From positions 224,001 to 288,000 of the forward strand of contig JABHQW010000008.1 in the NCBI GenBank assembly GCA_018696595.1: a stretch of 64,000 nucleotides of DNA, given 5' to 3'. Source of the stretch: Candidatus Woesearchaeota archaeon (GTDB taxonomy: Archaea; Nanobdellota; Nanobdellia; Woesearchaeales; GW2011-AR9). The translations under genes and the position numbers were made by a program. Position 1 is the stretch's first letter. The number at the start of each line of letters is the position of its first letter. A model generated the notes under the pieces. That model was not told where the DNA came from and ran no database searches. It saw only the letters and a list, made by a program, of their open reading frames with translations. Of the stretch, positions 1-64,000 are shown piece after piece.

Positions 1-534
1 ATCTTTACCAGCTTGTAACTGTCCTAAAATGGGACCTGATAACTTTAACTTCTCAGCCTTACCTATATTGATTCTTAATCTTTCTTTCTCAATAAAACTA
101 AATCCGATACAATCAGCAGAATGTTTTAATGGTTCCGCTCTTAAAATAAAATCATCATTTTCAAAACAAATTCCGGATTTAACTTCTTTAACTTCATAAG
201 GGATAATATCTTTTGCTGCGAATGATTTAAACATATGTTCCAAATATTTTTTACTTCCTTTCGGACCATAAATATATAATTTCTTGGCAAATTGATCTGC
301 ACCCATAGAACTCATTAATCCTGGAATTCCAAACACGTGGTCTCCATGCCAGTGACTGATCAATAACCTAGTAATTTTTGCTGGTTTGATTCCAGTAAGA
401 CGCATTTGTCTTTGTACATTTTCTCCACAATCAAACAGAATATTTTCAGTTTTATATTTAAGCATAAAGCTAGGATGATTACGTTTCTTAGTTGGTTGCA
501 TACAACTTGTTCCCAGGAAAATTATTTCTACCAT
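1..534 (-). CDS. rnz: Ribonuclease Z (3' end runs off the window; not in ORF track)
   Basis: Manual translation MVEIIFLGTSCMQPTKKRNH...LFDCGE...ISHWHGDHVFG; metallo-beta-lactamase HxHxDH motif with RNase Z-type N-terminus. Confidence 0.9.
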   Translation of the reverse strand, partial: MVEIIFLGTSCMQPTKKRNHPSFMLKYKTENILFDCGENVQRQMRLTGIKPAKITRLLISHWHGDHVFGIPGLMSSMGADQFAKKLYIYGPKGSKKYLEHMFKSFAAKDIIPYEVKEVKSGICFENDDFILRAEPLKHSADCIGFSFIEKERLRINIGKAEKLKLSGPILGQLQAGKD

Positions 535-582
535 TATATTCTGTAATATATGGGTTCAGTTAATAAATTTAATGGAGAAAAA

Positions 583-936
583 TCAATTTCCTTTGTATCC
601 AAATTTCTGATCATACTCTTTATGGTTAATAATATCAAGAACAAAAGCAATTATTTCAATTTTACTTTCTCCGTCAGTTAGTGTATATAACATTCGCCAA
701 TAAGCAGGAAGTTCTACACGAAATAAATTTGCAACGTTGTAATTTATAACATATTCTTTTGGAATTAATTTTTTTGCAATCGGATCTCCAAAATGAGGAT
801 TATCTTTAATCAATTCAACTTTTTGATTTACAGATTTAAGAATCATTCGTTCTGTTTTTGAAGTGGATGCTTCTTTGTTAAGGTATTTGTAAATTTCTTC
901 TGCTTCGGGAGAAAGAACTAATCTTACTGTTTTCAT
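583..936 (-). CDS. Probable RelE/ParE-fold toxin of a type II TA pair
   Basis: 117 aa; RelE-like pattern (NPHFGDPI...LFRVEL...WRMLYTL...HKEY); 4-nt overlap with the small upstream gene. Confidence 0.6.
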   Translation of the reverse strand: MKTVRLVLSPEAEEIYKYLNKEASTSKTERMILKSVNQKVELIKDNPHFGDPIAKKLIPKEYVINYNVANLFRVELPAYWRMLYTLTDGESKIEIIAFVLDIINHKEYDQKFGYKGN

Positions 937-1193
937 AATTCTAAACCTTTAGCAATAGCTTTTTGTAATTTCTTATTGGGGTTATGAATCCAAGTAATGC
1001 CTTTCATGGTTACCAAGATTTTATTACTATATTCTAAATATTCTAAAATTCCTTTCAAAGTATTATGATTGACTTGTTTAGGTAACTTTCTTTTTAGTTC
1101 TGCAATCGTCATTACACTATCTTCAGAATTTTTGATAGTATCTTCTACCATTAATACAGTGTTTAATGTTGGGGAATGTTCCATTTGTAACAT
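933..1193 (-). CDS. Small winged-helix protein, probable antitoxin
   Basis: wHTH-like (TIAELKRKLPKQVNHNTLKGILEYLEYSNKI); ATG at 1193 follows a GGTGA SD; coupled to the toxin-like gene. Confidence 0.55.
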   Translation of the reverse strand: MLQMEHSPTLNTVLMVEDTIKNSEDSVMTIAELKRKLPKQVNHNTLKGILEYLEYSNKILVTMKGITWIHNPNKKLQKAIAKGLEL

Positions 1194-1312
1194 ATTTATC
1201 ACCTATTGTTATTAGTTGATAACTATTGTTTACTTACTGATATATAAAGATTTTGGTAATAAATCAAGAAAAATAATGATTTTTGGTTAACAAAAGGAGA
1301 ATATTGTTTTCA

Positions 1313-1951
1313 TTAAATATCTAACACACTATCTAACTCATGCAAACTTTTAATCTTGGGGTGATACTCCCTAGAATTTCTACGATCAATTAAAACAGAT
1401 TTCATGTCAATCTTTTTGGCAGCCATAATGTCTGACTGAATACTATCTCCAACCATTACGGCATCATCAACCGTTAAACCCAAATCAGATAACACGTGTT
1501 TAAAGAAATTTTTATCGGTTTTAATTAAACCCACTTCACAAGATAAATACGTTTTATCAAACAACTCTTCTAATTGAAATTTTTCCATTACTTGTTTAAT
1601 TGAAAAACAATCAGTGTTAGAAACTAAAATCACTTTATACTTTTTTCTTAACTCTGTTAAAATTTCTTTAACTTCTTTATAAGGTTGCGCAAGCATCCAG
1701 TTTTTGTTCCACATCCCTACAAGAGTTTCAATTTTATGGTTCTTAATTTCAATCTGAAATTCTTTACAAATATTTTCAAAAGATTGTTTCAAGTTTTCAA
1801 ACTTAGAAGTCATCATTGCTCGTTCCATCCTGACAACATATTCGGGGAATGGCAATTTAATCTCAAGGATGTTCTTCACTTGTTTAATCGGACTCCAGAC
1901 TCCGTTTTCTACTAAAGTTCCCCAGAAGTCGAATAGAATGGCTTTTGTCAT
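1313..1951 (-). CDS. HAD-superfamily hydrolase
   Basis: Motifs LFDFWGTL, SNT, K and VGDSIQSD. Confidence 0.9.
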   Translation of the reverse strand: MTKAILFDFWGTLVENGVWSPIKQVKNILEIKLPFPEYVVRMERAMMTSKFENLKQSFENICKEFQIEIKNHKIETLVGMWNKNWMLAQPYKEVKEILTELRKKYKVILVSNTDCFSIKQVMEKFQLEELFDKTYLSCEVGLIKTDKNFFKHVLSDLGLTVDDAVMVGDSIQSDIMAAKKIDMKSVLIDRRNSREYHPKIKSLHELDSVLDI

Positions 1952-2030
1952 CTAATAAACTAAATTAGCTTTAATCTATATATATTTTACTGAATTACAG
2001 ACGTTATTTAAACTAGAAATCACAAAAACG

Positions 2031-2038
2031 TTTATAAA
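2031..2038 (+). promoter_or_regulatory. Archaeal TATA box of tyrS (leaderless-type spacing)
   Basis: TTTATAAA ending 22 nt before the ATG at 2061, preceded by an A-rich BRE-like stretch. Confidence 0.55.
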
Positions 2039-2060
2039 TTCCACTCAATTCTTCTTTAAC

Positions 2061-3077
2061 ATGACACCAGAAGAGAAATTCGAACTGATCAAAAGAAATA
2101 CACAAGAAATTGTTACAGAAGAAGAAATGCTTGCTTTATTAAAGAAAAAGAAGCAACCAGCAATTTATTTAGGTACTGCAGTTACTGGCAGACCACACAT
2201 TGGATATTTTGTTTGGGTTCTTAAAATGGCAGATTTTCTTAAAGCTGGATTCAAAGTAAAATTATTATTAGCAGATATGCATGGTGCTTTAGATAATTGT
2301 CCTTGGGATGTTTTAGAAAAAAGGTTTAATTATTATTCAACTGTAATTCCATTAATGTTTAAAGCAATTGGTGCAGACATTAAAAACTTTCAAATCGTTA
2401 AAGGATCCTCTTTCCAATTAAAAAAAGAATACACTTTAGATTTGTTAAAAATGTCTACCTTCGCTTCTATTAACGATGCTAAACGAGCAGCTTCAGAAGT
2501 TGTTAAGTTTGGTAACAACCCTAAACTATCTGGTTTGATTTATCCGTTAATGCAAGCTTTAGATGAAGAATATTTGAAAGTAGATGTTCAATATGGGGGA
2601 GTAGATCAAAGAAAAATTTTAATGTTTGCTCGTGAAAATTTGCCCAAAATTGGTTACAAACCAAGAGTTGAAGTAATGACGCCTTTACTGCCGGGATTAA
2701 CTGGTAAGAAAATGTCCGCTTCAGATTTAAAATCTAAAATTGATTTATTAGATACTAATAAGGAAGTTGAAGATAAGTTGAAGAAAGCTTTCTGTGAAGA
2801 AGGTGTTGTTGAAGAAAATGGCGTTTTGGCCTTTTTGAAACATGTGGTTATGGTTCTTAAACAAGATGCGGGGAAGAAATTTGTAATTGATCGGCCAGAA
2901 AAGTTTGGTGGTAAATTAGAATTCTCTACTTATGAAGAAATTGAGAAAGTTTTCGTTAAGAAAGAATTACATCCATTAGATCTGAAAATTGCTTTGGCTA
3001 AAGAAGTCAATAATCTTCTGAAAGTGTTTAAGGATAAGAAACTGGAAAAGATCTCTAAAGACGGTTATGGTGAATGA
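2061..3077 (+). CDS. tyrS: Tyrosyl-tRNA synthetase (archaeal type)
   Basis: HIGY, YPLMQALD, GGVDQRKI, KMSAS, LHPLDLK. Confidence 0.95.
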   Translation: MTPEEKFELIKRNTQEIVTEEEMLALLKKKKQPAIYLGTAVTGRPHIGYFVWVLKMADFLKAGFKVKLLLADMHGALDNCPWDVLEKRFNYYSTVIPLMFKAIGADIKNFQIVKGSSFQLKKEYTLDLLKMSTFASINDAKRAASEVVKFGNNPKLSGLIYPLMQALDEEYLKVDVQYGGVDQRKILMFARENLPKIGYKPRVEVMTPLLPGLTGKKMSASDLKSKIDLLDTNKEVEDKLKKAFCEEGVVEENGVLAFLKHVVMVLKQDAGKKFVIDRPEKFGGKLEFSTYEEIEKVFVKKELHPLDLKIALAKEVNNLLKVFKDKKLEKISKDGYGE

Positions 3078-3086
3078 TTTATTTAT

Positions 3087-4289
3087 TCACTTCCCTTCTA
3101 ACACAACCAAGGTATGATAATTAAAATACTTGTTAATCACTCTTCTAACATCAGCAATAGTAACCTCTTTGATCTTCTTGATATAAGAATTCATCAAATC
3201 TACAGATTTAACCTGTTCCCAATAAACTATTTGATCTGCAACTTTCTGAGGGTCTTCAATATCTAATAAATAATCTCCTTCGATATAATCTTTAGCTTCT
3301 TTTAAATCGATAGTATTAATTTTTTTCAATTTTTCAATCTCTGCAAAAATCATTTTTTTAACTAAAGGAAGATTCTTTTTGTCAATCGTAGCGTAAACTG
3401 CAAAGTAACCATAAGTTGAATCATTCAAGTTTTGTGTTCCCACATCATAAGCTAATCCTTTTTTGCCACGAATCTCTGTAAACATTCTTCCACTTTGACC
3501 ACGGCCAAGAATTCCATTGATCACATCTAAGATATAACTGTCTGGATGGCTTCTAGGAATTGTTTTAAATCCCATTGCTGCATAAGTACTAGCAATCTTG
3601 CGTTTTTCTTTTTTCAAAGTGTTAGATTTAGCTACTGGTTCATTTACTTTTTTCAAAGTTACATCTTTTCCTTTTTCAAAAACAAATTTGTCTTCCAATT
3701 CTTTTTTCCATCCTTTAACGTCCCCAACTACAGAAATGATCATGTTATTTGGAACGTAATATCTGTTAAAATAATCCATTACTTTTTCTCTATTTAGGTT
3801 CTTAATAACATTCTTAGAACCATAAACTGGATTTTTGCTGGGGTGTTTCTTGAAAATTGTTCTTTGTAATAAATCCCATTGATAATATCTTGGTTCATCA
3901 TGAACCAAATCAATTTCTTTAATTACAATATTTTTTTCTTTATCTAAATCCTTAGGGTCAAATAAAGAGTTTTGTAAAATATCTGATAAAACATCTACTC
4001 CTTTAGTGAAATGTTTCTTTAAAACTTTAACATAAAAGCAAGTTCTTTCATTGGTAGTGTAAGCGTTAAACTCTCCGCCAATTTTTTCAATTTCGTTAGA
4101 TATTAACCAGTTATTAGGTCTCTTCTTAGTACCTTCAAAAACCATATGTTCAATGAAATGAGAAATACCTCTTTCGGTCTCAGTTTCGTTATTACTGCCT
4201 ACTTTAACCATTACTTCAATAACTACAGCATTACTCTTATTTTGCTGAAAATATACAGTTAAACCGTTATCTAACACTACCTTTTTCAT
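3087..4289 (-). CDS. M16-family zinc peptidase
   Basis: Inverted zincin HFIEH and NAYT motifs. Confidence 0.9.
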   Translation of the reverse strand: MKKVVLDNGLTVYFQQNKSNAVVIEVMVKVGSNNETETERGISHFIEHMVFEGTKKRPNNWLISNEIEKIGGEFNAYTTNERTCFYVKVLKKHFTKGVDVLSDILQNSLFDPKDLDKEKNIVIKEIDLVHDEPRYYQWDLLQRTIFKKHPSKNPVYGSKNVIKNLNREKVMDYFNRYYVPNNMIISVVGDVKGWKKELEDKFVFEKGKDVTLKKVNEPVAKSNTLKKEKRKIASTYAAMGFKTIPRSHPDSYILDVINGILGRGQSGRMFTEIRGKKGLAYDVGTQNLNDSTYGYFAVYATIDKKNLPLVKKMIFAEIEKLKKINTIDLKEAKDYIEGDYLLDIEDPQKVADQIVYWEQVKSVDLMNSYIKKIKEVTIADVRRVINKYFNYHTLVVLEGK

Positions 4290-4351
4290 ATATAATAGTA
4301 TATATTTAAGGTTTATAAATGATTTGGTGAAGTGTAATAAAAAGAAGATTT

Positions 4352-4618
4352 TTATTCGAAATATCTGGTGTCCATTTCATTTGAATCTGCTTCAATTATA
4401 ACATCACATCCATAAATGCTTTGTGAAGAATTTGGCGTATAAATTGTTGCAGGATTAACATTTTTTATTATTGCTGTTTCTGGAATTGTTGCAAATTGAT
4501 CTTTGATATAAAAATAACTGGTGGCTAACGAAAGTGTTGCTAATACTCCAATAAAGGTATAAAATTTCCCCAATCCAGAACTAACTCTTTTTTCTAAAGG
4601 TTCGTTTTTTCCATTCAT
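4352..4618 (-). CDS. Small single-TM hypothetical protein
   Basis: 88-aa ORF with one hydrophobic segment. Confidence 0.5.
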   Translation of the reverse strand: MNGKNEPLEKRVSSGLGKFYTFIGVLATLSLATSYFYIKDQFATIPETAIIKNVNPATIYTPNSSQSIYGCDVIIEADSNEMDTRYFE

Positions 4619-4713
4619 AAATATTATTTATTATTTCACCTTTATATTTATTTCTCCATTAAAGAATATAAAAAAGACAAAGTTTTTAACTTAAACCTCC
4701 ATTACAAAACAAC

Positions 4714-5745
4714 ATGAAACTAAAACAGTTCCAATCATACTTAAAAAAACAGAAAATTGACTTAGCAATTCTTAATGAGTCAGACGTAAATACGACTTAT
4801 TTTACCCAAATTAAGCCCAGTTATTCATTATTATTGATTGGACAAAGAACCGCTAACTTATATTTAACAAAATTAGATAAAATTCCAGATTTAAAAGAGT
4901 TCAAAGTTAAAGTTTTAGAAAAAGGTTGGGAAAAGAAACTTAACAAAAATGTAAAAAGAATTGGTTTAAATTATGCTTCTGTAACAATGAATGGTTCTAG
5001 AAGAATTAAAAGATTATTTCCAAAAGCTAAATTTAGTGACATTTCTAAACAATTGAACAAATTAAGAACAACTAAAACAGAGCAAGAATGTAAGTGCATT
5101 AATCAAGCTTGTAAAATAACTGACTATGCGTTTAGTGAAATGTTAAAAAACATAAGAAAACTAAAAACAGAACAACAAGTAGCAGACTTTATTGACAGAA
5201 AATTCAAAGAAAAAGGAGCAGAATCAGCATTTCCAACAATTGTCGCTATGGGGAAGAATGCTGCAGTCCCTCACCATTTAACTTCTAATCAGAAACTTAA
5301 ACGAGGATTCTTATTATTAGATTTCGGTGCCAAGTATAAATATTACTGTGCAGATATGTCGAGAACTATTTTTTTAGGCACTCCTAAAAAACAAGAAATT
5401 GAAATGTATAACCTATTATTAAATGCTCAAGAACAAGCAATTAAGGAATCAAGCCAAGTTAAAACATTTTTTGAATTAGATCAATTAGTAAGAAAACAAT
5501 TAGGGAAATATTCTTCTCACTTTATTCATTCATTGGGACATGGCTTAGGGTTAGAAATCCATGAAAGTCCTTCATATATTAAAGAATCTAAGCAAGAAAT
5601 CAAGCCGGGACATGTATTTACAATCGAACCAGGAGTCTATTTTCCGGGCAAATTTGGCATCAGGATTGAAGATACTGTTATTTATAATGATAAAGTTAAG
5701 GTTTTGACCAAAAGTAAGAAAGAATTGGTTTGTGTTAAAATCTAA
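4714..5745 (+). CDS. pepQ: Xaa-Pro aminopeptidase/prolidase (M24B)
   Basis: LLDFGA, ADMSRT, HSLGHGLGLEIHE, TIEPGVY, GIRIED. Confidence 0.9.
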   Translation: MKLKQFQSYLKKQKIDLAILNESDVNTTYFTQIKPSYSLLLIGQRTANLYLTKLDKIPDLKEFKVKVLEKGWEKKLNKNVKRIGLNYASVTMNGSRRIKRLFPKAKFSDISKQLNKLRTTKTEQECKCINQACKITDYAFSEMLKNIRKLKTEQQVADFIDRKFKEKGAESAFPTIVAMGKNAAVPHHLTSNQKLKRGFLLLDFGAKYKYYCADMSRTIFLGTPKKQEIEMYNLLLNAQEQAIKESSQVKTFFELDQLVRKQLGKYSSHFIHSLGHGLGLEIHESPSYIKESKQEIKPGHVFTIEPGVYFPGKFGIRIEDTVIYNDKVKVLTKSKKELVCVKI

Positions 5746-5807
5746 CTTTTAAACCAAAAGCTTTTAAAATAAACCCAAATATAACATAACATTTATAAAT
5801 ACACAGC

Positions 5808-5882
5808 GGGGCTGTAGTGTAGCTTGGTCTAGCATTGGGCGTTTGGGACGCTTAGACCCCAGTTCAAATCTGGGCAGCCCCA
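5808..5882 (+). tRNA. tRNA-Pro(TGG), no intron, CCA not encoded
   Basis: Acceptor stem GGGGCTG/CAGCCCC, discriminator A, anticodon loop TTTGGGA, T-loop GTTCAAATC. Confidence 0.95.
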
Positions 5883-5912
5883 CTTATATTCAATTACAAG
5901 GAGAAATTAAAC

Positions 5913-6104
5913 ATGCCAACAAAAAGATTTGGAGCCCGATATGGGAGAAAACCGAGAAAGAAACTAACTAAAGTTGAATCTCAATATAAAGGTAAACAGA
6001 AATGTCCTTACTGTAACAAGGAAGGTATAAAGAGAGTTGCTATTGGGATTTGGCAATGTAGGAAATGCGAAGTAAAGTTTGCCGGTAGGGCGTATACTAT
6101 CTAA
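5913..6104 (+). CDS. rpl37ae: Ribosomal protein L37Ae (eL43)
   Basis: RFGARYG, CPYC...GIWQCRKC...FAGRAY. Confidence 0.95.
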   Translation: MPTKRFGARYGRKPRKKLTKVESQYKGKQKCPYCNKEGIKRVAIGIWQCRKCEVKFAGRAYTI

Positions 6105-6118
6105 AAGGTGCTTAAAAA

Positions 6119-6253
6119 ATGTATTATGTCTGTTTTGATTGTGGAAAGAAAGTTAATGATGAATATCTTGGAACTAAAGTAAGATGCCCATACTGTGGCG
6201 GAAAAGTTCTTTACAAAGATAGAAGAACCGTCAATAAAATAAAGGCACGATAA
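6119..6253 (+). CDS. rpoP: RNA polymerase subunit P (Rpo12); not in ORF track
   Basis: Manual translation MYYVCFDCGKKVNDEYLGTKVRCPYCGGKVLYKDRRTVNKIKAR (44 aa); SD AAGGTG; conserved rpl37ae-rpoP-pfdB order. Confidence 0.92.
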   Translation: MYYVCFDCGKKVNDEYLGTKVRCPYCGGKVLYKDRRTVNKIKAR

Positions 6254-6254
6254 A

Positions 6255-6581
6255 ATGTCTGAAAAAGTTCAACAAATACAAATTCTTCAACAGAATTTAC
6301 AACAGCTCGGGATGCAAAAACAGCAAGTTCAATCTCAGTTAATCGAAAGCGAATCTGCAATAAAAGAATTAGAGTCTACTTCTCAAGCTTATAAAATTGT
6401 TGGGAAGATTATGATTGCTTCTAATAAAGAAGATTTGATTAAAGATCTTGAAGAGAAGAAACAAACTAACGAAGCTCGTCTGAAAACGTTTATTGAGCAA
6501 GAAAATACTCTTAAACAAAATATTGAATCTTTACAGCAAGAAATTGTTTCTGAGATGAAAAAAGATAAAGAAGAAAATTAA
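6255..6581 (+). CDS. pfdB: Prefoldin beta subunit
   Basis: Coiled coil / AYKIVGKIMI beta hairpin / coiled coil; synteny. Confidence 0.9.
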   Translation: MSEKVQQIQILQQNLQQLGMQKQQVQSQLIESESAIKELESTSQAYKIVGKIMIASNKEDLIKDLEEKKQTNEARLKTFIEQENTLKQNIESLQQEIVSEMKKDKEEN

Positions 6582-6711
6582 TCATTTTAGCAACCTTGTC
6601 AAAGGAGGCGATTTTTCTAATTTTTTTAAATAAATAGTACGAAACAAAGTGTAGTGGCCAAAATACAATTAGAAAAATAATAAACGCCGTGCAGGTTGCT
6701 AAATTAATCAT
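6511..6711 (-). CDS. Possible small membrane protein
   Basis: Start overlaps the MscS stop and the N-terminus is hydrophobic, but it overlaps pfdB by 71 nt. Confidence 0.3.
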   Translation of the reverse strand: MINLATCTAFIIFLIVFWPLHFVSYYLFKKIRKIASFDKVAKMINFLLYLFSSQKQFLAVKIQYFV

Positions 6712-7261
6712 TACTTTTTCTTAATTTAAATTTTGATTTTAAAAATAAATTGTTAGGAACATAAAGAATATCTCCACTATCAGTTTTAATTTCTGTTTCT
6801 AAATAACCAATCTTTTCAACTCTACCAGAAATTTCTTTTACTTCTACTCTTCGTCCTTCTTTAATTTGTCCTTTTCTTAAAATGTAAATCCAACCAATTA
6901 AATTAGGAATAACGTCTTTTAAACCCACTAAGAAAGTAAGTATAATTAACATTAAAACCGCCCCTAGGACTAAGTAAAGCACGATTGAAGTGATTCCAAG
7001 ATGATTTAAGAAAACTACAATAAAGACCAAATAGATTACCCATGAAATAATGTTACTTACCCATTTATCGATATTTTGTGTGATTCCTACTTTTCCTAGT
7101 AATTTATTTAGTTCAATTTCTCTTAGTAATCTATATACTAATTTCTGAGCTAAGATACCTAAACCAAAGCCAGCGATTAAAATTACTATTCCTACAATGA
7201 TTGTGTAAATGTATGATTGAGCTGTTTGAACAACCCCACTTACACCTGTTGCATTAACCAT
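6704..7261 (-). CDS. MscS-family mechanosensitive channel (short form)
   Basis: Three TM segments, then GRVEKIGYLETEIKTDSGDILYVPN. Confidence 0.85.
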   Translation of the reverse strand: MVNATGVSGVVQTAQSYIYTIIVGIVILIAGFGLGILAQKLVYRLLREIELNKLLGKVGITQNIDKWVSNIISWVIYLVFIVVFLNHLGITSIVLYLVLGAVLMLIILTFLVGLKDVIPNLIGWIYILRKGQIKEGRRVEVKEISGRVEKIGYLETEIKTDSGDILYVPNNLFLKSKFKLRKSND

Positions 7262-7340
7262 AATCTTCTAAGCACTTCTTTCATTTATAAAAATTGCGAA
7301 AAACTATATAAAGCAGACTAAGATTGTACCATTTAGTATT

Positions 7341-8438
7341 ATGGTTGATTACAATAAGAAAATCAAGGAATTGCAGGATGAGTTAAAGAAAACCAAGTAC
7401 AATAAGGCTACTCAAGGCCATATTGGGATAGTTAAAGCTAAAATTGCTCAGCTTAAAGAAAAACAAGAATCTCGTGTTTCTAAAAAAACTGGAAAATCTG
7501 AACATGGTTATACTGTTAGAAAGTCCGGTGATGGGACTGTTTTATTATTAGGATTTCCTTCTGCGGGAAAGTCCACATTATTAAACGCATTAACTGGAGC
7601 AGATTCTGAAGTTGGTGCTTATGAATTTACAACTTTATCTGTCGTTCCAGGAATGATGGAATATAAACAAGCTAAGATTCAGATCTTAGATGTTCCTGGA
7701 ATTGTTTCTGGAGCAGCTTCTGGTAAGGGGAGAGGAAAAGAAGTTCTTACAGTTATTCAAAACGCTGATTTGGTTCTTATTGTTATTGATGTTAATCATC
7801 CTGAACATTATCCTGCGATATTAAGAGAAGTTTGGGAATCTCGAATTCGTCTTAATAAAAAGAAACCACAAGTTTGGATTAAGAAAAAAGCTCAAGGTGG
7901 AATCCAAATAGGAAAAACTGTTGAGTTAAATGTTGATGATGAAACAATTAAAAAAGTTCTTCGCGAATTTAAGTTAGTTAATGCCGAAGTGTTAATAAGA
8001 AGTCCAATTGATATTGATGATTTTATTGATTGTATTGAAGGAAATAAAAAATATGTGCACTCATTAACTTGCGTTAGTAAAGTTGATTTAGCCTCTGCTT
8101 CTAAAGTTAGTAAGGTAAAAAAAGAATTGAATGCTGACTTATTAGTTTCTGCAGAAGATGGATTAAACATTAATCAGTTGAGAGAAATGATTTTTCAAAA
8201 ATTAGATTTTATTAGAATTTATATGAAAGAACCCCGTAAAGAAGCAGACATGAAAGAACCAATGATTATCTATCGCGGAGCAACTATAAGGGATGTTTGT
8301 TCAAAGACGCATAAAGATTTTGTAAAGAAATTTAGGTTTGCTCGAGTGTGGGGAAAGTCCGCTAAACATCCAGCACAGAAAGTATCTTTAAGACATAAAC
8401 TTCAAGATGAAGATATTCTAGAATTGCATTTGGATTAA
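7341..8438 (+). CDS. drg: DRG/OBG-family GTPase with TGS domain
   Basis: GFPSAGKS, YEFTT, DVPG, GRGKEVL, C-terminal TGS (VWGKSAKH...DEDIL). Confidence 0.92.
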   Translation: MVDYNKKIKELQDELKKTKYNKATQGHIGIVKAKIAQLKEKQESRVSKKTGKSEHGYTVRKSGDGTVLLLGFPSAGKSTLLNALTGADSEVGAYEFTTLSVVPGMMEYKQAKIQILDVPGIVSGAASGKGRGKEVLTVIQNADLVLIVIDVNHPEHYPAILREVWESRIRLNKKKPQVWIKKKAQGGIQIGKTVELNVDDETIKKVLREFKLVNAEVLIRSPIDIDDFIDCIEGNKKYVHSLTCVSKVDLASASKVSKVKKELNADLLVSAEDGLNINQLREMIFQKLDFIRIYMKEPRKEADMKEPMIIYRGATIRDVCSKTHKDFVKKFRFARVWGKSAKHPAQKVSLRHKLQDEDILELHLD

Positions 8439-8439
8439 A

Positions 8440-9333
8440 TCATAAACTATCAATCCAGTCTTTCTTTAATTTAAAACCATTCTTTCTAGCTAATTTAGAA
8501 ATCGCTTTATCGAAACAACTCCCGTATTGAGCAGCTTTCTTTTTTCGCCAAGCGAATTCTCCCAAAAAATCTTCGGCAATCTCTCTCAGAATAACCTTCT
8601 TCTTTTCTTCTACAATTTTCCAATCTCCCGGAAGTTTCATTGCATATTCAATTAAATCTTTGTCCAAGAAAGGTGTTTTTATTTGAATGTTAAGTTCTTT
8701 AGCTAGATTAAAATCTCTAACTAAATCTCGGTCCCACATATATTTTAATCCCTGCCAACATTCATGATTGATGTTAGCAACTTTATCGTGTCGGTCATAA
8801 CCAGCAAAAATCTCTTCTGAACCTAATCCACCAAGAAAGTAATTAATATTATCTTTTATTCCTAATTCTGCTGCCGCCATAACTACTGCACCAACACCAA
8901 TATTAACTACATCGGTTTTGTTTACTAGTTTTAGAATTGCTACTGTTTTCTTAATAATTTCTTCGGCTTCTTCTAAATTATAAACTTTAAACTTCAAATT
9001 GAGGTTTAATTTCTTGGCAACTTTCTGAGCTTCGATAATATCTTCTGGTTCTTTAGTAATGTCATCTTGAAATCCAACGGCGTAACAAGTAAAATCCTTA
9101 TGAAATATTTTTGCAACTGCCGCAATGAAAGAACTGTCTACTCCGCCTGAGAAAAAAATACCAAACTTTCCTTCTGGTAATCTTGACTTAACTGCTTGAA
9201 GTAATTTTTCTCTTAGAACTTTTTTTGCTTCTGATTTGTCAGCAATAGTTTCTTTTGTATGAAAAGTATCAATCAACTTACCCCAATCTACTTTGTGGAT
9301 TAATTCATTGTTTTGGATAAAGATTTCTTTCAT
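8440..9333 (-). CDS. Asparagine-synthase-like ATP pyrophosphatase domain, no glutaminase domain
   Basis: FSGGVDSS PP-loop, GLGSEEIFAGY, PFLD, RKKKAAQYGS. Confidence 0.8.
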   Translation of the reverse strand: MKEIFIQNNELIHKVDWGKLIDTFHTKETIADKSEAKKVLREKLLQAVKSRLPEGKFGIFFSGGVDSSFIAAVAKIFHKDFTCYAVGFQDDITKEPEDIIEAQKVAKKLNLNLKFKVYNLEEAEEIIKKTVAILKLVNKTDVVNIGVGAVVMAAAELGIKDNINYFLGGLGSEEIFAGYDRHDKVANINHECWQGLKYMWDRDLVRDFNLAKELNIQIKTPFLDKDLIEYAMKLPGDWKIVEEKKKVILREIAEDFLGEFAWRKKKAAQYGSCFDKAISKLARKNGFKLKKDWIDSL

Positions 9334-9384
9334 GGTTCTATAATTTCCTATAAATTTATAAAATATTGCACTAAAAAGAACATT

Positions 9385-10065
9385 ATGAAATTAGCAGCTT
9401 TATTCACCGGCGGAAAGGACTCTGTTTATGCTATTCATTTGGCTCAGAAACAGGGACATGAGATCACTTGCCTAATCACAATTAAATCTGAGAACCCAGA
9501 TTCTTATATGTTTCATACTCCAGCAATAGAGTTAACTGAATTGCAAGCAGAAGCAATGGAGATGCCACATGTAATTGCTAGCACAGAAGGAGAAAAAGAG
9601 AAAGAGTTAGAAGATTTAGAATTAGCGATTAAAACCACAAAAGAAAAGTTTGAATTTGAAGGTGTGATTACTGGTGCTTTATTCTCTGAATATCAAAGTT
9701 CAAGGATTGAAAAGATTTGTAATAAATTAGGGTTGAAATGTGTTAATCCATTATGGCATAAAAAACAGGAAGAAGAAATGCAAGAGTTAGTTGACAATGG
9801 TTTTGAGTTTATCTTCACTTCTATTGCTGCTTATGGTCTAAATAAGAATTGGTTGAATAAAGTAATTACTAATGAAGATTTAGAAAAGCTAAACAAATTA
9901 AAAGATAAAATTGGTTCTAATGTTGCTGGCGAAGGCGGGGAGTTCGAGAGTTTAGTATTGGATTGTCCATTATTCAAAAAGAAACTAGTTATTGAAGAAT
10001 TTGAAATTCAAGAAGAGAATGAATGTACTGCTAGAATGATTATTACAAAGGCAAAGTTAGAATGA
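9385..10065 (+). CDS. dph6: Diphthine-ammonia ligase
   Basis: LFTGGKDS, SYMFH, GEGGEFESLVLDCP; real start MKLAAL at 9385. Confidence 0.9.
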   Translation: MKLAALFTGGKDSVYAIHLAQKQGHEITCLITIKSENPDSYMFHTPAIELTELQAEAMEMPHVIASTEGEKEKELEDLELAIKTTKEKFEFEGVITGALFSEYQSSRIEKICNKLGLKCVNPLWHKKQEEEMQELVDNGFEFIFTSIAAYGLNKNWLNKVITNEDLEKLNKLKDKIGSNVAGEGGEFESLVLDCPLFKKKLVIEEFEIQEENECTARMIITKAKLE

Positions 10066-10454
10066 CTACAGTAATCTGCTTTGGAACATTCGATCATTTA
10101 CATCAAGGCCATTTAAACTATTTCTTACAAGCAAAAGAACTGGGAGACTATCTTATCGTTGTTGTTGCTAGAGATAAGAATACAAACAAAGAAACAACTT
10201 ATAATGAAAATCAAAGATTAAAAGAAGTAAAACAACAACAGATTGTTGACGAAGCTGTTCTAGGGGATTTAGAAGACAAGTATAAAATAATCAAAGAAAA
10301 GAATCCAGACTTTCTTTGTTTGGGATACGATCAGGAGATTGATGAAAATAAACTAAAAGAAGAATTAGTTAAACTTAATTTATTTCCAGAAATAAAAAGA
10401 ATGAACCCTTATCAGGAAGATAAATATAAAAGTAGTTTGATTAGAAACAAATAA
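10062..10454 (+). CDS. ribL: FAD synthetase / cytidylyltransferase-like
   Basis: GTFDHLHQGH, VVVARD, CLGYDQ, KYKSSLI. Confidence 0.8.
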   Translation: MTTVICFGTFDHLHQGHLNYFLQAKELGDYLIVVVARDKNTNKETTYNENQRLKEVKQQQIVDEAVLGDLEDKYKIIKEKNPDFLCLGYDQEIDENKLKEELVKLNLFPEIKRMNPYQEDKYKSSLIRNK

Positions 10455-11273
10455 TTATTTTTTCTTTTTAGCAGTTAAATAACTTTTAAAGATATAAACG
10501 TGTTCCCACACAGAAACAGAAATTTCTATCAACAAGATAAAAGTAACTACCACTATTGCAATTCCATAAATTTGATTAACTAATAATTCGCTTAAATTCT
10601 GAATATTGTTTTTAACAACAGAAACAAAGATTAAGATTGCTAATACAACTAACCAGGTAACTAAAGATTGATGCCCGTGGGTTTTAACAAAATGGAAATC
10701 CTTTTTCAAAGAGTTGTATGCCCCTTTTTTTTCAAATGTCATTACAGGATAGACAAAGAGTAATCGAATTGAAATAAATACTAAATAAACAAGCATGACT
10801 GGGAGGAATATTGCTGCCGCCAATAAAGCATTTGAAGGTAATAAGAAAAATAACACAATCCCTAAAAGTGTTAATGGTACAAAAATAATCAAATAACTTA
10901 AAATGTGAATCCCTAAAGTTGTTAAGTAATGTTTGTTAGCAAATTTAACCCCTCGAATAAAATCTGTTTTTCCTTTCAAAAGAATATCTTTGATCATGCC
11001 ATATTTAGCAGTTAGTAAATAATTGTCAATTAGTACTACTAGAATCACATAAATAGCTAGGAAAATCCAAGAACTGGGGGTTTGTAAGACAATCTTAAGT
11101 AATGAGTATTCACTACTAATAAAAACATCAAGAATACCAGTAACTAACAAGAATAAGTAAACTAAAATTAGATTTACAGTTAAGATTAAAAGATTAGGAA
11201 GAAAAAGTATTTTGTTATTTTTAACAATTCTCCAACTTACTTCAAACGGGTTTTCCCTCTTTTTTCTCTTCAT
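10455..11273 (-). CDS. Polytopic membrane protein of unknown function
   Basis: About 6 hydrophobic segments. Confidence 0.7.
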   Translation of the reverse strand: MKRKKRENPFEVSWRIVKNNKILFLPNLLILTVNLILVYLFLLVTGILDVFISSEYSLLKIVLQTPSSWIFLAIYVILVVLIDNYLLTAKYGMIKDILLKGKTDFIRGVKFANKHYLTTLGIHILSYLIIFVPLTLLGIVLFFLLPSNALLAAAIFLPVMLVYLVFISIRLLFVYPVMTFEKKGAYNSLKKDFHFVKTHGHQSLVTWLVVLAILIFVSVVKNNIQNLSELLVNQIYGIAIVVVTFILLIEISVSVWEHVYIFKSYLTAKKKK

Positions 11274-11399
11274 AGCTTAAAAGAAAGGATTTGGGTTATA
11301 TATAGTTTTTGTTTGCGGTTGTGCATTAATTCCCTCGTGATTCCCATTATTTCACATTATTTATATACTAATTAACTATTGTTAACTTAGGTGATAAAA

Positions 11400-11579
11400 A
11401 TGGGCTGCAAGGTTTGCGATATTGAATTAACTGCAAGTGATTTATTTTATTGCAATTCTTGTGAAAATATCAGAAGACGATGGGAAGTGTATTGTGAGGG
11501 TAATAATTTTTATAAGAAAAACGGAAGAAACGGGCAACCGGGAAGGAAAAAAAGTACAAAATGGAATCAAACGAACTAA
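11400..11579 (+). CDS. CxxC-pair microprotein (putative Zn ribbon)
   Basis: MGCKVCDIELTASDLFYCNSC...; SD AGGTGA before ATG 11400; first gene after a TATA box. Confidence 0.65.
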   Translation: MGCKVCDIELTASDLFYCNSCENIRRRWEVYCEGNNFYKKNGRNGQPGRKKSTKWNQTN

Positions 11580-12136
11580 AAATAAATGAACAAGCACCAA
11601 AGTTTACAGCTGAAGCGTTACATCAAGGAGAAATAAAAAAAGTTAATTTAGATGACTATAAGGGAAAATGGGTGGCCTTAGTTTTTTATCCAGCAGATTT
11701 TACTTTTGTTTGTCCAACTGAGTTAGGAAGCTTAGCTGATAAATATGAAGAATTCAAGCAAGTAAATACAGAAATAATTAGCATTAGTACAGACACTGTT
11801 TTTGTCCATAAAGCGTGGGCAGACAATTCTGAAACAATTAAAAAAATTACTTATCCAATGTTAGCGGATCCGACTGGAAAGATTTGTCGAGCTTATGGGA
11901 CTTATTTGGAACACGAAGGCCTAAGTTTAAGGGGGACATTTATTGTTGATCCTGACGGAGTTCTAAAAGCTTACGAATTACATGACAATAGTATTGGTAG
12001 AAATAGTGAGGAGTTGATGAGAAAAATCAAAGCGGCTCAGTTTGTCTATGAGCATGGAGATAAAGTTTGTCCAGCTAATTGGCAACCTGGAAAAGAAACA
12101 TTAAAGCCAGGATTGGATTTAGTGGGAAAACTTTGA
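11561..12136 (+). CDS. ahpC: 2-Cys peroxiredoxin
   Basis: FYPADFTFVCPTEL and VCPANW. Confidence 0.95.
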   Translation: MESNELKINEQAPKFTAEALHQGEIKKVNLDDYKGKWVALVFYPADFTFVCPTELGSLADKYEEFKQVNTEIISISTDTVFVHKAWADNSETIKKITYPMLADPTGKICRAYGTYLEHEGLSLRGTFIVDPDGVLKAYELHDNSIGRNSEELMRKIKAAQFVYEHGDKVCPANWQPGKETLKPGLDLVGKL

Positions 12137-12171
12137 TTTTTTTAATTTATGTTTTTGAGGGGGTGTTTTAA

Positions 12172-12303
12172 ATGAAAAATGTATGCGAACTATGTGATGA
12201 AATGTTAGAAAAAAAAGACACAGAAGCAATAGATTATTGTGATCTGTGTAATGATGAGAAAGGAAAAGAGAAAAGATTAAAAAGTTCTTGCTCTTGGTGT
12301 TAA
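12172..12303 (+). CDS. 43-aa microprotein with three CxxC motifs; not in ORF track
   Basis: MKNVCELCDEMLEKKDTEAIDYCDLCNDEKGKEKRLKSSCSWC; strong SD GAGGGGGTG at 12157-12165; fills the ahpC-sod gap. Confidence 0.7.
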   Translation: MKNVCELCDEMLEKKDTEAIDYCDLCNDEKGKEKRLKSSCSWC

Positions 12304-12325
12304 TTAAAACAAGAGGTGTAATAAA

Positions 12326-12928
12326 ATGAATGAATTTAAACCATTACCTTATGGATACAATGCTTTAGAACCGTTTATCGATGAACAAACAATGAAGATT
12401 CATCATAACAAACATCATCAAGCTTATTTTGATAAATTTACAGCAGCAATTTCTGGAACAGATTTAGAGAATAAAGACGTTAAAGAAATTTTGTCTGATT
12501 TAAATCAAATTCCAGAAGAGATTAAGACAGCTGTGATTAATAACGGTGGCGGTTTTTATCACCATAGTTTCTTTTGGGAAATCATGAAAATAGATGTTTC
12601 TTTTGAAGGCGAAATAGCAGAAGCTATTAAAGAAAAGTTTGAAAGCTTTGAAAGCTTTAAAGGACAGTTTTCTAAAGCTGCACTCACTGTTTTTGGATCT
12701 GGTTGGGCTTGGTTAGTTCTTAATGAAAATAAAGAATTAGAAATTGTCCAAACAAAAAATCAAGATTGTCCGTTAAGTATAAACAAAATTCCTCTTTTGG
12801 CGATTGATGTTTGGGAACATGCCTATTATTTGAAATACCAAAATAAAAGAGCCGAGTATGTTGAAAACTTTTTTAATGTGATTGATTGGGATAAAGTAAA
12901 TGAGTTATATAAAGAGGCAAAACAATGA
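12326..12928 (+). CDS. sod: Fe/Mn superoxide dismutase
   Basis: HHNKHH, FGSGWAWL, DVWEHAYY. Confidence 0.95.
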   Translation: MNEFKPLPYGYNALEPFIDEQTMKIHHNKHHQAYFDKFTAAISGTDLENKDVKEILSDLNQIPEEIKTAVINNGGGFYHHSFFWEIMKIDVSFEGEIAEAIKEKFESFESFKGQFSKAALTVFGSGWAWLVLNENKELEIVQTKNQDCPLSINKIPLLAIDVWEHAYYLKYQNKRAEYVENFFNVIDWDKVNELYKEAKQ

Positions 12929-13509
12929 AAATAAATAATCGAGAAATACAATTTCCTTTAAACAAGATTTTTCCAAAACGTTGGTCTCCAAGATCATTTA
13001 ATGGTAAAAAATTAACCAAAACACAAATCATGACCTTATTTGAAGCTGCTCGTTGGTCTCCAAGTGCGTTTAATGGGCAACCTTGGAAATTTGTTTACAC
13101 TGAAAGAGGAGATAAGAATTGGAAAAGATTGTTGAATTTACTAATTCCATTCAACCAAATGTGGGTTAAGAATAGCTCTCTGTTAGTTTTTGTAATCTCT
13201 AATAAGAAGTTTGAGTATAATGGTAAATCAAATAAAACCCATTCTTTTGATGTTGGTGCTGCATGGATGTCTGTTGCTTTACAGGCATCATTAATGGGTC
13301 TTGCGGCCCATGGGATGAGTGGTATTAATTATAAGAAAGCAACTGAAGTACTAAAAATACCAAAAAACTACAAATTGGAAATGGCTTTTGCTGTTGGTAA
13401 GAAAGATTTAAAATCAAAATTACCCGCGGATTTCCAAAAAATGGAAGTTCAATCAGATAGAAATAAAGTTAATAAATTCATATCTAAAGGAACATTTGTT
13501 TGGAAATAA
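12925..13509 (+). CDS. Nitroreductase-family flavoprotein
   Basis: RWSPRSF, EAARWSPSAFNGQPWKF, SFDVGAA. Confidence 0.9.
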   Translation: MKINNREIQFPLNKIFPKRWSPRSFNGKKLTKTQIMTLFEAARWSPSAFNGQPWKFVYTERGDKNWKRLLNLLIPFNQMWVKNSSLLVFVISNKKFEYNGKSNKTHSFDVGAAWMSVALQASLMGLAAHGMSGINYKKATEVLKIPKNYKLEMAFAVGKKDLKSKLPADFQKMEVQSDRNKVNKFISKGTFVWK

Positions 13510-13580
13510 AGAAAAATAAAATTTAATTTTAATAGTAATTTTTTTAATTTTTTAATAAGTCTAAATGGAGGTAGATTAAA

Positions 13581-13862
13581 ATGGAAAAATGTAATGAAAA
13601 TAAATGTGGTAGTGAGAAAGAATCTTGTTATAGTACTGGTTGTGATATGACTGATGCTATGTTAAGATTGGCAGATAAAGCTTGGGAAGAGCTAATGCTT
13701 GAAAAAATGAAAAAAGTTTTTGAAGAACATAATGGGGAAAGGATGAATAAAGTTGCTCAGGTGACTGTTGATTCTGCCAATGCGCATTGGAAAACTAAAA
13801 TGGAAGCAATGGGAAACAAGCATAATGCAAAAATTAAATTACAAGAAGCTTTTAGGGGTTAA
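13581..13862 (+). CDS. Hypothetical protein with Cys-rich N-terminus and helical C-terminus
   Basis: SD GGAGG; four Cys in the first 21 aa. Confidence 0.7.
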   Translation: MEKCNENKCGSEKESCYSTGCDMTDAMLRLADKAWEELMLEKMKKVFEEHNGERMNKVAQVTVDSANAHWKTKMEAMGNKHNAKIKLQEAFRG

Positions 13863-13877
13863 AAACCCCTTTTTTTT
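13854..13877 (+). terminator. Hairpin plus T-run terminator-like element
   Basis: AGGGGTT-AAA-AACCCCT followed by T7, between convergent genes. Confidence 0.55.
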
Positions 13878-13878
13878 A

Positions 13879-16062
13879 TTACAACCTTTTTCTTTTCAAT
13901 AACAAACTATTTGTAATTACACTTACGCTAGACAAGGCCATTGCTCCGCCCGCAATCATCGGACTAAGTAACCAGCCAGTCCAGGGATATAATACTCCTG
14001 CAGCAACGGGGATGCCTAAAACATTGTAAAACAAAGCCCAGAACATATTCTGTCTGATTTTACTCATCGTCATCTTGCTTAACTTTATTGCTTTAGGAAT
14101 ATCTAACAAAGAATCTCGCATTAAAACAATGCTACCAGTTTCCATTGCTACATCTGTTCCTGAACCCATAGCGATACCAATATCTGCTTGTGCTAACATT
14201 GGCGCATCGTTAATTCCGTCACCAACAGCAGCAATCTTGCCTTTACGTTGTAACTTTTTAACATGCTTAGCTTTCTCACCAGGAAGAACTTCAGCAAAGT
14301 AATTCTTTATGCCAGCTTTCTTAGCAATAGCTTTAGCAGTTCTTTCATTATCTCCAGTAATCATATAAACTTTTATTCCTAATTTTTGTAAAGCCCTGAT
14401 TGCTTTAGGAGAATCTTCTTTAATTTCATCAGCAACAGCAATAACTCCTAACACTTTCTTCCCTTGAGCAAGAATCATCGCAGTTTTACCTTCAGTTTCT
14501 AAATTTTCAATTCTCTTTTTGAAAGTGGACAAATTAACTTTCCTTTCTTGCATTAACCTTAGATTTCCTAAATAGTATTCTTTTCCAGCAAATTTTGCTT
14601 TTACACCTTTTCCAGTAATTGATTTAAAGCCAGTAATTTTTTTAATTTTAATTTTCTTGGCTTTAGTTTTATTAACAATCGCTTCCCCTAAAGGATGTTC
14701 AGAACTGTTTTCAATACTGCCCGCAATTTCTAACAGTTTGTTTTCAGTTAATCCTTTGCTAACAACTAAATCAGTAACTTCGGGCTGTCCTTTAGTAATT
14801 GTTCCGGTCTTATCAAAAACAACATATTTTAATTTGTGAGCAGTTTCTAAAGCATCTCCACCTTTGATTAGGATCCCTCGTTTAGCGCCTTTACCTGTAC
14901 CAACCATGATTGCTGTAGGGGTAGCTAATCCTAATGCACAAGGACAAGCAATAACTAATACTGCTACAGCAGCAATGATTGCAAAACCAACTTCTGCTTT
15001 AATGATAGAAAACCAAACTGTAAAAGTTAAGAGAGCAATAAAAATAACTATTGGCACGAAGTAAGCAGAAACTGCATCAGCAAATCTTTGAATTGGCGCT
15101 TTCTTAGTTTGTGCTTCTTCAATTAATTTAATTATTCTTGAAAGAGTAGTTTCTGACCCCACTTTAGTTGCTTTAAATCTAAAACTGCCAACTTTGTTAA
15201 TTGTTGAACCAATAACTGGATCACCTTTCTTCTTTTCTACAGGAATACTTTCTCCCGTAACTAGGGATTCATCAAGTGTAGAATGGCCTTCTGTAATAAC
15301 TCCATCAACAGGAACTTTTTCTCCTGGTTTAACAATAACCACATCCCCTTCTTGAACTTCATCAATAGGGATTTTCATTTCTTTTCTGTTTCTAATAACT
15401 GTAGCAGTTTTTGCACCAATCTTCATTAACTTAGAAATTGCTTCAGAGGTTCTTCCTTTTGCTTTTGCTTCTAAATATTTTCCAAATATTACTAATGTGA
15501 TCAATACAGCAGAAGCTTCAAAGTATTGGTGGCCTGTTCCCGAGAGAACAACATAAACTGAATAAAAATAAGCTGCACTTGTTCCTAAGGCAACTAAGGA
15601 ATCCATGTTAGCAGATTTGTTTTTTAATGCCATCCAACTTCCTTGATAAAATTGCCAACCAATATAGAATTGAATTGGTGTAGCTAAAAACCACATCAAA
15701 TAATCTTGAAATGCAAACAATGGTGTTTTCATGAAAAACATTCCTAAGATGAATGCGGGTATAGCGAAGATTGCACTTAAGATAACTTTATTTCTTAATT
15801 TTTTCAAATCATCCTTGCCTTTCTTTTCTTCCTTTCTGAAATCTTTTTCTTTAGAAATATAACCAGAATAACCTTTATTTTTAATACTCTGAATTAATTT
15901 CTGTTCATCAGTAATGTTTGGATTAAATTCGATCGTAGCTTTTTCTGTAGAAAAGTTTACGTTAGCAGACTTCACTCCTTTTTCTTTATTGAGTGCTTTA
16001 TCAATTATCTTTGCACAACTCGCGCAAGTCATTCCTGAAATCTTTATGTTAGTTTTCTTCAT
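13879..16062 (-). CDS. copA: Cu(I)-translocating P1B-1 ATPase
   Basis: HMA GMTCASC, TGES, CPC, DKTGT, EHP, GDGINDAP, YN, MALSS. Confidence 0.95.
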   Translation of the reverse strand: MKKTNIKISGMTCASCAKIIDKALNKEKGVKSANVNFSTEKATIEFNPNITDEQKLIQSIKNKGYSGYISKEKDFRKEEKKGKDDLKKLRNKVILSAIFAIPAFILGMFFMKTPLFAFQDYLMWFLATPIQFYIGWQFYQGSWMALKNKSANMDSLVALGTSAAYFYSVYVVLSGTGHQYFEASAVLITLVIFGKYLEAKAKGRTSEAISKLMKIGAKTATVIRNRKEMKIPIDEVQEGDVVIVKPGEKVPVDGVITEGHSTLDESLVTGESIPVEKKKGDPVIGSTINKVGSFRFKATKVGSETTLSRIIKLIEEAQTKKAPIQRFADAVSAYFVPIVIFIALLTFTVWFSIIKAEVGFAIIAAVAVLVIACPCALGLATPTAIMVGTGKGAKRGILIKGGDALETAHKLKYVVFDKTGTITKGQPEVTDLVVSKGLTENKLLEIAGSIENSSEHPLGEAIVNKTKAKKIKIKKITGFKSITGKGVKAKFAGKEYYLGNLRLMQERKVNLSTFKKRIENLETEGKTAMILAQGKKVLGVIAVADEIKEDSPKAIRALQKLGIKVYMITGDNERTAKAIAKKAGIKNYFAEVLPGEKAKHVKKLQRKGKIAAVGDGINDAPMLAQADIGIAMGSGTDVAMETGSIVLMRDSLLDIPKAIKLSKMTMSKIRQNMFWALFYNVLGIPVAAGVLYPWTGWLLSPMIAGGAMALSSVSVITNSLLLKRKRL

Positions 16063-16123
16063 TTTATCTTCTCCGTTTTATGATAATATAAACATTTTAT
16101 TTAATTCTTTCTAAGGGAGTAGT

Positions 16124-17563
16124 TTAACCACCGCAACCACATCCCCCTCCAGAAGAGCCACAACTGCCCCCCTTAGGAACTTCTACTTCATTTAAAGCTT
16201 GATTAGCAGAACTACCATCCACTTCATCTTGGACAATGAAAACACCAGGAATCATTCCCATCCAACAGCTCCAGGAAATAGTACCTGTTTCTGTAGGTGT
16301 AAATTCAATAGTTTGTTCTCCTTGTTTAATATCAAACTTTAATCCTAATTTTGGAACCTGAATTGCGTTATTACAACCATTAAGTTCTTTTGCATTAATG
16401 ATCCATTTTACTGGGACGCCTTTCTTGAGAACAAATTTATCAGGACTCCAACCATAACGATTAACTTCCATTCTGATTTCTTGATAACCATCTTTGAAAA
16501 CTAAAGAACTTTCAACACCATCAATTCCTGAATCTCCATTACCAAAAGAATCAAAACCAGCAGTTAAAGAATTGTAATCATAACCAGTACCAGTTAAAGA
16601 TATTCCTCGGTTAATCATTACTAATCCTAAAACGATTACAATTACTCCAGAAGCTTTTAATATCTTATGTGTTGCTTTTTTACTAATGATGCTTGTTAAA
16701 TAACCAAAGCCGAGCATTACTGGTAAAGTACCAAGAGCAAAAATAAATAATAATTTAGCACCTTCAACCATACTTCCTGTTCCGGCAGCCATAATGTAAA
16801 TGGCTTGTAAAGGTCCGCAAGCAATCATTAATCCGTTAAGTAAACCGATTATTAAAGGATTATTGGAATGTTCTTTCTTTCCTTTCCTTAAAAATTTGTT
16901 TAAGAATTGAGGCATTGCTATTTTGAATTTTCTTAATCCAGGGAAGACATTTAACATCTTCAGTCCAAAGATTACTAAAAACAATCCAGCAAGAATTCCC
17001 GCCCATCCTCTAATTGCAGGAGTAAAAGCGATAATACTTCCCAATAATCCAAAAATTGCTCCAATGACCGTATAAGAGATCAATTTTCCAATTGCATAAG
17101 ATAAATGTAACTTAGCTGGCTTCTTTCCTTCTTTAACGCCTTTAGCAGTATAAGAAACAACAAAGCCACCACACATTCCTACACAATGAAATCCTGTTAA
17201 TAATCCAACAACAAATAGTAATCCATAACCCATATTTTGACTGATTGCTGGAATTTCAATTCTGCCATACAATTGCCAAGCAAAATACATGACTAAAATA
17301 AACCCAATAGCTGCAAAACTCCAAGCTAACCAATTTGTTTTTTTAGTTTCTTCTCCCAACTCACAAAGATAACCCTTTTCTTCGATTACTTTTTTAATTT
17401 CTGAATAATTAGTTTTGTTACTATCAAACTCAACTTCAGCTTTTTCTGTGGCATAATCAATATCAATACCTCTCACACCTTCTAATTTTAAAACTTGTTT
17501 AGCAATAATATTTTCACAGCTATTACAAGTCATTCCTTTAGTTTTAAACTTCTTTTTTATCAT
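16124..17563 (-). CDS. HMA + DsbD_2-like TM domain + cupredoxin-like fusion protein
   Basis: GMTCNSC; GFHCVGMCG and ACGPLQ in TM region; CNN...SCWMGM; Cys/Gly tail GGSCGSSGGGCGCGG. Confidence 0.85.
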   Translation of the reverse strand: MIKKKFKTKGMTCNSCENIIAKQVLKLEGVRGIDIDYATEKAEVEFDSNKTNYSEIKKVIEEKGYLCELGEETKKTNWLAWSFAAIGFILVMYFAWQLYGRIEIPAISQNMGYGLLFVVGLLTGFHCVGMCGGFVVSYTAKGVKEGKKPAKLHLSYAIGKLISYTVIGAIFGLLGSIIAFTPAIRGWAGILAGLFLVIFGLKMLNVFPGLRKFKIAMPQFLNKFLRKGKKEHSNNPLIIGLLNGLMIACGPLQAIYIMAAGTGSMVEGAKLLFIFALGTLPVMLGFGYLTSIISKKATHKILKASGVIVIVLGLVMINRGISLTGTGYDYNSLTAGFDSFGNGDSGIDGVESSLVFKDGYQEIRMEVNRYGWSPDKFVLKKGVPVKWIINAKELNGCNNAIQVPKLGLKFDIKQGEQTIEFTPTETGTISWSCWMGMIPGVFIVQDEVDGSSANQALNEVEVPKGGSCGSSGGGCGCGG

Positions 17564-18069
17564 TGTAATTTTAAATCACCCTCTTTTTCTTTTATTTTGA
17601 TTAATTTGTTTAATTTTAAGTTATAATAACTGCTAATTGTAATCCCCAAGATTGTTATTTGTGAAACTAAACAGAAAATACAAAGTGCTTTGATCAGAAA
17701 AAATTCTGCATAAGTTAAATATAAAGAAACCCCTAATGCAATAACTGAAAAAGCCAACAAGTTTTCTGCTGAAATAGTTTTTCTTAATATTTTTTTCTCT
17801 TTTATCTTTTTCAATAAGTTTTCTTTTGACAAACTAAAACTTATCAATCCTAAAAATGAGTACCCTAATAATCCTAAAAACGCAACGGGAATTCCAAACA
17901 CTTCTGCATATTTGCTTTGTTTAACTATACTACATTGAAATGTTCCGTTTAAATCACAAGGGCTATTTAATGTTGAATAATGAAGATATGTTAAATAACC
18001 AGAAAGAACGATTCCCAAAATAGAAAGAAAAAAAATAAATTTCAGTAAGTTCTGTTGTTTTATTCTCAT
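17560..18069 (-). CDS. Vitamin K epoxide reductase family protein
   Basis: Loop cysteine pair CDLNGTFQC, conserved Ser, TM CxxC (CIFC). Confidence 0.9.
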   Translation of the reverse strand: MRIKQQNLLKFIFFLSILGIVLSGYLTYLHYSTLNSPCDLNGTFQCSIVKQSKYAEVFGIPVAFLGLLGYSFLGLISFSLSKENLLKKIKEKKILRKTISAENLLAFSVIALGVSLYLTYAEFFLIKALCIFCLVSQITILGITISSYYNLKLNKLIKIKEKEGDLKLQ

Positions 18070-18263
18070 TCTACTTTGTAACCTTCTTTTTCAATTGCTT
18101 TTTTGATTTTTTCTTCAGTAATTTTACTTTCATCAAATTCAATTGCAGCAGTACCTTTCTCACTATCAACTTCACTCTTTACATCTAAGTCATCTAGTGC
18201 ATCTTCGATTAACATTTTACAACTTTTACAATGCATTCCTTTAATTTTCAGATTTATTTTCAT
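18066..18263 (-). CDS. copZ: Copper chaperone (HMA)
   Basis: GMHCKSC in a 65-aa HMA fold. Confidence 0.9.
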   Translation of the reverse strand: MKINLKIKGMHCKSCKMLIEDALDDLDVKSEVDSEKGTAAIEFDESKITEEKIKKAIEKEGYKVE

Positions 18264-18276
18264 TTTATTTTTACCT

Positions 18277-19119
18277 CTACTTACTTAGTTCTGCTTCAAT
18301 CACTTGTTCAAACACAGAGAAAGGTTGTGCTCCAGAAACAAGATTGCCATTAATGAAAAATGCTGGTGTTCCTGAAACTCCTAATTGTTGACCAGCAATG
18401 AAATCATCTTGTACTTCTTTAGCCATTTCTCCAGAATCTAACATCTTATCAAATTTTCCACCATCTAAACCGATTTCTCGAGCATATTGTTTGAATGAAG
18501 CTACTCCGCCAGCTACGCCTTTCTCAAACAGTAAGTCATGCATTTCAAAATATTTCTCGTCTCCGCCTAATTCTCCAGCAACTTCAGCGGCTTCTGCTGC
18601 TTTCTGAGCATTCTGGTGGAAACTTAATGGGAAATCTCTGTAAATGAATTTTACTTTTCCAGTATCAATATAGTTCTTTTCAATTTGTTGTAAAGATTGA
18701 TCATAAAATTTAGTACAAAATGGACATTCATAATCACTGAACTCAACTATGGTTACGGGTGCATCTTTATCTCCTTTAATGGAGTCATCATCAATGTAAG
18801 TGGCCATATCAACTGCAGGTGCGTTATTATTAGATGGAACGGCTGCCTGACTTGGAACATCAACAACTTCATTATTCTCAACTGCAACTCCTGAAAGTGC
18901 AGAAATCTTTACAGCAACAAATAGTAACAATAAAACTTGAATCACTACTGCAACTGCTAAAAACTTTTGGAAACTATTTAGTTTTGTTCCACAACAAGAA
19001 TCTTTCACTTTCTTGTGTTCTTGTTTATTTTCTACATGTGCTTCTTTATGGGCTGTATGTTCCTTATGGGCATGATGTTCAGGTTTCTTTTCTTCATGTT
19101 CCTTTTCATAGTGTGTCAT
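18277..19119 (-). CDS. Membrane-anchored DsbA-like thioredoxin with His-rich N-terminus
   Basis: FSDYECPFC, cis-Pro loop GTPAF, one TM, His/Glu/Lys-rich leader ending in CC. Confidence 0.9.
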   Translation of the reverse strand: MTHYEKEHEEKKPEHHAHKEHTAHKEAHVENKQEHKKVKDSCCGTKLNSFQKFLAVAVVIQVLLLLFVAVKISALSGVAVENNEVVDVPSQAAVPSNNNAPAVDMATYIDDDSIKGDKDAPVTIVEFSDYECPFCTKFYDQSLQQIEKNYIDTGKVKFIYRDFPLSFHQNAQKAAEAAEVAGELGGDEKYFEMHDLLFEKGVAGGVASFKQYAREIGLDGGKFDKMLDSGEMAKEVQDDFIAGQQLGVSGTPAFFINGNLVSGAQPFSVFEQVIEAELSK

Positions 19120-19145
19120 TTTGTTTAAAACCTCCAGTTTTTAAC

Positions 19146-19176
19146 ATGCAAAAATCATGTAATGATTTTTTAGCAT
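19146..19176. promoter_or_regulatory. Inverted repeat upstream of the dsbA-copZ-VKOR-copA operon
   Basis: ATGC-AAAAATCAT-GTA-ATGATTTTT-TA-GCAT. Confidence 0.4.
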
Positions 19177-19187
19177 ATTTACCTCTT

Positions 19188-19643
19188 TTATGCAAACCTA
19201 AACGCTCCTTGTTCAAGTTCAGCAGTTTTAATCATTATATTACCATTTTCAATCGTATGGCTCAAATAACTTGGCCAACAACCGTAACCTTTATTTTGTG
19301 TTCCTAAACCATCAATCTTAAACACCTTACCACAATTGATACAAGCAATATCTGTACCTTGTTGTTTGTAACCTTTATTTCCACCACAAACATCACAAGC
19401 GTCAAATGCAGTTCTTACATTGCCATCAGACCCTCTTACTGCGAAATAGGTTACTGTAACACCATTAGCATTATAATCAAACTTTTGTACGCTGTTTGTT
19501 ATTGAATCTAAAGGTATTTCTACCAATCCTTCACTAGTTGTTGCTGTTGTCGGTTCTTTATTATTAGTATCATCATTTGAACAGCCTACGATAAACAAAG
19601 CTGTTATCAAAATTAATCCCAAAATCATAATTGTTTTTTTCAT
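19188..19643 (-). CDS. DUF2318-like (FtrD-type Fe-S) lipoprotein
   Basis: Lipobox IVGC; FDACDVC...IACINCG...GCWPSYL. Confidence 0.8.
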   Translation of the reverse strand: MKKTIMILGLILITALFIVGCSNDDTNNKEPTTATTSEGLVEIPLDSITNSVQKFDYNANGVTVTYFAVRGSDGNVRTAFDACDVCGGNKGYKQQGTDIACINCGKVFKIDGLGTQNKGYGCWPSYLSHTIENGNIMIKTAELEQGAFRFA

Positions 19644-19731
19644 TGTACCTTTATTAGAACTGTAACAACTTATAAAAGAAGCAGTGAAACTAGTTTCGAG
19701 GAGATCAAAAAGGCAATGATTCTTCTGAACT

Positions 19732-20211
19732 TTACTTCAGAATAACCACATTACTCATTCCTCTTCTTTTACGTTCAATTAGAGATTTTCCTTCTAATCG
19801 GTCCAAGATACGAGTAACTTTAACTTTACTTAACTTAGTTTCTTTAACAATAGAACTTTGAAATACTGAACCATCTTCTCTGATAATAATGTTCATCATA
19901 CCTCTTTCTTCATCATCTAAATGTTCTAACTTTTTTTGTTTTTCTTCTTCGGATATTTCCTTTTTAGATTCTTGAATAATAGTTTCATCTTTCATAAAGA
20001 AAATGATGAATAAACTAACTAATGCTAATAATCCCATTAATCCATAACTAATAATTTGTTGCGTTTGTACCGTAGCGTGCATCGGACACAATGTTCCATG
20101 AGTGCAGGAAACTTCAACAATACTTTGTAATGCATAATTGAAAGACATAACTACAAAAAAGAAAACTAGCGTAAGTCCCAGTACCAAATATCCAACATGT
20201 TTATTTTTCAT
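19732..20211 (-). CDS. Membrane-tethered winged-HTH regulator (COG2512-like)
   Basis: Two TMs flanking SCTHGTLCPMH; C-terminal FQSSIVKETKLSKVKVTRILDRLEGKSLIERKRRGMSNVV. Confidence 0.8.
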   Translation of the reverse strand: MKNKHVGYLVLGLTLVFFFVVMSFNYALQSIVEVSCTHGTLCPMHATVQTQQIISYGLMGLLALVSLFIIFFMKDETIIQESKKEISEEEKQKKLEHLDDEERGMMNIIIREDGSVFQSSIVKETKLSKVKVTRILDRLEGKSLIERKRRGMSNVVILK

Positions 20212-20230
20212 CTTATGCTTAAAACTAGGC

Positions 20231-20261
20231 TTGCATTATATATTTTGTGGTATTAATGCAA
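20231..20261. promoter_or_regulatory. Inverted repeat bracketing the TATA box of the membrane HTH gene
   Basis: TTGCATTA-N15-TAATGCAA with TTATATAT overlapping the left arm. Confidence 0.4.
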
Positions 20262-20286
20262 TTCTACAGAATATTTTACATTTTTC

Positions 20287-20407
20287 AATATAGCACCGAA
20301 CTCACTCTTTTGTTTGTGGTTCTTATTGTGGTCCCTCCCGGATGGAGCATCCCCAACCACAGACTAATGCCCATTTAATTATATCGTTCGTAACTTGGTG
20401 CTATATT
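20287..20407. repeat. Long imperfect hairpin element A with conserved apical motif
   Basis: AATATAGCACC/GGTGCTATATT outer stem, TGTGGT/ACCACA inner stem, TCCCGGATGGAGCATCCCC at 20336-20354. Confidence 0.75.
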
Positions 20408-20416
20408 AATAATAAT

Positions 20417-20638
20417 TTACCCTAAATAAAACCCTAACAGTTTCATTCTGTATAAAGCGAATCCTAACCACAACACCAGAAACAGATAGAAAATACTAAA
20501 GAATTTATTCAATGGAAACCAATTAGATGTCCAGTGACTAACTTTTTGATGTAGTTTTCCCTCAGTAAAACTCAAAAAGATATAGCTCAAACAATCTATT
20601 AATATCAAGTACCAAATAATTCCTTCTGCGTATATCAT
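20417..20638 (-). CDS. Small two-TM membrane protein
   Basis: 73 aa with two hydrophobic segments. Confidence 0.65.
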   Translation of the reverse strand: MIYAEGIIWYLILIDCLSYIFLSFTEGKLHQKVSHWTSNWFPLNKFFSIFYLFLVLWLGFALYRMKLLGFYLG

Positions 20639-20669
20639 AAAGAAAAAGAAAATTTAAAAATATATAAAC

Positions 20670-21416
20670 TTAATCATTATCCACTCGAGGAGCTAAGATA
20701 AAACTTAAGGATAACCGATCAACAATCTTATACTCAACTTTCATTGGATAATCTGTGTTGAAGTTTAAACTAACTCTATCACTAAGTTTGTTTCCCGTAA
20801 TCATCTTCTTAAGATATTCCAAAGAGAATTTGGCTTTAAACTTATCATCAGAATCTGTTCTAATTAAAGTTTGTTCATCCGGTTTAATTTCAATGAAAGC
20901 TTTACTTAAATCTCCTTCAGCTTTAACAGAAATTTGTGTTTTTTCTCCTAGAAACGTAACAGATTCAGAAACAACAGAAACGTCTTCAATAGATTCTGTA
21001 AGTAATCCAGAATTCATTTCTACTGAAATTGGAAATGTTAATTCGGGAACTTTTTGTTCTTTATCTTCAACATCTAATGTTGGGATAGAAAAAGATCGAG
21101 TAGTGTTACTTTTCATCTGAATTTTTAATTTACTATCTTCGGTTGTTTCCAAAGTAAGAACATCATCAGATTTTGCTCTTCTTAGAATTTGTTTTAAGTT
21201 ATTTAGATTGATTGCAATCTCTTCTGCATCTTTAATTTCGTATTTTGTGAAGCAACTGCTCAACATTTTGAAAATCACCATTGCTACGTTAGCAGGATCC
21301 ATAGCGATTAACTCTAATCCATTATTATTTACCTTGAATTTTGCTTCTGTGACTAATTCTGAAATGATTGAGATACTATCTTTAAAATATTTAGGTTCAG
21401 CTAAGACTAATTTCAT
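20670..21416 (-). CDS. pcn: DNA polymerase sliding clamp PCNA
   Basis: AMDPANVAMV, KFSLEYLKK, FILAPR. Confidence 0.95.
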   Translation of the reverse strand: MKLVLAEPKYFKDSISIISELVTEAKFKVNNNGLELIAMDPANVAMVIFKMLSSCFTKYEIKDAEEIAINLNNLKQILRRAKSDDVLTLETTEDSKLKIQMKSNTTRSFSIPTLDVEDKEQKVPELTFPISVEMNSGLLTESIEDVSVVSESVTFLGEKTQISVKAEGDLSKAFIEIKPDEQTLIRTDSDDKFKAKFSLEYLKKMITGNKLSDRVSLNFNTDYPMKVEYKIVDRLSLSFILAPRVDND

Positions 21417-21556
21417 TTTAATACACCCTCCAAAATCTCGATGCTTATTTTCTTTATAAAATTTATTGTAATAGAGTGGTGGTTTGAGATTCTTTTAAAA
21501 AGGAATATTCTTAAAGATATAAATTATTATTAATAACTGTTCATTCTTAATATTCT

Positions 21557-21874
21557 ATGAGGTTGGAGTATAGTACGCAAGATGGCGGTTTTATGTACAA
21601 CGGCAACAGAGTAAAGTTACCTTCAGCGTCTTTTTGGAAAGGTGGTTTAAATGCTCATGCAATCATTACTGATGATTTTTCTGAATTGTGTGACATTGTA
21701 AAAGATAAAGGATATAATCCCGCCAAAATCCCTGCAGAAATTCCTGGTGAAGATATAGTTAATCTTGAAAAACCAGGGCTTGAAGGTAAAATATTTTCTA
21801 TTCCTAGAGAATTTCGGGGAGTGAGTGAACCTGGTTGTTTCTATGTTTTTAATGAGACAGAGAAAAAAAATTAA
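21557..21874 (+). CDS. Hypothetical protein
   Basis: 105-aa ORF filling the gap, upstream TATA-like sequence. Confidence 0.55.
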   Translation: MRLEYSTQDGGFMYNGNRVKLPSASFWKGGLNAHAIITDDFSELCDIVKDKGYNPAKIPAEIPGEDIVNLEKPGLEGKIFSIPREFRGVSEPGCFYVFNETEKKN

Positions 21875-21876
21875 AT

Positions 21877-23217
21877 TTATTTCAAAACAATTCTTTTTCC
21901 GTTTTCCATCATATGGATACTTTTACCTTGAGAATAACCCATCTCTTCAGCTAAACTAGCTAAATTAAGGGCTTTTTCATGACCTGCATGAGAGGGAATA
22001 ATGTGTTTTGGTTTTACTAATTCAATCAAATCACGGTGATCTTCTCTGGCAGCGTGACCAGACATATGAATATCTCTGAAAATTCTTGCGCCTTTGGCTC
22101 TTATTGATCTTTCCAACTTATCGCGATTATCTTTATTTAATTCAACTGGAATTACTGAACAACTGAAAATAACTACATCACCATTATCAAACTTGAAAGG
22201 TAATTCGTTCCTAGCTAATCTAGAAAGTACTGCTTTTGGTTCACCTTGATGGCCAGTACAAACAATCAAATATTTCTCTTTACCTTCTTTCATAATTTTC
22301 TTAAGAATTTTTTCTCTGCGATCATTATGTTTAACTAAAGTAATATCTTTTTGAAAATCAATTAAATTAATTCTTTCTCCGGCAGAAACATATTTGGATA
22401 AAGATCTTCCCAAGAATACTATTTTTCTGTTTAATCTTCTTCCTAATTCAATAATACTTTTCAATCTTGCTAAGTGAGAAGAGAAGGTTGTTACAACCAT
22501 TCCTTTTCCGTCAGTGTAAACTCCTAACATAACATCCTTTAACATTTGTTTAGCAACAGATTCGGACGGCATTTTTCGATGTTCATGAGCATATAATGAT
22601 TCTACAATTAACAAAGTTACGCCTTCTTCACCAATTTGTTTTAATCTTTCAAAGTTTGGTTTTTTACCTAGAGTTGGTTGTCGATCAAATTTGTAATCGT
22701 TAGCATAAACAACTTTACCATAAGGGGTATGAAGAACAATCATTGACGCTTGTGGGATTGAATGAGTAATATTAACCAATTCCACTGAAAGTTTTTCAGA
22801 TAATTTGTATACAGAATTTAAATTTGATGCAATTAACTCATTTGGTATTTTTATTCTTTCATCTCTAAAAATACTTTTCAAAACTTCAGCAGTGTATGGT
22901 GTGCAAATAATTGGTGCTGTTGGAAATATTCCTGCTGAGAAAGGAATTGCACCAATATGATCTAAATGGCCATGACTAGGGACAATGGCAATAACTTTAT
23001 CTTTCCAATCTTTGATTAAACCGTAATCCGGAACAGCATTAACTTCTAATAATTCTTCATAATGCATGGCTGAGATGTCTTCATCTTCAGTGTGTCTGAT
23101 ATAATTTTCCATGTGTAATCCCATATCTAAGATTACAACTTCATCATCGACTTTAATGGCAGTAGAATTCTGACCTGTTTCTGAATAACCACCGATTGTA
23201 CATATTTCTATTGGCAT
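21877..23217 (-). CDS. rnj: Ribonuclease J-type beta-CASP nuclease
   Basis: SHGHLDHIG, THSIP, DYKFD, TTFSSH, GHQGEP, HMSGHA. Confidence 0.9.
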   Translation of the reverse strand: MPIEICTIGGYSETGQNSTAIKVDDEVVILDMGLHMENYIRHTEDEDISAMHYEELLEVNAVPDYGLIKDWKDKVIAIVPSHGHLDHIGAIPFSAGIFPTAPIICTPYTAEVLKSIFRDERIKIPNELIASNLNSVYKLSEKLSVELVNITHSIPQASMIVLHTPYGKVVYANDYKFDRQPTLGKKPNFERLKQIGEEGVTLLIVESLYAHEHRKMPSESVAKQMLKDVMLGVYTDGKGMVVTTFSSHLARLKSIIELGRRLNRKIVFLGRSLSKYVSAGERINLIDFQKDITLVKHNDRREKILKKIMKEGKEKYLIVCTGHQGEPKAVLSRLARNELPFKFDNGDVVIFSCSVIPVELNKDNRDKLERSIRAKGARIFRDIHMSGHAAREDHRDLIELVKPKHIIPSHAGHEKALNLASLAEEMGYSQGKSIHMMENGKRIVLK

Positions 23218-23259
23218 AAGGCTAGAAAAGAGTTGTTGGTTTAAAAAGGTTTGGAGAAA

Positions 23260-24411
23260 TTACTGATTATCTCTAATATAATCTTTCACTCTTTCTTGAA
23301 ATTCATGAGGACCTATTGGTTCTAAACCAAGATTACTAATTATTTGTTTTAAGTTTGGAACATGAATATGAGAATCATCAACAGAACTCATTTTTTCCAC
23401 TTCTAAAAGATATCCAAAGTTTTCAATCTCTTGTAAACAAATAACATAATCATATCCACCCATCTGTGCGGCAAACTCTTGTTTATGTTTAACCCATTTT
23501 GGATCTGTACCCATTCCTTCTGAAGCAAAACCTTCTCTTACTTGTTCAGCCATAATCTCATCTTCTAAATGAATTGAATATTCTGTTCTAACATGGTCCA
23601 CAACATCACCTTCTTTAATAACAACTTCATATTTGGTTGTTTCTCCTTCTCTAATTCTAACTCGATGATCGCCAGGAGTGAATTTTAATGTTTCTACAGT
23701 TTCTTTACATAATGGTTGATACCCTTCATTTAATTCTCTGTCTAAACATCTATATTCTTCTGGAGTAAGTAAACATTTGATTTCAATCTCATGCACTTTT
23801 TTTGGAGCTTCTTCACTTTGTCCAAGTTGATGGGCCAAATAGCGATCAATGAACCATACTTGTGCGGTTGGGGATGAAGGTAAGAAAATATGAGGGAAAT
23901 CATGTCTAGCAAAAACATTTCTAAAAGTGTCTTCCACCTTTTTTTGATATTTAGGGTCAACATCTCTTTTACCATCATCAACTAAAAATTCTAAATTACC
24001 TGGAATTATAAAAGAAAGGTTTTGGGGGACAAGGGCACAATATTCTTTAACAAACTCTGCAATATGTTCGTCACAAGATCCTTTTATTGCTTCGGGATAT
24101 ACTAATTGAGATAAAGGATTTATGTCTTGGAGAATAGTAGTTGGCCCTTCGCCAATTCTTGGACCAATAGCATCAATCTGTGCTTTTATCATTTGACAAG
24201 TCATCCATGTGGTAACTAGGTTACCCAGCTCAGGGTATTGGTGAAGTTTTTTTTTATCAGTCAAATCAATTGGGCATTCTTCAGCAATATCCGGGAGGAA
24301 AATGGCATTTTTATCCCATCTTTGTCTCAACTTTTTAAAAACTGTACTTTTACCAGAACCTTGTGGTCCGAGAATACTTAATACAACAATATCATCCAAT
24401 AGTTTACTCAT
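23260..24411 (-). CDS. P-loop kinase-like (NadR/AAA_28-type) domain fused to a CYTH domain
   Basis: GPQGSGKS and DDGKR in the N-half; EIEIK (ExExK), RVRIR and LLEVE in the C-half. Confidence 0.7.
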   Translation of the reverse strand: MSKLLDDIVVLSILGPQGSGKSTVFKKLRQRWDKNAIFLPDIAEECPIDLTDKKKLHQYPELGNLVTTWMTCQMIKAQIDAIGPRIGEGPTTILQDINPLSQLVYPEAIKGSCDEHIAEFVKEYCALVPQNLSFIIPGNLEFLVDDGKRDVDPKYQKKVEDTFRNVFARHDFPHIFLPSSPTAQVWFIDRYLAHQLGQSEEAPKKVHEIEIKCLLTPEEYRCLDRELNEGYQPLCKETVETLKFTPGDHRVRIREGETTKYEVVIKEGDVVDHVRTEYSIHLEDEIMAEQVREGFASEGMGTDPKWVKHKQEFAAQMGGYDYVICLQEIENFGYLLEVEKMSSVDDSHIHVPNLKQIISNLGLEPIGPHEFQERVKDYIRDNQ

Positions 24412-24482
24412 AGTTTCGCTTAAGAAAGTTTCATCTTTTTAATTATTTGTTTAATGAAGAATACACAATTAAGAATAAAACA

Positions 24483-24566
24483 TGTGGGTGGCAGGACTCG
24501 AACCTGCGTAAGCACTAAGCTAATGGATTTTGAGTCCATCCCGATTGACCACTACGGCACACCCAC
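24483..24566 (-). tRNA. tRNA-Leu(CAA), long variable arm, CCA not encoded
   Basis: GTGGGTG/CACCCAC acceptor stem, ATGGA-CTCAAAA-TCCAT anticodon arm, GGTTCGAGTCC. Confidence 0.95.
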
Positions 24567-24645
24567 ATACAAATACTAAACTAATCCCTATTTTATAAAA
24601 GTTTCTCACAAATATTTATAAATGAAAAATCTTTACTAATACAAT

Positions 24646-25605
24646 ATGAAAAAGAGGTTAGCTTTACTTGTATTAATTCTATTAATGCCATTAGCTTTAG
24701 CAGATGTTGAATTAAACTTTATTTCTCCAGAGGGTGATAGTTTCAACGGCTATCTCTTAAACTTAAATTTTGGAGATGCGTTATATCAAGAAGTTATGGA
24801 TAATAATAATGTAAAAGTAGCTTTTTCAGAAAGCACATCATTTTTAGTAACAATGGATTCTTTAGAAACTCCGGCAACAGATTATTTTGGAGTGAAAGAA
24901 ATATCAAAAGAAGGAATTACTGATTTTTTGGTTTACCCAGTTGGTTATTTACAAGGTAAAGTATTAGATCCAAACGGAAATTTAGTGCCAACCGCAGAGT
25001 TAAATTTTAACTGTTTTTCTGATGTAATCGGAGATTATCCTTCCAAAGCAGACAAAACTGGTTTTTTTTCTGTAAAAAATATGCCGGTTGGTAGTTGTTC
25101 AATTATAGCTTCTACTGAAAGTTTAGCTGGAAGTGTAGAATTTAAGCTTGAAAAAGGTCAAGTTACAAAGATAGAAGTAATTTTGGGTGAAGTATTTGTA
25201 AACAAAAAATCTTTATTATTTCCAATTATTGCCATTTTAGCTTTAATTATTGTTGTTTTATTAGTTATTTTGTTCTTAATTAAGAAGAGAAAACAATTCA
25301 ATAAAGAAGAAACGAAGATTGATAAAATCGAAACTGAAGTGAAAACGGGCAAATCTGAACTTGAACATTCTAAACAAACATTAGCAATATCAAAGACATT
25401 ATCTGAAAAAGAGCGAAAAATAGTTGATTATTTGCTTGCAAATAAGAATAAATCTTCCCAGGCTAAGATTAGACATGCCACTAAAATACCCCGAACTAGC
25501 TTATCAAGAGTTTTGAAAAGTTTAGAGAAGAAAAAAATAGTTGAAATTGAGAAAGACGGCAAAATGGTTTCTGTTTCTTTAAGTGACTTCTTTTTAGGCA
25601 ATTAG
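24646..25605 (+). CDS. Type I membrane protein with extracellular beta domain and cytoplasmic wHTH (COG2512-like)
   Basis: Signal peptide, carboxypeptidase-regulatory-like segment (LQGKVLDPNGNLVP), TM, SQAKIRHATKIPRTSLSRVLKSLEKKKIV. Confidence 0.75.
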   Translation: MKKRLALLVLILLMPLALADVELNFISPEGDSFNGYLLNLNFGDALYQEVMDNNNVKVAFSESTSFLVTMDSLETPATDYFGVKEISKEGITDFLVYPVGYLQGKVLDPNGNLVPTAELNFNCFSDVIGDYPSKADKTGFFSVKNMPVGSCSIIASTESLAGSVEFKLEKGQVTKIEVILGEVFVNKKSLLFPIIAILALIIVVLLVILFLIKKRKQFNKEETKIDKIETEVKTGKSELEHSKQTLAISKTLSEKERKIVDYLLANKNKSSQAKIRHATKIPRTSLSRVLKSLEKKKIVEIEKDGKMVSVSLSDFFLGN

Positions 25606-25750
25606 TTATATTTGGAGGATAAATGTTTCTTTTTACACATTTTGGGCATTATATTGGCCCCATCTTGGTTCTTCTTCCCGCCCAACCTTTAAGTATTTGT
25701 TTGATCTTTAGGTAGATATGATTACTCAAAACGTATGGAGGTACGTCAAA

Positions 25751-27433
25751 ATGAATTGGAAAAACATGATCCTGTTTGCAGTATTGTTATTATTCGTAAG
25801 TTCAATATCTGCAGTTGCAGAACAAGAAATAGTAGTGGGAAAAGACATCGCAGTTACATCATATAGTGTTATGCCTAAACCTGCAGTTTTAAATGAAGAA
25901 GTACAAGTAACATTAAAAATAGTAAACCAAGGTAATGAAGCTATTGCTGAAAGTTTTCAAGTAGAATTTCAAGTATGTCAACCCGGCGGTTGGTATTGTC
26001 ATATTCCTGAAGGAGCAGAAGTAAATGGATTAGGGGTGGGAGAAGAAAAATCTTTCCTTAAGAAATTTACTATTAAAGACTCAGATGTAGTTAATGGCAA
26101 ATCTTTAGTTAGATTTGTAGTTGATGGCGATGCTAATGTTGAAGAAGTTGATGAAGTTAACAATATTTACAGCATGCTTATTTCGGTAGTTGAGGAAGCC
26201 CCTGTAGAAATTGTTGAAGAAGTAACTGAAGAAGATGAAGAAGAGATTGTTGAAGAAGAATTATTTTCTGGCGATCCTGTTACATTTTCAGTTTCTGTAA
26301 ATGATTATCCTAATCATAAGGATTATAGCAACTTAAAGAAAATAGCTAATGGTTACGTTAATGTGTATACTGTTAAAAAGATCGGACAAACATTCAAAGT
26401 AATGAACACTGAAACTAAATTTACTGGTAGTGATGGGGTTGCAGAAGTTGTAATTCAACCTGGCCAGATGGTTTATTTTGAAGGTTTTATTACTCCTGGC
26501 GGTGCAGCTAGTGGAGCAACAAAAAAAGAATCCTTACTTTGGACCGCTCCCCCTTTCAAGAATTTTGGTCTTGGAAAAATTTGTCAAACAAATTACTTGG
26601 CAACTAACAAATACTTAAAGAATAGTCAAAGTTATGCTTGTGCACAAGCTTTGAGTACTCCTTACAAAGACGTTGGAAAGTTCACCTTAGTTCCTGGAGA
26701 AACAGTTGCTCCTGAAGAAATGGTTGAGATTCTTCCTGCGGCTGACAATCATGATTTGAAGGTAACTTCTGTTGGTTACGGAAATCAAGGATTTAAAGCA
26801 ACAATTTGTAATGCTGGAACTACTGACCAATCTGGATTTAAAGTTAAGTTTACTGCAAATGGTAAAGATAACACTTTAACCTATGCACCAACTTTAATGT
26901 CTGGAAAATGTGTAACTATTGGTTCTTGGGGCTATAGTTATTTTGGAATTGAGAAAGAAGATTTTTCTGAAGTAACTGTAATGGTTGATCCTTTGAATGA
27001 AATTGTTGAGTTTAATGAAGACAACAATGAAATGGGTTTAGCAGAAGATAAGCCAATGTTACCTGCATACGACGAAACAAAAGTTGATAACAAACCAATG
27101 CTTCCTGCATATGACGAAACTAAAGTTGAGAATAAACCTATGCTTCCTGCATATGATGATTCTAATGGAAAATGTTTGAATGGTTGCGATTTCCAAAACA
27201 AATGTTTACCTGTTGGAACAAAGATTAAGTCTGGAAGAGATGGTTTGTTTTGTAATTGGAATAATGAGATGGCTCCTCAGTTAGTTGAAGGAGAATCTTG
27301 TCAGAACAATTATGAATGTGAAAGTAACAGTTGTATGAGCGGAAAGTGTATGGACTTAGAGAAACAGTTGCAAGAACAACAAAACTTACTTAACAAGATT
27401 TTATCTTGGTTAGATAACTTCTTTGTAAGGTAA
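25751..27433 (+). CDS. Secreted CARDB-domain surface protein with tandem repeats and Cys-rich C-terminus
   Basis: SD GGAGG before ATG 25751; signal peptide; two CARDB-like ends (VDEVNNI, VDPLNEIVEFNEDNN); CQNNYECESNSCMSGKC. Confidence 0.8.
   Translation: MNWKNMILFAVLLLFVSSISAVAEQEIVVGKDIAVTSYSVMPKPAVLNEEVQVTLKIVNQGNEAIAESFQVEFQVCQPGGWYCHIPEGAEVNGLGVGEEKSFLKKFTIKDSDVVNGKSLVRFVVDGDANVEEVDEVNNIYSMLISVVEEAPVEIVEEVTEEDEEEIVEEELFSGDPVTFSVSVNDYPNHKDYSNLKKIANGYVNVYTVKKIGQTFKVMNTETKFTGSDGVAEVVIQPGQMVYFEGFITPGGAASGATKKESLLWTAPPFKNFGLGKICQTNYLATNKYLKNSQSYACAQALSTPYKDVGKFTLVPGETVAPEEMVEILPAADNHDLKVTSVGYGNQGFKATICNAGTTDQSGFKVKFTANGKDNTLTYAPTLMSGKCVTIGSWGYSYFGIEKEDFSEVTVMVDPLNEIVEFNEDNNEMGLAEDKPMLPAYDETKVDNKPMLPAYDETKVENKPMLPAYDDSNGKCLNGCDFQNKCLPVGTKIKSGRDGLFCNWNNEMAPQLVEGESCQNNYECESNSCMSGKCMDLEKQLQEQQNLLNKILSWLDNFFVR
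27050..27157 (+). repeat. Intragenic 42-bp (14-aa) tandem repeat, about 2.6 copies
   Basis: KPMLPAYDETKV(D/E)N starting at 27050, 27092 and 27134. Confidence 0.9.
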
Positions 27434-27564
27434 GTTTCTTTTTTTTATTTTTATTTTTCTTCTAAATTTTTCAGTTAAGGTTTTCCTCTTTAAAGGCGTT
27501 TTAGACTAGTAATATTTATTAAGGATTAAATAATCACTTGATTATTAAAAATGAGGTGTTTATT

Positions 27565-28536
27565 ATGAAAAAAATATTTTTAGTCATGTTAAGTTTACTT
27601 GTTATTCTTATATTTTTAGTTGGTTGTACAACCGAAGAAGTTTCTGATGAAGAATTGGAATCATTGTCGGATGAGGAATTAAAAATAATAGTTGCAGAAG
27701 GAGAACAGGACAGCGGGGTTAATGAAGCAATAGCGGGTCAAGCATATATTTATCAATCAGTTCAGAACCCTTCTAAAAGAAAAGTTAGCAGAGCTGCATC
27801 AATTCTTAAAACAAGATTGAATGAGCAAACACAAAAACAAATTAATGTTGCGCAACCGTTTAATTCAGAGATTAAAGAATTATGTCCTCTTAGTTGTTCA
27901 AATGAAGATAAAACTTATCTCTTGTTTCGAAGTGGTCAATTATTCAAAAAGATTACACCTCGATGCACAACACAAGGGTTATTGTGGTATCGCTGTATTA
28001 ATGGGAAATCTACGCAAACGGTTTTAGAAGATTGTCCTGGTTCTGATTGTGATTCAGTTACAAAAAAATGTAAAAATGAAAATAATTTTGATGAAGAGTT
28101 GCCTGCTGGTTCGGCATCTACTGGATCTGTCTCTACAGAATCATCTCCAACTGAATCAGCATCTACCTCATCAGTTTCCACAACGCCTACCGATTCACCA
28201 AGCGTGATAAACGTTGATGGAATAATTTCTCAAACTCTTGAATTAGCAGAGGACGGTGATGTGGTTTGTATTGATGAAGATGGTCTTGGGTTAGATGGTC
28301 TAAATCCAAAAGTTAAGGGAAGAACTTATTATTATATCAAAGGTGTCGAAGAACAACCAGAACCAATTGGATATTATAGGATTAGAGAAGATTATTGCTA
28401 CGATGGAATTCATAATGTTGTTCCAGTAGAAGAAGGTCCAGCTTTGGCAGAATTTATCTGTTTGTATGGAGAAAAAGTTTATCCTAATTACGATTCTCCT
28501 TGTCCAAATGGTTGTAAAAATGGGGTATGTGTTTGA
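27565..28536 (+). CDS. Cys-rich surface lipoprotein with Ser/Thr linker
   Basis: Lipobox LVGC, SD GAGGTG, S/T-rich stretch, terminal CPNGCKNGVCV. Confidence 0.75.
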   Translation: MKKIFLVMLSLLVILIFLVGCTTEEVSDEELESLSDEELKIIVAEGEQDSGVNEAIAGQAYIYQSVQNPSKRKVSRAASILKTRLNEQTQKQINVAQPFNSEIKELCPLSCSNEDKTYLLFRSGQLFKKITPRCTTQGLLWYRCINGKSTQTVLEDCPGSDCDSVTKKCKNENNFDEELPAGSASTGSVSTESSPTESASTSSVSTTPTDSPSVINVDGIISQTLELAEDGDVVCIDEDGLGLDGLNPKVKGRTYYYIKGVEEQPEPIGYYRIREDYCYDGIHNVVPVEEGPALAEFICLYGEKVYPNYDSPCPNGCKNGVCV

Positions 28537-28644
28537 TTTTTAAAACATTTTTTTAAATCTTTACTTATTCTGGGTAATATTGCTCATAACAATAATTGAC
28601 CCATATAAATAAAAACAAAGTAAAAACAAAACAAAACAAAGAAT

Positions 28645-29121
28645 TCAATTCATACTTCTCAACTGCCCTTCAATGTCTTTTAGCTGAGCTTCTAATTCAT
28701 CAAGTTCAGAAGTAGTTTTCTTAACAGGAACTTCTAGTTGAGGTTCTTCTGCCATCTCTGGAACTGGTGCTTCAACTTGAACTTTCTTAACCGGTTCAGG
28801 CTTAATTCCAAGCGCTTTTAACTTTCCTTTTGGGAAATGAGACTTAAGTTGTCCTTCAACTAACCGATTAATTTCAGTAATACTTGTTTTAAGCTGATTA
28901 AAAGTAGCGACCTTTTCTTCTTGAATTTTTTTAAATTTTTCATAACTTTGCATGAAAATGATAACTTCTCTTAATGATTCAAGAATATTCTTTCGTGCAT
29001 TCTTTGGGTCGTTAACTTGTACCATATACTCTGGTTCTTTTTCCCTACTGACTGTTTTTCTCTTTACTGCTTTCTTAGTCCGTTTGGTACTAGTTTTCCT
29101 TACTACTTTTTTCTTAGCCAT
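28645..29121 (-). CDS. Coiled-coil protein with basic N-terminal tail
   Basis: K/R-rich N-terminus, long heptad regions. Confidence 0.7.
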   Translation of the reverse strand: MAKKKVVRKTSTKRTKKAVKRKTVSREKEPEYMVQVNDPKNARKNILESLREVIIFMQSYEKFKKIQEEKVATFNQLKTSITEINRLVEGQLKSHFPKGKLKALGIKPEPVKKVQVEAPVPEMAEEPQLEVPVKKTTSELDELEAQLKDIEGQLRSMN

Positions 29122-29130
29122 TTTTTATTG

Positions 29131-29358
29131 TTAAAATTGTTCAGGTTCATTCAAGGAATGGTCAATAAAATCAACCTTCTTTTCAATTTCACCTAAAGCA
29201 CTTTGCCACATTTCTAATTGGTGGTCTTCTTCATTTTTCAAATCATTTATTTTTAACAATGTTTCTTTAGCGTCGTCAATTTTTTTCCTAATTGTCTTGA
29301 CTAAATCAAGTACATTGTCATATTCATCTATTTTTACGAAAACAGGCATACGATCCAT
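29131..29358 (-). CDS. Small coiled-coil protein (PVFVKIDEY motif)
   Basis: ATG 29358 after a GGTGA SD; short beta motif plus coiled coil. Confidence 0.75.
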   Translation of the reverse strand: MDRMPVFVKIDEYDNVLDLVKTIRKKIDDAKETLLKINDLKNEEDHQLEMWQSALGEIEKKVDFIDHSLNEPEQF

Positions 29359-29359
29359 T

Positions 29360-29851
29360 TCAATCACCTTTAAAGATTATTTTGTCAACTTGTAACAATT
29401 TATCATGAGCAGACTTGGTTGTTCTTCTTAATTTACTAAAGTTCTTGTCTTCATTATACTCAGAATGTTCAAGACTTTTACTAGCTTCTCTTAACTCGGA
29501 AATATTACTTTTAATTGCACTCAATTCATTTAATATCTTTTGGTAAACCTCAACTTTAATGAATAAGGGTTCATTATTTGCAGCTGTTGAAAAAGGATTT
29601 TTGGGAGGTACAAATTCATTTGCACCCATTTCTTTATTCAACTCTTCAGTTTTTGGTTCTTCATCCATTGGGGCTTGTTCGGGAGTACTTATTGGTTCAT
29701 TAACTCCAACCGCAGCATGAACTTGCTCTGGCTCAAAAACTTTTTCAGAAGGAGCCCTTCTATTAAATTGCAATGCTTTCTCGTTAAAGTTTTTCCCCTC
29801 AGGGAACGGAACTTTAGGAGTAATTTTCTTTTTTCCGAATAACCAGCCCAT
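29360..29851 (-). CDS. Coiled-coil protein (PLFIKVEVY motif), paralog of the downstream gene
   Basis: C-terminal ~70 aa align by eye with 29131-29358. Confidence 0.75.
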   Translation of the reverse strand: MGWLFGKKKITPKVPFPEGKNFNEKALQFNRRAPSEKVFEPEQVHAAVGVNEPISTPEQAPMDEEPKTEELNKEMGANEFVPPKNPFSTAANNEPLFIKVEVYQKILNELSAIKSNISELREASKSLEHSEYNEDKNFSKLRRTTKSAHDKLLQVDKIIFKGD

Positions 29852-29952
29852 TTTATTCTTCTTAGGTAAGAAACGTTTAAAAACTTTGTTTAGTATTATA
29901 TAATAGTGAATGGAAAAGTATTTAACCTAACTTCTATTATTTTGTTCTTAAA

Positions 29953-32157
29953 ATGAGGTTTTTTATTTTATTTGCATTGGTTTTTGTAATTCTTTGTACA
30001 GTTTGTAGTGCAGAATTATTAATTACTGAAATAATGTATAATCCTTCTTCAGAAATGGGTTCTGATTCTGATTTAGAATGGGTAGAAATTTATAATTCTA
30101 ATAATCAAGAATTTGATTTAGCTGGTTTTACAATTAATAATAAAAAAATTGATTCTGTTAAGATCCCCGCAAACTCTTATTTAGTAATCGCAAAAGAACT
30201 TATTGATGGCAAAGATAAAGACCTAGATAGTTTTGAATCTTGTTATGGGAATTCAGATCGTGCTTGGAATAGTTCTGATTTGAGTATCAATATAGTTGAT
30301 TCTCAATCGTTTAGTTTAAGTAATACAAAAGGAACAATCACTCTTTCTGATAGCAATTATGAAATTGCAACTTATTATGAAGATGATTTTGCGGATGGAG
30401 ATGGTTATTCTTTAGAATTGATTAATAATACCTGGGTTCAGAGCAAGGAACTTTATGGAACCCCTGGAAGAAAAAATACTGGCAGTTTAGTTATTGAAGA
30501 AACTGTTAAAACCATTCCAGAAGAAATTCAATTAAGTGTTCATTTGGATGACACCATTTATACTAACTTATTGTATGATGATTTGTTTAAATTAAAGTTA
30601 GTTAACAAAGATAATTGTTCTAAAAAGAATTATGTTACTGTTGATTATTATTTAACGGATGAGAATCAAACAACAATACAAGAAAACACTTTTACAAGAG
30701 AGAATATTGGTTGTTCCTCTTATTCTAGTACTGGAAAAATTGTTTTATCTTCTGGTGGTACGTTTAATTTATGTGGCAAAGTTGTTAATTCTGACTTTGG
30801 TAATAGTTTTAATTCTGATTTTATTTGCAAACAGGTAAAAGTGATTGATGTTTCAAAGATTCCTTGCGAAGTTTTTATCTCAGTATTAACTGAAAAAGTT
30901 TTTTACCAAGATGGCGAGAAAGTAAGTTTTTACAATCAACTTAATGAAAAGACATATCCTTATTCAATTGAGTATTGGGTAGAAGATTTATTTGGCAATT
31001 CTATTAAGAATAAGGTGACAACAACTAACACTAATAAAAAGTCTTATACTCCAAGAATTGAAGAAGAAGATCGTGTTCTTTTCCTTAAAGCTAGAGTTAC
31101 TCCAGCTTGCAAAGATTATAATCTTACTAATAACTATTTTGAGAAAATGTTGATTATTACTAATCCTCAAATTACTTCTAGCGAAAATGTTGGTGGGGAA
31201 GAAGATTCAACAATTGAGATTAAGAAAGTCACTCCTGCCAATAAAAAGTTTGGCAGTGTTGTTAAAGCAGAGGTCGGAATCTATAAAGGTAGTACTAGCA
31301 AATATTCTCTTTCAGCATATGTAGAAAAGTCTGGAAAGAAGATTAGTGAAATTACTAAAATTAATCTGAAAGATAAACATACTAATTACAAAGTGACCTT
31401 GCCCATCCAATTGGACCCTAATTGTAATTTAAAAGTCAAAGAAGGAAAAGCAAAGTTAATTGTTGAAGGTTTGGGGACGGAAGATTCTGAAACTATTGAA
31501 ATTGAAGGGGTTGATAAAACTTTATGTAGGGATTATTTGTCTTACGTTAAGGAGCTAGAAAAAGATTCTTCTAATTCTGATACTTCTGGAGGCGCAAACA
31601 AATTTGCTTATACTTTTGTTAATTTCCCCCAAAAAGAGAAATCAGGAAAAGAGTTTGATTTACAAGTAAAGTTTACGGGAGACAGTTCAGATCATGAAAT
31701 AAAGGTTTGGGCTTATTTGTACAGGGGAAGTAAATGTTATTCTTGTTGTAACGATTGCGAATCTGCAAGGGAACGAGATGATAATTTAATTGAGTTTGAC
31801 TTAGATTCTGGAAAAGAGAAAGTGGTTTCTTTGCCTGTTTCGATTGATTCTGGTTTAGAATCTGGTGATTATAATCTGAAACTGAAAATAATTAAGGATA
31901 ATCAGAAAACTGTTAAGGAATTGACTGGGCCGATTAAAATTGAAACAGAAGCGGCTATAAAACAAACAGTTTCTACTCAACAAGTTTCTGTTGATAGTGG
32001 TAGTTCTGGAGAAACTGTAACAACTCCTTCCAAAGGTTATTCCTCAAAAGGCTTGGTAGTTTATGAATCTAGTTCTGAGAAAGCCAAGAAAGTAATTCCT
32101 TATTTGTTGGTTGTTGTTTTTGTGTTGATTTGTTTTGTACTGGTAAAGAAGCAATAG
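29953..32157 (+). CDS. Lamin-tail-domain surface protein with C-terminal TM anchor
   Basis: Signal peptide, LITEIMYNP...EWVEIYN, GTPG, C-terminal TM. Confidence 0.8.
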   Translation: MRFFILFALVFVILCTVCSAELLITEIMYNPSSEMGSDSDLEWVEIYNSNNQEFDLAGFTINNKKIDSVKIPANSYLVIAKELIDGKDKDLDSFESCYGNSDRAWNSSDLSINIVDSQSFSLSNTKGTITLSDSNYEIATYYEDDFADGDGYSLELINNTWVQSKELYGTPGRKNTGSLVIEETVKTIPEEIQLSVHLDDTIYTNLLYDDLFKLKLVNKDNCSKKNYVTVDYYLTDENQTTIQENTFTRENIGCSSYSSTGKIVLSSGGTFNLCGKVVNSDFGNSFNSDFICKQVKVIDVSKIPCEVFISVLTEKVFYQDGEKVSFYNQLNEKTYPYSIEYWVEDLFGNSIKNKVTTTNTNKKSYTPRIEEEDRVLFLKARVTPACKDYNLTNNYFEKMLIITNPQITSSENVGGEEDSTIEIKKVTPANKKFGSVVKAEVGIYKGSTSKYSLSAYVEKSGKKISEITKINLKDKHTNYKVTLPIQLDPNCNLKVKEGKAKLIVEGLGTEDSETIEIEGVDKTLCRDYLSYVKELEKDSSNSDTSGGANKFAYTFVNFPQKEKSGKEFDLQVKFTGDSSDHEIKVWAYLYRGSKCYSCCNDCESARERDDNLIEFDLDSGKEKVVSLPVSIDSGLESGDYNLKLKIIKDNQKTVKELTGPIKIETEAAIKQTVSTQQVSVDSGSSGETVTTPSKGYSSKGLVVYESSSEKAKKVIPYLLVVVFVLICFVLVKKQ

Positions 32158-32164
32158 TTTGGAT

Positions 32165-32947
32165 TTACCACAATAAATCTGAAGAATCTTTTTGCATCAT
32201 AAACATTTGATCATTAAAATACCAAAAAACTAATGTTTTATCTTTTGGTTTAAGTTTTGTTAAAAGGGTATAATTCTTCATATTTATACCATGTAACATG
32301 ATGTAATCTACGCCCATCTCTTCCATCTCTTGATAGAATTTTTCAACTAAATATTCGGAGGGCAAATAAGTTACTGGATGCAATAAGTAAATTTTTCCTG
32401 TTTTTAATTCTGGGTAATGTTCAGAGACATAATTAATAACCTCTGAGGAAATTGAACTAATTAAAATTAGATCCAAAATTCCTCTTTCTTTACAATCTTT
32501 AATAATTAAATCTACTATTTCTTTATCATCTTCAAAATTTCCTTGAGATTTGATTTCAATATTGACTCTTTTCTTGTTGCCTATTAAGTTCATTACTTCT
32601 TCATAAAGAGGGATGTGATATGTACTAATCTCAGAAAGTTCTAAGTAAGTTAAATCTGAAATCTTAGCGTGATTATTTTGCATACGAAATAAAGTTAGAT
32701 CATGAAAAACTACTATTTGTTTATCTTTGCTATATTGTATATCAAATTCGATAAATTCATATTTTGAATCTTCTAATGCATTGTTTATGGCAGAAATGGT
32801 GTTTTCAGAATAATCTACAGAGTTGCCTCTGTGGGCCCCTAAAACCAAAGGAAATTCACTCTCGGCATTTATACTAGGCACATATGATAACGTCATGGCT
32901 AGATAAATTACGATAACTAATGTTGCAATTTTAATATTTTTCTTCAT
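32165..32947 (-). CDS. Glycerophosphodiester phosphodiesterase, membrane-anchored
   Basis: GAHRG, ENT, IEFDIQYSKD, VVFHD, NIEIK; likely start MKKNIK at 32947. Confidence 0.88.
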   Translation of the reverse strand: MKKNIKIATLVIVIYLAMTLSYVPSINAESEFPLVLGAHRGNSVDYSENTISAINNALEDSKYEFIEFDIQYSKDKQIVVFHDLTLFRMQNNHAKISDLTYLELSEISTYHIPLYEEVMNLIGNKKRVNIEIKSQGNFEDDKEIVDLIIKDCKERGILDLILISSISSEVINYVSEHYPELKTGKIYLLHPVTYLPSEYLVEKFYQEMEEMGVDYIMLHGINMKNYTLLTKLKPKDKTLVFWYFNDQMFMMQKDSSDLLW

Positions 32948-33056
32948 AATAGTATTAATGGCTTCTCCCTTTATAAATGTTTTGTATTTTAGTCCTTGTT
33001 CAGTAGTAACAAGGAGTTCAGAAACACTTAAAAACCAATTCAAATTATCATTAATT

Positions 33057-33629
33057 ATGGTTAAAAATATATTATTTAGGGCTGTAATTGAGGTTTTAGG
33101 AAAGCCAGAAGAACATGTAGAAAAATCTCTTAAAAAGTTTGTTGGTAATTTAAAGAAAGATGAAGATTTTAAAGTTACTAGTGAAGATTATGCTCAAATA
33201 AAAAAACAAGATGAACAAGAACTTTGGGCAGGATTTGCTGAAATCGAAGCATCAACTAATAACATTGACAATTTAGTACGTTTTTGTTTTGATTATATGC
33301 CTTCAATGATTGAAATCATTGAACCAAAAGAATTGAAACTTAGTGAAACAGATCTTTCTCATTTTTTGAACAGTTTACAAGCAAGATTACATAATATTGA
33401 TATGGTAGCTAAGCAAGTTAAGTTTGAAAATGATCAACTGAAAAGAAACATGACTGGATTGTTAAGAAATTATTTACTTGTTTTATTAAATAATAAAAGT
33501 TTTAGTTCTGAGCAATTAAGTAAATTTACAGGAGTAAAGCAAGAAAAATTAGAAGATTATTTAGATCAATTAATTGATGAAGGAAGGGTTGAATTAAAAG
33601 ATGGTGTTTATTCAGCTAAAAAAAAATAA
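33057..33629 (+). CDS. Conserved archaeal hypothetical protein with C-terminal wHTH
   Basis: IEVLGKP...FDYMPSMIEIIEP, coiled coil, wHTH-like end; likely start 33057. Confidence 0.7.
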   Translation: MVKNILFRAVIEVLGKPEEHVEKSLKKFVGNLKKDEDFKVTSEDYAQIKKQDEQELWAGFAEIEASTNNIDNLVRFCFDYMPSMIEIIEPKELKLSETDLSHFLNSLQARLHNIDMVAKQVKFENDQLKRNMTGLLRNYLLVLLNNKSFSSEQLSKFTGVKQEKLEDYLDQLIDEGRVELKDGVYSAKKK

Positions 33630-33659
33630 ATTAAATTTTTTAAAAAGAGGGTACACAAA

Positions 33660-34277
33660 ATGACTAATCAAAAAAAAGTAGAAGCAGTTCTATTTGCAGT
33701 TGGTAAAGAAATAACTTCTGAACGAATTGCTAATCTTTGTTCTTTAGAAATTAAAGAAGTAAATAAAGTTATGAAAGCGCTTACTAAAGATTATGAACAA
33801 AGCGATAATGCTTTAAAAATTGAAGCAAGAGATAATGGTTGGAAATTAACTGTTCAAGATAAATATGTTCCTCTTGTTAGTAATTTAGTTTCTTCATTAG
33901 AATTAGAGAAACCATTAATGGACACGTTGGCAGTCGTTGCTTGGAAATATCCAATCGTGCAATCAGAAATTATTAAGTTGCGTGGTTCTGGCGCTTATGA
34001 TCATATGCGAGAATTAGTAGAAATGGGTTTTATTGCTAAAGAGAAGTTTGGCCGAACCTATAAAGTTAAATTATCTCAGAAATTCTTTTCTTATTTTGAT
34101 CTCCCTTCAGAAGAGGCTAAGCAAGCCTTTTTGAAAGAAGTCCCTGCAGAGGTTTTAGAAGAAGCTGGTGCTGTTGAGAAAGAAGCAGAGGAAGTAGAAC
34201 GGCTAGTTGAACTTGAAGGAAAAGAAAAGGCTGGGAAGGACGAGATTGGTTCTGCTATGGATGAACTTCAAAAGTAG
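33660..34277 (+). CDS. scpB: Segregation and condensation protein B
   Basis: VEAVLFA, WKLTV, TLAVVAWKYPI, RG, F..YFDL. Confidence 0.88.
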   Translation: MTNQKKVEAVLFAVGKEITSERIANLCSLEIKEVNKVMKALTKDYEQSDNALKIEARDNGWKLTVQDKYVPLVSNLVSSLELEKPLMDTLAVVAWKYPIVQSEIIKLRGSGAYDHMRELVEMGFIAKEKFGRTYKVKLSQKFFSYFDLPSEEAKQAFLKEVPAEVLEEAGAVEKEAEEVERLVELEGKEKAGKDEIGSAMDELQK

Positions 34278-34386
34278 ATTAGTTTTCTTGTTTTTTATTC
34301 TATAAAACCACAACATTTATAAAGCCCCCTACTCTATTATTTTTAGGGTTTTATCGTCGATAAAAGAGGAAAATCAATTATTAACA

Positions 34387-36990
34387 ATGGAAGAAACAGC
34401 ACCACAAAAAAGTGAGAAAATTGTACCTAAAGTCATCGAAGAAGAGATGAAAGAAGCTTACGTTAATTATGCCATGTCTGTAATTATTGGCCGGGCACTT
34501 CCAGATGTGAGAGATGGATTAAAACCGGTTCACCGAAGAATTCTTTATGCAATGCACGATCTGGGAATGTTTTACAATAAATCATCTAAGAAGTGTGCCC
34601 GAATTGTTGGTGATGTTTTGGGTAAGTATCATCCTCATGGTGATGCTTCGGTTTATGACGCTTTAGTTCGGATGGCTCAAAGTTTTTCTTTACGTTACCC
34701 TTTAATTAAAGGTCAAGGTAATTTTGGTAGTTTAGATGGGGATAAAGCAGCAGCTTACAGATATACTGAAGCAAAATTACAAAAGTTAGCTAATGAAATG
34801 CTTAAAGATATTGAGAAAAATACTGTTGATTTTAAAGATAACTTTGATGGTTCATTAAAAGAACCAGTAGTTTTACCTAACAAATTACCTAACTTATTAG
34901 TTAACGGTTCTACAGGAATTGCAGTTGGAATGGCTACAAATATTCCTCCTCATAATGTTGGCGAGATTTGTGAAGCAACAATTGCAATCATTGACAATCC
35001 TGAAATTAGTGTTGAAGACTTAATGGAAATTATTCCTGGCCCTGACTTTCCAACTGGTGGAGAAGTTTCATGTGGAAATGCTTTATGGCACGCTTATGCA
35101 AAAGGTAAAGGTAAAGTTGTAATTAAAGCGGTTGTTGAGATTGAAGATGATAAAATTATTGTTAAAGAAATTCCTTACATGGTTAACAAAGCGGAACTGA
35201 TTGAACATATTGCTTTGTTAGTTAGAGATAAAAAGATTTTAGGAATTAGAAATATTAATGATGAATCTGATCGGGAAGGTATCCGGGTTGTTATTGATTT
35301 GAAAAGAGATGCTGATTCACAGGTGATTTTGAATCAGTTGTACAAATATAGCAGATTAAAAGTTTCTTTTGGAATTAATTTACTTGCTTTGGTAGACAAT
35401 CAACCAAAAGTATTAGGAATAAAAGAAATAATGGAACTCCACATTAAGCATCGGAAAGAAGTTATTGTTAGAAGAACCCAATATGATTTAGATCAAGCTG
35501 AGAAAAAAATTCACATTTTGGATGGGTTATTAGTTGCTTTAAATAATATTGATGCAGTGATCCCGGGAATTAAGAACAGTAAAACCGTTGAAGAGGCTAA
35601 ACAGTTTTTAATGACAAATTATGACCTTTCTGAGATTCAGGCTAAAGCAATCCTTGAAATGAAATTACAAAAGTTAGCTTCTTTAGAACAGGAAAAAATT
35701 AGGTCTGAACATAAAGAATTATTGGAAAGAATTGCACATTATCAATCAATTTTATCTTCAGATGAAAAAGTATTAAATTTGATTAAAGAAGAATTAGCTG
35801 AGATAAATAGTAATTATGATGACGGAAGAAGATCAAAGATTGTTCAGGGAGAAGATGAAGATATTGATATGGAAGAATTGATTGAAGAAGAAACTGTTGT
35901 TGTTACTATGACTAATTCTGGTTATGTTAAAAGATTGCCTTTAGAAACTTACAAAGTTCAACATCGGGGTGGTAGAGGCGTCAAAGCAACGGGGATGAAA
36001 GATGAAGATTTTGTTGAGAAATTTTACGTAACCTCAACACACGCTTATATGTTATTTTTTACAGATCAAGGACAAGTTTATTGGTTAAAAGTTTACAATC
36101 TTCCTGAAGGGAGTAGACAAGCTCGAGGGAGACATCTTGCTAACTTATTAGAACTTAACGAAGGAGAAAATATTAATGCCGTAATTCCTGTAAGAGACTT
36201 TAAAGAAGGTTATTTATTCTTTGCAACTAAACAAGGAACTGTTAAGAAAACAGAATTATTGAACTTTTCTAGGCCTCGAAAAGGTGGAATTAGGGCGATA
36301 AGTTTAGATGAAAATGATTCTTTAATTGGTGTTAAATACACTGGTGGCGATAAAGAGATTCTTTTAGCTACTAAGAACGGGCTTGCTAATCGATTTAGAG
36401 AGAAAGATGTTCGTTCAATGGGTAGAACTGCTCGAGGGGTTAGAGGAATTAAGTTAAGAGAAAATGATGAAGTTATTGGTATGTTAGCAGCAGAAGAAGG
36501 TAAAGAAATTTTAACTTTAACTGAGAAAGGTTATGGTAAAAGAACCCCCGTTTCTGATTATCGGTTATGTAATCGTGGTGGAAGAGGGGTAACCAACATT
36601 AAAGTTACTGATAAAAACGGCCCCGCTAAAACTGTAAAGTTAGTTGACGGTTCTGAAGGATTAATGATTATGTCCAAGAATGGTATCGCGATTAGAATGA
36701 AATGTACAAGCATCTCTGTAATTGGAAGAGCAACTCAAGGAGTAAGGGTTATGCGTTTAAGTGAGAGTGACGAATTGGCGGCCGCTGCAAAGATTATTGA
36801 TGAAGATAATGATGATAAAGAACTTCCTTTAGTTGAAGAAGAAGAAAATAGTAATGGTGGTCCTGATGAAAATAGTGAAGATGACTTAGTTAATGATGAA
36901 TCTGCAGAAAGTGAAGGCCAAGATGATGAAGAAAATGAAGAGAGTAATGAAGATAATGAAGAATTAAATGAAGAGGAAAATAGTTCTTAG
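34387..36990 (+). CDS. gyrA: DNA gyrase subunit A
   Basis: [22 protein letters not shown], catalytic RY, GyrA-box QHRGGRG, beta-pinwheel repeats, acidic tail. Confidence 0.97.
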
Positions 36991-36993
36991 ATT

Positions 36994-37938
36994 ATGAAAA
37001 TATTTATCTTAGTCAATCCCGGAATGGAAGAAGTTGCTCAGCAAGAAGTTAAAGAGTTAGCTAATGTTTCTGCTAAGGTTTATGATTCTGTTTTAGAAGT
37101 TGAAGTTGATGATTATTCTAAATTAAAAAAATTACAATCAGCAAGAAGAGTTTTAGTTTCTTTAGGTAAAGGATTAGAAACTTTTGATAATGATGATTGG
37201 AAAAATCATTTTTCTGCTGACAAATTGTTTAAAGTTGAGATTGAAAATGTTAAGGGTCAAGAAAATCGTTTAGAACTTGCTAGAAAAGTTGCAGGGATGG
37301 TTTATGCTGAATTAGATTTTGAACCAAAATTAGAATTGAAAAAGCCAGAGATGTTGGTTATAGTTTATTTTAATGGTAAAGATTATTTTGTTGGGGTCGA
37401 TGAGAATGTTGAAGAATTAAATTCTCGTTCTTATCGGGTGTTTGCTCATTCTGCTTCCTTTAAGGGTGATCTGGCTTATTATTTTGTTAGAAAGTCTGGG
37501 TTTAAGAAAGGTGAGAAACTACTTGTTGGTTTTTGTAAAGATGGCACTTTAGCAATTGAAGCTGCTTTGTTTTCTGGGGAGAAGGTTTTTTCTTTTGATG
37601 AAAGCAGACAGAACATTACTGCTTCTAGGAAGAATGCCCAACTTGCTACTGTAAAAGATTTAGTTGAATCCCAAAAATATGCTTTGGATGAATTAGATGT
37701 TCGGTTTTCTGAAAAAGAGTTTGATTGTTTTATTTTACAAATTACTACTAAAGATGAGGGCAAATTGAATGAGATTTATTATCAAGCTAGTTATATTCTT
37801 AAGAAAGGCGGACGAATATTTATTATTGGTAGGGAAAATTGGGAATTATCTGTTTCTGAAAAGTTTAAGTTAATTTTTGAAGACACGGTTAAGAAAGGCG
37901 ATAGTGTGCATAAGTTCTGGCTAATGGAAAAGAAGTAG
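36994..37938 (+). CDS. THUMP + degenerate methyltransferase (Trm14-like)
   Basis: THUMP region, RSYRVFAHSA, GTLAIEAAL; SAM and NPPY motifs altered. Confidence 0.7.
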   Translation: MKIFILVNPGMEEVAQQEVKELANVSAKVYDSVLEVEVDDYSKLKKLQSARRVLVSLGKGLETFDNDDWKNHFSADKLFKVEIENVKGQENRLELARKVAGMVYAELDFEPKLELKKPEMLVIVYFNGKDYFVGVDENVEELNSRSYRVFAHSASFKGDLAYYFVRKSGFKKGEKLLVGFCKDGTLAIEAALFSGEKVFSFDESRQNITASRKNAQLATVKDLVESQKYALDELDVRFSEKEFDCFILQITTKDEGKLNEIYYQASYILKKGGRIFIIGRENWELSVSEKFKLIFEDTVKKGDSVHKFWLMEKK

Positions 37939-37949
37939 GTTGTAGTTAT

Positions 37950-38091
37950 TATAAAACCCTCACCATTGCCATAAGGTCAAAATTCTAACAAATTTAACAT
38001 TTAGTGCGTTACGAGGGGACGCTCCATCCGGGAACGTAGCACTATCAAAAACCAAAACGAGAATTTTGAAGGCAAAGAAGAGGGTTTTATA
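37950..38091. repeat. Long imperfect hairpin element B, same family as element A (inverted)
   Basis: TATAAAACCCTC/GAGGGTTTTATA, TTGCC/GGCAA, TCAAAATTCT/AGAATTTTGA, TAGTGC/GCACTA; GGGGACGCTCCATCCGGGA at 38015-38033. Confidence 0.75.
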
Positions 38092-38143
38092 TTTACCTTG
38101 AAAAACAAATTATTTATATAGCTAAACCTTTTTATTTATAGTA

Positions 38144-38884
38144 ATGGTTAGCACTAAAGAGAATATTGAAAGATTGAAAGAATACTTTCGTTACAGCAAA
38201 CAAGAATTAGTAGGAATAATTGTAGCGATTATTGTTTTTGGTTTTCTGTTTTCATTTAGAGATTGGGGTGAAGAACAGTTCGATTTAATGTTTGGGTTGA
38301 AAAACTTGTTCCTAGCACTTCTTGTTGTAGCAATATCATTCTTCTTCAGATTATCCAGTCAAAAGATTTATGCTCTAACTCAAGGCCAGAAAGCAGAATA
38401 TAAAGTTTGGTGGGCAGGAATAGTAGTTTCTTTAATTATTGGTTTTATTACTTTAGGAAGAGTGCCTTTGGTTTTAGCAGGGGGAATGATTTCTGCTTTT
38501 ATGGTTAAACAAAGGTTGGGAGAATTCAGATACGGTTTCTCACATTGGGTAATGGCGATAACCGCAATGTGGGGTTTATTTGGGAATTTAATTTTAGCGA
38601 TTTTATTTGCAGTTGGATTATATGCTATGCCCCAAAGTTATTTCTTTTTGTTAGGGATGCAATTTAATTTAATGATGGCTTTCTGTGCTTGGTTACCATT
38701 CCCACAACAGGATGGATTAAGTTTATTTTTTGGTTCAAGGAAAATGTTTGCGATTGGAATTGTAATGGTTCTTTTAGCTGCAGTATTATTATTAACAAGA
38801 ACAAAGGGGGGATTGATCGCTGCAATTGTAATAGGTTTAGCTGTCGCTATTGGTTATATTGCAATCGGATCTGAAAAAGATTAA
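38144..38884 (+). CDS. Polytopic membrane protein
   Basis: About 7 hydrophobic segments. Confidence 0.7.
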   Translation: MVSTKENIERLKEYFRYSKQELVGIIVAIIVFGFLFSFRDWGEEQFDLMFGLKNLFLALLVVAISFFFRLSSQKIYALTQGQKAEYKVWWAGIVVSLIIGFITLGRVPLVLAGGMISAFMVKQRLGEFRYGFSHWVMAITAMWGLFGNLILAILFAVGLYAMPQSYFFLLGMQFNLMMAFCAWLPFPQQDGLSLFFGSRKMFAIGIVMVLLAAVLLLTRTKGGLIAAIVIGLAVAIGYIAIGSEKD

Positions 38885-38885
38885 A

Positions 38886-39230
38886 ATGGGTCTTAAATTA
38901 GATGAAAATTGGGCAGAAGTTATTGCAGTGTTCTTTTTAGTTCTCGGCTTTGTTATCTCTGCTTTACTACATAATGCAATTATTACTTTCTTATCTGTTG
39001 TAATAGCTGGTTTTTTAGCGGGGAGAATTTATTATTTGAAACGGTTTGCAGAACCAACATTACCTCTTATTTTGATTATTCTTGGTTTCTTTATTGGTTA
39101 TCTGTTGGGCAGTTTTTGGGCTAGTAGGTTATGGGTAATCATCTTTTTTGTTGTTTCTTTTGGGTTGTCCTATTACTTACATCTGAAAGGAATTTTCGTA
39201 ACATTTAAAAGTGAGAAGTTCATCAAGTAA
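38886..39230 (+). CDS. Small 4-TM membrane protein
   Basis: ATG 2 nt after the previous stop; four hydrophobic segments. Confidence 0.7.
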   Translation: MGLKLDENWAEVIAVFFLVLGFVISALLHNAIITFLSVVIAGFLAGRIYYLKRFAEPTLPLILIILGFFIGYLLGSFWASRLWVIIFFVVSFGLSYYLHLKGIFVTFKSEKFIK

Positions 39231-39234
39231 GGAT

Positions 39235-39528
39235 ATGGAAACTTACAAAGCAAAAAGTATTACGATTAGTAGAAAACCGGGCACGGACAAAGATGGGTTT
39301 TGGACCGCATTTATTGGTTTATTTGAAGATAATAACCCTCATTTGAAAGCTAAAGCCCCAATTAAAGTTTTAGAGATTGAAGAAGTAGAGAAAGTACGTC
39401 TTCATGACTTACGTAATGTTTCTTATTATCTTCTGGGAAATGATATTGTAATTAACAATCTTGTAGAATTAAATACTGAGTATAAAGATAATATTCTTAC
39501 TTTAACAGGGAAACAGAACTTGAAATAG
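39235..39528 (+). CDS. Hypothetical protein
   Basis: Operon-internal ORF starting METYKAK. Confidence 0.65.
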   Translation: METYKAKSITISRKPGTDKDGFWTAFIGLFEDNNPHLKAKAPIKVLEIEEVEKVRLHDLRNVSYYLLGNDIVINNLVELNTEYKDNILTLTGKQNLK

Positions 39529-39601
39529 GATGTACTTGTAGATGCGCTGAGTTTATTCACTGGCCAATAATCTTATAAAATAATAATTTATTCTATCACC
39601 T

Positions 39602-40348
39602 ATGGATATAATTACTTTACTAATAGTCTTTGTAATTGGATTTTTTGCTAGATTGCTTTCTAATCTTGCTGGAGGGGGGGCTGGTTTAATAGAGGCCCCG
39701 TTATTGTTGATGTTAGGTGTTCCTCCCAAAATGACCGTTGCAACAAGAAAATTTTCTGCCATTGGTGGTCATGGGATTGCTGCATATCAATTTCATAAAT
39801 TTAAGAAGATACATTGGAAAGTTGCTATCATTCTTGCTGTAATTACTGTTTTTGCTACAATTATTGGAGCCAATATCTTAATCTCAGTTAATGAAGATTT
39901 AGTAAAAAATCTTATTGCTATAATGATGTTGGTTGCATTACCATTTACTTTTTTTAAGAAATCATTTGGAATGAAAAGAAAAATATTTTCTAAATCAAAA
40001 GAGATTATTGGTTATGTTGTTAATTTCTTTATTTTTATTATTGATTCTTTTATTGGTGTTGGGGGCGGTCTTCTTTCCAGTTTATCTATTATTATTTTTA
40101 TGGGTTTAACTTATTTGGAAGTAAATGCAATAAGAAGAATAACTGGTTTAACATTAGCCATTGTTGGCAGTATAATTTTCGCATTCTATGGATTAATAGA
40201 TTGGGTTGTAGGGTTCTCTTTAATGATGGGCGGCATTTTAGGGGGGTATTTGGGCGCTAACATTGCAATTAAAAAAGGTAGTGCATTAGTAAAAGTAGTG
40301 TTTACAATTGTGGTAGTGGTATCCGTAATTAAATTATTATTTTTCTAG
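39602..40348 (+). CDS. TauE/SafE (TSUP) sulfite-exporter family protein
   Basis: GGGAGLI, GVGGG, GGYLGA duplicated TM pattern. Confidence 0.85.
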   Translation: MDIITLLIVFVIGFFARLLSNLAGGGAGLIEAPLLLMLGVPPKMTVATRKFSAIGGHGIAAYQFHKFKKIHWKVAIILAVITVFATIIGANILISVNEDLVKNLIAIMMLVALPFTFFKKSFGMKRKIFSKSKEIIGYVVNFFIFIIDSFIGVGGGLLSSLSIIIFMGLTYLEVNAIRRITGLTLAIVGSIIFAFYGLIDWVVGFSLMMGGILGGYLGANIAIKKGSALVKVVFTIVVVVSVIKLLFF

Positions 40349-40379
40349 AATAATTGTGGTTTTCATTATCCAGCCAGAT

Positions 40380-40793
40380 CTATTTATTTTCCAAAAAAAT
40401 ATTGATCTTATATTGCAAATAATAGAACGAGAAGAAAAAAGTAGCAGCAGCTGAAAGATTTGTTTTGTAATGTTCATTCATGATTCTTCGAACTTTAAAT
40501 GCCATAACCAACATAGTAATTCCACCTACTAAATTAATTATGGAATCAGCCCCATCAATCATAGCTCCTATTTCTGTTCCCATAAACAATATTGAAGGGA
40601 TTAATATTATTGCGGATATTATAAAAAGAACTAAAACAAAGATAATTGGGCCCTTGTTAATTTTTTCTTTTGAGTTTAGATTATTAAATACATTTTTACG
40701 ATTTAAAAACCAAACTGGGATATAAATTCCATAAGTAATGATTGTGAGAAAAATCATTAGTAACACACTTTTTTTTTGTAATTGTATATCCAT
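40380..40793 (-). CDS. DUF4234-like membrane protein
   Basis: LTIITYGIYIPVWF...YYLQYKIN. Confidence 0.75.
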   Translation of the reverse strand: MDIQLQKKSVLLMIFLTIITYGIYIPVWFLNRKNVFNNLNSKEKINKGPIIFVLVLFIISAIILIPSILFMGTEIGAMIDGADSIINLVGGITMLVMAFKVRRIMNEHYKTNLSAAATFFFSFYYLQYKINIFLENK

Positions 40794-40848
40794 AAAAGCT
40801 ATATTAACTTTGAATTTATATAAATGTTTTGAAAATATTCTTTTAATA

Positions 40849-41007
40849 GAATGGTGGGTTGTTAAGAATGGACATTACACTGGCTTCTTCTCAAAAAAAG
40901 ATATTCAAGAATTTTTCGGTAAAGATTTCAAAATAATTAAAACATACGAATTTAAGAGTGAAGGATCACCTTTAGTTGTCAGAGCATTTTATATGCAGCG
41001 ACGTTAG
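40849..41007 (+). pseudogene. Probable 3' remnant of a gene resembling a class I methyltransferase C-terminus
   Basis: NGHYTGFFSKKDIQEFFGKDFKIIKTYE...YMQRR*; the upstream part of the ORF overlaps the antisense DUF4234 promoter. Confidence 0.45.
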
Positions 41008-41087
41008 TGCGTGGCACTCTTGAACTCATTCTAAATTAAGCTTATACTATTGTTATAGGCTAATTCTGACCCACTCCCGCACTAGAC
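41003..41087. repeat. Imperfect hairpin C directly upstream of the recombinase
   Basis: GTTAGTGC...GCACTAGAC outer stem; AGCTTATA/TATAGGCT inner stem; second GCACTAGA at 41119-41126. Confidence 0.55.
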
Positions 41088-41132
41088 AACCTTGGAAAGA
41101 ATATATAAATAAGTTCTAGCACTAGATATAAC

Positions 41133-41957
41133 ATGGATGTTCAGAATTTAGTGAAAAAGGAAGCTCTCAGAAGAGGATTAAGCAAAAAAACGATTGATAC
41201 TTACAATAATTGTTTAAGTAAATTTTTTAGAATAATCAGAAAGGATCCTAAAAAACTAACTAAGAAAGATATTTTAAATTATATTGATGGGTTGGTTGAA
41301 AGGAAAGCGCCAGGGAATACAATTAATGTTTATCTTAACGCCTTAAAATTCTTTTATGAACAAGTGTTAAAAAGAAAACTAACAGTAAACATTAAATTTC
41401 ATAAAAAAAGGAAATATCTCCCCACTTTTTTAACAAAGGAAGAAGTAAATTTATTCTTCTCAAAAATAAAAAACAGAAAACATCTATTAATGGTAACCTT
41501 ACTTTATTCTGCAGGATTAAGAGTCGGGGAACTAGTTAAACTAAAAGTGCAAGATTTAGATCTTTACAATAATTATGGGTGGGTCAGACAAGGGAAAGGT
41601 AACAAGGATCGATTGTTTATACTTTCACAAAGAATTAAAGACGAACTGATTAACTGGATCCAAGAAAAAGAATTAGAACAAAAAGATTACTTATTCACTG
41701 GAAACAATAAACACATAAATTATAGTATTGAAAGCATCCAGCAAATAATCAAGAAAGCAGCAAAAATTTCTAGAATCGGAAAAAACATCCACCCTCATAC
41801 TTTAAGACACAGTTTTGCTACTCACTTGATCCAGAACGGCAATTCTGTATTTGAAGTACAACAACTATTGGGCCATAATAATGTTAACACTACAATGATA
41901 TACTTACATATGGCTTCTCCAGACCTATTAAAAATAAAAAGCCCTTATGATAATTAG
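41133..41957 (+). CDS. Tyrosine recombinase (XerA/integron-integrase-like)
   Basis: SAM-like N-domain, YSAGLRVGE, GKGNKDR, HTLRHSFATH, LLGH, TMIY, KSPYD; no IntI insertion patch seen. Confidence 0.92.
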   Translation: MDVQNLVKKEALRRGLSKKTIDTYNNCLSKFFRIIRKDPKKLTKKDILNYIDGLVERKAPGNTINVYLNALKFFYEQVLKRKLTVNIKFHKKRKYLPTFLTKEEVNLFFSKIKNRKHLLMVTLLYSAGLRVGELVKLKVQDLDLYNNYGWVRQGKGNKDRLFILSQRIKDELINWIQEKELEQKDYLFTGNNKHINYSIESIQQIIKKAAKISRIGKNIHPHTLRHSFATHLIQNGNSVFEVQQLLGHNNVNTTMIYLHMASPDLLKIKSPYDN

Positions 41958-41993
41958 GTAAAATGGAAAAAATATTTGGACTCAAAATAAAAA

Positions 41994-44216
41994 ATGATTA
42001 AAGATTTCACACCAAGACTGTACCAGCAGACAATCTTAGGCACTGCCGCAAACAAAAACACTTTAGTAGTTTTACCAACAGGATTGGGAAAAACGGCCCT
42101 AGCATTTCTACTAGCTGCTCAACGTTTACATTTTTATCCTAACTCTAAAATCCTAATGTTGGCCCCAACCAAACCATTATGTGAACAACATGTTCAGACT
42201 TTCAAGAAACATTTAGAAGTTCCCGAAGAGAAAATTGTTTTGTTTACTGGCAGTATCGCTCCCAAAAAAAGGGAAGAGATGTGGAAAGATGCTCAAATAA
42301 TAGTTTCAACACCACAAGGATTAGAAAATGACTGTATTAACAATAGAATACAATTAAAAGATATCTCTTTATTAATTTTTGACGAAGCCCATCATGCTAC
42401 AGGGGATTATTCTTATGTCTGGTTAGCCCAACAATATGAAAAAACTTCACTAAAAGCAAGAATTCTTGCACTTACCGCTTCTCCTGGAAGCGATATAGAA
42501 AAAATACGAGAAGTTTGTAACAACCTTAAGATTGAGAAAGTGGAAGTCCGGACAGAAACAGATTCTGATGTTAAACCTTACATTCAAAATGTTAAAGTTA
42601 ACTGGATTAAGTTAGATTTTCCTGAAGAGTTAAAATCAGTCCAAAAACATTTACAAAATTCAAGAAAAAGTAAACTAATTGAGGCCCAGAATTATGGTTA
42701 CTGTAACTCGGCAGATTTACATAAAGGTCAATTACTAAAACTACAGGGAGAGTTACAAAGAAAAATATCTTCGGGAGAGAGAGATTTTGAAATTCTTAAA
42801 TCTGTTTCTTTGACTGCAGAAGCGTTAAAGATTGACCATGCATTAGAATTGCTAGAATCGCAAGGGGTTAATCCATTACAGACTTATTTCAAGAAAATTC
42901 AATCAGAATCTCTCACTTCAAAAGTTAAAGCCGTTAAAAACTTGATGTTAGATCAATATTTCAAATCGGCAATGTACCTCACAGAAGAACTTGCCGATAA
43001 AAATTTTCAACATCCTAAACTTGTTAAATTAAAAGAAATTGTTGGTGAACAGATTGAAAAAGATCAACAAGCAAAAATAATTATCTTTACTCAGTTTAGG
43101 GATTCTGCTGAACAAATTGTCCAACAAATAGATAAATTAAATATTAAAAATCATATCTTTTTTGGGCAAGCTAAAAAGAATGGGGTTGGCTTCTCACAAA
43201 AACAACAGAAAGAAATCTTAGACCAATTTAGAAATGGAGAGTTTAATGTTCTTATTGCAACTTCCGTTGCTGAGGAAGGATTAGATATTCCGAAGGTAGA
43301 TAAAGTTATTTTTTATGAACCAATACCTAGCGCGGTAAGATCTATTCAAAGAAGGGGCAGAACTGGAAGATTAGAAGAAGGGACAGTAACAATTCTAGTT
43401 ACTTCTAAAACAAGAGACGAAGTTTATCGTTGGAGTTCTTTCCATAAAGAAAAAAGAATGTATACTAACTTAGACAAAATCAAAAAAGAGTTTTCCTTTT
43501 CAACGTTGGATGAAAGACAAGAAACCAATAATGGCAATAACACTTTGGATAAATTCATTCCTGAAGAAAAAGTTGTCGCTATTCTTGCTGACCATCGTGA
43601 AAAAGATAATAAGATTGTCAAAGAATTAATTGATTTAGGAGTTTCAGTTAGAACTAGCCAGCTAGAAGTTGCAGATTATTTAGTTTCAGGTAGAGTTGCA
43701 GTAGAACTGAAAAAAGTTCCTGATTTTGTTGCTTCTATTATTGATGGCAGATTAATTGATCAAGTTAAAGGATTAAAAAACAATTTTGAGAAATCAGTTC
43801 TGGTGATTGAGGGTGAAGAAGATATTTATTCTGTTAGGAAGGTTCATGCTAATGCGATTAGAGGCATGTTAGCTTCGATTACTTTAGACTTTGGAGTCCC
43901 TGTATTGTATACAAAAAGTCCCAAAGATACCGCTTGTTTATTAGCTGTAATGGCCAAACGTGAACAAAACAAAGGGGGAGACATCTCTTACCATTCTTCT
44001 AAACCACAATCTATGAAAGAACAGCAAGAATTTATTGTTAGTTCTTTTCCCAATATCGGTGTTCTTAATGCTAGAAAACTTCTTGAACAATTTGGTTCAA
44101 TTAAGAATTTAGCTAATGCCAATAAAGTTGAATTGATGAAAGTAGATAAGATTGGAGATAAGATTGCAGATAGATTAGTTGGAATGTTTAATGAGGAATA
44201 TAAGAAAAAGAATTAA
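41994..44216 (+). CDS. hef: Hef/FANCM-like helicase-nuclease
   Basis: PTGLGKT, DEAHH, TASPG, EEGLDIP, QRRGRTGR, ERCC4 domain plus HhH. Confidence 0.93.
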   Translation: MIKDFTPRLYQQTILGTAANKNTLVVLPTGLGKTALAFLLAAQRLHFYPNSKILMLAPTKPLCEQHVQTFKKHLEVPEEKIVLFTGSIAPKKREEMWKDAQIIVSTPQGLENDCINNRIQLKDISLLIFDEAHHATGDYSYVWLAQQYEKTSLKARILALTASPGSDIEKIREVCNNLKIEKVEVRTETDSDVKPYIQNVKVNWIKLDFPEELKSVQKHLQNSRKSKLIEAQNYGYCNSADLHKGQLLKLQGELQRKISSGERDFEILKSVSLTAEALKIDHALELLESQGVNPLQTYFKKIQSESLTSKVKAVKNLMLDQYFKSAMYLTEELADKNFQHPKLVKLKEIVGEQIEKDQQAKIIIFTQFRDSAEQIVQQIDKLNIKNHIFFGQAKKNGVGFSQKQQKEILDQFRNGEFNVLIATSVAEEGLDIPKVDKVIFYEPIPSAVRSIQRRGRTGRLEEGTVTILVTSKTRDEVYRWSSFHKEKRMYTNLDKIKKEFSFSTLDERQETNNGNNTLDKFIPEEKVVAILADHREKDNKIVKELIDLGVSVRTSQLEVADYLVSGRVAVELKKVPDFVASIIDGRLIDQVKGLKNNFEKSVLVIEGEEDIYSVRKVHANAIRGMLASITLDFGVPVLYTKSPKDTACLLAVMAKREQNKGGDISYHSSKPQSMKEQQEFIVSSFPNIGVLNARKLLEQFGSIKNLANANKVELMKVDKIGDKIADRLVGMFNEEYKKKN

Positions 44217-44494
44217 TCCATTTCCTCAATTTTCTTTTTATTCTTTCCAATTTTCGCTAATTCTTCACTAGATAACTTTTTCTTGATAAGCCAATAAGTT
44301 CCTTTATATGGATCTCTTTGTAAGTATCCAAAGTTAATTAACTCTCTTCTTATCATGACATGATCATCAACATCAAATGAATTTATAATTTCATTAACTT
44401 TTATTTCGTTATAGATTTGGTTTTTTATGAACTCTTGAGCGATTTTCTCTAAAATCTCTTGTTTCTTCAAATCATCTTTTGGTAACGAGATCAT
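44213..44494 (-). CDS. DUF2087-like wHTH protein
   Basis: YNEIKVNEII...DHVMIRRELINFGYLQRD...YW. Confidence 0.75.
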   Translation of the reverse strand: MISLPKDDLKKQEILEKIAQEFIKNQIYNEIKVNEIINSFDVDDHVMIRRELINFGYLQRDPYKGTYWLIKKKLSSEELAKIGKNKKKIEEMD

Positions 44495-45222
44495 TGTTTA
44501 ATCTTACCGGTTTGCCAATCTTTTAATAACATTCTGGCTGCTACTTCTAAATTGGCTTTTCCGCCACTAGATAATTTTTTAAACTTAAAGGCAATCTGTT
44601 CAAGAATCTCTTCTGGATCTTCACTATTAATATTATAATGGGCAGTAATTTTTTCTGTCTCATCCTCAATTAATCTTAAGGCAGTAGTTTCTATATCTTT
44701 AATCTTACCATAACTTAATGCACCGGTTTTTGCGTGTTTAGCGGGATCCTTCTCTCTTTTTGGTAATACTCCAGGAGTGTCCAAGACCATGATCTTTGGA
44801 TCCACCCTGATTTTCTGAAACCCTTTAGTAAATCCAGATTCAGATGATGTTTTGGCAGAACCTTTTCCTGACAAAGCATTAATTAAGGAACTTTTACCAA
44901 CGTTTGGATAACCTAAGATACCTACAACGGTGGGATTTCCTTTAGATAGTTCCATGATTTTCTTTTTTAGAATAGTAGTTCCCAACTTATCTCTGCTAGA
45001 AATGAATACACTTGGTTTTAAACTATGTTTTATCGTTTTTAGCTTCTCTTTACTTGCTAAATCACATTTATTGAAAACGTAAAGCAAGATCTTTTCTTCC
45101 TTTTTAACTTTATCTTCTACTTCAAAGTTTCTGGTTTCTTCAACCATTCTAGCATCAAGTACTTCGATAATAATATCTGCTTCCTTGATTACTTTGTTTA
45201 CATGTTTCCAAAATGATGGCAT
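44491..45222 (-). CDS. Circularly permuted YlqF/RbgA-family GTPase
   Basis: VLDAR, NKCD before GYPNVGKSS and DTPG. Confidence 0.9.
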   Translation of the reverse strand: MPSFWKHVNKVIKEADIIIEVLDARMVEETRNFEVEDKVKKEEKILLYVFNKCDLASKEKLKTIKHSLKPSVFISSRDKLGTTILKKKIMELSKGNPTVVGILGYPNVGKSSLINALSGKGSAKTSSESGFTKGFQKIRVDPKIMVLDTPGVLPKREKDPAKHAKTGALSYGKIKDIETTALRLIEDETEKITAHYNINSEDPEEILEQIAFKFKKLSSGGKANLEVAARMLLKDWQTGKIKQ

Positions 45223-45284
45223 AAAGACCTTTTCTTTTATTAGTATATAAAAGTTTATATTAGATAACGATTTATTTATTATTT

Positions 45285-46400
45285 ATGGCCCTTTTTAAGT
45301 GGATATTTCACAAGCATATCAACATTGATGAACTTAAAGGTGAAGTGAAAAAGTTATATTCATTTTTTCAAGAGTATATACTTCTCTTTAATCAAAAGGG
45401 AAAAACTTTTTCTGGGATTTTCCACGGAGGTTTAAATACATTAAAATTACTTTTACCTCAAATAGAAAAATCAACTAGACGTTTACTTAATGTTTTGAAG
45501 AAAGAAAATCAACTAATTGCTTTGCTTAAAGATAGAAATGTTCTTACTAATAGAGAAACTGATGAAGTTTTAGAGATTAAAGAAAAAATTAATGCTCTTA
45601 AAGATATCCTTCAAGAACAATTAGAAATTATGAGTGAAATAAAAGAGAAGATCAATAGAATAAAATGGACTTTTGAAGAACAGGTTAAAATTAGTCCTAC
45701 CATAGATAAGCTAAAAAAATTATTCGATCAAGAACATAAAATACTCTTTTCAGAAGAAGAATTTCTTGAGAGATTGGTTTCTGATATTGTTAAAGATAAA
45801 GAGTTCCCCTTCTTGAACCGAGTTTCTTCTCCTGCAACAGAAGCTGCAATTTTAGCAGACAAGTATTTCTCTTTAATGCTTATGCGGGGAATAAGCGGGG
45901 GATATGTGAAATCAATTCCAAAAGCAATTGCTGAGGAAAAGAAAGGAGTAGCATACTACCCTGGATCTTTTGATGACCCAATCATTATTTTTTGTTTCCC
46001 AAACATTAAGTACTATGTTTTACAAGATCCTCACAGAAGTGGAAGACAACTAAAAACAAATCTGGAACTATTACAAAGGTTTAATATTCTTCACAATTTA
46101 AAAAGAAAAGGAAGAAATTCTTACACTTTTCTTTTCAATGGCAAACAGAAGCATTTAGTTGCTTATTATGGTGTGAAAGGTGATAGTTCTAAATTTATCC
46201 CTCCAGAAATAAGAAGAGGGGTTAAAGTTTTAATGGCAAAAGCATTTACTGTGGGGCTAGAAACAAAGAAAAGAGTTTTTGATAAAATCTCTCCTTATTT
46301 GTTACCTGGATCATTTATCCATGAAAGGATTGTTAATGAAGATATTCTTAGGCAAAAAGGATTTAAAAAACTAACAGAAATGTGGTGGATAAAGGAATAA
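45285..46400 (+). CDS. Hypothetical protein, helical N-half and globular C-half
   Basis: 371-aa ORF with upstream TATA; no recognised motif. Confidence 0.65.
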   Translation: MALFKWIFHKHINIDELKGEVKKLYSFFQEYILLFNQKGKTFSGIFHGGLNTLKLLLPQIEKSTRRLLNVLKKENQLIALLKDRNVLTNRETDEVLEIKEKINALKDILQEQLEIMSEIKEKINRIKWTFEEQVKISPTIDKLKKLFDQEHKILFSEEEFLERLVSDIVKDKEFPFLNRVSSPATEAAILADKYFSLMLMRGISGGYVKSIPKAIAEEKKGVAYYPGSFDDPIIIFCFPNIKYYVLQDPHRSGRQLKTNLELLQRFNILHNLKRKGRNSYTFLFNGKQKHLVAYYGVKGDSSKFIPPEIRRGVKVLMAKAFTVGLETKKRVFDKISPYLLPGSFIHERIVNEDILRQKGFKKLTEMWWIKE

Positions 46401-46443
46401 TAGTTACGAAATTATTTTATACCAGTTAATTCATCGATTCATA

Positions 46444-46740
46444 ATGGCTTTCAGCAAAACATTTCCAAAAACTGTACCTGGGACTAATTATCCGATTTGG
46501 GAAGAAGTTTTTCTTACGGAAGAAGAAGAAAGGCAAGTTGAAGAAACTTGCAGGAAGAGTAACTTTCAGATAATGGATGTTAGTTTACAAGAAGCGAAGA
46601 TTTTGGCAATCAAACATGGAATGAATGAAGATCATAATCTTGTTCAGATTGCCAGGTCATTATTTGAGAAGAAAGCGTCCCATGTTATTTTCTGGAAAGA
46701 ATCTAAAGCAAAAGAGAAGTTTGACCAAAAGAATAAATAA
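46444..46740 (+). CDS. Conserved-looking hypothetical protein
   Basis: 98-aa ORF with no recognised catalytic motif. Confidence 0.65.
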   Translation: MAFSKTFPKTVPGTNYPIWEEVFLTEEEERQVEETCRKSNFQIMDVSLQEAKILAIKHGMNEDHNLVQIARSLFEKKASHVIFWKESKAKEKFDQKNK

Positions 46741-46765
46741 GAAATAAAAAATAAGAAAAAAAGAA

Positions 46766-47416
46766 TTACCGTTTTCTTTTCTTTACTGGCCTTTTCTTAG
46801 CAGTTTTCCTTCTTGCTATTTTCTTTTTAGCTGGTTTTCTTTTAACTGTCTTTTTTTTAGTTGCTTTCTTCTTAACCACTCTTTTTTTCACTGCTTTCTT
46901 TTTTACTGTCTTTTTCTTTACGGTTTTTTTCTTAGCAACCTTTTTAACCTTAACTTTTACACTTTTGACTGTCTTTACTTTTCTTCCTAAATGTTTTAAC
47001 AAAAAGTTTTCAAATCTTACAATCTCTTGTTTAGTGTTAAAAAATAACGGATGTTTATCTCCCAAGTGAGTTAAGACATATCCACCTAAAAAGAACTTAT
47101 CTAATTTATGATGTTTAATCTCATTAAGGGGGATTTTAACTTTTTTTATTTTGTTTTTAGTTGCCCGAGTAATCTCCAAATGTGTTGATGAAAGAGTATA
47201 TTTCTCTTTTACTTGACGAGATTTCTGGATCAGGGCTGAGATCAAAACATAAACTCCTAAAAACAGAACTGTAAAAATTACTGCTAAATACCATCTTTCA
47301 TAACGTAAGAAAGTCATAAAGAACACTAATACTGCTAAGAACGCTATTAAAATAGTTTCTATCTTAAGCAAGAATACTTTTTTTACTGGAAAATTCCAAG
47401 TTAAATTATTTGTCAT
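46766..47416 (-). CDS. Two-TM protein with histone-H1-like basic C-terminal tail
   Basis: TM pair, small beta domain, K/R-rich pentapeptide repeats. Confidence 0.75.
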   Translation of the reverse strand: MTNNLTWNFPVKKVFLLKIETILIAFLAVLVFFMTFLRYERWYLAVIFTVLFLGVYVLISALIQKSRQVKEKYTLSSTHLEITRATKNKIKKVKIPLNEIKHHKLDKFFLGGYVLTHLGDKHPLFFNTKQEIVRFENFLLKHLGRKVKTVKSVKVKVKKVAKKKTVKKKTVKKKAVKKRVVKKKATKKKTVKRKPAKKKIARRKTAKKRPVKKRKR

Positions 47417-47457
47417 TTTTAATACCTCTTTTTTGATTTATAATTGTTTAATATTTA

Positions 47458-47679
47458 TTAATATTTCTCATTAATTTCTGGTGCTTTAGTCATACTAACA
47501 AGTGCTGCAATAAACATTAATGCGAATATAAACATAAATGTAACTCCAAAATTGAATGTTTTTGGATAAACATAGTACGCTGAAATGAAAAATCCCAACA
47601 TTGCACTAGCCATAAAACTACCTTTTAACGGAACTGCGTGCCATTTCCTTGGAGCTCTTTTAGATTTTCTTTTAGCCAT
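47458..47679 (-). CDS. Small two-TM membrane protein
   Basis: SD GAGGTGG before ATG 47679. Confidence 0.65.
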   Translation of the reverse strand: MAKRKSKRAPRKWHAVPLKGSFMASAMLGFFISAYYVYPKTFNFGVTFMFIFALMFIAALVSMTKAPEINEKY

Positions 47680-47717
47680 TACGACCACCTCTTTTTTATA
47701 TTTAATAGTAAACAAAT

Positions 47718-48839
47718 TCAATTTAAAAACTTATCTACTAACTTCTCTGCTTTTTTACGTTTCTGTTGATGTTCTTTTAGGAACTTAGTAAGCTTGTCAA
47801 TCACAATTTGTTTTAGTTCTCCACTCAGTAATTTTCCAGACTTATAATCATCATAAATCTTTTTTAACTTTTTATCATTTGGTTCTAAGCCATACTTTAA
47901 CATCTGAAATGGAATATCAACCTCTGGGTTGCCTCCTTTCTTACGATGTTCTTCTAAAGTTGGTTGTCCACCAGAAAAGGCATACTTTTTAATTTTTCTT
48001 GCTGCTTCTTCAGGAGTATCAGTTAAAGCGATGTAAGATAATGGATCTGAGGAAGACATTTTACCACTTTTTAATCCTGGTAAGAATTTGTGATAAGTTG
48101 AACTTAATTGTTTAAACCTAAATGCTTTTATTCTTTGAGAAACGTCTCTAGCTAACCTTAAATGCGGGTCTTGATCGGATCCAACGGGAACAATAATTGG
48201 AATTGGTTTACCTTCAAATTCTTTTAGTTGTGGGTGCAACATATCTGCTGCTTGTAATAATGAAGAGCTCATCTTCCCCGGACTGATTTCTCCATAAATC
48301 GCTTTGAACTCATTAAAGGTTGCATGTCTTGCTAACATATTAGCTAGGCTGTAATAAGCATTAGCTTGTTTTCCATTCTTTGATCTTGCTGATTGAAAAT
48401 AGAAATCACAATTTTTTAATTTTAATCCCAGGGCAACATAATTTGTTAGATATTCTTTTATTGCAGTTTCTCGCAATTCTTTCATGTTGGGATTTCTAGA
48501 ATTATATGCTTCAATATCAGCAACAGCAATGTAAACTTTTGCACCTAAAGATTGATAGAAAATAATTTGATCAGCAACTAATTTATGGCCAAAATGGAAT
48601 TTGCCGGACGGCATAAGACCAGTCATCATTACAAAAGTTTTCTTTTTTTGCACTGCTTCTACTATCTGTTTAAAGTCTCGATGAGCAAAAATGATCTCTC
48701 TTCTAAATAAAACATTTTTCTGAAATGTTTCTGGAAGATGTTGTAACGGTTTTAAGCCGAACTGCTTAATTAATTTATCATAATCAATTTTTCCTTTAAC
48801 TTCCCAGGGTGTTACTTTTTGTGTTATTTTTTCTGCCAT
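47718..48839 (-). CDS. trpS: Tryptophanyl-tRNA synthetase (archaeal/eukaryotic type)
   Basis: TPWEV, PSGKFHFGH, DQDPH, KMSSS, AFSGGQPTLEEHRKKGG. Confidence 0.95.
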   Translation of the reverse strand: MAEKITQKVTPWEVKGKIDYDKLIKQFGLKPLQHLPETFQKNVLFRREIIFAHRDFKQIVEAVQKKKTFVMMTGLMPSGKFHFGHKLVADQIIFYQSLGAKVYIAVADIEAYNSRNPNMKELRETAIKEYLTNYVALGLKLKNCDFYFQSARSKNGKQANAYYSLANMLARHATFNEFKAIYGEISPGKMSSSLLQAADMLHPQLKEFEGKPIPIIVPVGSDQDPHLRLARDVSQRIKAFRFKQLSSTYHKFLPGLKSGKMSSSDPLSYIALTDTPEEAARKIKKYAFSGGQPTLEEHRKKGGNPEVDIPFQMLKYGLEPNDKKLKKIYDDYKSGKLLSGELKQIVIDKLTKFLKEHQQKRKKAEKLVDKFLN

Positions 48840-48912
48840 TTTGTTTGTTCTTTAGTTTGTTCTTTATTCATTATTGTTTTATTGTTTATAAGTTTTTAGT
48901 CATTCTTTTTCT

Positions 48913-49494
48913 TTATCTGCCAAAACTTGCTAAATAAGCCTCAAATTTAATAATTTTCTTTGTTGTAGATAATTTGCCCCAAATCAAAGCAAAAATAGTT
49001 GAAGAAACTATACTGGTCGAAAATGTTAATATCAATAAGTTGATTAGTTCTGATGAGAAAACTAATAATACTGTTTGTGATAATAACATTGCAGAAACTA
49101 AAAACATGCTTGTAAAACTTATTGTTGTCCCAATAATAATATCTAAATGTAATGAAGACAATTCTATCTTAAATATCAAATGAATTACTTCAAAGATTAT
49201 TATTGCAATCACATAGGTAATCACTTTATTCCAATTAAATAATCCCAATTCCGCTAAATTGAAAGTAAACATAGCAACAAAGAACATGAATATTGTCGCA
49301 ATACCGAAACGTTTCAACATATCAACACAAATGTTCATCCCAGCAACTAAAAAAAATAAAGAAATAATAAGCAAAGGAGTGGGTGGCAAATAATAATCTG
49401 CTAAATAAAAAAATAATGAAGTAATAGCAGCTACAAATAGTGTAAAAAACAGTTGCTTTATTTTTATCCCTTGGATAAGTTCTATAGCAAACAT
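48913..49494 (-). CDS. Polytopic membrane protein
   Basis: About 6 hydrophobic segments. Confidence 0.65.
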   Translation of the reverse strand: MFAIELIQGIKIKQLFFTLFVAAITSLFFYLADYYLPPTPLLIISLFFLVAGMNICVDMLKRFGIATIFMFFVAMFTFNLAELGLFNWNKVITYVIAIIIFEVIHLIFKIELSSLHLDIIIGTTISFTSMFLVSAMLLSQTVLLVFSSELINLLILTFSTSIVSSTIFALIWGKLSTTKKIIKFEAYLASFGR

Positions 49495-49554
49495 TCTATT
49501 TTCCTCTTACTTAATGTTTCTTTTAAAATCATTTCATTTCACTTTTATTCCATC

Positions 49555-49974
49555 TTATTTTTTAGATTTTTTTTGTTTCTTTCTAGCTTTATTCTTTTTA
49601 TTTTTACTCCGTTTAGTATTATTTTTGATTTTACTTTCCGTTTTAATTTTACTTTTATTGTCTCTCTTTTTACTTAGAATCTTTTTCTCATTGGGGGTAG
49701 TATTTTTTTTCTTGAACGGTTTTGTAATTAATCCCAAATAAGAAAAACTTTTTCTTTCTAATCTCGCTTTTATAATTGGTTGAGAATGTTTAATCTCTGC
49801 AATACGTTCTTCATATTTAACAACCCGGTCATGATATGTATCAGTATTTATTTTATGTTGAACAAAACATTCTTTTTGTAAAGATTTGATAAGTTCAAGA
49901 GTCTTTTTTAGGTCTAATTTTAATCCTTCAAGTTTTTTCTTAAGATAAATTTTCCGAGACCATGAAAAGATTAT
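49555..49974 (-). pseudogene. Apparent 3' fragment of a membrane-anchored protein (post-TM coiled coil plus basic tail)
   Basis: Coding-like sequence begins at IIFSWSRKIYLKKK; the predicted first 14 aa are antisense of the kinase PAS sequence. Confidence 0.55.
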
Positions 49975-51781
49975 TGGTAAGACTCCAGAACAATTATTTT
50001 CTAAAAAAGATGCCACCCTTATTAAGAAAATTGATAATCTTTGTTTTAATGGGAAAACTGTCTCTGAGACTTATCTAACCACCATCGGCGGAAAAGAATG
50101 TTATTTGCACACTTCTCAAAGTTCAATTTATGAAAACGGAAAGGTTAACGGGATTCTCGGTATTGTTCGTGACGTTACGGAAAGAAAGAAAGCAGAAGAA
50201 AAATTAAAAGAATCTGAAGAAAAGTATAGGAAATTGTTTGAATCTGCTCAAGATGGCATTTTAATCATTAATACTGAAACTGGAAGAATAACAGATGCAA
50301 ACCCTTTCATTGAGAAACTTCTTGGATATAATAAAAATGAATTTGTTGGAAAACAAATATTTGAAATAAGTCCATTTAAAGATATTGTTCCTAATAAAAA
50401 TAAGTTTAAAGAGTTACAAAGAAAGAAGTACGTTAGATATAGTCATTTACCTTTGGAAACAAAAAAAGGAAAAAAGATTTCTGTTGAATTTATCTCTAAT
50501 GTCTACCCCATTGATCACTCCCTGGTTATTCAAGCAAATATTAGGGACATAACAGAACAAAAGAAAGCAGAAGAAAAGTTGAAACAATATCAAAATACTT
50601 TAGAAAATACTATCAAAAAGCGAACTCAAGAATTATCAAACAAATTAATTGAATTAAAAGTTAGCCAAAAGAAATATCAAACTTTGTTTATTTCTTCTCA
50701 AGATGCGTTGATGACTCTTGCTCCTCCAACTTGGAAATTTACTGCTGGAAATCCTGCTACTGTAAAGATGTTTAATTGTAAAGATGAAAAACAGTTTATT
50801 TCTCTTGGACCTTGGCAAGTTTCACCAAAGAAACAGCCAGACGGCCAGTTATCTTCTGTAAAAGCAAAGAAGATGATTGAAAAGGCAATGAAAGAAGGTT
50901 CAAACTTCTTTGAATGGACTCATAAACGTTACAAAGGAGAAGATTTTCCAGTAACTGTACTTTTGAATCGAATTCTTATTAATGGAGACACTTTCTTGCA
51001 AGCTACAGTGAGAGATATCACCGAACAAAAATTAAATGAATCTCAAATTCAAGAACAGATTGAAGAACTTAAAGAATTAGATCAATTAAAAACTCAATTC
51101 CTTTCGTTTGTTTCTCACGAATTAAGAACTCCTTTAACTCCGATTCGTTCACAATTACAAAGGTTGTTAGGGAAAAAATGTAAACCTCAAGAGCAACAAG
51201 GATCTTTGCAAATGATTTTAAGAAATACCGTTCGTTTAGACAAATTGATTAATGATGTTTTAGAAATATCTCGATTAGAATCAAAACGAATGCAAATATT
51301 CAAAAGATCTGTTAATCTTAAAAATTTAATTAAAAACACTATCACTACTATGCAACCTTTAGCTGAAGATAAAAATGTAAAGATTTCTACTTTGTTCAAA
51401 AGAGTTCCTCCAACAATTTCCCTTGATGAAGATAGGATTAAACAGGTTTTAATCAATTTGATTGATAATGCTATTAAACATAGTAAAACAAAAGAAATAG
51501 CCATTTCTGCTAAAAGAACTAATCATCATGTAACTATTTGTGTAGAAGATCAAGGTAAAGGCATTTCAGAAAAAGAAAGAAAACATCTTTTTGAATTGTT
51601 TTATGTAGGAAAAGAATCAAAGTATCTAACTAAAGGCGCTGGTTTAGGATTACCAATTTCTAAAGGGATTGTTAATTTACACGGCGGTAAAATTTGGATT
51701 AAAACTAAAATTAAGAAAGGAACAACTTTTTGTTTTACATTACCTATTAAAAATAGTGGACAAACAAACAAACAAAAATAA
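49964..51781 (+). CDS. Multi-PAS sensor histidine kinase, apparently 5'-truncated
   Basis: Frame open from 49949 with half-PAS EKIIGKTPEQLF...GIVRDVTERKK and no ATG; two further PAS domains; SHELRTPL, NLIDNAIKH, DQGKGI, GAGLGL. Confidence 0.85.
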   Translation, partial: EKIIGKTPEQLFSKKDATLIKKIDNLCFNGKTVSETYLTTIGGKECYLHTSQSSIYENGKVNGILGIVRDVTERKKAEEKLKESEEKYRKLFESAQDGILIINTETGRITDANPFIEKLLGYNKNEFVGKQIFEISPFKDIVPNKNKFKELQRKKYVRYSHLPLETKKGKKISVEFISNVYPIDHSLVIQANIRDITEQKKAEEKLKQYQNTLENTIKKRTQELSNKLIELKVSQKKYQTLFISSQDALMTLAPPTWKFTAGNPATVKMFNCKDEKQFISLGPWQVSPKKQPDGQLSSVKAKKMIEKAMKEGSNFFEWTHKRYKGEDFPVTVLLNRILINGDTFLQATVRDITEQKLNESQIQEQIEELKELDQLKTQFLSFVSHELRTPLTPIRSQLQRLLGKKCKPQEQQGSLQMILRNTVRLDKLINDVLEISRLESKRMQIFKRSVNLKNLIKNTITTMQPLAEDKNVKISTLFKRVPPTISLDEDRIKQVLINLIDNAIKHSKTKEIAISAKRTNHHVTICVEDQGKGISEKERKHLFELFYVGKESKYLTKGAGLGLPISKGIVNLHGGKIWIKTKIKKGTTFCFTLPIKNSGQTNKQK

Positions 51782-51820
51782 TATAAATGGCGAAGTATTT
51801 ACAAGCTAAAAGAGGTTAAA

Positions 51821-52195
51821 ATGAAAAAAGAATATTTAATCATGTCTGTAGATGATGAGAATGATATCAGAGATTCTATTAAATCCGTTCTTGAAGATGA
51901 AGGTTTTAAAGTTGAAACTGCTAAAGATGGCGCTAGTATGCTTAAAAAGCTAGAAAAAATTAAACCAGACTTAATTCTTTTAGACATTTTAATGCCTGGT
52001 TTAACAACTCGAGAAATCATTACTGAAGTAAAAAAAAGAAAAATAAAAACTCCTGTTATCTTTTTAACAGTAGTTAGATTAGCAGAAGCTACTAAAAAGC
52101 ATGTTATTAAGGGTAATATGGTTGATTACATTGAGAAACCATTTGATAATAAAGATTTGATTAAAAGAGTTAAAAGAGCTCTGAAAACAAAATGA
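51821..52195 (+). CDS. Stand-alone response regulator receiver (CheY-like)
   Basis: VDDE, LLDILMPG, T, KPF. Confidence 0.92.
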   Translation: MKKEYLIMSVDDENDIRDSIKSVLEDEGFKVETAKDGASMLKKLEKIKPDLILLDILMPGLTTREIITEVKKRKIKTPVIFLTVVRLAEATKKHVIKGNMVDYIEKPFDNKDLIKRVKRALKTK

Positions 52196-52722
52196 AGACT
52201 ACTTTAAAGAAAGAATTAGCTAAGAATAGCATCATTTTATTGGTAGTGCCAAACAAAGATTATAATAAAATTATTCTGCGAGAAGTTAAGAAACTTAAAG
52301 GCAAGAATATTTGTTATGTAACCACAAATAAAGGTCATAGTGCTTTAGTAAACGATTTTGAAAAAAATAAGATTGATACCAAGAAATTCTTTTTTATTGA
52401 TTGTGTAACTTCCACAATTCTTAAACCAAAAATAACTCCTCCGAATTGTGCTTTAGTATCTTCTCCTCGAGCTTTAACAGAATTAAGTTTGGCTATCAAT
52501 AAGTTTGTAGATATTCATTTCCCATTAATCTTTATTGATTCTTTGTCTACTCTTTTAGTTTATCATAGTCCAAAAGTGTTGACTAATTTTGTTCATAGTT
52601 TAAGTACTAAAGTTAGAGAAACTGGTCATGTGGTTCTAGTGATGACTATTGCCGATAAAGATAAGAAAACAGAATTATATAAAAAGCTACAAGTTTTAGC
52701 TGATAAAGTTATCAAAGTATAA
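52192..52722 (+). CDS. Inactive KaiC/RecA-fold ATPase-like protein (DUF835/DUF7504-like)
   Basis: CYVT, FIDC, FIDSLSTLLVY, ADKVI; no Walker A; 4-nt overlap with the receiver gene. Confidence 0.7.
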   Translation: MKTTLKKELAKNSIILLVVPNKDYNKIILREVKKLKGKNICYVTTNKGHSALVNDFEKNKIDTKKFFFIDCVTSTILKPKITPPNCALVSSPRALTELSLAINKFVDIHFPLIFIDSLSTLLVYHSPKVLTNFVHSLSTKVRETGHVVLVMTIADKDKKTELYKKLQVLADKVIKV

Positions 52723-52809
52723 TTATTTATTTCTTATTTTTGAAGATAATCAGAATTACCTTATTCTCAATAAATTTAAGTTTTTAACCAAAAACTTTAT
52801 ATATCTAAG

Positions 52810-52838
52810 ATGCACACCATATGCACAGGGGGTACACC
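52810..52838 (+). promoter_or_regulatory. Three phased RTRCACM boxes, putative TA operator
   Basis: ATGCACA (52810), ATGCACA (52821), GTACACC (52832), between TATA 52796-52803 and SD GGAGG. Confidence 0.5.
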
Positions 52839-52849
52839 CGGAGGTCAAA

Positions 52850-53104
52850 ATGGTTTATGCAAGAATAACTTTGAATGATTATGCAAATAAAGTACTTAAT
52901 GTAGTTAAAGCTAAATTTAGCCTTAATGATAAGTCTGAAGCAATTAATAAATTTGTTGAAATGTATGGTGAAGAAGTAGTGGAGAAAGAAGCTAATGATG
53001 AATATGTCAAGAAAGTAATTAAAATGACTGATGAGCATATCAAAAAATATGGTTACCGAAAAATGAATCTAAAAGAATTAGATAAAATTAGTGGTTTAAA
53101 TTAA
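52850..53104 (+). CDS. DUF2683-like antitoxin
   Basis: ARITLNDYANKVLNVVKAKFSLNDKSEAINKF. Confidence 0.75.
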   Translation: MVYARITLNDYANKVLNVVKAKFSLNDKSEAINKFVEMYGEEVVEKEANDEYVKKVIKMTDEHIKKYGYRKMNLKELDKISGLN

Positions 53105-53117
53105 AGGGGTTTTTTAT

Positions 53118-53390
53118 ATGTTTGATTTTGATTTGCATGATAAATTAAGTACGATTCTTAGTAAGTTATCTAAAAAGGACAAAAAGAAAGTTGAGATTAT
53201 CAATAAGAAAATTAAAGAAATTATTGCCAATGACCATAAAACAATTGACAGGTATAAAAATCTAAGAACTCCGTTACAACATTTAAAGCGTGTTCATATT
53301 GACAAACATTTTGTTTTAACTTTTAATGTCGATAAAGAAAAAAACTTTATTTTATTCGTGGATTTTGCTCATCATGACACTGTTTATTAA
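53118..53390 (+). CDS. RelE/YafQ-like toxin
   Basis: YKNLR...KRVHID..FVLTF...DFAHHD; immediately follows the antitoxin. Confidence 0.8.
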   Translation: MFDFDLHDKLSTILSKLSKKDKKKVEIINKKIKEIIANDHKTIDRYKNLRTPLQHLKRVHIDKHFVLTFNVDKEKNFILFVDFAHHDTVY

Positions 53391-53407
53391 AGAATTAATT
53401 ATAATAT

Positions 53408-54616
53408 CTAAGGTCCTTGAATCTCGCCGAATACTTCTTGTTCAGGATAAACTGTTACACCTTTCTCACCAATACTCATCGCTACAATCTTGTTCTGATG
53501 AGAAGTACCACGTAATTTAAGGATCTCAATCGCTCTTTCCCTGATGTTGCCACGTTTGATGTTATAGATAACAATAACCCCATCGGCAAGGAACTCTTCA
53601 ACACCAGTAGTAGAGAAAATCTTAGGAACTTGTTCAGTTTCCGTAATTAAAAGAGCAGTAGCTTTAATATTTTCAAAGAATCTGAACAACTGTTCAATAT
53701 AAATTCTGTATGATTCATCTTTAGCAGTAAAAGCAGAAGCAATCGCAGTTAAAGAGTCAACAACAATAAAGTCCGGTTTGAAACCTTTTGGTAAAATCAA
53801 CGGATCAACTTCAATCATTAACTCACCTTTAGCTTGCATTAGAAGAGCATCTACACTACGAGTAATTTCAAAAGGATTAAATCGTTTAACATAAAATTGT
53901 TTCTTCTTAATATACTTTCTAGGATTCCAACCAAACTGTTCCATGTGTCCAATAAGTTTTTCTTCAGATTCTTCAAAACTCATCATAATACATTTCTTTC
54001 CTTCAGCAAGATGATGAAATAAAGTTTGTAAACAGAAAATAGTTTTTCCTGAACCTGCACCACCAGCAACTAAGATTGAACCGTTTTTTGGAATGCCATT
54101 ATCAAGTAAGTCATCAAATCCAGGAACCCCTGTATAAATAAACCCTTCTTTAGCTGCAGTAGCATGGCTTCTTTCAAATTGAGATTTAATTTCTGCTTTT
54201 AATGAGCCAAGATCAAATAGTTTATTTCCTGTCGGTTTAGCTGCTACTGTTTCTTCTGTTGGAATTGTTTCTTTACCTTTCGAATCAACATCTTTTACGG
54301 TTTCTTGATCTCCTTTTGGAGCAATAATCTTATCTTTAATTCCTTTAAGTTGATTTTTGATTTTGTCTTTAATCACTACTTTTGTTTTAACTTGAGAAAC
54401 TTTTACAGTAGGGATTTTCTTTCCTTTCTTCAATTTAGGTGTTGCAGTCAATTCTTTGCCTAAATGTTTAACAATTTTCTTACGTTTCTTTCTAATTTCT
54501 TGGGTTATAACTTTCTTTCTAGCAGGACTTACTTGATGGATATACTGCTTTTTCTCTTTATCTACTTTGTGCAGCTTCTTATTTCGAGCAGATTCGGCTT
54601 TACTTAATAATCCCAT
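53408..54616 (-). CDS. Single-domain KaiC-like ATPase with long basic N-terminal extension
   Basis: TGVPGFD, GGAGSGKT, EES, VVDSL, EEFLADG, KLRGT. Confidence 0.9.
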   Translation of the reverse strand: MGLLSKAESARNKKLHKVDKEKKQYIHQVSPARKKVITQEIRKKRKKIVKHLGKELTATPKLKKGKKIPTVKVSQVKTKVVIKDKIKNQLKGIKDKIIAPKGDQETVKDVDSKGKETIPTEETVAAKPTGNKLFDLGSLKAEIKSQFERSHATAAKEGFIYTGVPGFDDLLDNGIPKNGSILVAGGAGSGKTIFCLQTLFHHLAEGKKCIMMSFEESEEKLIGHMEQFGWNPRKYIKKKQFYVKRFNPFEITRSVDALLMQAKGELMIEVDPLILPKGFKPDFIVVDSLTAIASAFTAKDESYRIYIEQLFRFFENIKATALLITETEQVPKIFSTTGVEEFLADGVIVIYNIKRGNIRERAIEILKLRGTSHQNKIVAMSIGEKGVTVYPEQEVFGEIQGP

Positions 54617-54621
54617 TTTAG

Positions 54622-56514
54622 CTATTTAACCCCATACTTATTCATAATCTTTTTATAAGTTTTGAAATCTTTTGATTTTGAAAATGCGTTAATTTCTTTT
54701 TTAGGCAATTTTCCAAGTAAACCATCAATTTTTCTTAATGCCGGTTTAAGATCTTTATCCACATCAACATTAGATTTAACTTTAACCCTAATACGTTTAA
54801 TCTCTTTAACAATTCTCGTTTTGATTTTAACAACTTGTACAATTTTTGTTTTTATTTTAATAATTGGTAATTTCTCATCAATAATTAAATGCAACTTGTG
54901 TAGTTCATCTCTTAACTTATTAGCATCATTAACTCTTTTAATTTTTTCTTTAACAACTTTATTTAAGTTTTTAAGTTGTTTATCCCTATCAGATAATTTT
55001 TCTGAAATGGCCTTATAATTAGCTTTAGTCTTCTCTTGTTTATCCTCTAGCTTTATTTCTTCCTCTCTTAATTTTCGAAGAATGTTCTCGTTATTAGCTG
55101 TTTTATTTGATATGTTAGATTTTCTTTTACGAAGAGTTTTAGCCTTTTCTAATAATTTCAATCTATTAGCAGATAACTCTTTCTTTTTAGTTTCCATTTC
55201 ATTATCGATTTCAGATTTCCTTTTCTCTAATTGTTTGGAAGCGCTTCCTTTTTTACGATTAAGAACAACAATTTCTTTATCTAAATCAGCAATCTTTAAT
55301 CCTGCCTGTTTGTTAGCCCGTGCTTGTTTAAGTTTAAGCCTTTTCTTTTCATTTTCAAGATTATTTTTTAATTGTACTTTTTTTCTCGTCAAATCGACAC
55401 TAATTTTTTGTTGTTTAATTTTTTCTAAAGCAATTTCTTTTTCTACATTTTTGATTTTCTTCCAAGTGTTAGATTTAACTTCATCTTCTAATCGGGCAAT
55501 ATAATTATCTAAACGATCATAAACTGGTTTCTTTAAGAGTGATTGTTTAATTTTTCTTTCTAATTGGATTTTTTGGACTATTTTTCTTAATAACTGTTCT
55601 TCTTCAACTAGACTTTGATGTTTTCTTTTTTCAGAAGAAATTTGATTGTTAGTAGCAGTTAATGATTTCTTATTTTTATTTAACTTAGTCATAGCAAAGT
55701 TTTGTTTTTGGTTAAGAGCTTTAATTCTTTTACCCACTTCTTCTTTTTTCAAAGCTTGTTTTCGATAAGCTTCTTGTGTTCTCGTTAAATCTTTGGAAAT
55801 ATCTTCAATTTGTTTATTTAAATCTAAATGTTTCTTAACAATTTTCTGTTGTTTTTCATTTTGAACTTTACTTTCCTTTCTTACTGATAATAATAATTGT
55901 CTTTTTACAGCTGCTAATGAAGTTTCAATATTATCAAGTAAAGTTTGGTGTTCTTTTTTCTCTTTTAAAACTTTAATTTGTAACTGCTCAATATTTCTCT
56001 TCTTAGCTAAAAATTCTTTTTGTGTAGAAAAAGAGTTATCTTGGAACGAACGTAATTGTCTTTTTTTAAGCAACATTTCTTTCTCTATGTTTTTAAGACT
56101 AGTTTTAGCTTTAGATTTTTCAGCTTTAAAACTATCAATCACTGCTGGCATATCTCCAGAAACCGCTTTAACCGCAGTTAACATCTTTTCAATTTTGTTT
56201 AATTTTATTTTTCCTGTTTTTAATTCATTCTCTTTTTCTTGAATGTCAAGCAAAATCATTTTCGTTTTTGCTTCATTAATACTTTTCCTTTGTAATAATT
56301 CTTTTTCCAAATCATTCATTTCTCTTTTAATTTGGTTTAAAGCTTGGCTATCTCTATTCAGTAAACTTAAAGAGGCTGTTCTTCTTCTTTCCCATGACTT
56401 TAATTTATTACTGAAGCTTTTCTTTTCTTTTTCTAAAACTTTAATTTTCCTTCCAGATTCAGAAAGAATTTTGTTAATCTCCTTCTCCAAATTGAGCAAT
56501 AATTCTGGCATCAC
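54622..56514 (-). CDS. Long Lys-rich coiled-coil protein, 5' end uncertain
   Basis: About 570 aa of heptads, terminal LLGKLP...F..Y..IM.KYGV motif; start overlaps the TrkA-like ORF by 41 nt. Confidence 0.75.
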   Translation of the reverse strand: MMPELLLNLEKEINKILSESGRKIKVLEKEKKSFSNKLKSWERRRTASLSLLNRDSQALNQIKREMNDLEKELLQRKSINEAKTKMILLDIQEKENELKTGKIKLNKIEKMLTAVKAVSGDMPAVIDSFKAEKSKAKTSLKNIEKEMLLKKRQLRSFQDNSFSTQKEFLAKKRNIEQLQIKVLKEKKEHQTLLDNIETSLAAVKRQLLLSVRKESKVQNEKQQKIVKKHLDLNKQIEDISKDLTRTQEAYRKQALKKEEVGKRIKALNQKQNFAMTKLNKNKKSLTATNNQISSEKRKHQSLVEEEQLLRKIVQKIQLERKIKQSLLKKPVYDRLDNYIARLEDEVKSNTWKKIKNVEKEIALEKIKQQKISVDLTRKKVQLKNNLENEKKRLKLKQARANKQAGLKIADLDKEIVVLNRKKGSASKQLEKRKSEIDNEMETKKKELSANRLKLLEKAKTLRKRKSNISNKTANNENILRKLREEEIKLEDKQEKTKANYKAISEKLSDRDKQLKNLNKVVKEKIKRVNDANKLRDELHKLHLIIDEKLPIIKIKTKIVQVVKIKTRIVKEIKRIRVKVKSNVDVDKDLKPALRKIDGLLGKLPKKEINAFSKSKDFKTYKKIMNKYGVK

Positions 56515-56911
56515 CGTAAGTTCTTAAAATTCTTTTGATTGCACTAGCATTACTTCCTGCTGCAGAAACGAACGTGCTAACTCCTAATTTTGCAAATAAT
56601 TCTTCATTTTTTGGTTTTCTTACTAAAGGAACAACTTTTTGTACTTTCTCTGATTTTCCAATTTGTGAAATCATTAAGTTAGTAGTATCATCACCAGTTG
56701 CAACCACTAAAGCATCAACTTTATCAATTTCTGCTTCTTTTAAAATAGAAATATCTGTACCATCACCATGAATGACTAAAGCGTTAGTTTTTTGCGCTAA
56801 CTCTTTAGCACGGATTTCATCTTTTTCAACAAGAGTAACTTCCATTTCCTTTTCAAATAGTTTTGCTAGAGTTAGGCCAGTTTCCCCGCCACCAACAATA
56901 ATAATTTTCAT
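56474..56911 (-). pseudogene. TrkA/KtrA RCK-N protein, apparently truncated before the RCK-C domain
   Basis: GGGETG, GDGTD, ATGDDTTN; stops at FGEGD, where RCK-C normally starts. Confidence 0.65.
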
Positions 56912-57001
56912 TTTCTTAACCTCTTTTTTAATATGATTTTTTAATAATGTTATATAATCTAAATACTTACCTATATAAAAATCTTGCTTTTCTTTAACTA
57001 C

Positions 57002-57742
57002 TTAATGTCCCACATGTAAATTTAATTTAAGACTCAATTTCTGATAAACAAACCCGGCAACACTTTTTAAATTCTCAATATCTTCACCATTATACTCCAA
57101 TAACAAATCCAAATACTCTCGGTCGCCAGAAGCGTGGAACGCTTTCCATAAGTCAACAGGATTGCCATAAAGATGAGCTGGCCTCCCTAATCCCAGTCTC
57201 TTCTCAACTTCTTTCAACCCTCCAACTAATCCTAAATTAACACAAAGTTGTTTCAAGTCTAGATGAGCAACTTTAACAACAATACCCATTTCCTTTCTTA
57301 ACTTCGGTAAATCAAACGCACCACCATTAAACGTAACAATTAATTTGTACTTCGATAACTCTTTTTCAATTTCTCCTTTTGACAAATTAACTCCTTTGAC
57401 AAAATAATTACTATTGTAATAATCAGAAATGCCTACTACGATAACTTTCCCCACAGAATCAACTTCAATATCCAAGTAACCTGTTTCTTCTTTAAAATAG
57501 TCATACAATCTCCAAGTCTCAACAGCAGCTAATTTTCCAATAAAATAATTACTCTCCTCATTAACTAAAGCTTCTTTAGCCTCTTTAATTTTCCGATTAT
57601 AATATTCTTTGCTTCGCACAGAAATTCCTTTAATCTTATCAACACGAAGAAAATCATTCCAATCTTTAATTCCTGAGTTCCAAATATTTTTCTCCTTACC
57701 GGAACCAACTTTCTCCAAAAAAATAAACGATTTTCTGATCAT
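57002..57742 (-). CDS. RNase H-like (YprB/RNase_H_2) exonuclease
   Basis: YLDIE, TFNGGAFDLP, HLDL, GGLKEVEKRLG, YNGEDIENL. Confidence 0.85.
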   Translation of the reverse strand: MIRKSFIFLEKVGSGKEKNIWNSGIKDWNDFLRVDKIKGISVRSKEYYNRKIKEAKEALVNEESNYFIGKLAAVETWRLYDYFKEETGYLDIEVDSVGKVIVVGISDYYNSNYFVKGVNLSKGEIEKELSKYKLIVTFNGGAFDLPKLRKEMGIVVKVAHLDLKQLCVNLGLVGGLKEVEKRLGLGRPAHLYGNPVDLWKAFHASGDREYLDLLLEYNGEDIENLKSVAGFVYQKLSLKLNLHVGH

Positions 57743-57837
57743 AACTATTTCAAGAATAAACTAATTTAAATGTTTATGTTTTTCTACCTCGCAGGGACAG
57801 GAAATTTTTATAAACTCCTCGACATTCTACTTATTTC

Positions 57838-58026
57838 CTACTGTTCACGGGAGAATTGATTTCACTTGTTGATGTCTTCGGATTGATGCTTGTGTTTGAT
57901 GCTTCGGACGTGTTCAGTTAAATCGTTTCAGTTGTTTGCGGGAGAATTGATTTCGCTTGTTGACGTCTTCGGATTGATACTTGTGTTTGAAACTTCGGAC
58001 GTGAACTGCTGAGAATTTCTTTTTTT
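57838..58026 (+). ncRNA. Candidate structured ncRNA made of two 65-nt units
   Basis: TATA at 57807-57814; units at 57848-57912 and 57939-58003; T-tract at 58016-58026; most unit differences preserve pairing. Confidence 0.55.
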
Positions 58027-58094
58027 CATTCAATGATAAGTTGAATAATAACAAATTTTATATACTTCTCCGTAACGTGATACTCTATTAATCC

Positions 58095-58877
58095 ATGGGG
58101 GTGGAAATTAAAATGGTAAATTTATTATTGTTTGGGTTATTGAATCCAATTGTTATTGCCGTAATCTTAATCGTTCTGGCAAGTTTGAAAGTTGTTAAAG
58201 AATACGAACGGGGAGTTCGATTTACATTAGGAAAATATACGGGGATGATGAAACCAGGATTAAGAATGGTTATTCCAGTAATTCAAAGTTGGGAAAGAGT
58301 TGATTTGAGAGTGAAAGCTGTTGACGTTCCTGATCAAGATTGTATTACTAAAGACAATGTTTCTGTAAGGGTTAATGCAGTTTTATACTTTAAAGTAGCC
58401 GAAGCAGAGAAAGCAATCATCGGAGTAGAAAATTACTTTTATGCAACATCTCAGTTATCACAAACTACTATGCGAGATATTGTGGGGGAAGTTACTTTGG
58501 ATGAACTTTTAAGAGAAAGAGATGAAATCTCAAAGAAGATAAAAATGATTGTTGACAAAGCAACTGATCCTTGGGGAATTAAAGTTGAGTCAGTAGATTT
58601 GAAACATGTAGAACTTCCAGATAACATGAAAAGAACTATGGCTAAGGAAGCCGAATCTGAGCGAGAAAAGCGAGCAGTAATCATTAAAGCAGAGGGAGAA
58701 GTTATGGCTGCTAATAATATGTCTAAAGCCGCTACAATGCTTGCAAAGGCGCCTGGTGCTTTACATCTGAGAACTTTACAGAGTATTAACGACATGAGTT
58801 CAGATCAAAGTAACACGATTGTCTTTGCTGTACCTTTAGAAATCTTGAAATCATTCGAAGGGTTCGCTAAGAAATAA
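58095..58877 (+). CDS. SPFH/band 7 (stomatin-like) protein
   Basis: KEYERGVRFTLG, TKDNVSVRVNAV, WGIKVESV, AESEREKRA. Confidence 0.92.
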   Translation: MGVEIKMVNLLLFGLLNPIVIAVILIVLASLKVVKEYERGVRFTLGKYTGMMKPGLRMVIPVIQSWERVDLRVKAVDVPDQDCITKDNVSVRVNAVLYFKVAEAEKAIIGVENYFYATSQLSQTTMRDIVGEVTLDELLRERDEISKKIKMIVDKATDPWGIKVESVDLKHVELPDNMKRTMAKEAESEREKRAVIIKAEGEVMAANNMSKAATMLAKAPGALHLRTLQSINDMSSDQSNTIVFAVPLEILKSFEGFAKK

Positions 58878-58920
58878 TTTTTTTTATTTTATTTTTTCTT
58901 TTTTATTTTTTTAAGAAAGT

Positions 58921-60012
58921 TCAAAATTCTAGGAGTATTTTTTTATTCTTCAAATCAATCCCTTTGATCTTCTTAACTTTTTTCAACTCGCTTTCAATCT
59001 CTTTCCAATCTTTACCTTCTTTTCTTGCAGATTTAACAAAATCAATAATCTTTTGTAAGGGTTGGTAGTTCTCATAAACAGTCTCTCCCTTTTGGGTATT
59101 TAATACAATCTTATCTTCTTGTTTCTTAATCGATTTTTTCTGGTTAGAAATTATTCCTTTAGCCGAAATTATTCTTTGTTCATAGGGAGATATAATCTCA
59201 AACGGATTAAGAATATTGATTGCTTCATTATACGTTTCAGTTTTCTTTACTACTTTCTCCTCATTAGTTAATTCAAAAGGGGTTATCTGATTTTCATAAA
59301 TAAATCCAGAAGGTTTCTCAATAACTTTCAATAATGTTTTAATCCCTTTAATAATTTCTTTAATCTCTTTTTCAGTAACATCATTTTGTAATTTGTCTTT
59401 ATCAACATCAGCTAATCTACAAATCTCTTCTGCATATAATCCACCAAATCCCACTTCTGTAGCAATTGAAGTAGCCAAATTCTTTTTATCACTCTTTTTC
59501 AAAACAGTAGTTAACTCTTTCTCATTCAACTTTTTCCAATCAATTCCTGGCGTAGGAAAAACATACTTCTCTTTCACTCTGATATTACGATCTTTCCATT
59601 TCTTTTGTTCAAGGGCAGCAATAATCATATCTTTAGAGTCAGTCAAAATCAAATTTCCACGAGAGAACAATTCAATAATTAGATAATACTTCTCCTTTTT
59701 TTCAATTTCAAAAACAATAATTCTTTCAGCGCCTTTTTGTTCAATCTTTCTAATAGAAGCGTTATCCAAATATTTCCTTAATTGCATACAGAATGAAGAT
59801 GGTTTTAGGGGGGTATCTTTCCGCGAAGTCAAACAAAGAAATTTTCCAGGAACAATTTTCAATAATTGTTTGCCTTCGCCTTTAGCATGTAACTGAAATA
59901 ATAGCTCCATCTTTTCCTGGTGGTAAACTTGCGATATTCTTCCATCTACTAAGAACTGTAATTCGTTAATAATCGCTGCTAGTTCAAGTGAAGCTAATCC
60001 TTTTTTGTTCAT
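58921..60012 (-). CDS. NFACT-N (Rqc2/RqcH-like) protein lacking C-terminal NFACT-R/C domains
   Basis: FCMQLRKYL, ERII, IELFSRGNLILTD, GFGGLYAEEIC. Confidence 0.8.
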   Translation of the reverse strand: MNKKGLASLELAAIINELQFLVDGRISQVYHQEKMELLFQLHAKGEGKQLLKIVPGKFLCLTSRKDTPLKPSSFCMQLRKYLDNASIRKIEQKGAERIIVFEIEKKEKYYLIIELFSRGNLILTDSKDMIIAALEQKKWKDRNIRVKEKYVFPTPGIDWKKLNEKELTTVLKKSDKKNLATSIATEVGFGGLYAEEICRLADVDKDKLQNDVTEKEIKEIIKGIKTLLKVIEKPSGFIYENQITPFELTNEEKVVKKTETYNEAINILNPFEIISPYEQRIISAKGIISNQKKSIKKQEDKIVLNTQKGETVYENYQPLQKIIDFVKSARKEGKDWKEIESELKKVKKIKGIDLKNKKILLEF

Positions 60013-60058
60013 AGTGTTAAGAAATCGTCTGTTTATATAAAAATATTCTTTTCTATAG

Positions 60059-60232
60059 CTTCATCCAGAATAATAACATTTTGTATACTGCCTGCAATAG
60101 GCGCATTTTTGGAGTAGGGCACGGCACCTTAGATTTTACTCATAAAATTCGTAAAATGTGCCTCCATTGGCGCCACTCCAAAAATCCACGCGCCGGCACG
60201 CAGTATACAAATTCATTTTATTCTAGATGAAG
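60059..60232. repeat. Long multi-helix imperfect hairpin D
   Basis: CTTCATCCAGAATAA/TTATTCTAGATGAAG, TTTGTATACTG/CAGTATACAAA, GGCGC/GCGCC, ATTTTTGGAGT/ACTCCAAAAAT, GGCAC/GTGCC, ATTTTAC/GTAAAAT. Confidence 0.75.
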
Positions 60233-60243
60233 TTCTTTTCTAT

Positions 60244-62865
60244 CTATTCAATCTCAAATCGAAGTATAGCAGCAATGCCGCCTAAATCTCTAAGTTGTGC
60301 CCCTTCTCTAGTTTCTGTAGAAATAATCCTAACTTCTGCACCACCTGCTTGTGCCTTCTCTTCCAAATCAAAAATCTTATTTTCAGGAATACTCTCTGAA
60401 ATTAGTAAAATGTCAACTGCGGCCATTTCTAAAGCTTTCAATGTTTCTTTCTCCCCATAAGTTGCTTTTTTGGGCGTATCTCTAAGAGTGCCTAAGAATT
60501 GTTGCATAATTTTTTTCTCGTGAGCAATTTCTTCTTCTGATAAAAGGTCTTCAGATTTTTCTAATAATTCTTGCAATCCAAAATCTCCGGTATACGATAA
60601 ATCTTTAGTACCAATAATTTTTTTCTTTACATCTCCAGTAATATAATCTTTATTCATAAAATCGTTAATCGTAACACCGGGGCCACCAATAATAATGCCT
60701 TTCAAATCTTTTCCAAGAGGTAAGAATTGATCTTTCATATATTCTGCAATTTTTTTAAAATGATCTTTAGCAGCACCTTCTCTTAGACGAGCGAATCTTT
60801 GAGCAGAATTATGAACTATTAATCCATTTGCTATGAAGTTTTGATTGCCAACAGAAATGTCAATCATTTCAGTTTCTTCATTTCTTTTTTCAATATTAGC
60901 AATCTTAACCGGCAAAATGGGGCTATTATAAACTTCTTCTAATTGTGTATATAATTTCTTATCTTTAACACAAGACAAGATAGAACTCTTAAATGTTTGT
61001 TTACTCATCATTCTCTCATTTCTAAAGAAGTTTGTTACTTTTGGAAATTGGTTTGTGTTGTAACCAGCGTTTTCAATTATCTTTCTGATTTTCGAACCAG
61101 AAGCAATAATTTGTCTGACATTACTCTTATTTGATCTTAAATCAATACTCTTTTCTAATTTTTGTGATTTTTTATTACAAGTAAATCCAATTTGTTCTTT
61201 AAATAATTCTAAAGATTTCTTTTCTGTAATGTCAATTGTAAAGCGAGGATTATCACTTAGTGGATTTCTTCTATTGTCATATTCATGTAAAGAAGAAATG
61301 ATTCCAAATCTTAACAAAGCCATTTGTATTTGTTGTGCCAATATTTTGTTATTTATTCCAAATGCAGCCTGTTTTCTTTGAGAAACATAACCTTCTGCAT
61401 CAAAAAATCCTTTCACAAAACTTGCAAGAATTTTATTTGGAGAATTTAATATTTTTTCGGGAATTAAAGAATCTCTTGCTTTTTTTATTTCTGGAAATTC
61501 TGTTTGAATTAATCTAACTAATGGTCTACTTGTAAATCTTAACTGGTGGTAATTCTTACTTTCTCTAAATTTATAACTACAATTCAGATCAAAGTGTTGA
61601 TCAAACAATTCTTTATAATGTAAAGCAAGATCTTTACTTTGTTCAAAGAAAGTAATTCTATCTTTTTCTATACAACCATCACCCATTAGATAACCTAAAA
61701 ATTGAGCGAGATTTGCTTCAAGAAGAACCGGCAATTTGATGTTTTTGTATAGTTCAGGAGTAGTATAGTTATTTAGGAAATCATAAAAATCAATTTCTAA
61801 GGCCGCACAAAGCTTTTGCAAAGGAATTCTTCCAATATTTCTTTTTCCTTTTTCGTAAGTTGATATTGCTGTTTGGGTAAGCCCAGTAAGTTTTGCAACA
61901 TCTCTCTGAAATAAACTTTTTTCTTCTCGTTTTCTCTTGATTTGGTTTTGTCCTTCTTTATTTATTTTGAAAGAATTATAATATTGAACTGCTTTGATGG
62001 TTTGAAGTTTACCTTCTACTTCTATTTTTTCAGGCATAATTAGAAAATCTCCTTCTTGAAGTTCTTCAGCGGCTTTTTCTTTGATTCCATTCTCAGTTTT
62101 CACAAAGAAAATATGGTCTTTAGAAGATTCTACTTGTAGTCTTGGATATTTTGTTGTGATCTTGTAAACTTCATGTTTTTTGGCATTCCATTTATCTGTA
62201 ATTGGTGAATCTTTAATTGAGTGACTTTCCATAACCATACTCTTGAGCACAATTGGGTTATGGGAATTTTCAATTTTTAAGATGTCTCCCTGAGTGGATT
62301 GAATTAATGTTCCTTTCATACAACATTGTCCACCTGCTTTAGTTTTTCCAGGAACTTCCGAATGTGTTTTTTGCATTGGGACAATAGATTTTCCTTTCAA
62401 CAGAGCAATGGTTGCATCCCTTCTATCCATAACAACAAGACCATAAACTTCTTTGTTAACCATCATTTCTTCTAATAAATCAGTTACAAAGTTTTTATCA
62501 CAACGATAAATACGTGTGTTTAATTGGATTGGTGGTTCAATACTCCAAACTCGAACATCTTGTTTACCTTCTCCTGCGGCAACGTTTCCAGAAAAAACCG
62601 CAAAACCATTTTCTGGTGTGTTACCAATAGTTCTTAAATGTTGAATCATTTTTTCCAAAGCATTCTGGACATTCTTTCTAGTAGCAGCAGATTTAATGTT
62701 TGAAGCGGTTCCTTGCTCTTCTGCTAGATGTTGAATAATTTTTGTCATATCATAACCAGAAGGGATGTAAACTGTAACAAACTCTGTATGTGGAGCCTTA
62801 TGGCTACGTAACTCACTTACTATTTTTTTCAGTTTCAGTTTCTCTTGTGCGGTTATCGCTGCCAT
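60244..62865 (-). CDS. prf1: Peptide chain release factor aRF1 containing an intein
   Basis: TASNIKS, YRCD..F, GGQ then SAQRFARLRE after intein removal; spliced product 367 aa. Confidence 0.95.
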   Translation of the reverse strand: MAAITAQEKLKLKKIVSELRSHKAPHTEFVTVYIPSGYDMTKIIQHLAEEQGTASNIKSAATRKNVQNALEKMIQHLRTIGNTPENGFAVFSGNVAAGEGKQDVRVWSIEPPIQLNTRIYRCDKNFVTDLLEEMMVNKEVYGLVVMDRRDATIALLKGKSIVPMQKTHSEVPGKTKAGGQCCMKGTLIQSTQGDILKIENSHNPIVLKSMVMESHSIKDSPITDKWNAKKHEVYKITTKYPRLQVESSKDHIFFVKTENGIKEKAAEELQEGDFLIMPEKIEVEGKLQTIKAVQYYNSFKINKEGQNQIKRKREEKSLFQRDVAKLTGLTQTAISTYEKGKRNIGRIPLQKLCAALEIDFYDFLNNYTTPELYKNIKLPVLLEANLAQFLGYLMGDGCIEKDRITFFEQSKDLALHYKELFDQHFDLNCSYKFRESKNYHQLRFTSRPLVRLIQTEFPEIKKARDSLIPEKILNSPNKILASFVKGFFDAEGYVSQRKQAAFGINNKILAQQIQMALLRFGIISSLHEYDNRRNPLSDNPRFTIDITEKKSLELFKEQIGFTCNKKSQKLEKSIDLRSNKSNVRQIIASGSKIRKIIENAGYNTNQFPKVTNFFRNERMMSKQTFKSSILSCVKDKKLYTQLEEVYNSPILPVKIANIEKRNEETEMIDISVGNQNFIANGLIVHNSAQRFARLREGAAKDHFKKIAEYMKDQFLPLGKDLKGIIIGGPGVTINDFMNKDYITGDVKKKIIGTKDLSYTGDFGLQELLEKSEDLLSEEEIAHEKKIMQQFLGTLRDTPKKATYGEKETLKALEMAAVDILLISESIPENKIFDLEEKAQAGGAEVRIISTETREGAQLRDLGGIAAILRFEIE
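60808..62325 (-). mobile_element. Intein (506 aa) with XRE-type HTH and LAGLIDADG homing endonuclease
   Basis: Starts C-CMKGTLI, ends FIANGLIVHN before Ser+1; LGYLMGDG and FVKGFFDAEG; HTH QRDVAKLTGLTQTAISTYEKGKR. Confidence 0.93.
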
Positions 62866-62889
62866 GTTTATGTTAGAAATGGAGTGTGT

Positions 62890-63360
62890 TTATAAGAATT
62901 TTGCAATCTTTTTAATTAACTCTCCCTTGCCAAACCTTTTACCAGTATCAATCGTAATAATCTTGTGTTTTCTTTCTTTAGATTCATTTAAACAGATTTG
63001 AAAAATCTCTGCATCTAAGTTCTCACGAACCTTTTTCTTAGAATATTTTCTGTCTTGCAATCTTTTCTCAAGTTTTTTCAAATCAGAACAAGTTAAAACA
63101 ATACATAAATCTACTTTCTTCAACAAATGAGAAATGTGAGAATCAACAATAAGATTCTCTCCTTTAGACTTCTCTTTAACTAACTTCTCCAACTTTTTCA
63201 AATCAATGTCATAACATTGTTTACTTCTATCGTAACCAGTAGAAATTTGTTTGTAATAATGGTGTAAGTCTAATCTAGCAAATTTTAACTTTTTCTCTAA
63301 GTATTTCGTAAGTGTGGATTTGCCAGTACCAGGCGTTCCAGTGATTGCAATAACTTTCAT
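62890..63360 (-). CDS. AK6/Fap7-type nucleotide kinase
   Basis: ITGTPGTGKST, DSHISH, L..RL..R.YSKKKVREN.DAEI. Confidence 0.88.
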   Translation of the reverse strand: MKVIAITGTPGTGKSTLTKYLEKKLKFARLDLHHYYKQISTGYDRSKQCYDIDLKKLEKLVKEKSKGENLIVDSHISHLLKKVDLCIVLTCSDLKKLEKRLQDRKYSKKKVRENLDAEIFQICLNESKERKHKIITIDTGKRFGKGELIKKIAKFL

Positions 63361-63400
63361 AGACATAATAAAACTAAAGAAGAATATAAATGTTTAGTTA

Positions 63401-64000
63401 TCAAGCATCTTTCTTATTCTTTTTATCTTTCTGTACATGAGCTCGATGATGGTGCCTCATAAAGCGGTTAACCAAATGCTTATGCAAGATTGATTCCACA
63501 ATCATGATAACAATAAATAGAACTAAAGCATATCCAATTAAGATTACTAAATCTAACCAAACATCTCCTAAAGAACCATGAAAGATAAATACTTCTCTAA
63601 CTAATTTTTCACCAATTACAAACGGATTAAAATAAGTTATTTGTCTTAACCAAGAAGCAATTCCTTCTAACGGAAAAATTGTTCCTGAGAAGAATAATAA
63701 AATACTTCCTAAAGAGATTGATGCAAGCACAGCAGTTTCTTCAGAGTTAAAGATATAACCAATAACCATGCCTAAGAATGTAAACACAGATGCTACAATG
63801 AACAAGACTAATGCCACTGCTGGTAAGTCTGGCCAAGAATCTTTTAAGAAAATCATTGAAATGCCTAAAATAACGACTATTTGAACAAGAATCAAAACTA
63901 AGTTTGTTAAGTATGTTGAAATCACAAAAGTTGCTTTCTTAATTGGTAAGAAAAAGTTACGTAAAAATGCTGGACTAGTTTTTTCCATCATTACTAATGT
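63401..64000 (-). CDS. ABC-2 type transporter permease (5' end probably beyond the window)
   Basis: TM segments, SGTIFPLE, FNPF; frame open to the window edge. Confidence 0.8.
   Translation of the reverse strand, partial: TLVMMEKTSPAFLRNFFLPIKKATFVISTYLTNLVLILVQIVVILGISMIFLKDSWPDLPAVALVLFIVASVFTFLGMVIGYIFNSEETAVLASISLGSILLFFSGTIFPLEGIASWLRQITYFNPFVIGEKLVREVFIFHGSLGDVWLDLVILIGYALVLFIVIMIVESILHKHLVNRFMRHHHRAHVQKDKKNKKDA

Follow-up and report, generated by a model that had tools for sequence, protein, structure and literature searches.

We analysed a stretch of 64,000 nucleotides, hereafter the window, from a genome of 1.19 Mb that is 97% complete (G000; the window is G000:C3:224001-288000). 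Two direct copies of 71 nt each, at 57842-57912 and 57933-58003, are 90% identical, recur with a period of 91 nt, and lie between divergent genes at 57002-57742 on the minus strand and 58095-58877 on the plus strand, so that the coordinates and the description of the repeat given in the original prediction were correct. The TATA box (TTTATAAA, 57807-57814) and the closing T-tract named there are both present in the sequence, with GGAAA just ahead of the box. The features of the locus are as follows.

57002-57742, minus strand: gene of the RNase_H_2 family (Pfam, E 2e-20).
57800..57814, plus strand: purine-rich BRE-like stretch and TATA box (GGAAATTTTTATAAA) of the RNA gene, read from the sequence; an equivalent box is present in most homologous loci.
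57836..57920, plus strand: hairpin module 1, a covariance-model match (79 bits with model R1, 79.5 bits with model R2).
57850..57855, plus strand: 5' half of the invariant loop of module 1, GGAGAA (columns 15-20 of alignment A5, invariant or G/A only in 43 units).
57877..57880, plus strand: UUCG tetraloop of module 1, closed by C-G; loop and closing pair are kept in 37-41 of 43 units (pairs 51/100 and 52/99).
57902..57908, plus strand: 3' half of the invariant loop of module 1, CUUCGGA (A5 columns 129-135, invariant in 41-43 of 43 units).
57921..57926, plus strand: short linker between the two model matches, of a length and sequence that vary among genomes.
57927..58011, plus strand: hairpin module 2, a covariance-model match (82.4 bits with both R1 and R2).
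57941..57946, plus strand: GGAGAA half of the invariant loop of module 2, from the sequence and the unit alignment.
57993..57999, plus strand: CUUCGGA half of the invariant loop of module 2, from the sequence and the unit alignment.
58016..58026, plus strand: oligo-T tract TTTCTTTTTTT, a likely archaeal terminator; nearly all loci have a tract like TTTCTTTT after their last module.
58095-58877, plus strand: SPFH/Band 7 gene (Pfam, E 1.8e-39).

A second promoter-like box, at 58053-58070, lies ahead of the SPFH gene. The 18-nt boxes at 57803-57820 and 58053-58070 are 83% identical and stand 250 nt apart, which suggests that the promoter may have been duplicated, or that both boxes fit a strong consensus. 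DNA of the window was found in 20 sequencing runs, all of them DNA libraries of marine or seawater origin. Assemblies from four runs break at the repeat when their contigs are compared with the window stretch, and related strains in those runs carry other versions of the basal stem, or a form with an insertion.

Folding energy alone is not above chance in the host genome, and the window alone would prove no structure. The z-scores of the whole region were +0.29 for the plus strand and -0.24 for the minus strand, and those of the two units -0.23 and -1.12. For unit 1, RNAfold returned a rod with GGAG/CUUC, CAC/GUG and GUC-UUCG-GAU, in agreement with the plus-strand rod that had been proposed, and the stems of the family covary. 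The units of relatives fold well (z of -5.8 in G020 and -5.1 in G016), and the minus strand folds weakly. The case for a structured RNA is therefore made by comparison with relatives and not by thermodynamics.

BLAST searches identified the element in the related genomes G001, G020 and G016, adjoining the same RNase_H_2 gene, and in G068 in a different gene context. Of the 113 genomes of the Woesearchaeota family, 19, from 17 of the 58 genera, contained the module according to a first covariance model built from seven units, and each had it at a single locus; the same 19 genomes were recovered with a second model that was trained on 23 units. Among the other genomes sampled from the order, one of about 150 (G184) contained the module, and marine and aquatic metagenome contigs yielded 16 further units. 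The copies at each locus number one (e.g. G016 and G068), two (G000, G001, G020, G119, G054, G056 and G184) or three (G015). A pattern scan of the genome collection returned 43 stretches, nine archaeal ones of which pass the covariance model, the rest being chance matches expected for the pattern; on viral contigs the one pattern match fails as a model match.

Standard pairs account for 90.8% of the pair cells in 43 distinct units, against 35-42% with partners slid by 1-3 columns, a contrast that is still large given that the pair-count alignments were fitted to a covariance model, which somewhat favours structure. Compensatory changes occur in 20 of the 24 pairs, including every one of the 12 basal-stem pairs, and the observed covariation score was reached by none of 500 shuffles. 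Covariation was also strong in a smaller alignment of 23 units, so that the stems do covary in homologs, as the original prediction had proposed to check. At many of the paired positions a good part of the units have G.U, which would be a C.A mismatch on the opposite strand, indicating that the functional strand is the plus strand and that the molecule is RNA. We consider it very probable that a structured RNA gene exists at the locus. As read from the covariation, each module consists of a basal stem of 10-12 bp and free sequence (P1), an invariant asymmetric loop, an irregular upper helix (P2) and a cUUCGg cap.

For the upper helix, we counted ungapped oppositions anchored at the core, over 12 positions in 42 units. 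In the first opposition above the core U21 faces R84, and 41 of the 42 units have U-A or U.G there. Oppositions outside Watson-Crick, G.U, U.U and G.A make up 5%, compared with 22-34% in slid registers, and the predicted register, with the UUGA words opposite one another, is thus right. Counted from the core, position 2 has G.A or A.G in 23 of the 42 units and a Watson-Crick or G.U pair in 17, and for position 3 the numbers are 21 and 20; ordinary pairs replace the tandem G.A in UUAGUU/GACUGA, UUGG/CCGA and UUUAU/UUGAA. P2 is irregular and tolerates Watson-Crick, G.U, U.U and tandem G.A oppositions only, and the alignment indicates that tandem G.A is tolerated in this helix, not required. The rod architecture rich in G.A and U.U was therefore readable correctly from sequence, and the comparative data shift the functional centre away from the site that had first been singled out.

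This centre is a core of 13 nt between P1 and P2, which hardly changes in 43 units while the flanking helices change freely. Its strands, 5'-G-R-A-G-A-A opposite 5'-C-U-U-C-G-G-A, form a 6x7 asymmetric internal loop that is the truly conserved element, in place of the plain GGAG/CUUC helix and G.A loop that had been drawn at the base. Three folds of the core are possible: GAA:UUC paired, which leaves a 3x3 loop of purines (GRA facing GGA) and a single bulged C; GRAG:CUUC paired, with an AA bulge and a GGA bulge; or a Kt-7-like kink-turn, in which the basal stem would be the C helix and GRA the bulge, with GAA opposite GGA. The first of these is probably the best reading, favoured by the few natural variants. 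Unit 2 of G056 combines GAG with CUU and is without the bulged C, and G123 has GAA with UUU, both of which support GAA:UUC pairing. In G103, a good member of the family at 69.8 bits, C replaces an adenine that a kink-turn would need.

A 57-nt insertion containing two small hairpins was identified inside the 5' half of the core in unit 2 of G001 and in G058. It falls between GGAG and GAAUU and makes the module a four-way junction (L006:1588-1728 in G001 unit 2; L040, about 1440-1584, in G058); in G058 the module that bears it is the sole module. We considered and rejected an intron, as no bulge-helix-bulge could be drawn by eye at the ends of the insertion. Mimicry of rRNA was likewise rejected, since the rRNA operon contains no same-sense CUUCGG...GAGAA and the core motif pair has no other occurrence in the host genome.

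The signals around the modules keep their positions across most loci, which supports the proposal of a plus-strand RNA that has a promoter and a terminator to itself. In most loci a TATA box of the form TTTAWATA, usually with purines ahead of it, ends about 17-27 nt before the first module. In contrast to these fixed signals, the neighbouring genes differ among genera, and an all-against-all comparison of flanking ORFs identified no recurring partner. The RNase_H_2 neighbour is confined to six close relatives; the RNase_H_2 gene is also present in genomes without the RNA, and in G010 and G014 it lies on a separate contig from the RNA. In G009 (L231, G009:C16), the RNase_H_2 and SPFH genes are separated by about 100 nt that contain no RNA gene, indicating that this site has seen gain or loss of the RNA gene in the course of the family's history. 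Thus, the fixed promoter and terminator positions, combined with differing neighbours, point to a stand-alone RNA and not a leader, and the varying neighbours, the restriction of the RNase_H_2 association to six relatives and the G009 gene pair argue against a leader or a cis role tied to one gene.

Two divergent loci, in G125 and G123, are exceptions to this layout. Their modules (L035:320-411 and L045:1501-1595, respectively, both on the minus strand) have no box of their own and follow directly after a small membrane-protein gene, 4-35 nt downstream of it, as if they lay in its 3' UTR. The two membrane proteins are homologous, have 85-98 aa, and start with MAKKEWLDWLKCNVLE or MAKNEWLDWLKCNVLE.

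Our preferred explanation, which we hold tentatively and with slightly less than even confidence, is that the locus is a stand-alone small non-coding RNA gene of marine Woesearchaeota (DPANN), and that its modules are docking sites for a protein. Judging from the conserved signals, transcription would start about 25 nt past the TATA box at 57807-57814 and stop at the oligo-T tract at 58016-58026, giving a plus-strand RNA of about 185 nt, which folds, as the covariation shows, into two rod-like modules. A protein would dock on the invariant loop and recognise its sequence, the one to three tandem modules would provide one to three such sites, and the RNA would act within a ribonucleoprotein or as a protein-titrating RNA, and not as a guide or leader. 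We favour protein docking because an invariant, purine-rich asymmetric loop is set between helices of free sequence, under a stable tetraloop, in one to three repeats on a strongly promoted stand-alone transcript. Against this, an invariant loop between covarying helices would fit a small-molecule aptamer or a catalytic core equally well, no gene co-occurs with the RNA locus, and the family is patchy, being present in about 17% of the family genomes, so that the RNA is either dispensable or too diverged to be detected elsewhere.

By analogy, such an RNA may be compared with the bacterial sequestering sRNAs of the CsrB/RsmZ type, which are also stand-alone and carry a variable number of repeated hairpins with the same short GGA-containing motif, in copy numbers that vary among relatives. 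The likeness would be in logic only, as the motif lies here in an internal loop and not in a hairpin loop, and we know of no CsrA-like partner in archaea.

An L7Ae-binding kink-turn was the main alternative that we weighed against protein docking of this general kind, and we regard it as unlikely, though with a real chance. The original prediction had compared the UGAU/UGAU loops of the upper helix with kink-turns; these loops are symmetric and have no 3-nt bulge, which distinguishes them from simple k-turns, and about 40% of units have ordinary pairs in their place. A sharper form of the same idea can be placed at a different site, the invariant basal loop, which we take to resemble Kt-7. P1 would then be the C helix, G-R-A the bulge, and GAA would form sheared pairs with GGA. 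In alignment A5 there is little or no variation at G18, A19, G134 and A135, the host genome encodes two proteins of the L7Ae family, an L7Ae gene lying at G000:C4:40502-40777, and 42 of 43 units match the k-turn sequence pattern at the basal loop. A simple k-turn has a bulge of 3 nt and, next to it, G.A and A.G pairs (PMC5061560), and the order 5'-stem-GRA-GAA / GGA-stem-3' of the basal loop matches that pattern. The likeness to simple k-turns such as Kt-7, the sites bound by L7Ae (PMC5061560, PMC4914095), lies in this stem-GRA-GAA / GGA-stem arrangement.

Several features nevertheless point away from a kink-turn. With U21 paired to R84 in all but one of 42 units, the kink-turn would leave the invariant CUUC as a 4-nt bulge beside the G.A pairs, and CUUC is better explained by GAA:UUC pairing, which the GAG/CUU double change in G056 unit 2 also favours. 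In the 69.8-bit member G103 the essential A1n is replaced by C, so that one member of the family lacks the key adenine. Finally, the 57-nt insertion of G001 unit 2 and G058 lies in the would-be bulged strand, a position that does not fit a k-junction, because the extra helix of known k-junctions is on the non-bulged strand (PMC4005666).

It is distinctly improbable, if of wider consequence, that the GRAGAA/CUUCGGA loop is the working centre of a new, DPANN-specific class of RNA, either as a switch between an extended (GAA:UUC) and a kinked, k-turn (GAA.GGA) form upon binding of a protein or ligand, or as a tandem aptamer or catalytic core. If true, regulation would follow a new principle here, in organisms for which hardly any regulatory RNAs are known. 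A separate reading, in which the modules are tandem, riboswitch-like aptamers that sense a ligand and control or report on downstream membrane and cation genes, seems very doubtful to us. Such aptamers would account for the invariant internal loop between covarying helices, and the tandem copies recall tandem aptamers; moreover, the downstream gene on the same strand encodes an SPFH protein in G000, G016 and G020, and by eye resembles a cation/proton exchanger gene in G001 and G058 and ChaB in G068. However, nearly all loci have an oligo-T tract after the RNA, the next gene in the window has its own promoter box (58053-58070), the next gene is convergent in G056, G054 and G015 and unrelated in G014 and G119 (by eye PAC2-like and GatE-like), and no Rfam riboswitch matches.

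A divergent H/ACA pseudouridylation guide, in which the invariant loop would be the pseudouridylation pocket, is highly unlikely. Nanoarchaeum equitans has a single, stand-alone, double-hairpin H/ACA RNA of 159 nt with a TATA box and a T-stretch (PMC3491384). The locus resembles it in belonging to a DPANN archaeon, in being a single gene of about 160-190 nt, and in having two extended hairpins with identical G.A motifs, a TATA box and a T-stretch terminator, with one locus per genome (PMC3491384); the host genome also encodes Cbf5 and contains no other known H/ACA RNA. Against this, no consistent ACA or ANA box lies 3' of any module, and the conserved CA is located in the paired basal stem. 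All modules share one identical "pocket", which lies directly on the basal stem, and it has no good target in the rRNA operon: for the predicted bipartite target, the best site there matches at 10 of 13 positions, while other sites in the genome match at 11-12, the best of them looking like coding DNA. Above the pocket there is no G.A motif with a 3-nt bulge, the upper UGAU/UGAU sites being symmetric and, in about 40% of units, ordinarily paired.

Most improbable, too, is the proposal that GRAG/CUUC and its bulges constitute a bulge-helix-bulge from which the tRNA splicing endonuclease excises the upper hairpins, perhaps as circular RNA. The topology of helix, 4-bp helix and bulge on both strands fits this layout, the 3' bulge has exactly 3 nt (GGA) in all units, the host genome encodes the splicing endonuclease at G000:C7:39444-39704, and ARAGORN finds only 14 tRNAs in the genome. 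Yet the 5' bulge would have 2 nt (AA) instead of 3, given the pairing of U21 and R84 in 41 of 42 units; the 4-bp helix is impossible in G056 unit 2; and the 57-nt insertion of G001 and G058 sits within the 5' bulge.

It is scarcely credible that the locus is not an RNA gene at all, and instead a small peptide gene or a set of DNA-level repeats (protein-binding iterons or a mobile palindrome): both G000 units do have a 21-codon frame from TTG (GGAG-AA-TTG) with two synonymous differences, and TTGA words do recur every 13-14 nt, but the frame ranges from 2 to 25 codons among homologs, with a stop within 23 codons in 24 units (within five in 13) and no TTG in 10, indels are not multiples of three, the single locus per genome is not dispersed as a DNA repeat would be, and compensatory changes with many G.U pairs indicate one RNA strand. 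Conservation of a reading frame in homologs, which had been named as grounds for giving up the RNA, is thus not what we found.

Known classes of RNA did not account for the element. The element had been put forward as novel, and searches of Rfam 15 with E values up to 10 indeed returned nothing beyond chance level: its best matches scored 16-18 bits against thresholds of 37-45 (E of 1.6-5.5), two of three lying outside the units. The whole window matched two tRNAs only, and six homologous loci gave no match at E up to 1. Hammerhead and hairpin ribozyme cores were rejected, as the module shows no evident likeness to them and none of the Rfam models of these families matched. A substitute for a universal RNA was rejected, as both SRP RNA and RNase P RNA are located elsewhere in the genome.

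A box C/D guide, which would have C (RUGAUGA) and D (CUGA) boxes at its ends, C'/D' boxes inside and guide spacers of about 12 nt, was rejected for want of canonical boxes, the nearest approach being GAGAAUU/CGGA with inner UUGA/UGAUGC, which gives spacers of 11 and 15 nt. Nop5 is encoded at G000:C3:291722-292345, about 4 kb past the end of the window. Two simple scans identified no convincing canonical box C/D sRNA in the host genome, and its C/D guides may be embedded in tRNA introns or have atypical boxes. A tRNA gene with multiple introns was also rejected: ARAGORN finds none here, no T-, D- or anticodon loop could be recognised by eye in the units or after removal of the upper hairpins, and single-module loci are bounded directly by promoter and terminator. 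In the whole 97%-complete genome ARAGORN identified 14 tRNA genes, eight of them with introns (e.g. C4:4350-4697 and C5:4888-4980).

Neither Rfam nor the literature that we searched describes this RNA. The element represents a new family of RNAs. Its general type, an archaeal small RNA of several hairpins, is familiar while its core is not, and it has so far been seen in one group of tiny marine DPANN archaea. To our knowledge, few structured non-coding RNAs beyond the universal ones are described in archaea, and almost none in DPANN archaea, which cannot be grown alone. It bears the marks of a functional RNA, namely its own promoter and terminator, heavy compensatory change, an unchanging 13-nt core and nothing catalogued that is alike. 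A module of about 85 nt with a clear invariant loop is a well-defined object, which could reveal a lineage-specific ribonucleoprotein or sensor.

The family may extend further than the genomes in which we identified it. G004 contains, at L009:1485-1556 on the minus strand, a hairpin flanked by promoter and terminator, with an upper part of the form UUGAU...UUCG...UUGAUG and without the GRAGAA/CUUCGGA core, which scores 20-26 bits only. This hairpin may be a truncated or diverged relative, and genomes negative for the RNA may likewise hold unrecognised versions.

Follow-up and report, generated by a model that had tools for sequence, protein, structure and literature searches.

An intein with a LAGLIDADG homing endonuclease domain directly after the GGQ motif of the sole aRF1 gene in a marine DPANN archaeon

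The aRF1 locus and its host genome

The window analyzed here is a stretch of 64,000 nucleotides from contig JABHQW010000008.1 (positions 224,001 to 288,000, assembly GCA_018696595.1) of a Candidatus Woesearchaeota archaeon. On its minus strand a single open frame of 873 codons, free of stop codons and frameshifts, was found at positions 60244–62865. It encodes a precursor of the release factor aRF1 which is interrupted by a large insert. The features of the locus are as follows:

60244–62865, minus strand: aRF1 precursor ORF, 873 amino acids and stop codon, with eRF1_1, eRF1_2 and eRF1_3 domains and the aRF1 motifs in the translation
62326–62865, minus strand: N-extein, amino acids 1–180, last residues KAGGQ
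60808–62325, minus strand: intein of 506 amino acids (precursor residues 181–686), from Cys1 to His-Asn
61996–62325, minus strand: N-terminal HINT region, intein residues 1–110, with block A Cys1 and block B Ser68-x-x-His71
61765–61995, minus strand: helix-turn-helix (HTH) module of the XRE/Cro type, intein residues ~111–187 (HTH_3 at intein residues 129–182)
61177–61764, minus strand: LAGLIDADG homing endonuclease core, intein residues ~188–383, with the motifs GYLMGDG and FFDAEG
60928–61176, minus strand: second helical accessory region, intein residues ~384–466, between the endonuclease and the C-terminal HINT region
60808–60927, minus strand: C-terminal HINT region, intein residues 467–506, with block F Asp489/Phe497 and block G His505-Asn506
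60247–60807, minus strand: C-extein, amino acids 687–873, first residue Ser+1 (SAQRF)

The translation contains the motif NIKS (amino acids 56–59), followed by YRCDKNF, which conforms to the pattern YxCxxxF, and GGQ (amino acids 178–180). The three Pfam domains eRF1_1, eRF1_2 and eRF1_3 were all detected above their curated cut-offs. The host protein thus possesses domains 1–3 and the three motifs of an aRF1, and the GGQ is kept. The match to eRF1_2 occurs in two stretches, because the insert splits this domain. Within the insert, Pfam matches were obtained to Intein_splicing (E 1.7e-19), twice to LAGLIDADG_3 (E 1.1e-20) and to HTH_3 (E 6.7e-10), all of them above the curated cut-offs and far above chance level.

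The codon of Cys181 begins at base 62325 and the His-Asn that terminates the insert lies at base 60808; the sequence SAQRFARLRE follows. Between these boundaries the insert comprises 506 amino acids, or 1518 nucleotides, starting with Cys-Cys-Met and ending with Val-His-Asn. Its excision in silico restored GGQ/SAQRF (the slash marks the insertion site). A first-pass annotation of this DNA had proposed an intein immediately after the GGQ of aRF1, the removal of which should leave GGQSAQRF with the glutamine as residue 180. The position between Q180 and S was confirmed to the base, and the restored sequence was confirmed from the translation. Close to the gene, the spacer at 60011–60232 showed high depth and is a repeated palindromic element; neither ARAGORN (with and without introns) nor Rfam detected a tRNA or a known RNA in it.

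The source genome belongs to a small marine DPANN archaeon and amounts to 1.19 Mb in 8 contigs of a metagenome-type assembly with a completeness of 97%. A six-frame search of the genome with eRF1_2 revealed only the aRF1 gene and one other gene of the eRF1 fold, which encodes a Pelota-like protein of 351 amino acids without a GGQ. Thus, no second aRF1 (prf1) copy was found by this search in the 97% complete genome. No further intein was detected in the genome with PF14890 and TIGR01443. Since the sole aRF1 carries the intein, class-I termination would have to depend on splicing, and all class-I release factor activity should come from the spliced product. The dependence on splicing proposed by the first-pass annotation is therefore supported by the gene content, as the only other eRF1-fold gene is Pelota-like.

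Splicing had also been expected to precede methylation of the GGQ glutamine. The genome encodes an Mtq2-like glutamine methyltransferase with the motif NPPY that scored above the cut-off of TIGR00537, which makes this order of events plausible. Trm112 is the partner of Mtq2. A search of the genome for Trm112 with PF03966 gave no match; this model comprises only 40 positions, so that the result is no sign of absence.

Modules of the insert

For the analysis of residue conservation, 147 homologous inserts were taken from public proteins and aligned. Cys1, His505-Asn506 and Ser+1 formed part of the pattern by which this set was extracted; the same residues were also present in every full-length homologue that we inspected by eye. 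The insert shows the ends of a class-1 intein, i.e., a cysteine at position 1 (precursor Cys181) and a serine at position +1 (Ser687). Block B reads Ser68-Lys-Asp-His71, with His71 in 147/147 and serine or threonine at position 68 in 147/147 homologues. Asp489 and Phe497 of block F are likewise found in 147/147 homologues, and His505-Asn506 of block G is present. The C-terminal intein model TIGR01443 (intein_Cterm) scored above its cut-off. The N-terminal model TIGR01445 of NCBIfam (intein_Nterm) matched nowhere in the whole genome, and the alignment to Pfam Intein_splicing does not begin before intein residue 31, so that block A is atypical, or divergent, in sequence. In the predicted model HINT-N adopts the beta-strand HINT fold, and given this fold and the invariant Cys1 the divergence of block A does not disqualify the insert as an intein.

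The complete intein was modeled with AlphaFold2 using an alignment of 68 sequences, which resulted in a pLDDT of 94.8 and a pTM of 0.93. The modules follow each other in the order HINT-N (1–110), HTH helices, endonuclease (188–383), helical region (384–466) and HINT-C (467–506). The endonuclease core contains two LAGLIDADG motifs, as is typical for a monomeric LAGLIDADG endonuclease, and exhibits the alpha-beta-beta-alpha-beta-beta-alpha arrangement, with Foldseek matches to I-DmoI, I-Tsp061I and PI-PfuI. The acidic residue of the first motif, Asp216 of GYLMGDG, was found in 146/147 homologues, and position 311 of FFDAEG (here Glu311) is occupied by glutamate or aspartate in 147/147. Mean pairwise identities among the 147 inserts were 59% for HINT-C, 57% for the endonuclease core, 51% for HINT-N, 50% for the second accessory region and 49% for the HTH module. 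Judged by these values, the endonuclease core is the best conserved module of the intein besides the short HINT-C. For the intein as a whole the mean pairwise identity was 55%, compared to 60% for the exteins.

The HTH module was recognized by HTH_3 with 39.3 bits (Pfam gathering cut-off 23) and forms five helices in the model (residues ~112–187), in agreement with the XRE family. In 9 of the 147 alleles the module is absent. One of these alleles, P0105, has intact flanks and is nested among close relatives that possess the HTH, and forms without it were also encountered in genome surveys of the order and the phylum. The rest of the element can do without the HTH module. The second accessory region consists of helices at residues 384–466 of the model and is conserved across the homologues. 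In position it would match the accessory domains described for TliVMA and PI-TkoII (PMC8966425). Both the HTH and this second region would most likely lengthen or strengthen the contact to DNA.

Distribution, horizontal movement and interpretation

Relatives from 29 species were compared. In both other species of the genus, aRF1 is uninterrupted (369–375 codons) with an extein identity of 89–91%, and the DNA runs straight through GGQ/SAQRF. These are precise empty sites. In two genera of the same family this site is occupied by mini-inteins of 133 and 144 amino acids; they retain blocks A, B, F and G and contain no endonuclease. A full-size copy is found in about 30 of the 401 species of the order. 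In a sample of 401 high-quality genomes of the phylum, 38 carry the intein; 15 of these come from other orders of the class and 6, out of 41, from the archaeon's own family. Carriers make up about 9% of the sampled species of the class. Two copies contain internal stop codons. Accordingly, the mapping of intein-plus and intein-minus alleles suggested by the first-pass annotation yielded a sporadic pattern with empty sites within the genus, and each step of the homing cycle is represented among the relatives: empty site, full intein, HTH-less form, mini-intein and decaying copy.

Public data contain at least 120 full-length homologues with 54–74% identity, all of them of about 870 residues, which fall in dozens of clusters at 50% identity. 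Some carry the JGI product name 'eRF1/intein/homing endonuclease'. In NCBI, many of these aRF1 genes are listed as 'helix-turn-helix domain-containing protein' or 'LAGLIDADG homing endonuclease', names behind which an essential gene is hidden. The first-pass annotation had regarded an aRF1 intein as not known to be characterized, and as unusual. With regard to publications this is supported, as a full-text literature search, thin on subscription journals, found no paper on an aRF1 or eRF1 intein. With regard to the element itself it is not, given well over a hundred public full-length homologues and a share of about 9% of the sampled species of the class. Through the JGI naming and these homologues, the site is in part already catalogued as common. 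The aRF1 intein is a normal selfish element which is common at the GGQ site in its lineage.

Conflict between the trees of intein and extein was tested with the respective alignments of 38 full-length proteins. One clade of the intein tree, supported there at 100%, is rejected by the extein data (log-likelihood 207 lower, p-AU 4e-5), and one clade of the extein tree, likewise supported at 100%, is rejected by the intein data (log-likelihood 504 lower, p-AU 2e-39); these p-values are optimistic, because the clades were picked after discordant identities had been seen, but the effect is still large. Some pairs of proteins share 83–91% identity in the intein and only 46–57% in the extein, and the reverse pattern was also found. 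Obviously, the two trees conflict strongly and the intein has moved horizontally.

One might suppose that the intein still splices but is otherwise a relic, with an endonuclease that is dead in this genome, inherited vertically and en route to a mini-intein. Such a fate is visible in relatives, in the form of the mini-inteins and the copies with stop codons, and the closest intein-bearing relatives fall into broadly the same clade in both trees; moreover, the activity of an endonuclease is unreadable from sequence. Nevertheless, we consider this explanation unlikely in view of the intact and conserved residues of the active site. Both LAGLIDADG acids and the surrounding glycines are preserved here and in nearly all of the 147 homologues, few parts of the intein are as well conserved as the endonuclease core, the ORF contains no stop or frameshift, and the absence of the intein from the congeneric species fits a recent gain or loss rather than a long residence.

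A much less probable explanation is domestication by the host. Either conditional splicing, controlled by redox state, temperature or metal, would gate termination, or the freed intein with its XRE-type HTH would serve as a DNA-binding transcription regulator. The sporadic distribution in about 9% of the species, with both congeneric species lacking the intein, the conflict between intein tree and extein tree and the repeated loss of the HTH, once inside a tight clade and with the rest of the element retained, all disfavor such a switch; this pattern of occurrence points to a selfish element and not to a fixed regulator. It is true that the insert lies in a stretch indispensable for termination, that the HTH resembles restriction-modification controllers, and that the intein is nearly as conserved as the extein, which domestication, if true, would explain for a partner of an essential host protein. 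Other archaeal inteins are known to splice conditionally, according to work cited in a survey (PMC4760082); at the GGQ loop such splicing would mean that the supply of active release factor is tuned post-translationally. HTH-like accessory domains of endonuclease inteins, however, serve the binding of the DNA target (PMC8966425). Redox control via the Cys-Cys start was rejected, since the second cysteine is not conserved: residue 2 is leucine in 93/147 homologues and cysteine in only 16/147. Consequently, the post-translational switch envisaged by the first-pass annotation is not borne out; its reading of the site and of the dependence on splicing was supported, whereas the proposed rarity and regulatory role were not.

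At least 15 studies, with at least 20 marine or seawater metagenome runs, yielded a near-identical gene. One contig of 2850 nt, from an independent seawater run, spans the whole intein-bearing gene with 4 differences, and separate seawater contigs bridge both intein junctions. In two other runs, contigs with at least 90% identity to the exteins cross the site without the intein. Their translations read VPGKTKAGGQ/SAQRFERLR and GKTKAGGQ/SAQRFARLREGA, the latter contig at a depth of ~112 compared to ~4–5 for the intein. These intein-free contigs differ by ~8% and probably derive from sister species, not from the same population. Carriers and empty targets share the habitat. Gene-internal joints in some seawater contigs (skips of 450, 370 and 66 nt) were dismissed as other organisms or assembly noise; they occur on single low-depth contigs with short sides.

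An assembly chimera, as a metagenome-type assembly in 8 contigs might bring to mind, or an aRF1 pseudogene with its function supplied elsewhere can safely be excluded, because independent assemblies carry the same structure, with the frame open across both junctions, the gene on a single contig of the independent seawater run and the junctions bridged by others, and because more than 100 homologues share the identical architecture and no other aRF1 was found in the 97% complete genome.

We therefore conclude with high confidence that the only aRF1 gene of this archaeon contains a canonical class-1 intein with a LAGLIDADG homing endonuclease, which is predicted to splice and to home as a mobile element. 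The 873-amino-acid precursor would be translated in an inactive form, because 506 residues would be located at the domain tip which has to enter the peptidyl-transferase center. Cys1 (Cys181) would attack the carbonyl of Gln180 in an N-S acyl shift, after which the hydroxyl of Ser+1 would accept the N-extein. Cyclization of Asn506, aided by His505 and Asp489, would then release the free 506-amino-acid intein, and an O-N shift would yield a normal aRF1 of 367 amino acids with the sequence GGQSAQRF. The GGQ of the spliced protein would then be open to methylation by the Mtq2-like enzyme. The free intein is predicted to act as a monomeric two-motif LAGLIDADG endonuclease, with the XRE-type HTH and the second helical module as putative additional DNA-binding parts. 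Its cut would fall in the GGQ-coding sequence of aRF1 alleles that lack the intein, and recombinational repair would then copy the intein into them.

Inteins settle in sites that the host cannot change. The aRF1 GGQ intein is a clean natural example of this rule. With it, a termination factor joins the short list of intein-bearing translation proteins, and the insertion lies in the loop that is conserved most strongly in this factor. The understanding of inteins or of release factors is left unchanged by this intein. Since all homing stages occur within one archaeal class and carriers and empty alleles are found in the same seawater, it offers a good homing system for uncultured DPANN archaea. 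The family is also suited to asking what a modular XRE-type HTH adds to target recognition.

Comparison with known inteins and HTH proteins

Only few inteins are known from translation proteins, and the main text of a survey does not mention a release factor among their hosts (PMC4760082). The archaeal aIF2 intein listed there (Novikova et al. 2016, PMC4760082) also resides in a core translation factor, but in one of initiation and not of termination.

Foldseek aligned the model of the aRF1 intein with a probability of 1.00 to five solved archaeal inteins. The best matches were TliVMA (7qss), PI-PfuI (1dq3), PI-PkoII (2cw7) and PhoVMA (7qst) with E values from 5e-24 to 2e-16; next came PI-SceI and the I-DmoI family of free-standing enzymes. 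The same inteins were retrieved when solved structures were searched by sequence. TliVMA (7qss) was the best match both by structure (E 5e-24, target-normalized TM-score 0.75) and by sequence. Like the aRF1 intein, TliVMA and PhoVMA (7qss, 7qsu, 7qst) consist of a HINT domain, a two-motif LAGLIDADG endonuclease nested in it and a DNA-binding accessory domain. Their host protein, however, is subunit A of the V-ATPase of Thermococcales instead of aRF1, and the sequence identity amounts to only ~15%. Unlike 7qss, the aRF1 intein possesses an extra XRE-type HTH_3 between HINT-N and the endonuclease; about 50 residues of the HTH module are left without a counterpart when 7qss is aligned by phmmer.

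PI-PfuI (1dq3) and PI-PkoII/PI-TkoII (2cw7) are strong fold matches and multi-modular like the aRF1 intein; additional domains ('stirrup', domain IV) flank their endonuclease core. They differ from it in their hosts (ribonucleotide reductase, RNR, and DNA polymerase, respectively) and in the folds of their accessory domains. PI-SceI, the yeast VMA1 intein (1vde, 1lws; Foldseek E 2e-12), is the textbook case of splicing and homing with a DNA recognition region. This region is inserted within the HINT domain, so that the arrangement differs from that of the aRF1 intein, with an overall rmsd of ~25 Å.

The HTH module aligns over about 65 residues to C.BclI (2b5a, E 3e-8) and C.AhdI (1y7y, E 1e-3). 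These controller proteins of restriction-modification systems are free-standing, dimeric regulators of transcription, whereas the HTH described here is embedded in an intein. According to Beyer and Iwai (2022, PMC8966425), accessory domains of endonuclease inteins are diverse and influence target cleavage, and in TliVMA and PI-TkoII they are similar to DNA binders of the helix-turn-helix type. Because such accessory domains have been described, the XRE module of the aRF1 intein represents a variant of a known theme.

Second intein site and further LAGLIDADG_3 frames

Two distant homologues of aRF1 retrieved by the representative search, P0173 (1187 aa) and P0183 (1452 aa), contain, besides the GGQ intein, a second intein within the stop-codon-recognition motif YxCxxxF. 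Its junctions read YLYM|C...VHN|CDDH. Thus, as judged from these sequences, aRF1 is a protein with at least two intein insertion sites.

Three further LAGLIDADG_3 matches (frames of 201-242 aa) were detected in the genome from which the window derives:

Contig C1, 36224-36445: LAGLIDADG_3 match, short free-standing frame
Contig C2, 56648-56881: LAGLIDADG_3 match, short free-standing frame
Contig C3, 151847-152077: LAGLIDADG_3 match, short free-standing frame

One more weak match in this genome contains an internal TGA. These additional frames may represent intron-encoded or free-standing homing endonucleases.

Candidate GGQ methyltransferase

The same genome encodes an Mtq2-type enzyme, the candidate methyltransferase for the GGQ glutamine:

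L017 (stretch of contig 5), 1495-2712, corresponding to contig positions ~11014-12231, plus strand: Mtq2-type glutamine methyltransferase with NPPY motif, TIGR00537 score over cut-off

The methyltransferase carries a fused C-terminal part of ~220 residues for which a weak ATP-grasp_4 match and nothing else was obtained. A search of the genome for the Mtq2 partner Trm112 (PF03966, 40-position model) found no match.

Neighborhood of the aRF1 gene

The aRF1 gene is flanked by the following features of the window:

62890-63366, minus strand (as aRF1): AAA_18 (adenylate-kinase/Fap7-like) P-loop gene
60072-60214, ~143 nt: long, near-perfect hairpin (fold z-scores of -6 to -7 for both strands)
58921-60012, minus strand: 363-aa NFACT-type protein

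Only 24 nt (62866-62889) separate the stop codon of the AAA_18 gene from the aRF1 start. Because of this short gap and the shared strand both genes are probably co-transcribed.

The intergenic space that follows the aRF1 stop codon, up to the next gene, is taken up by the hairpin, which matched neither a tRNA nor an Rfam family. The genome contains it at least four times in full, at 84-94% identity, and several times in part. In seawater contigs the depth at the hairpin was very high, and variants without the central 67 nt occurred among them. Its appearance is that of a MITE-like palindromic repeat.

The NFACT-type gene is the immediate downstream neighbor of aRF1. NFACT proteins constitute the RqcH/Rqc2 family, which acts in ribosome quality control. 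The encoded protein matched the N-terminal and middle NFACT domains only, no C-terminal NFACT part was found after it, and its 363 aa are far below the usual ~650 aa.
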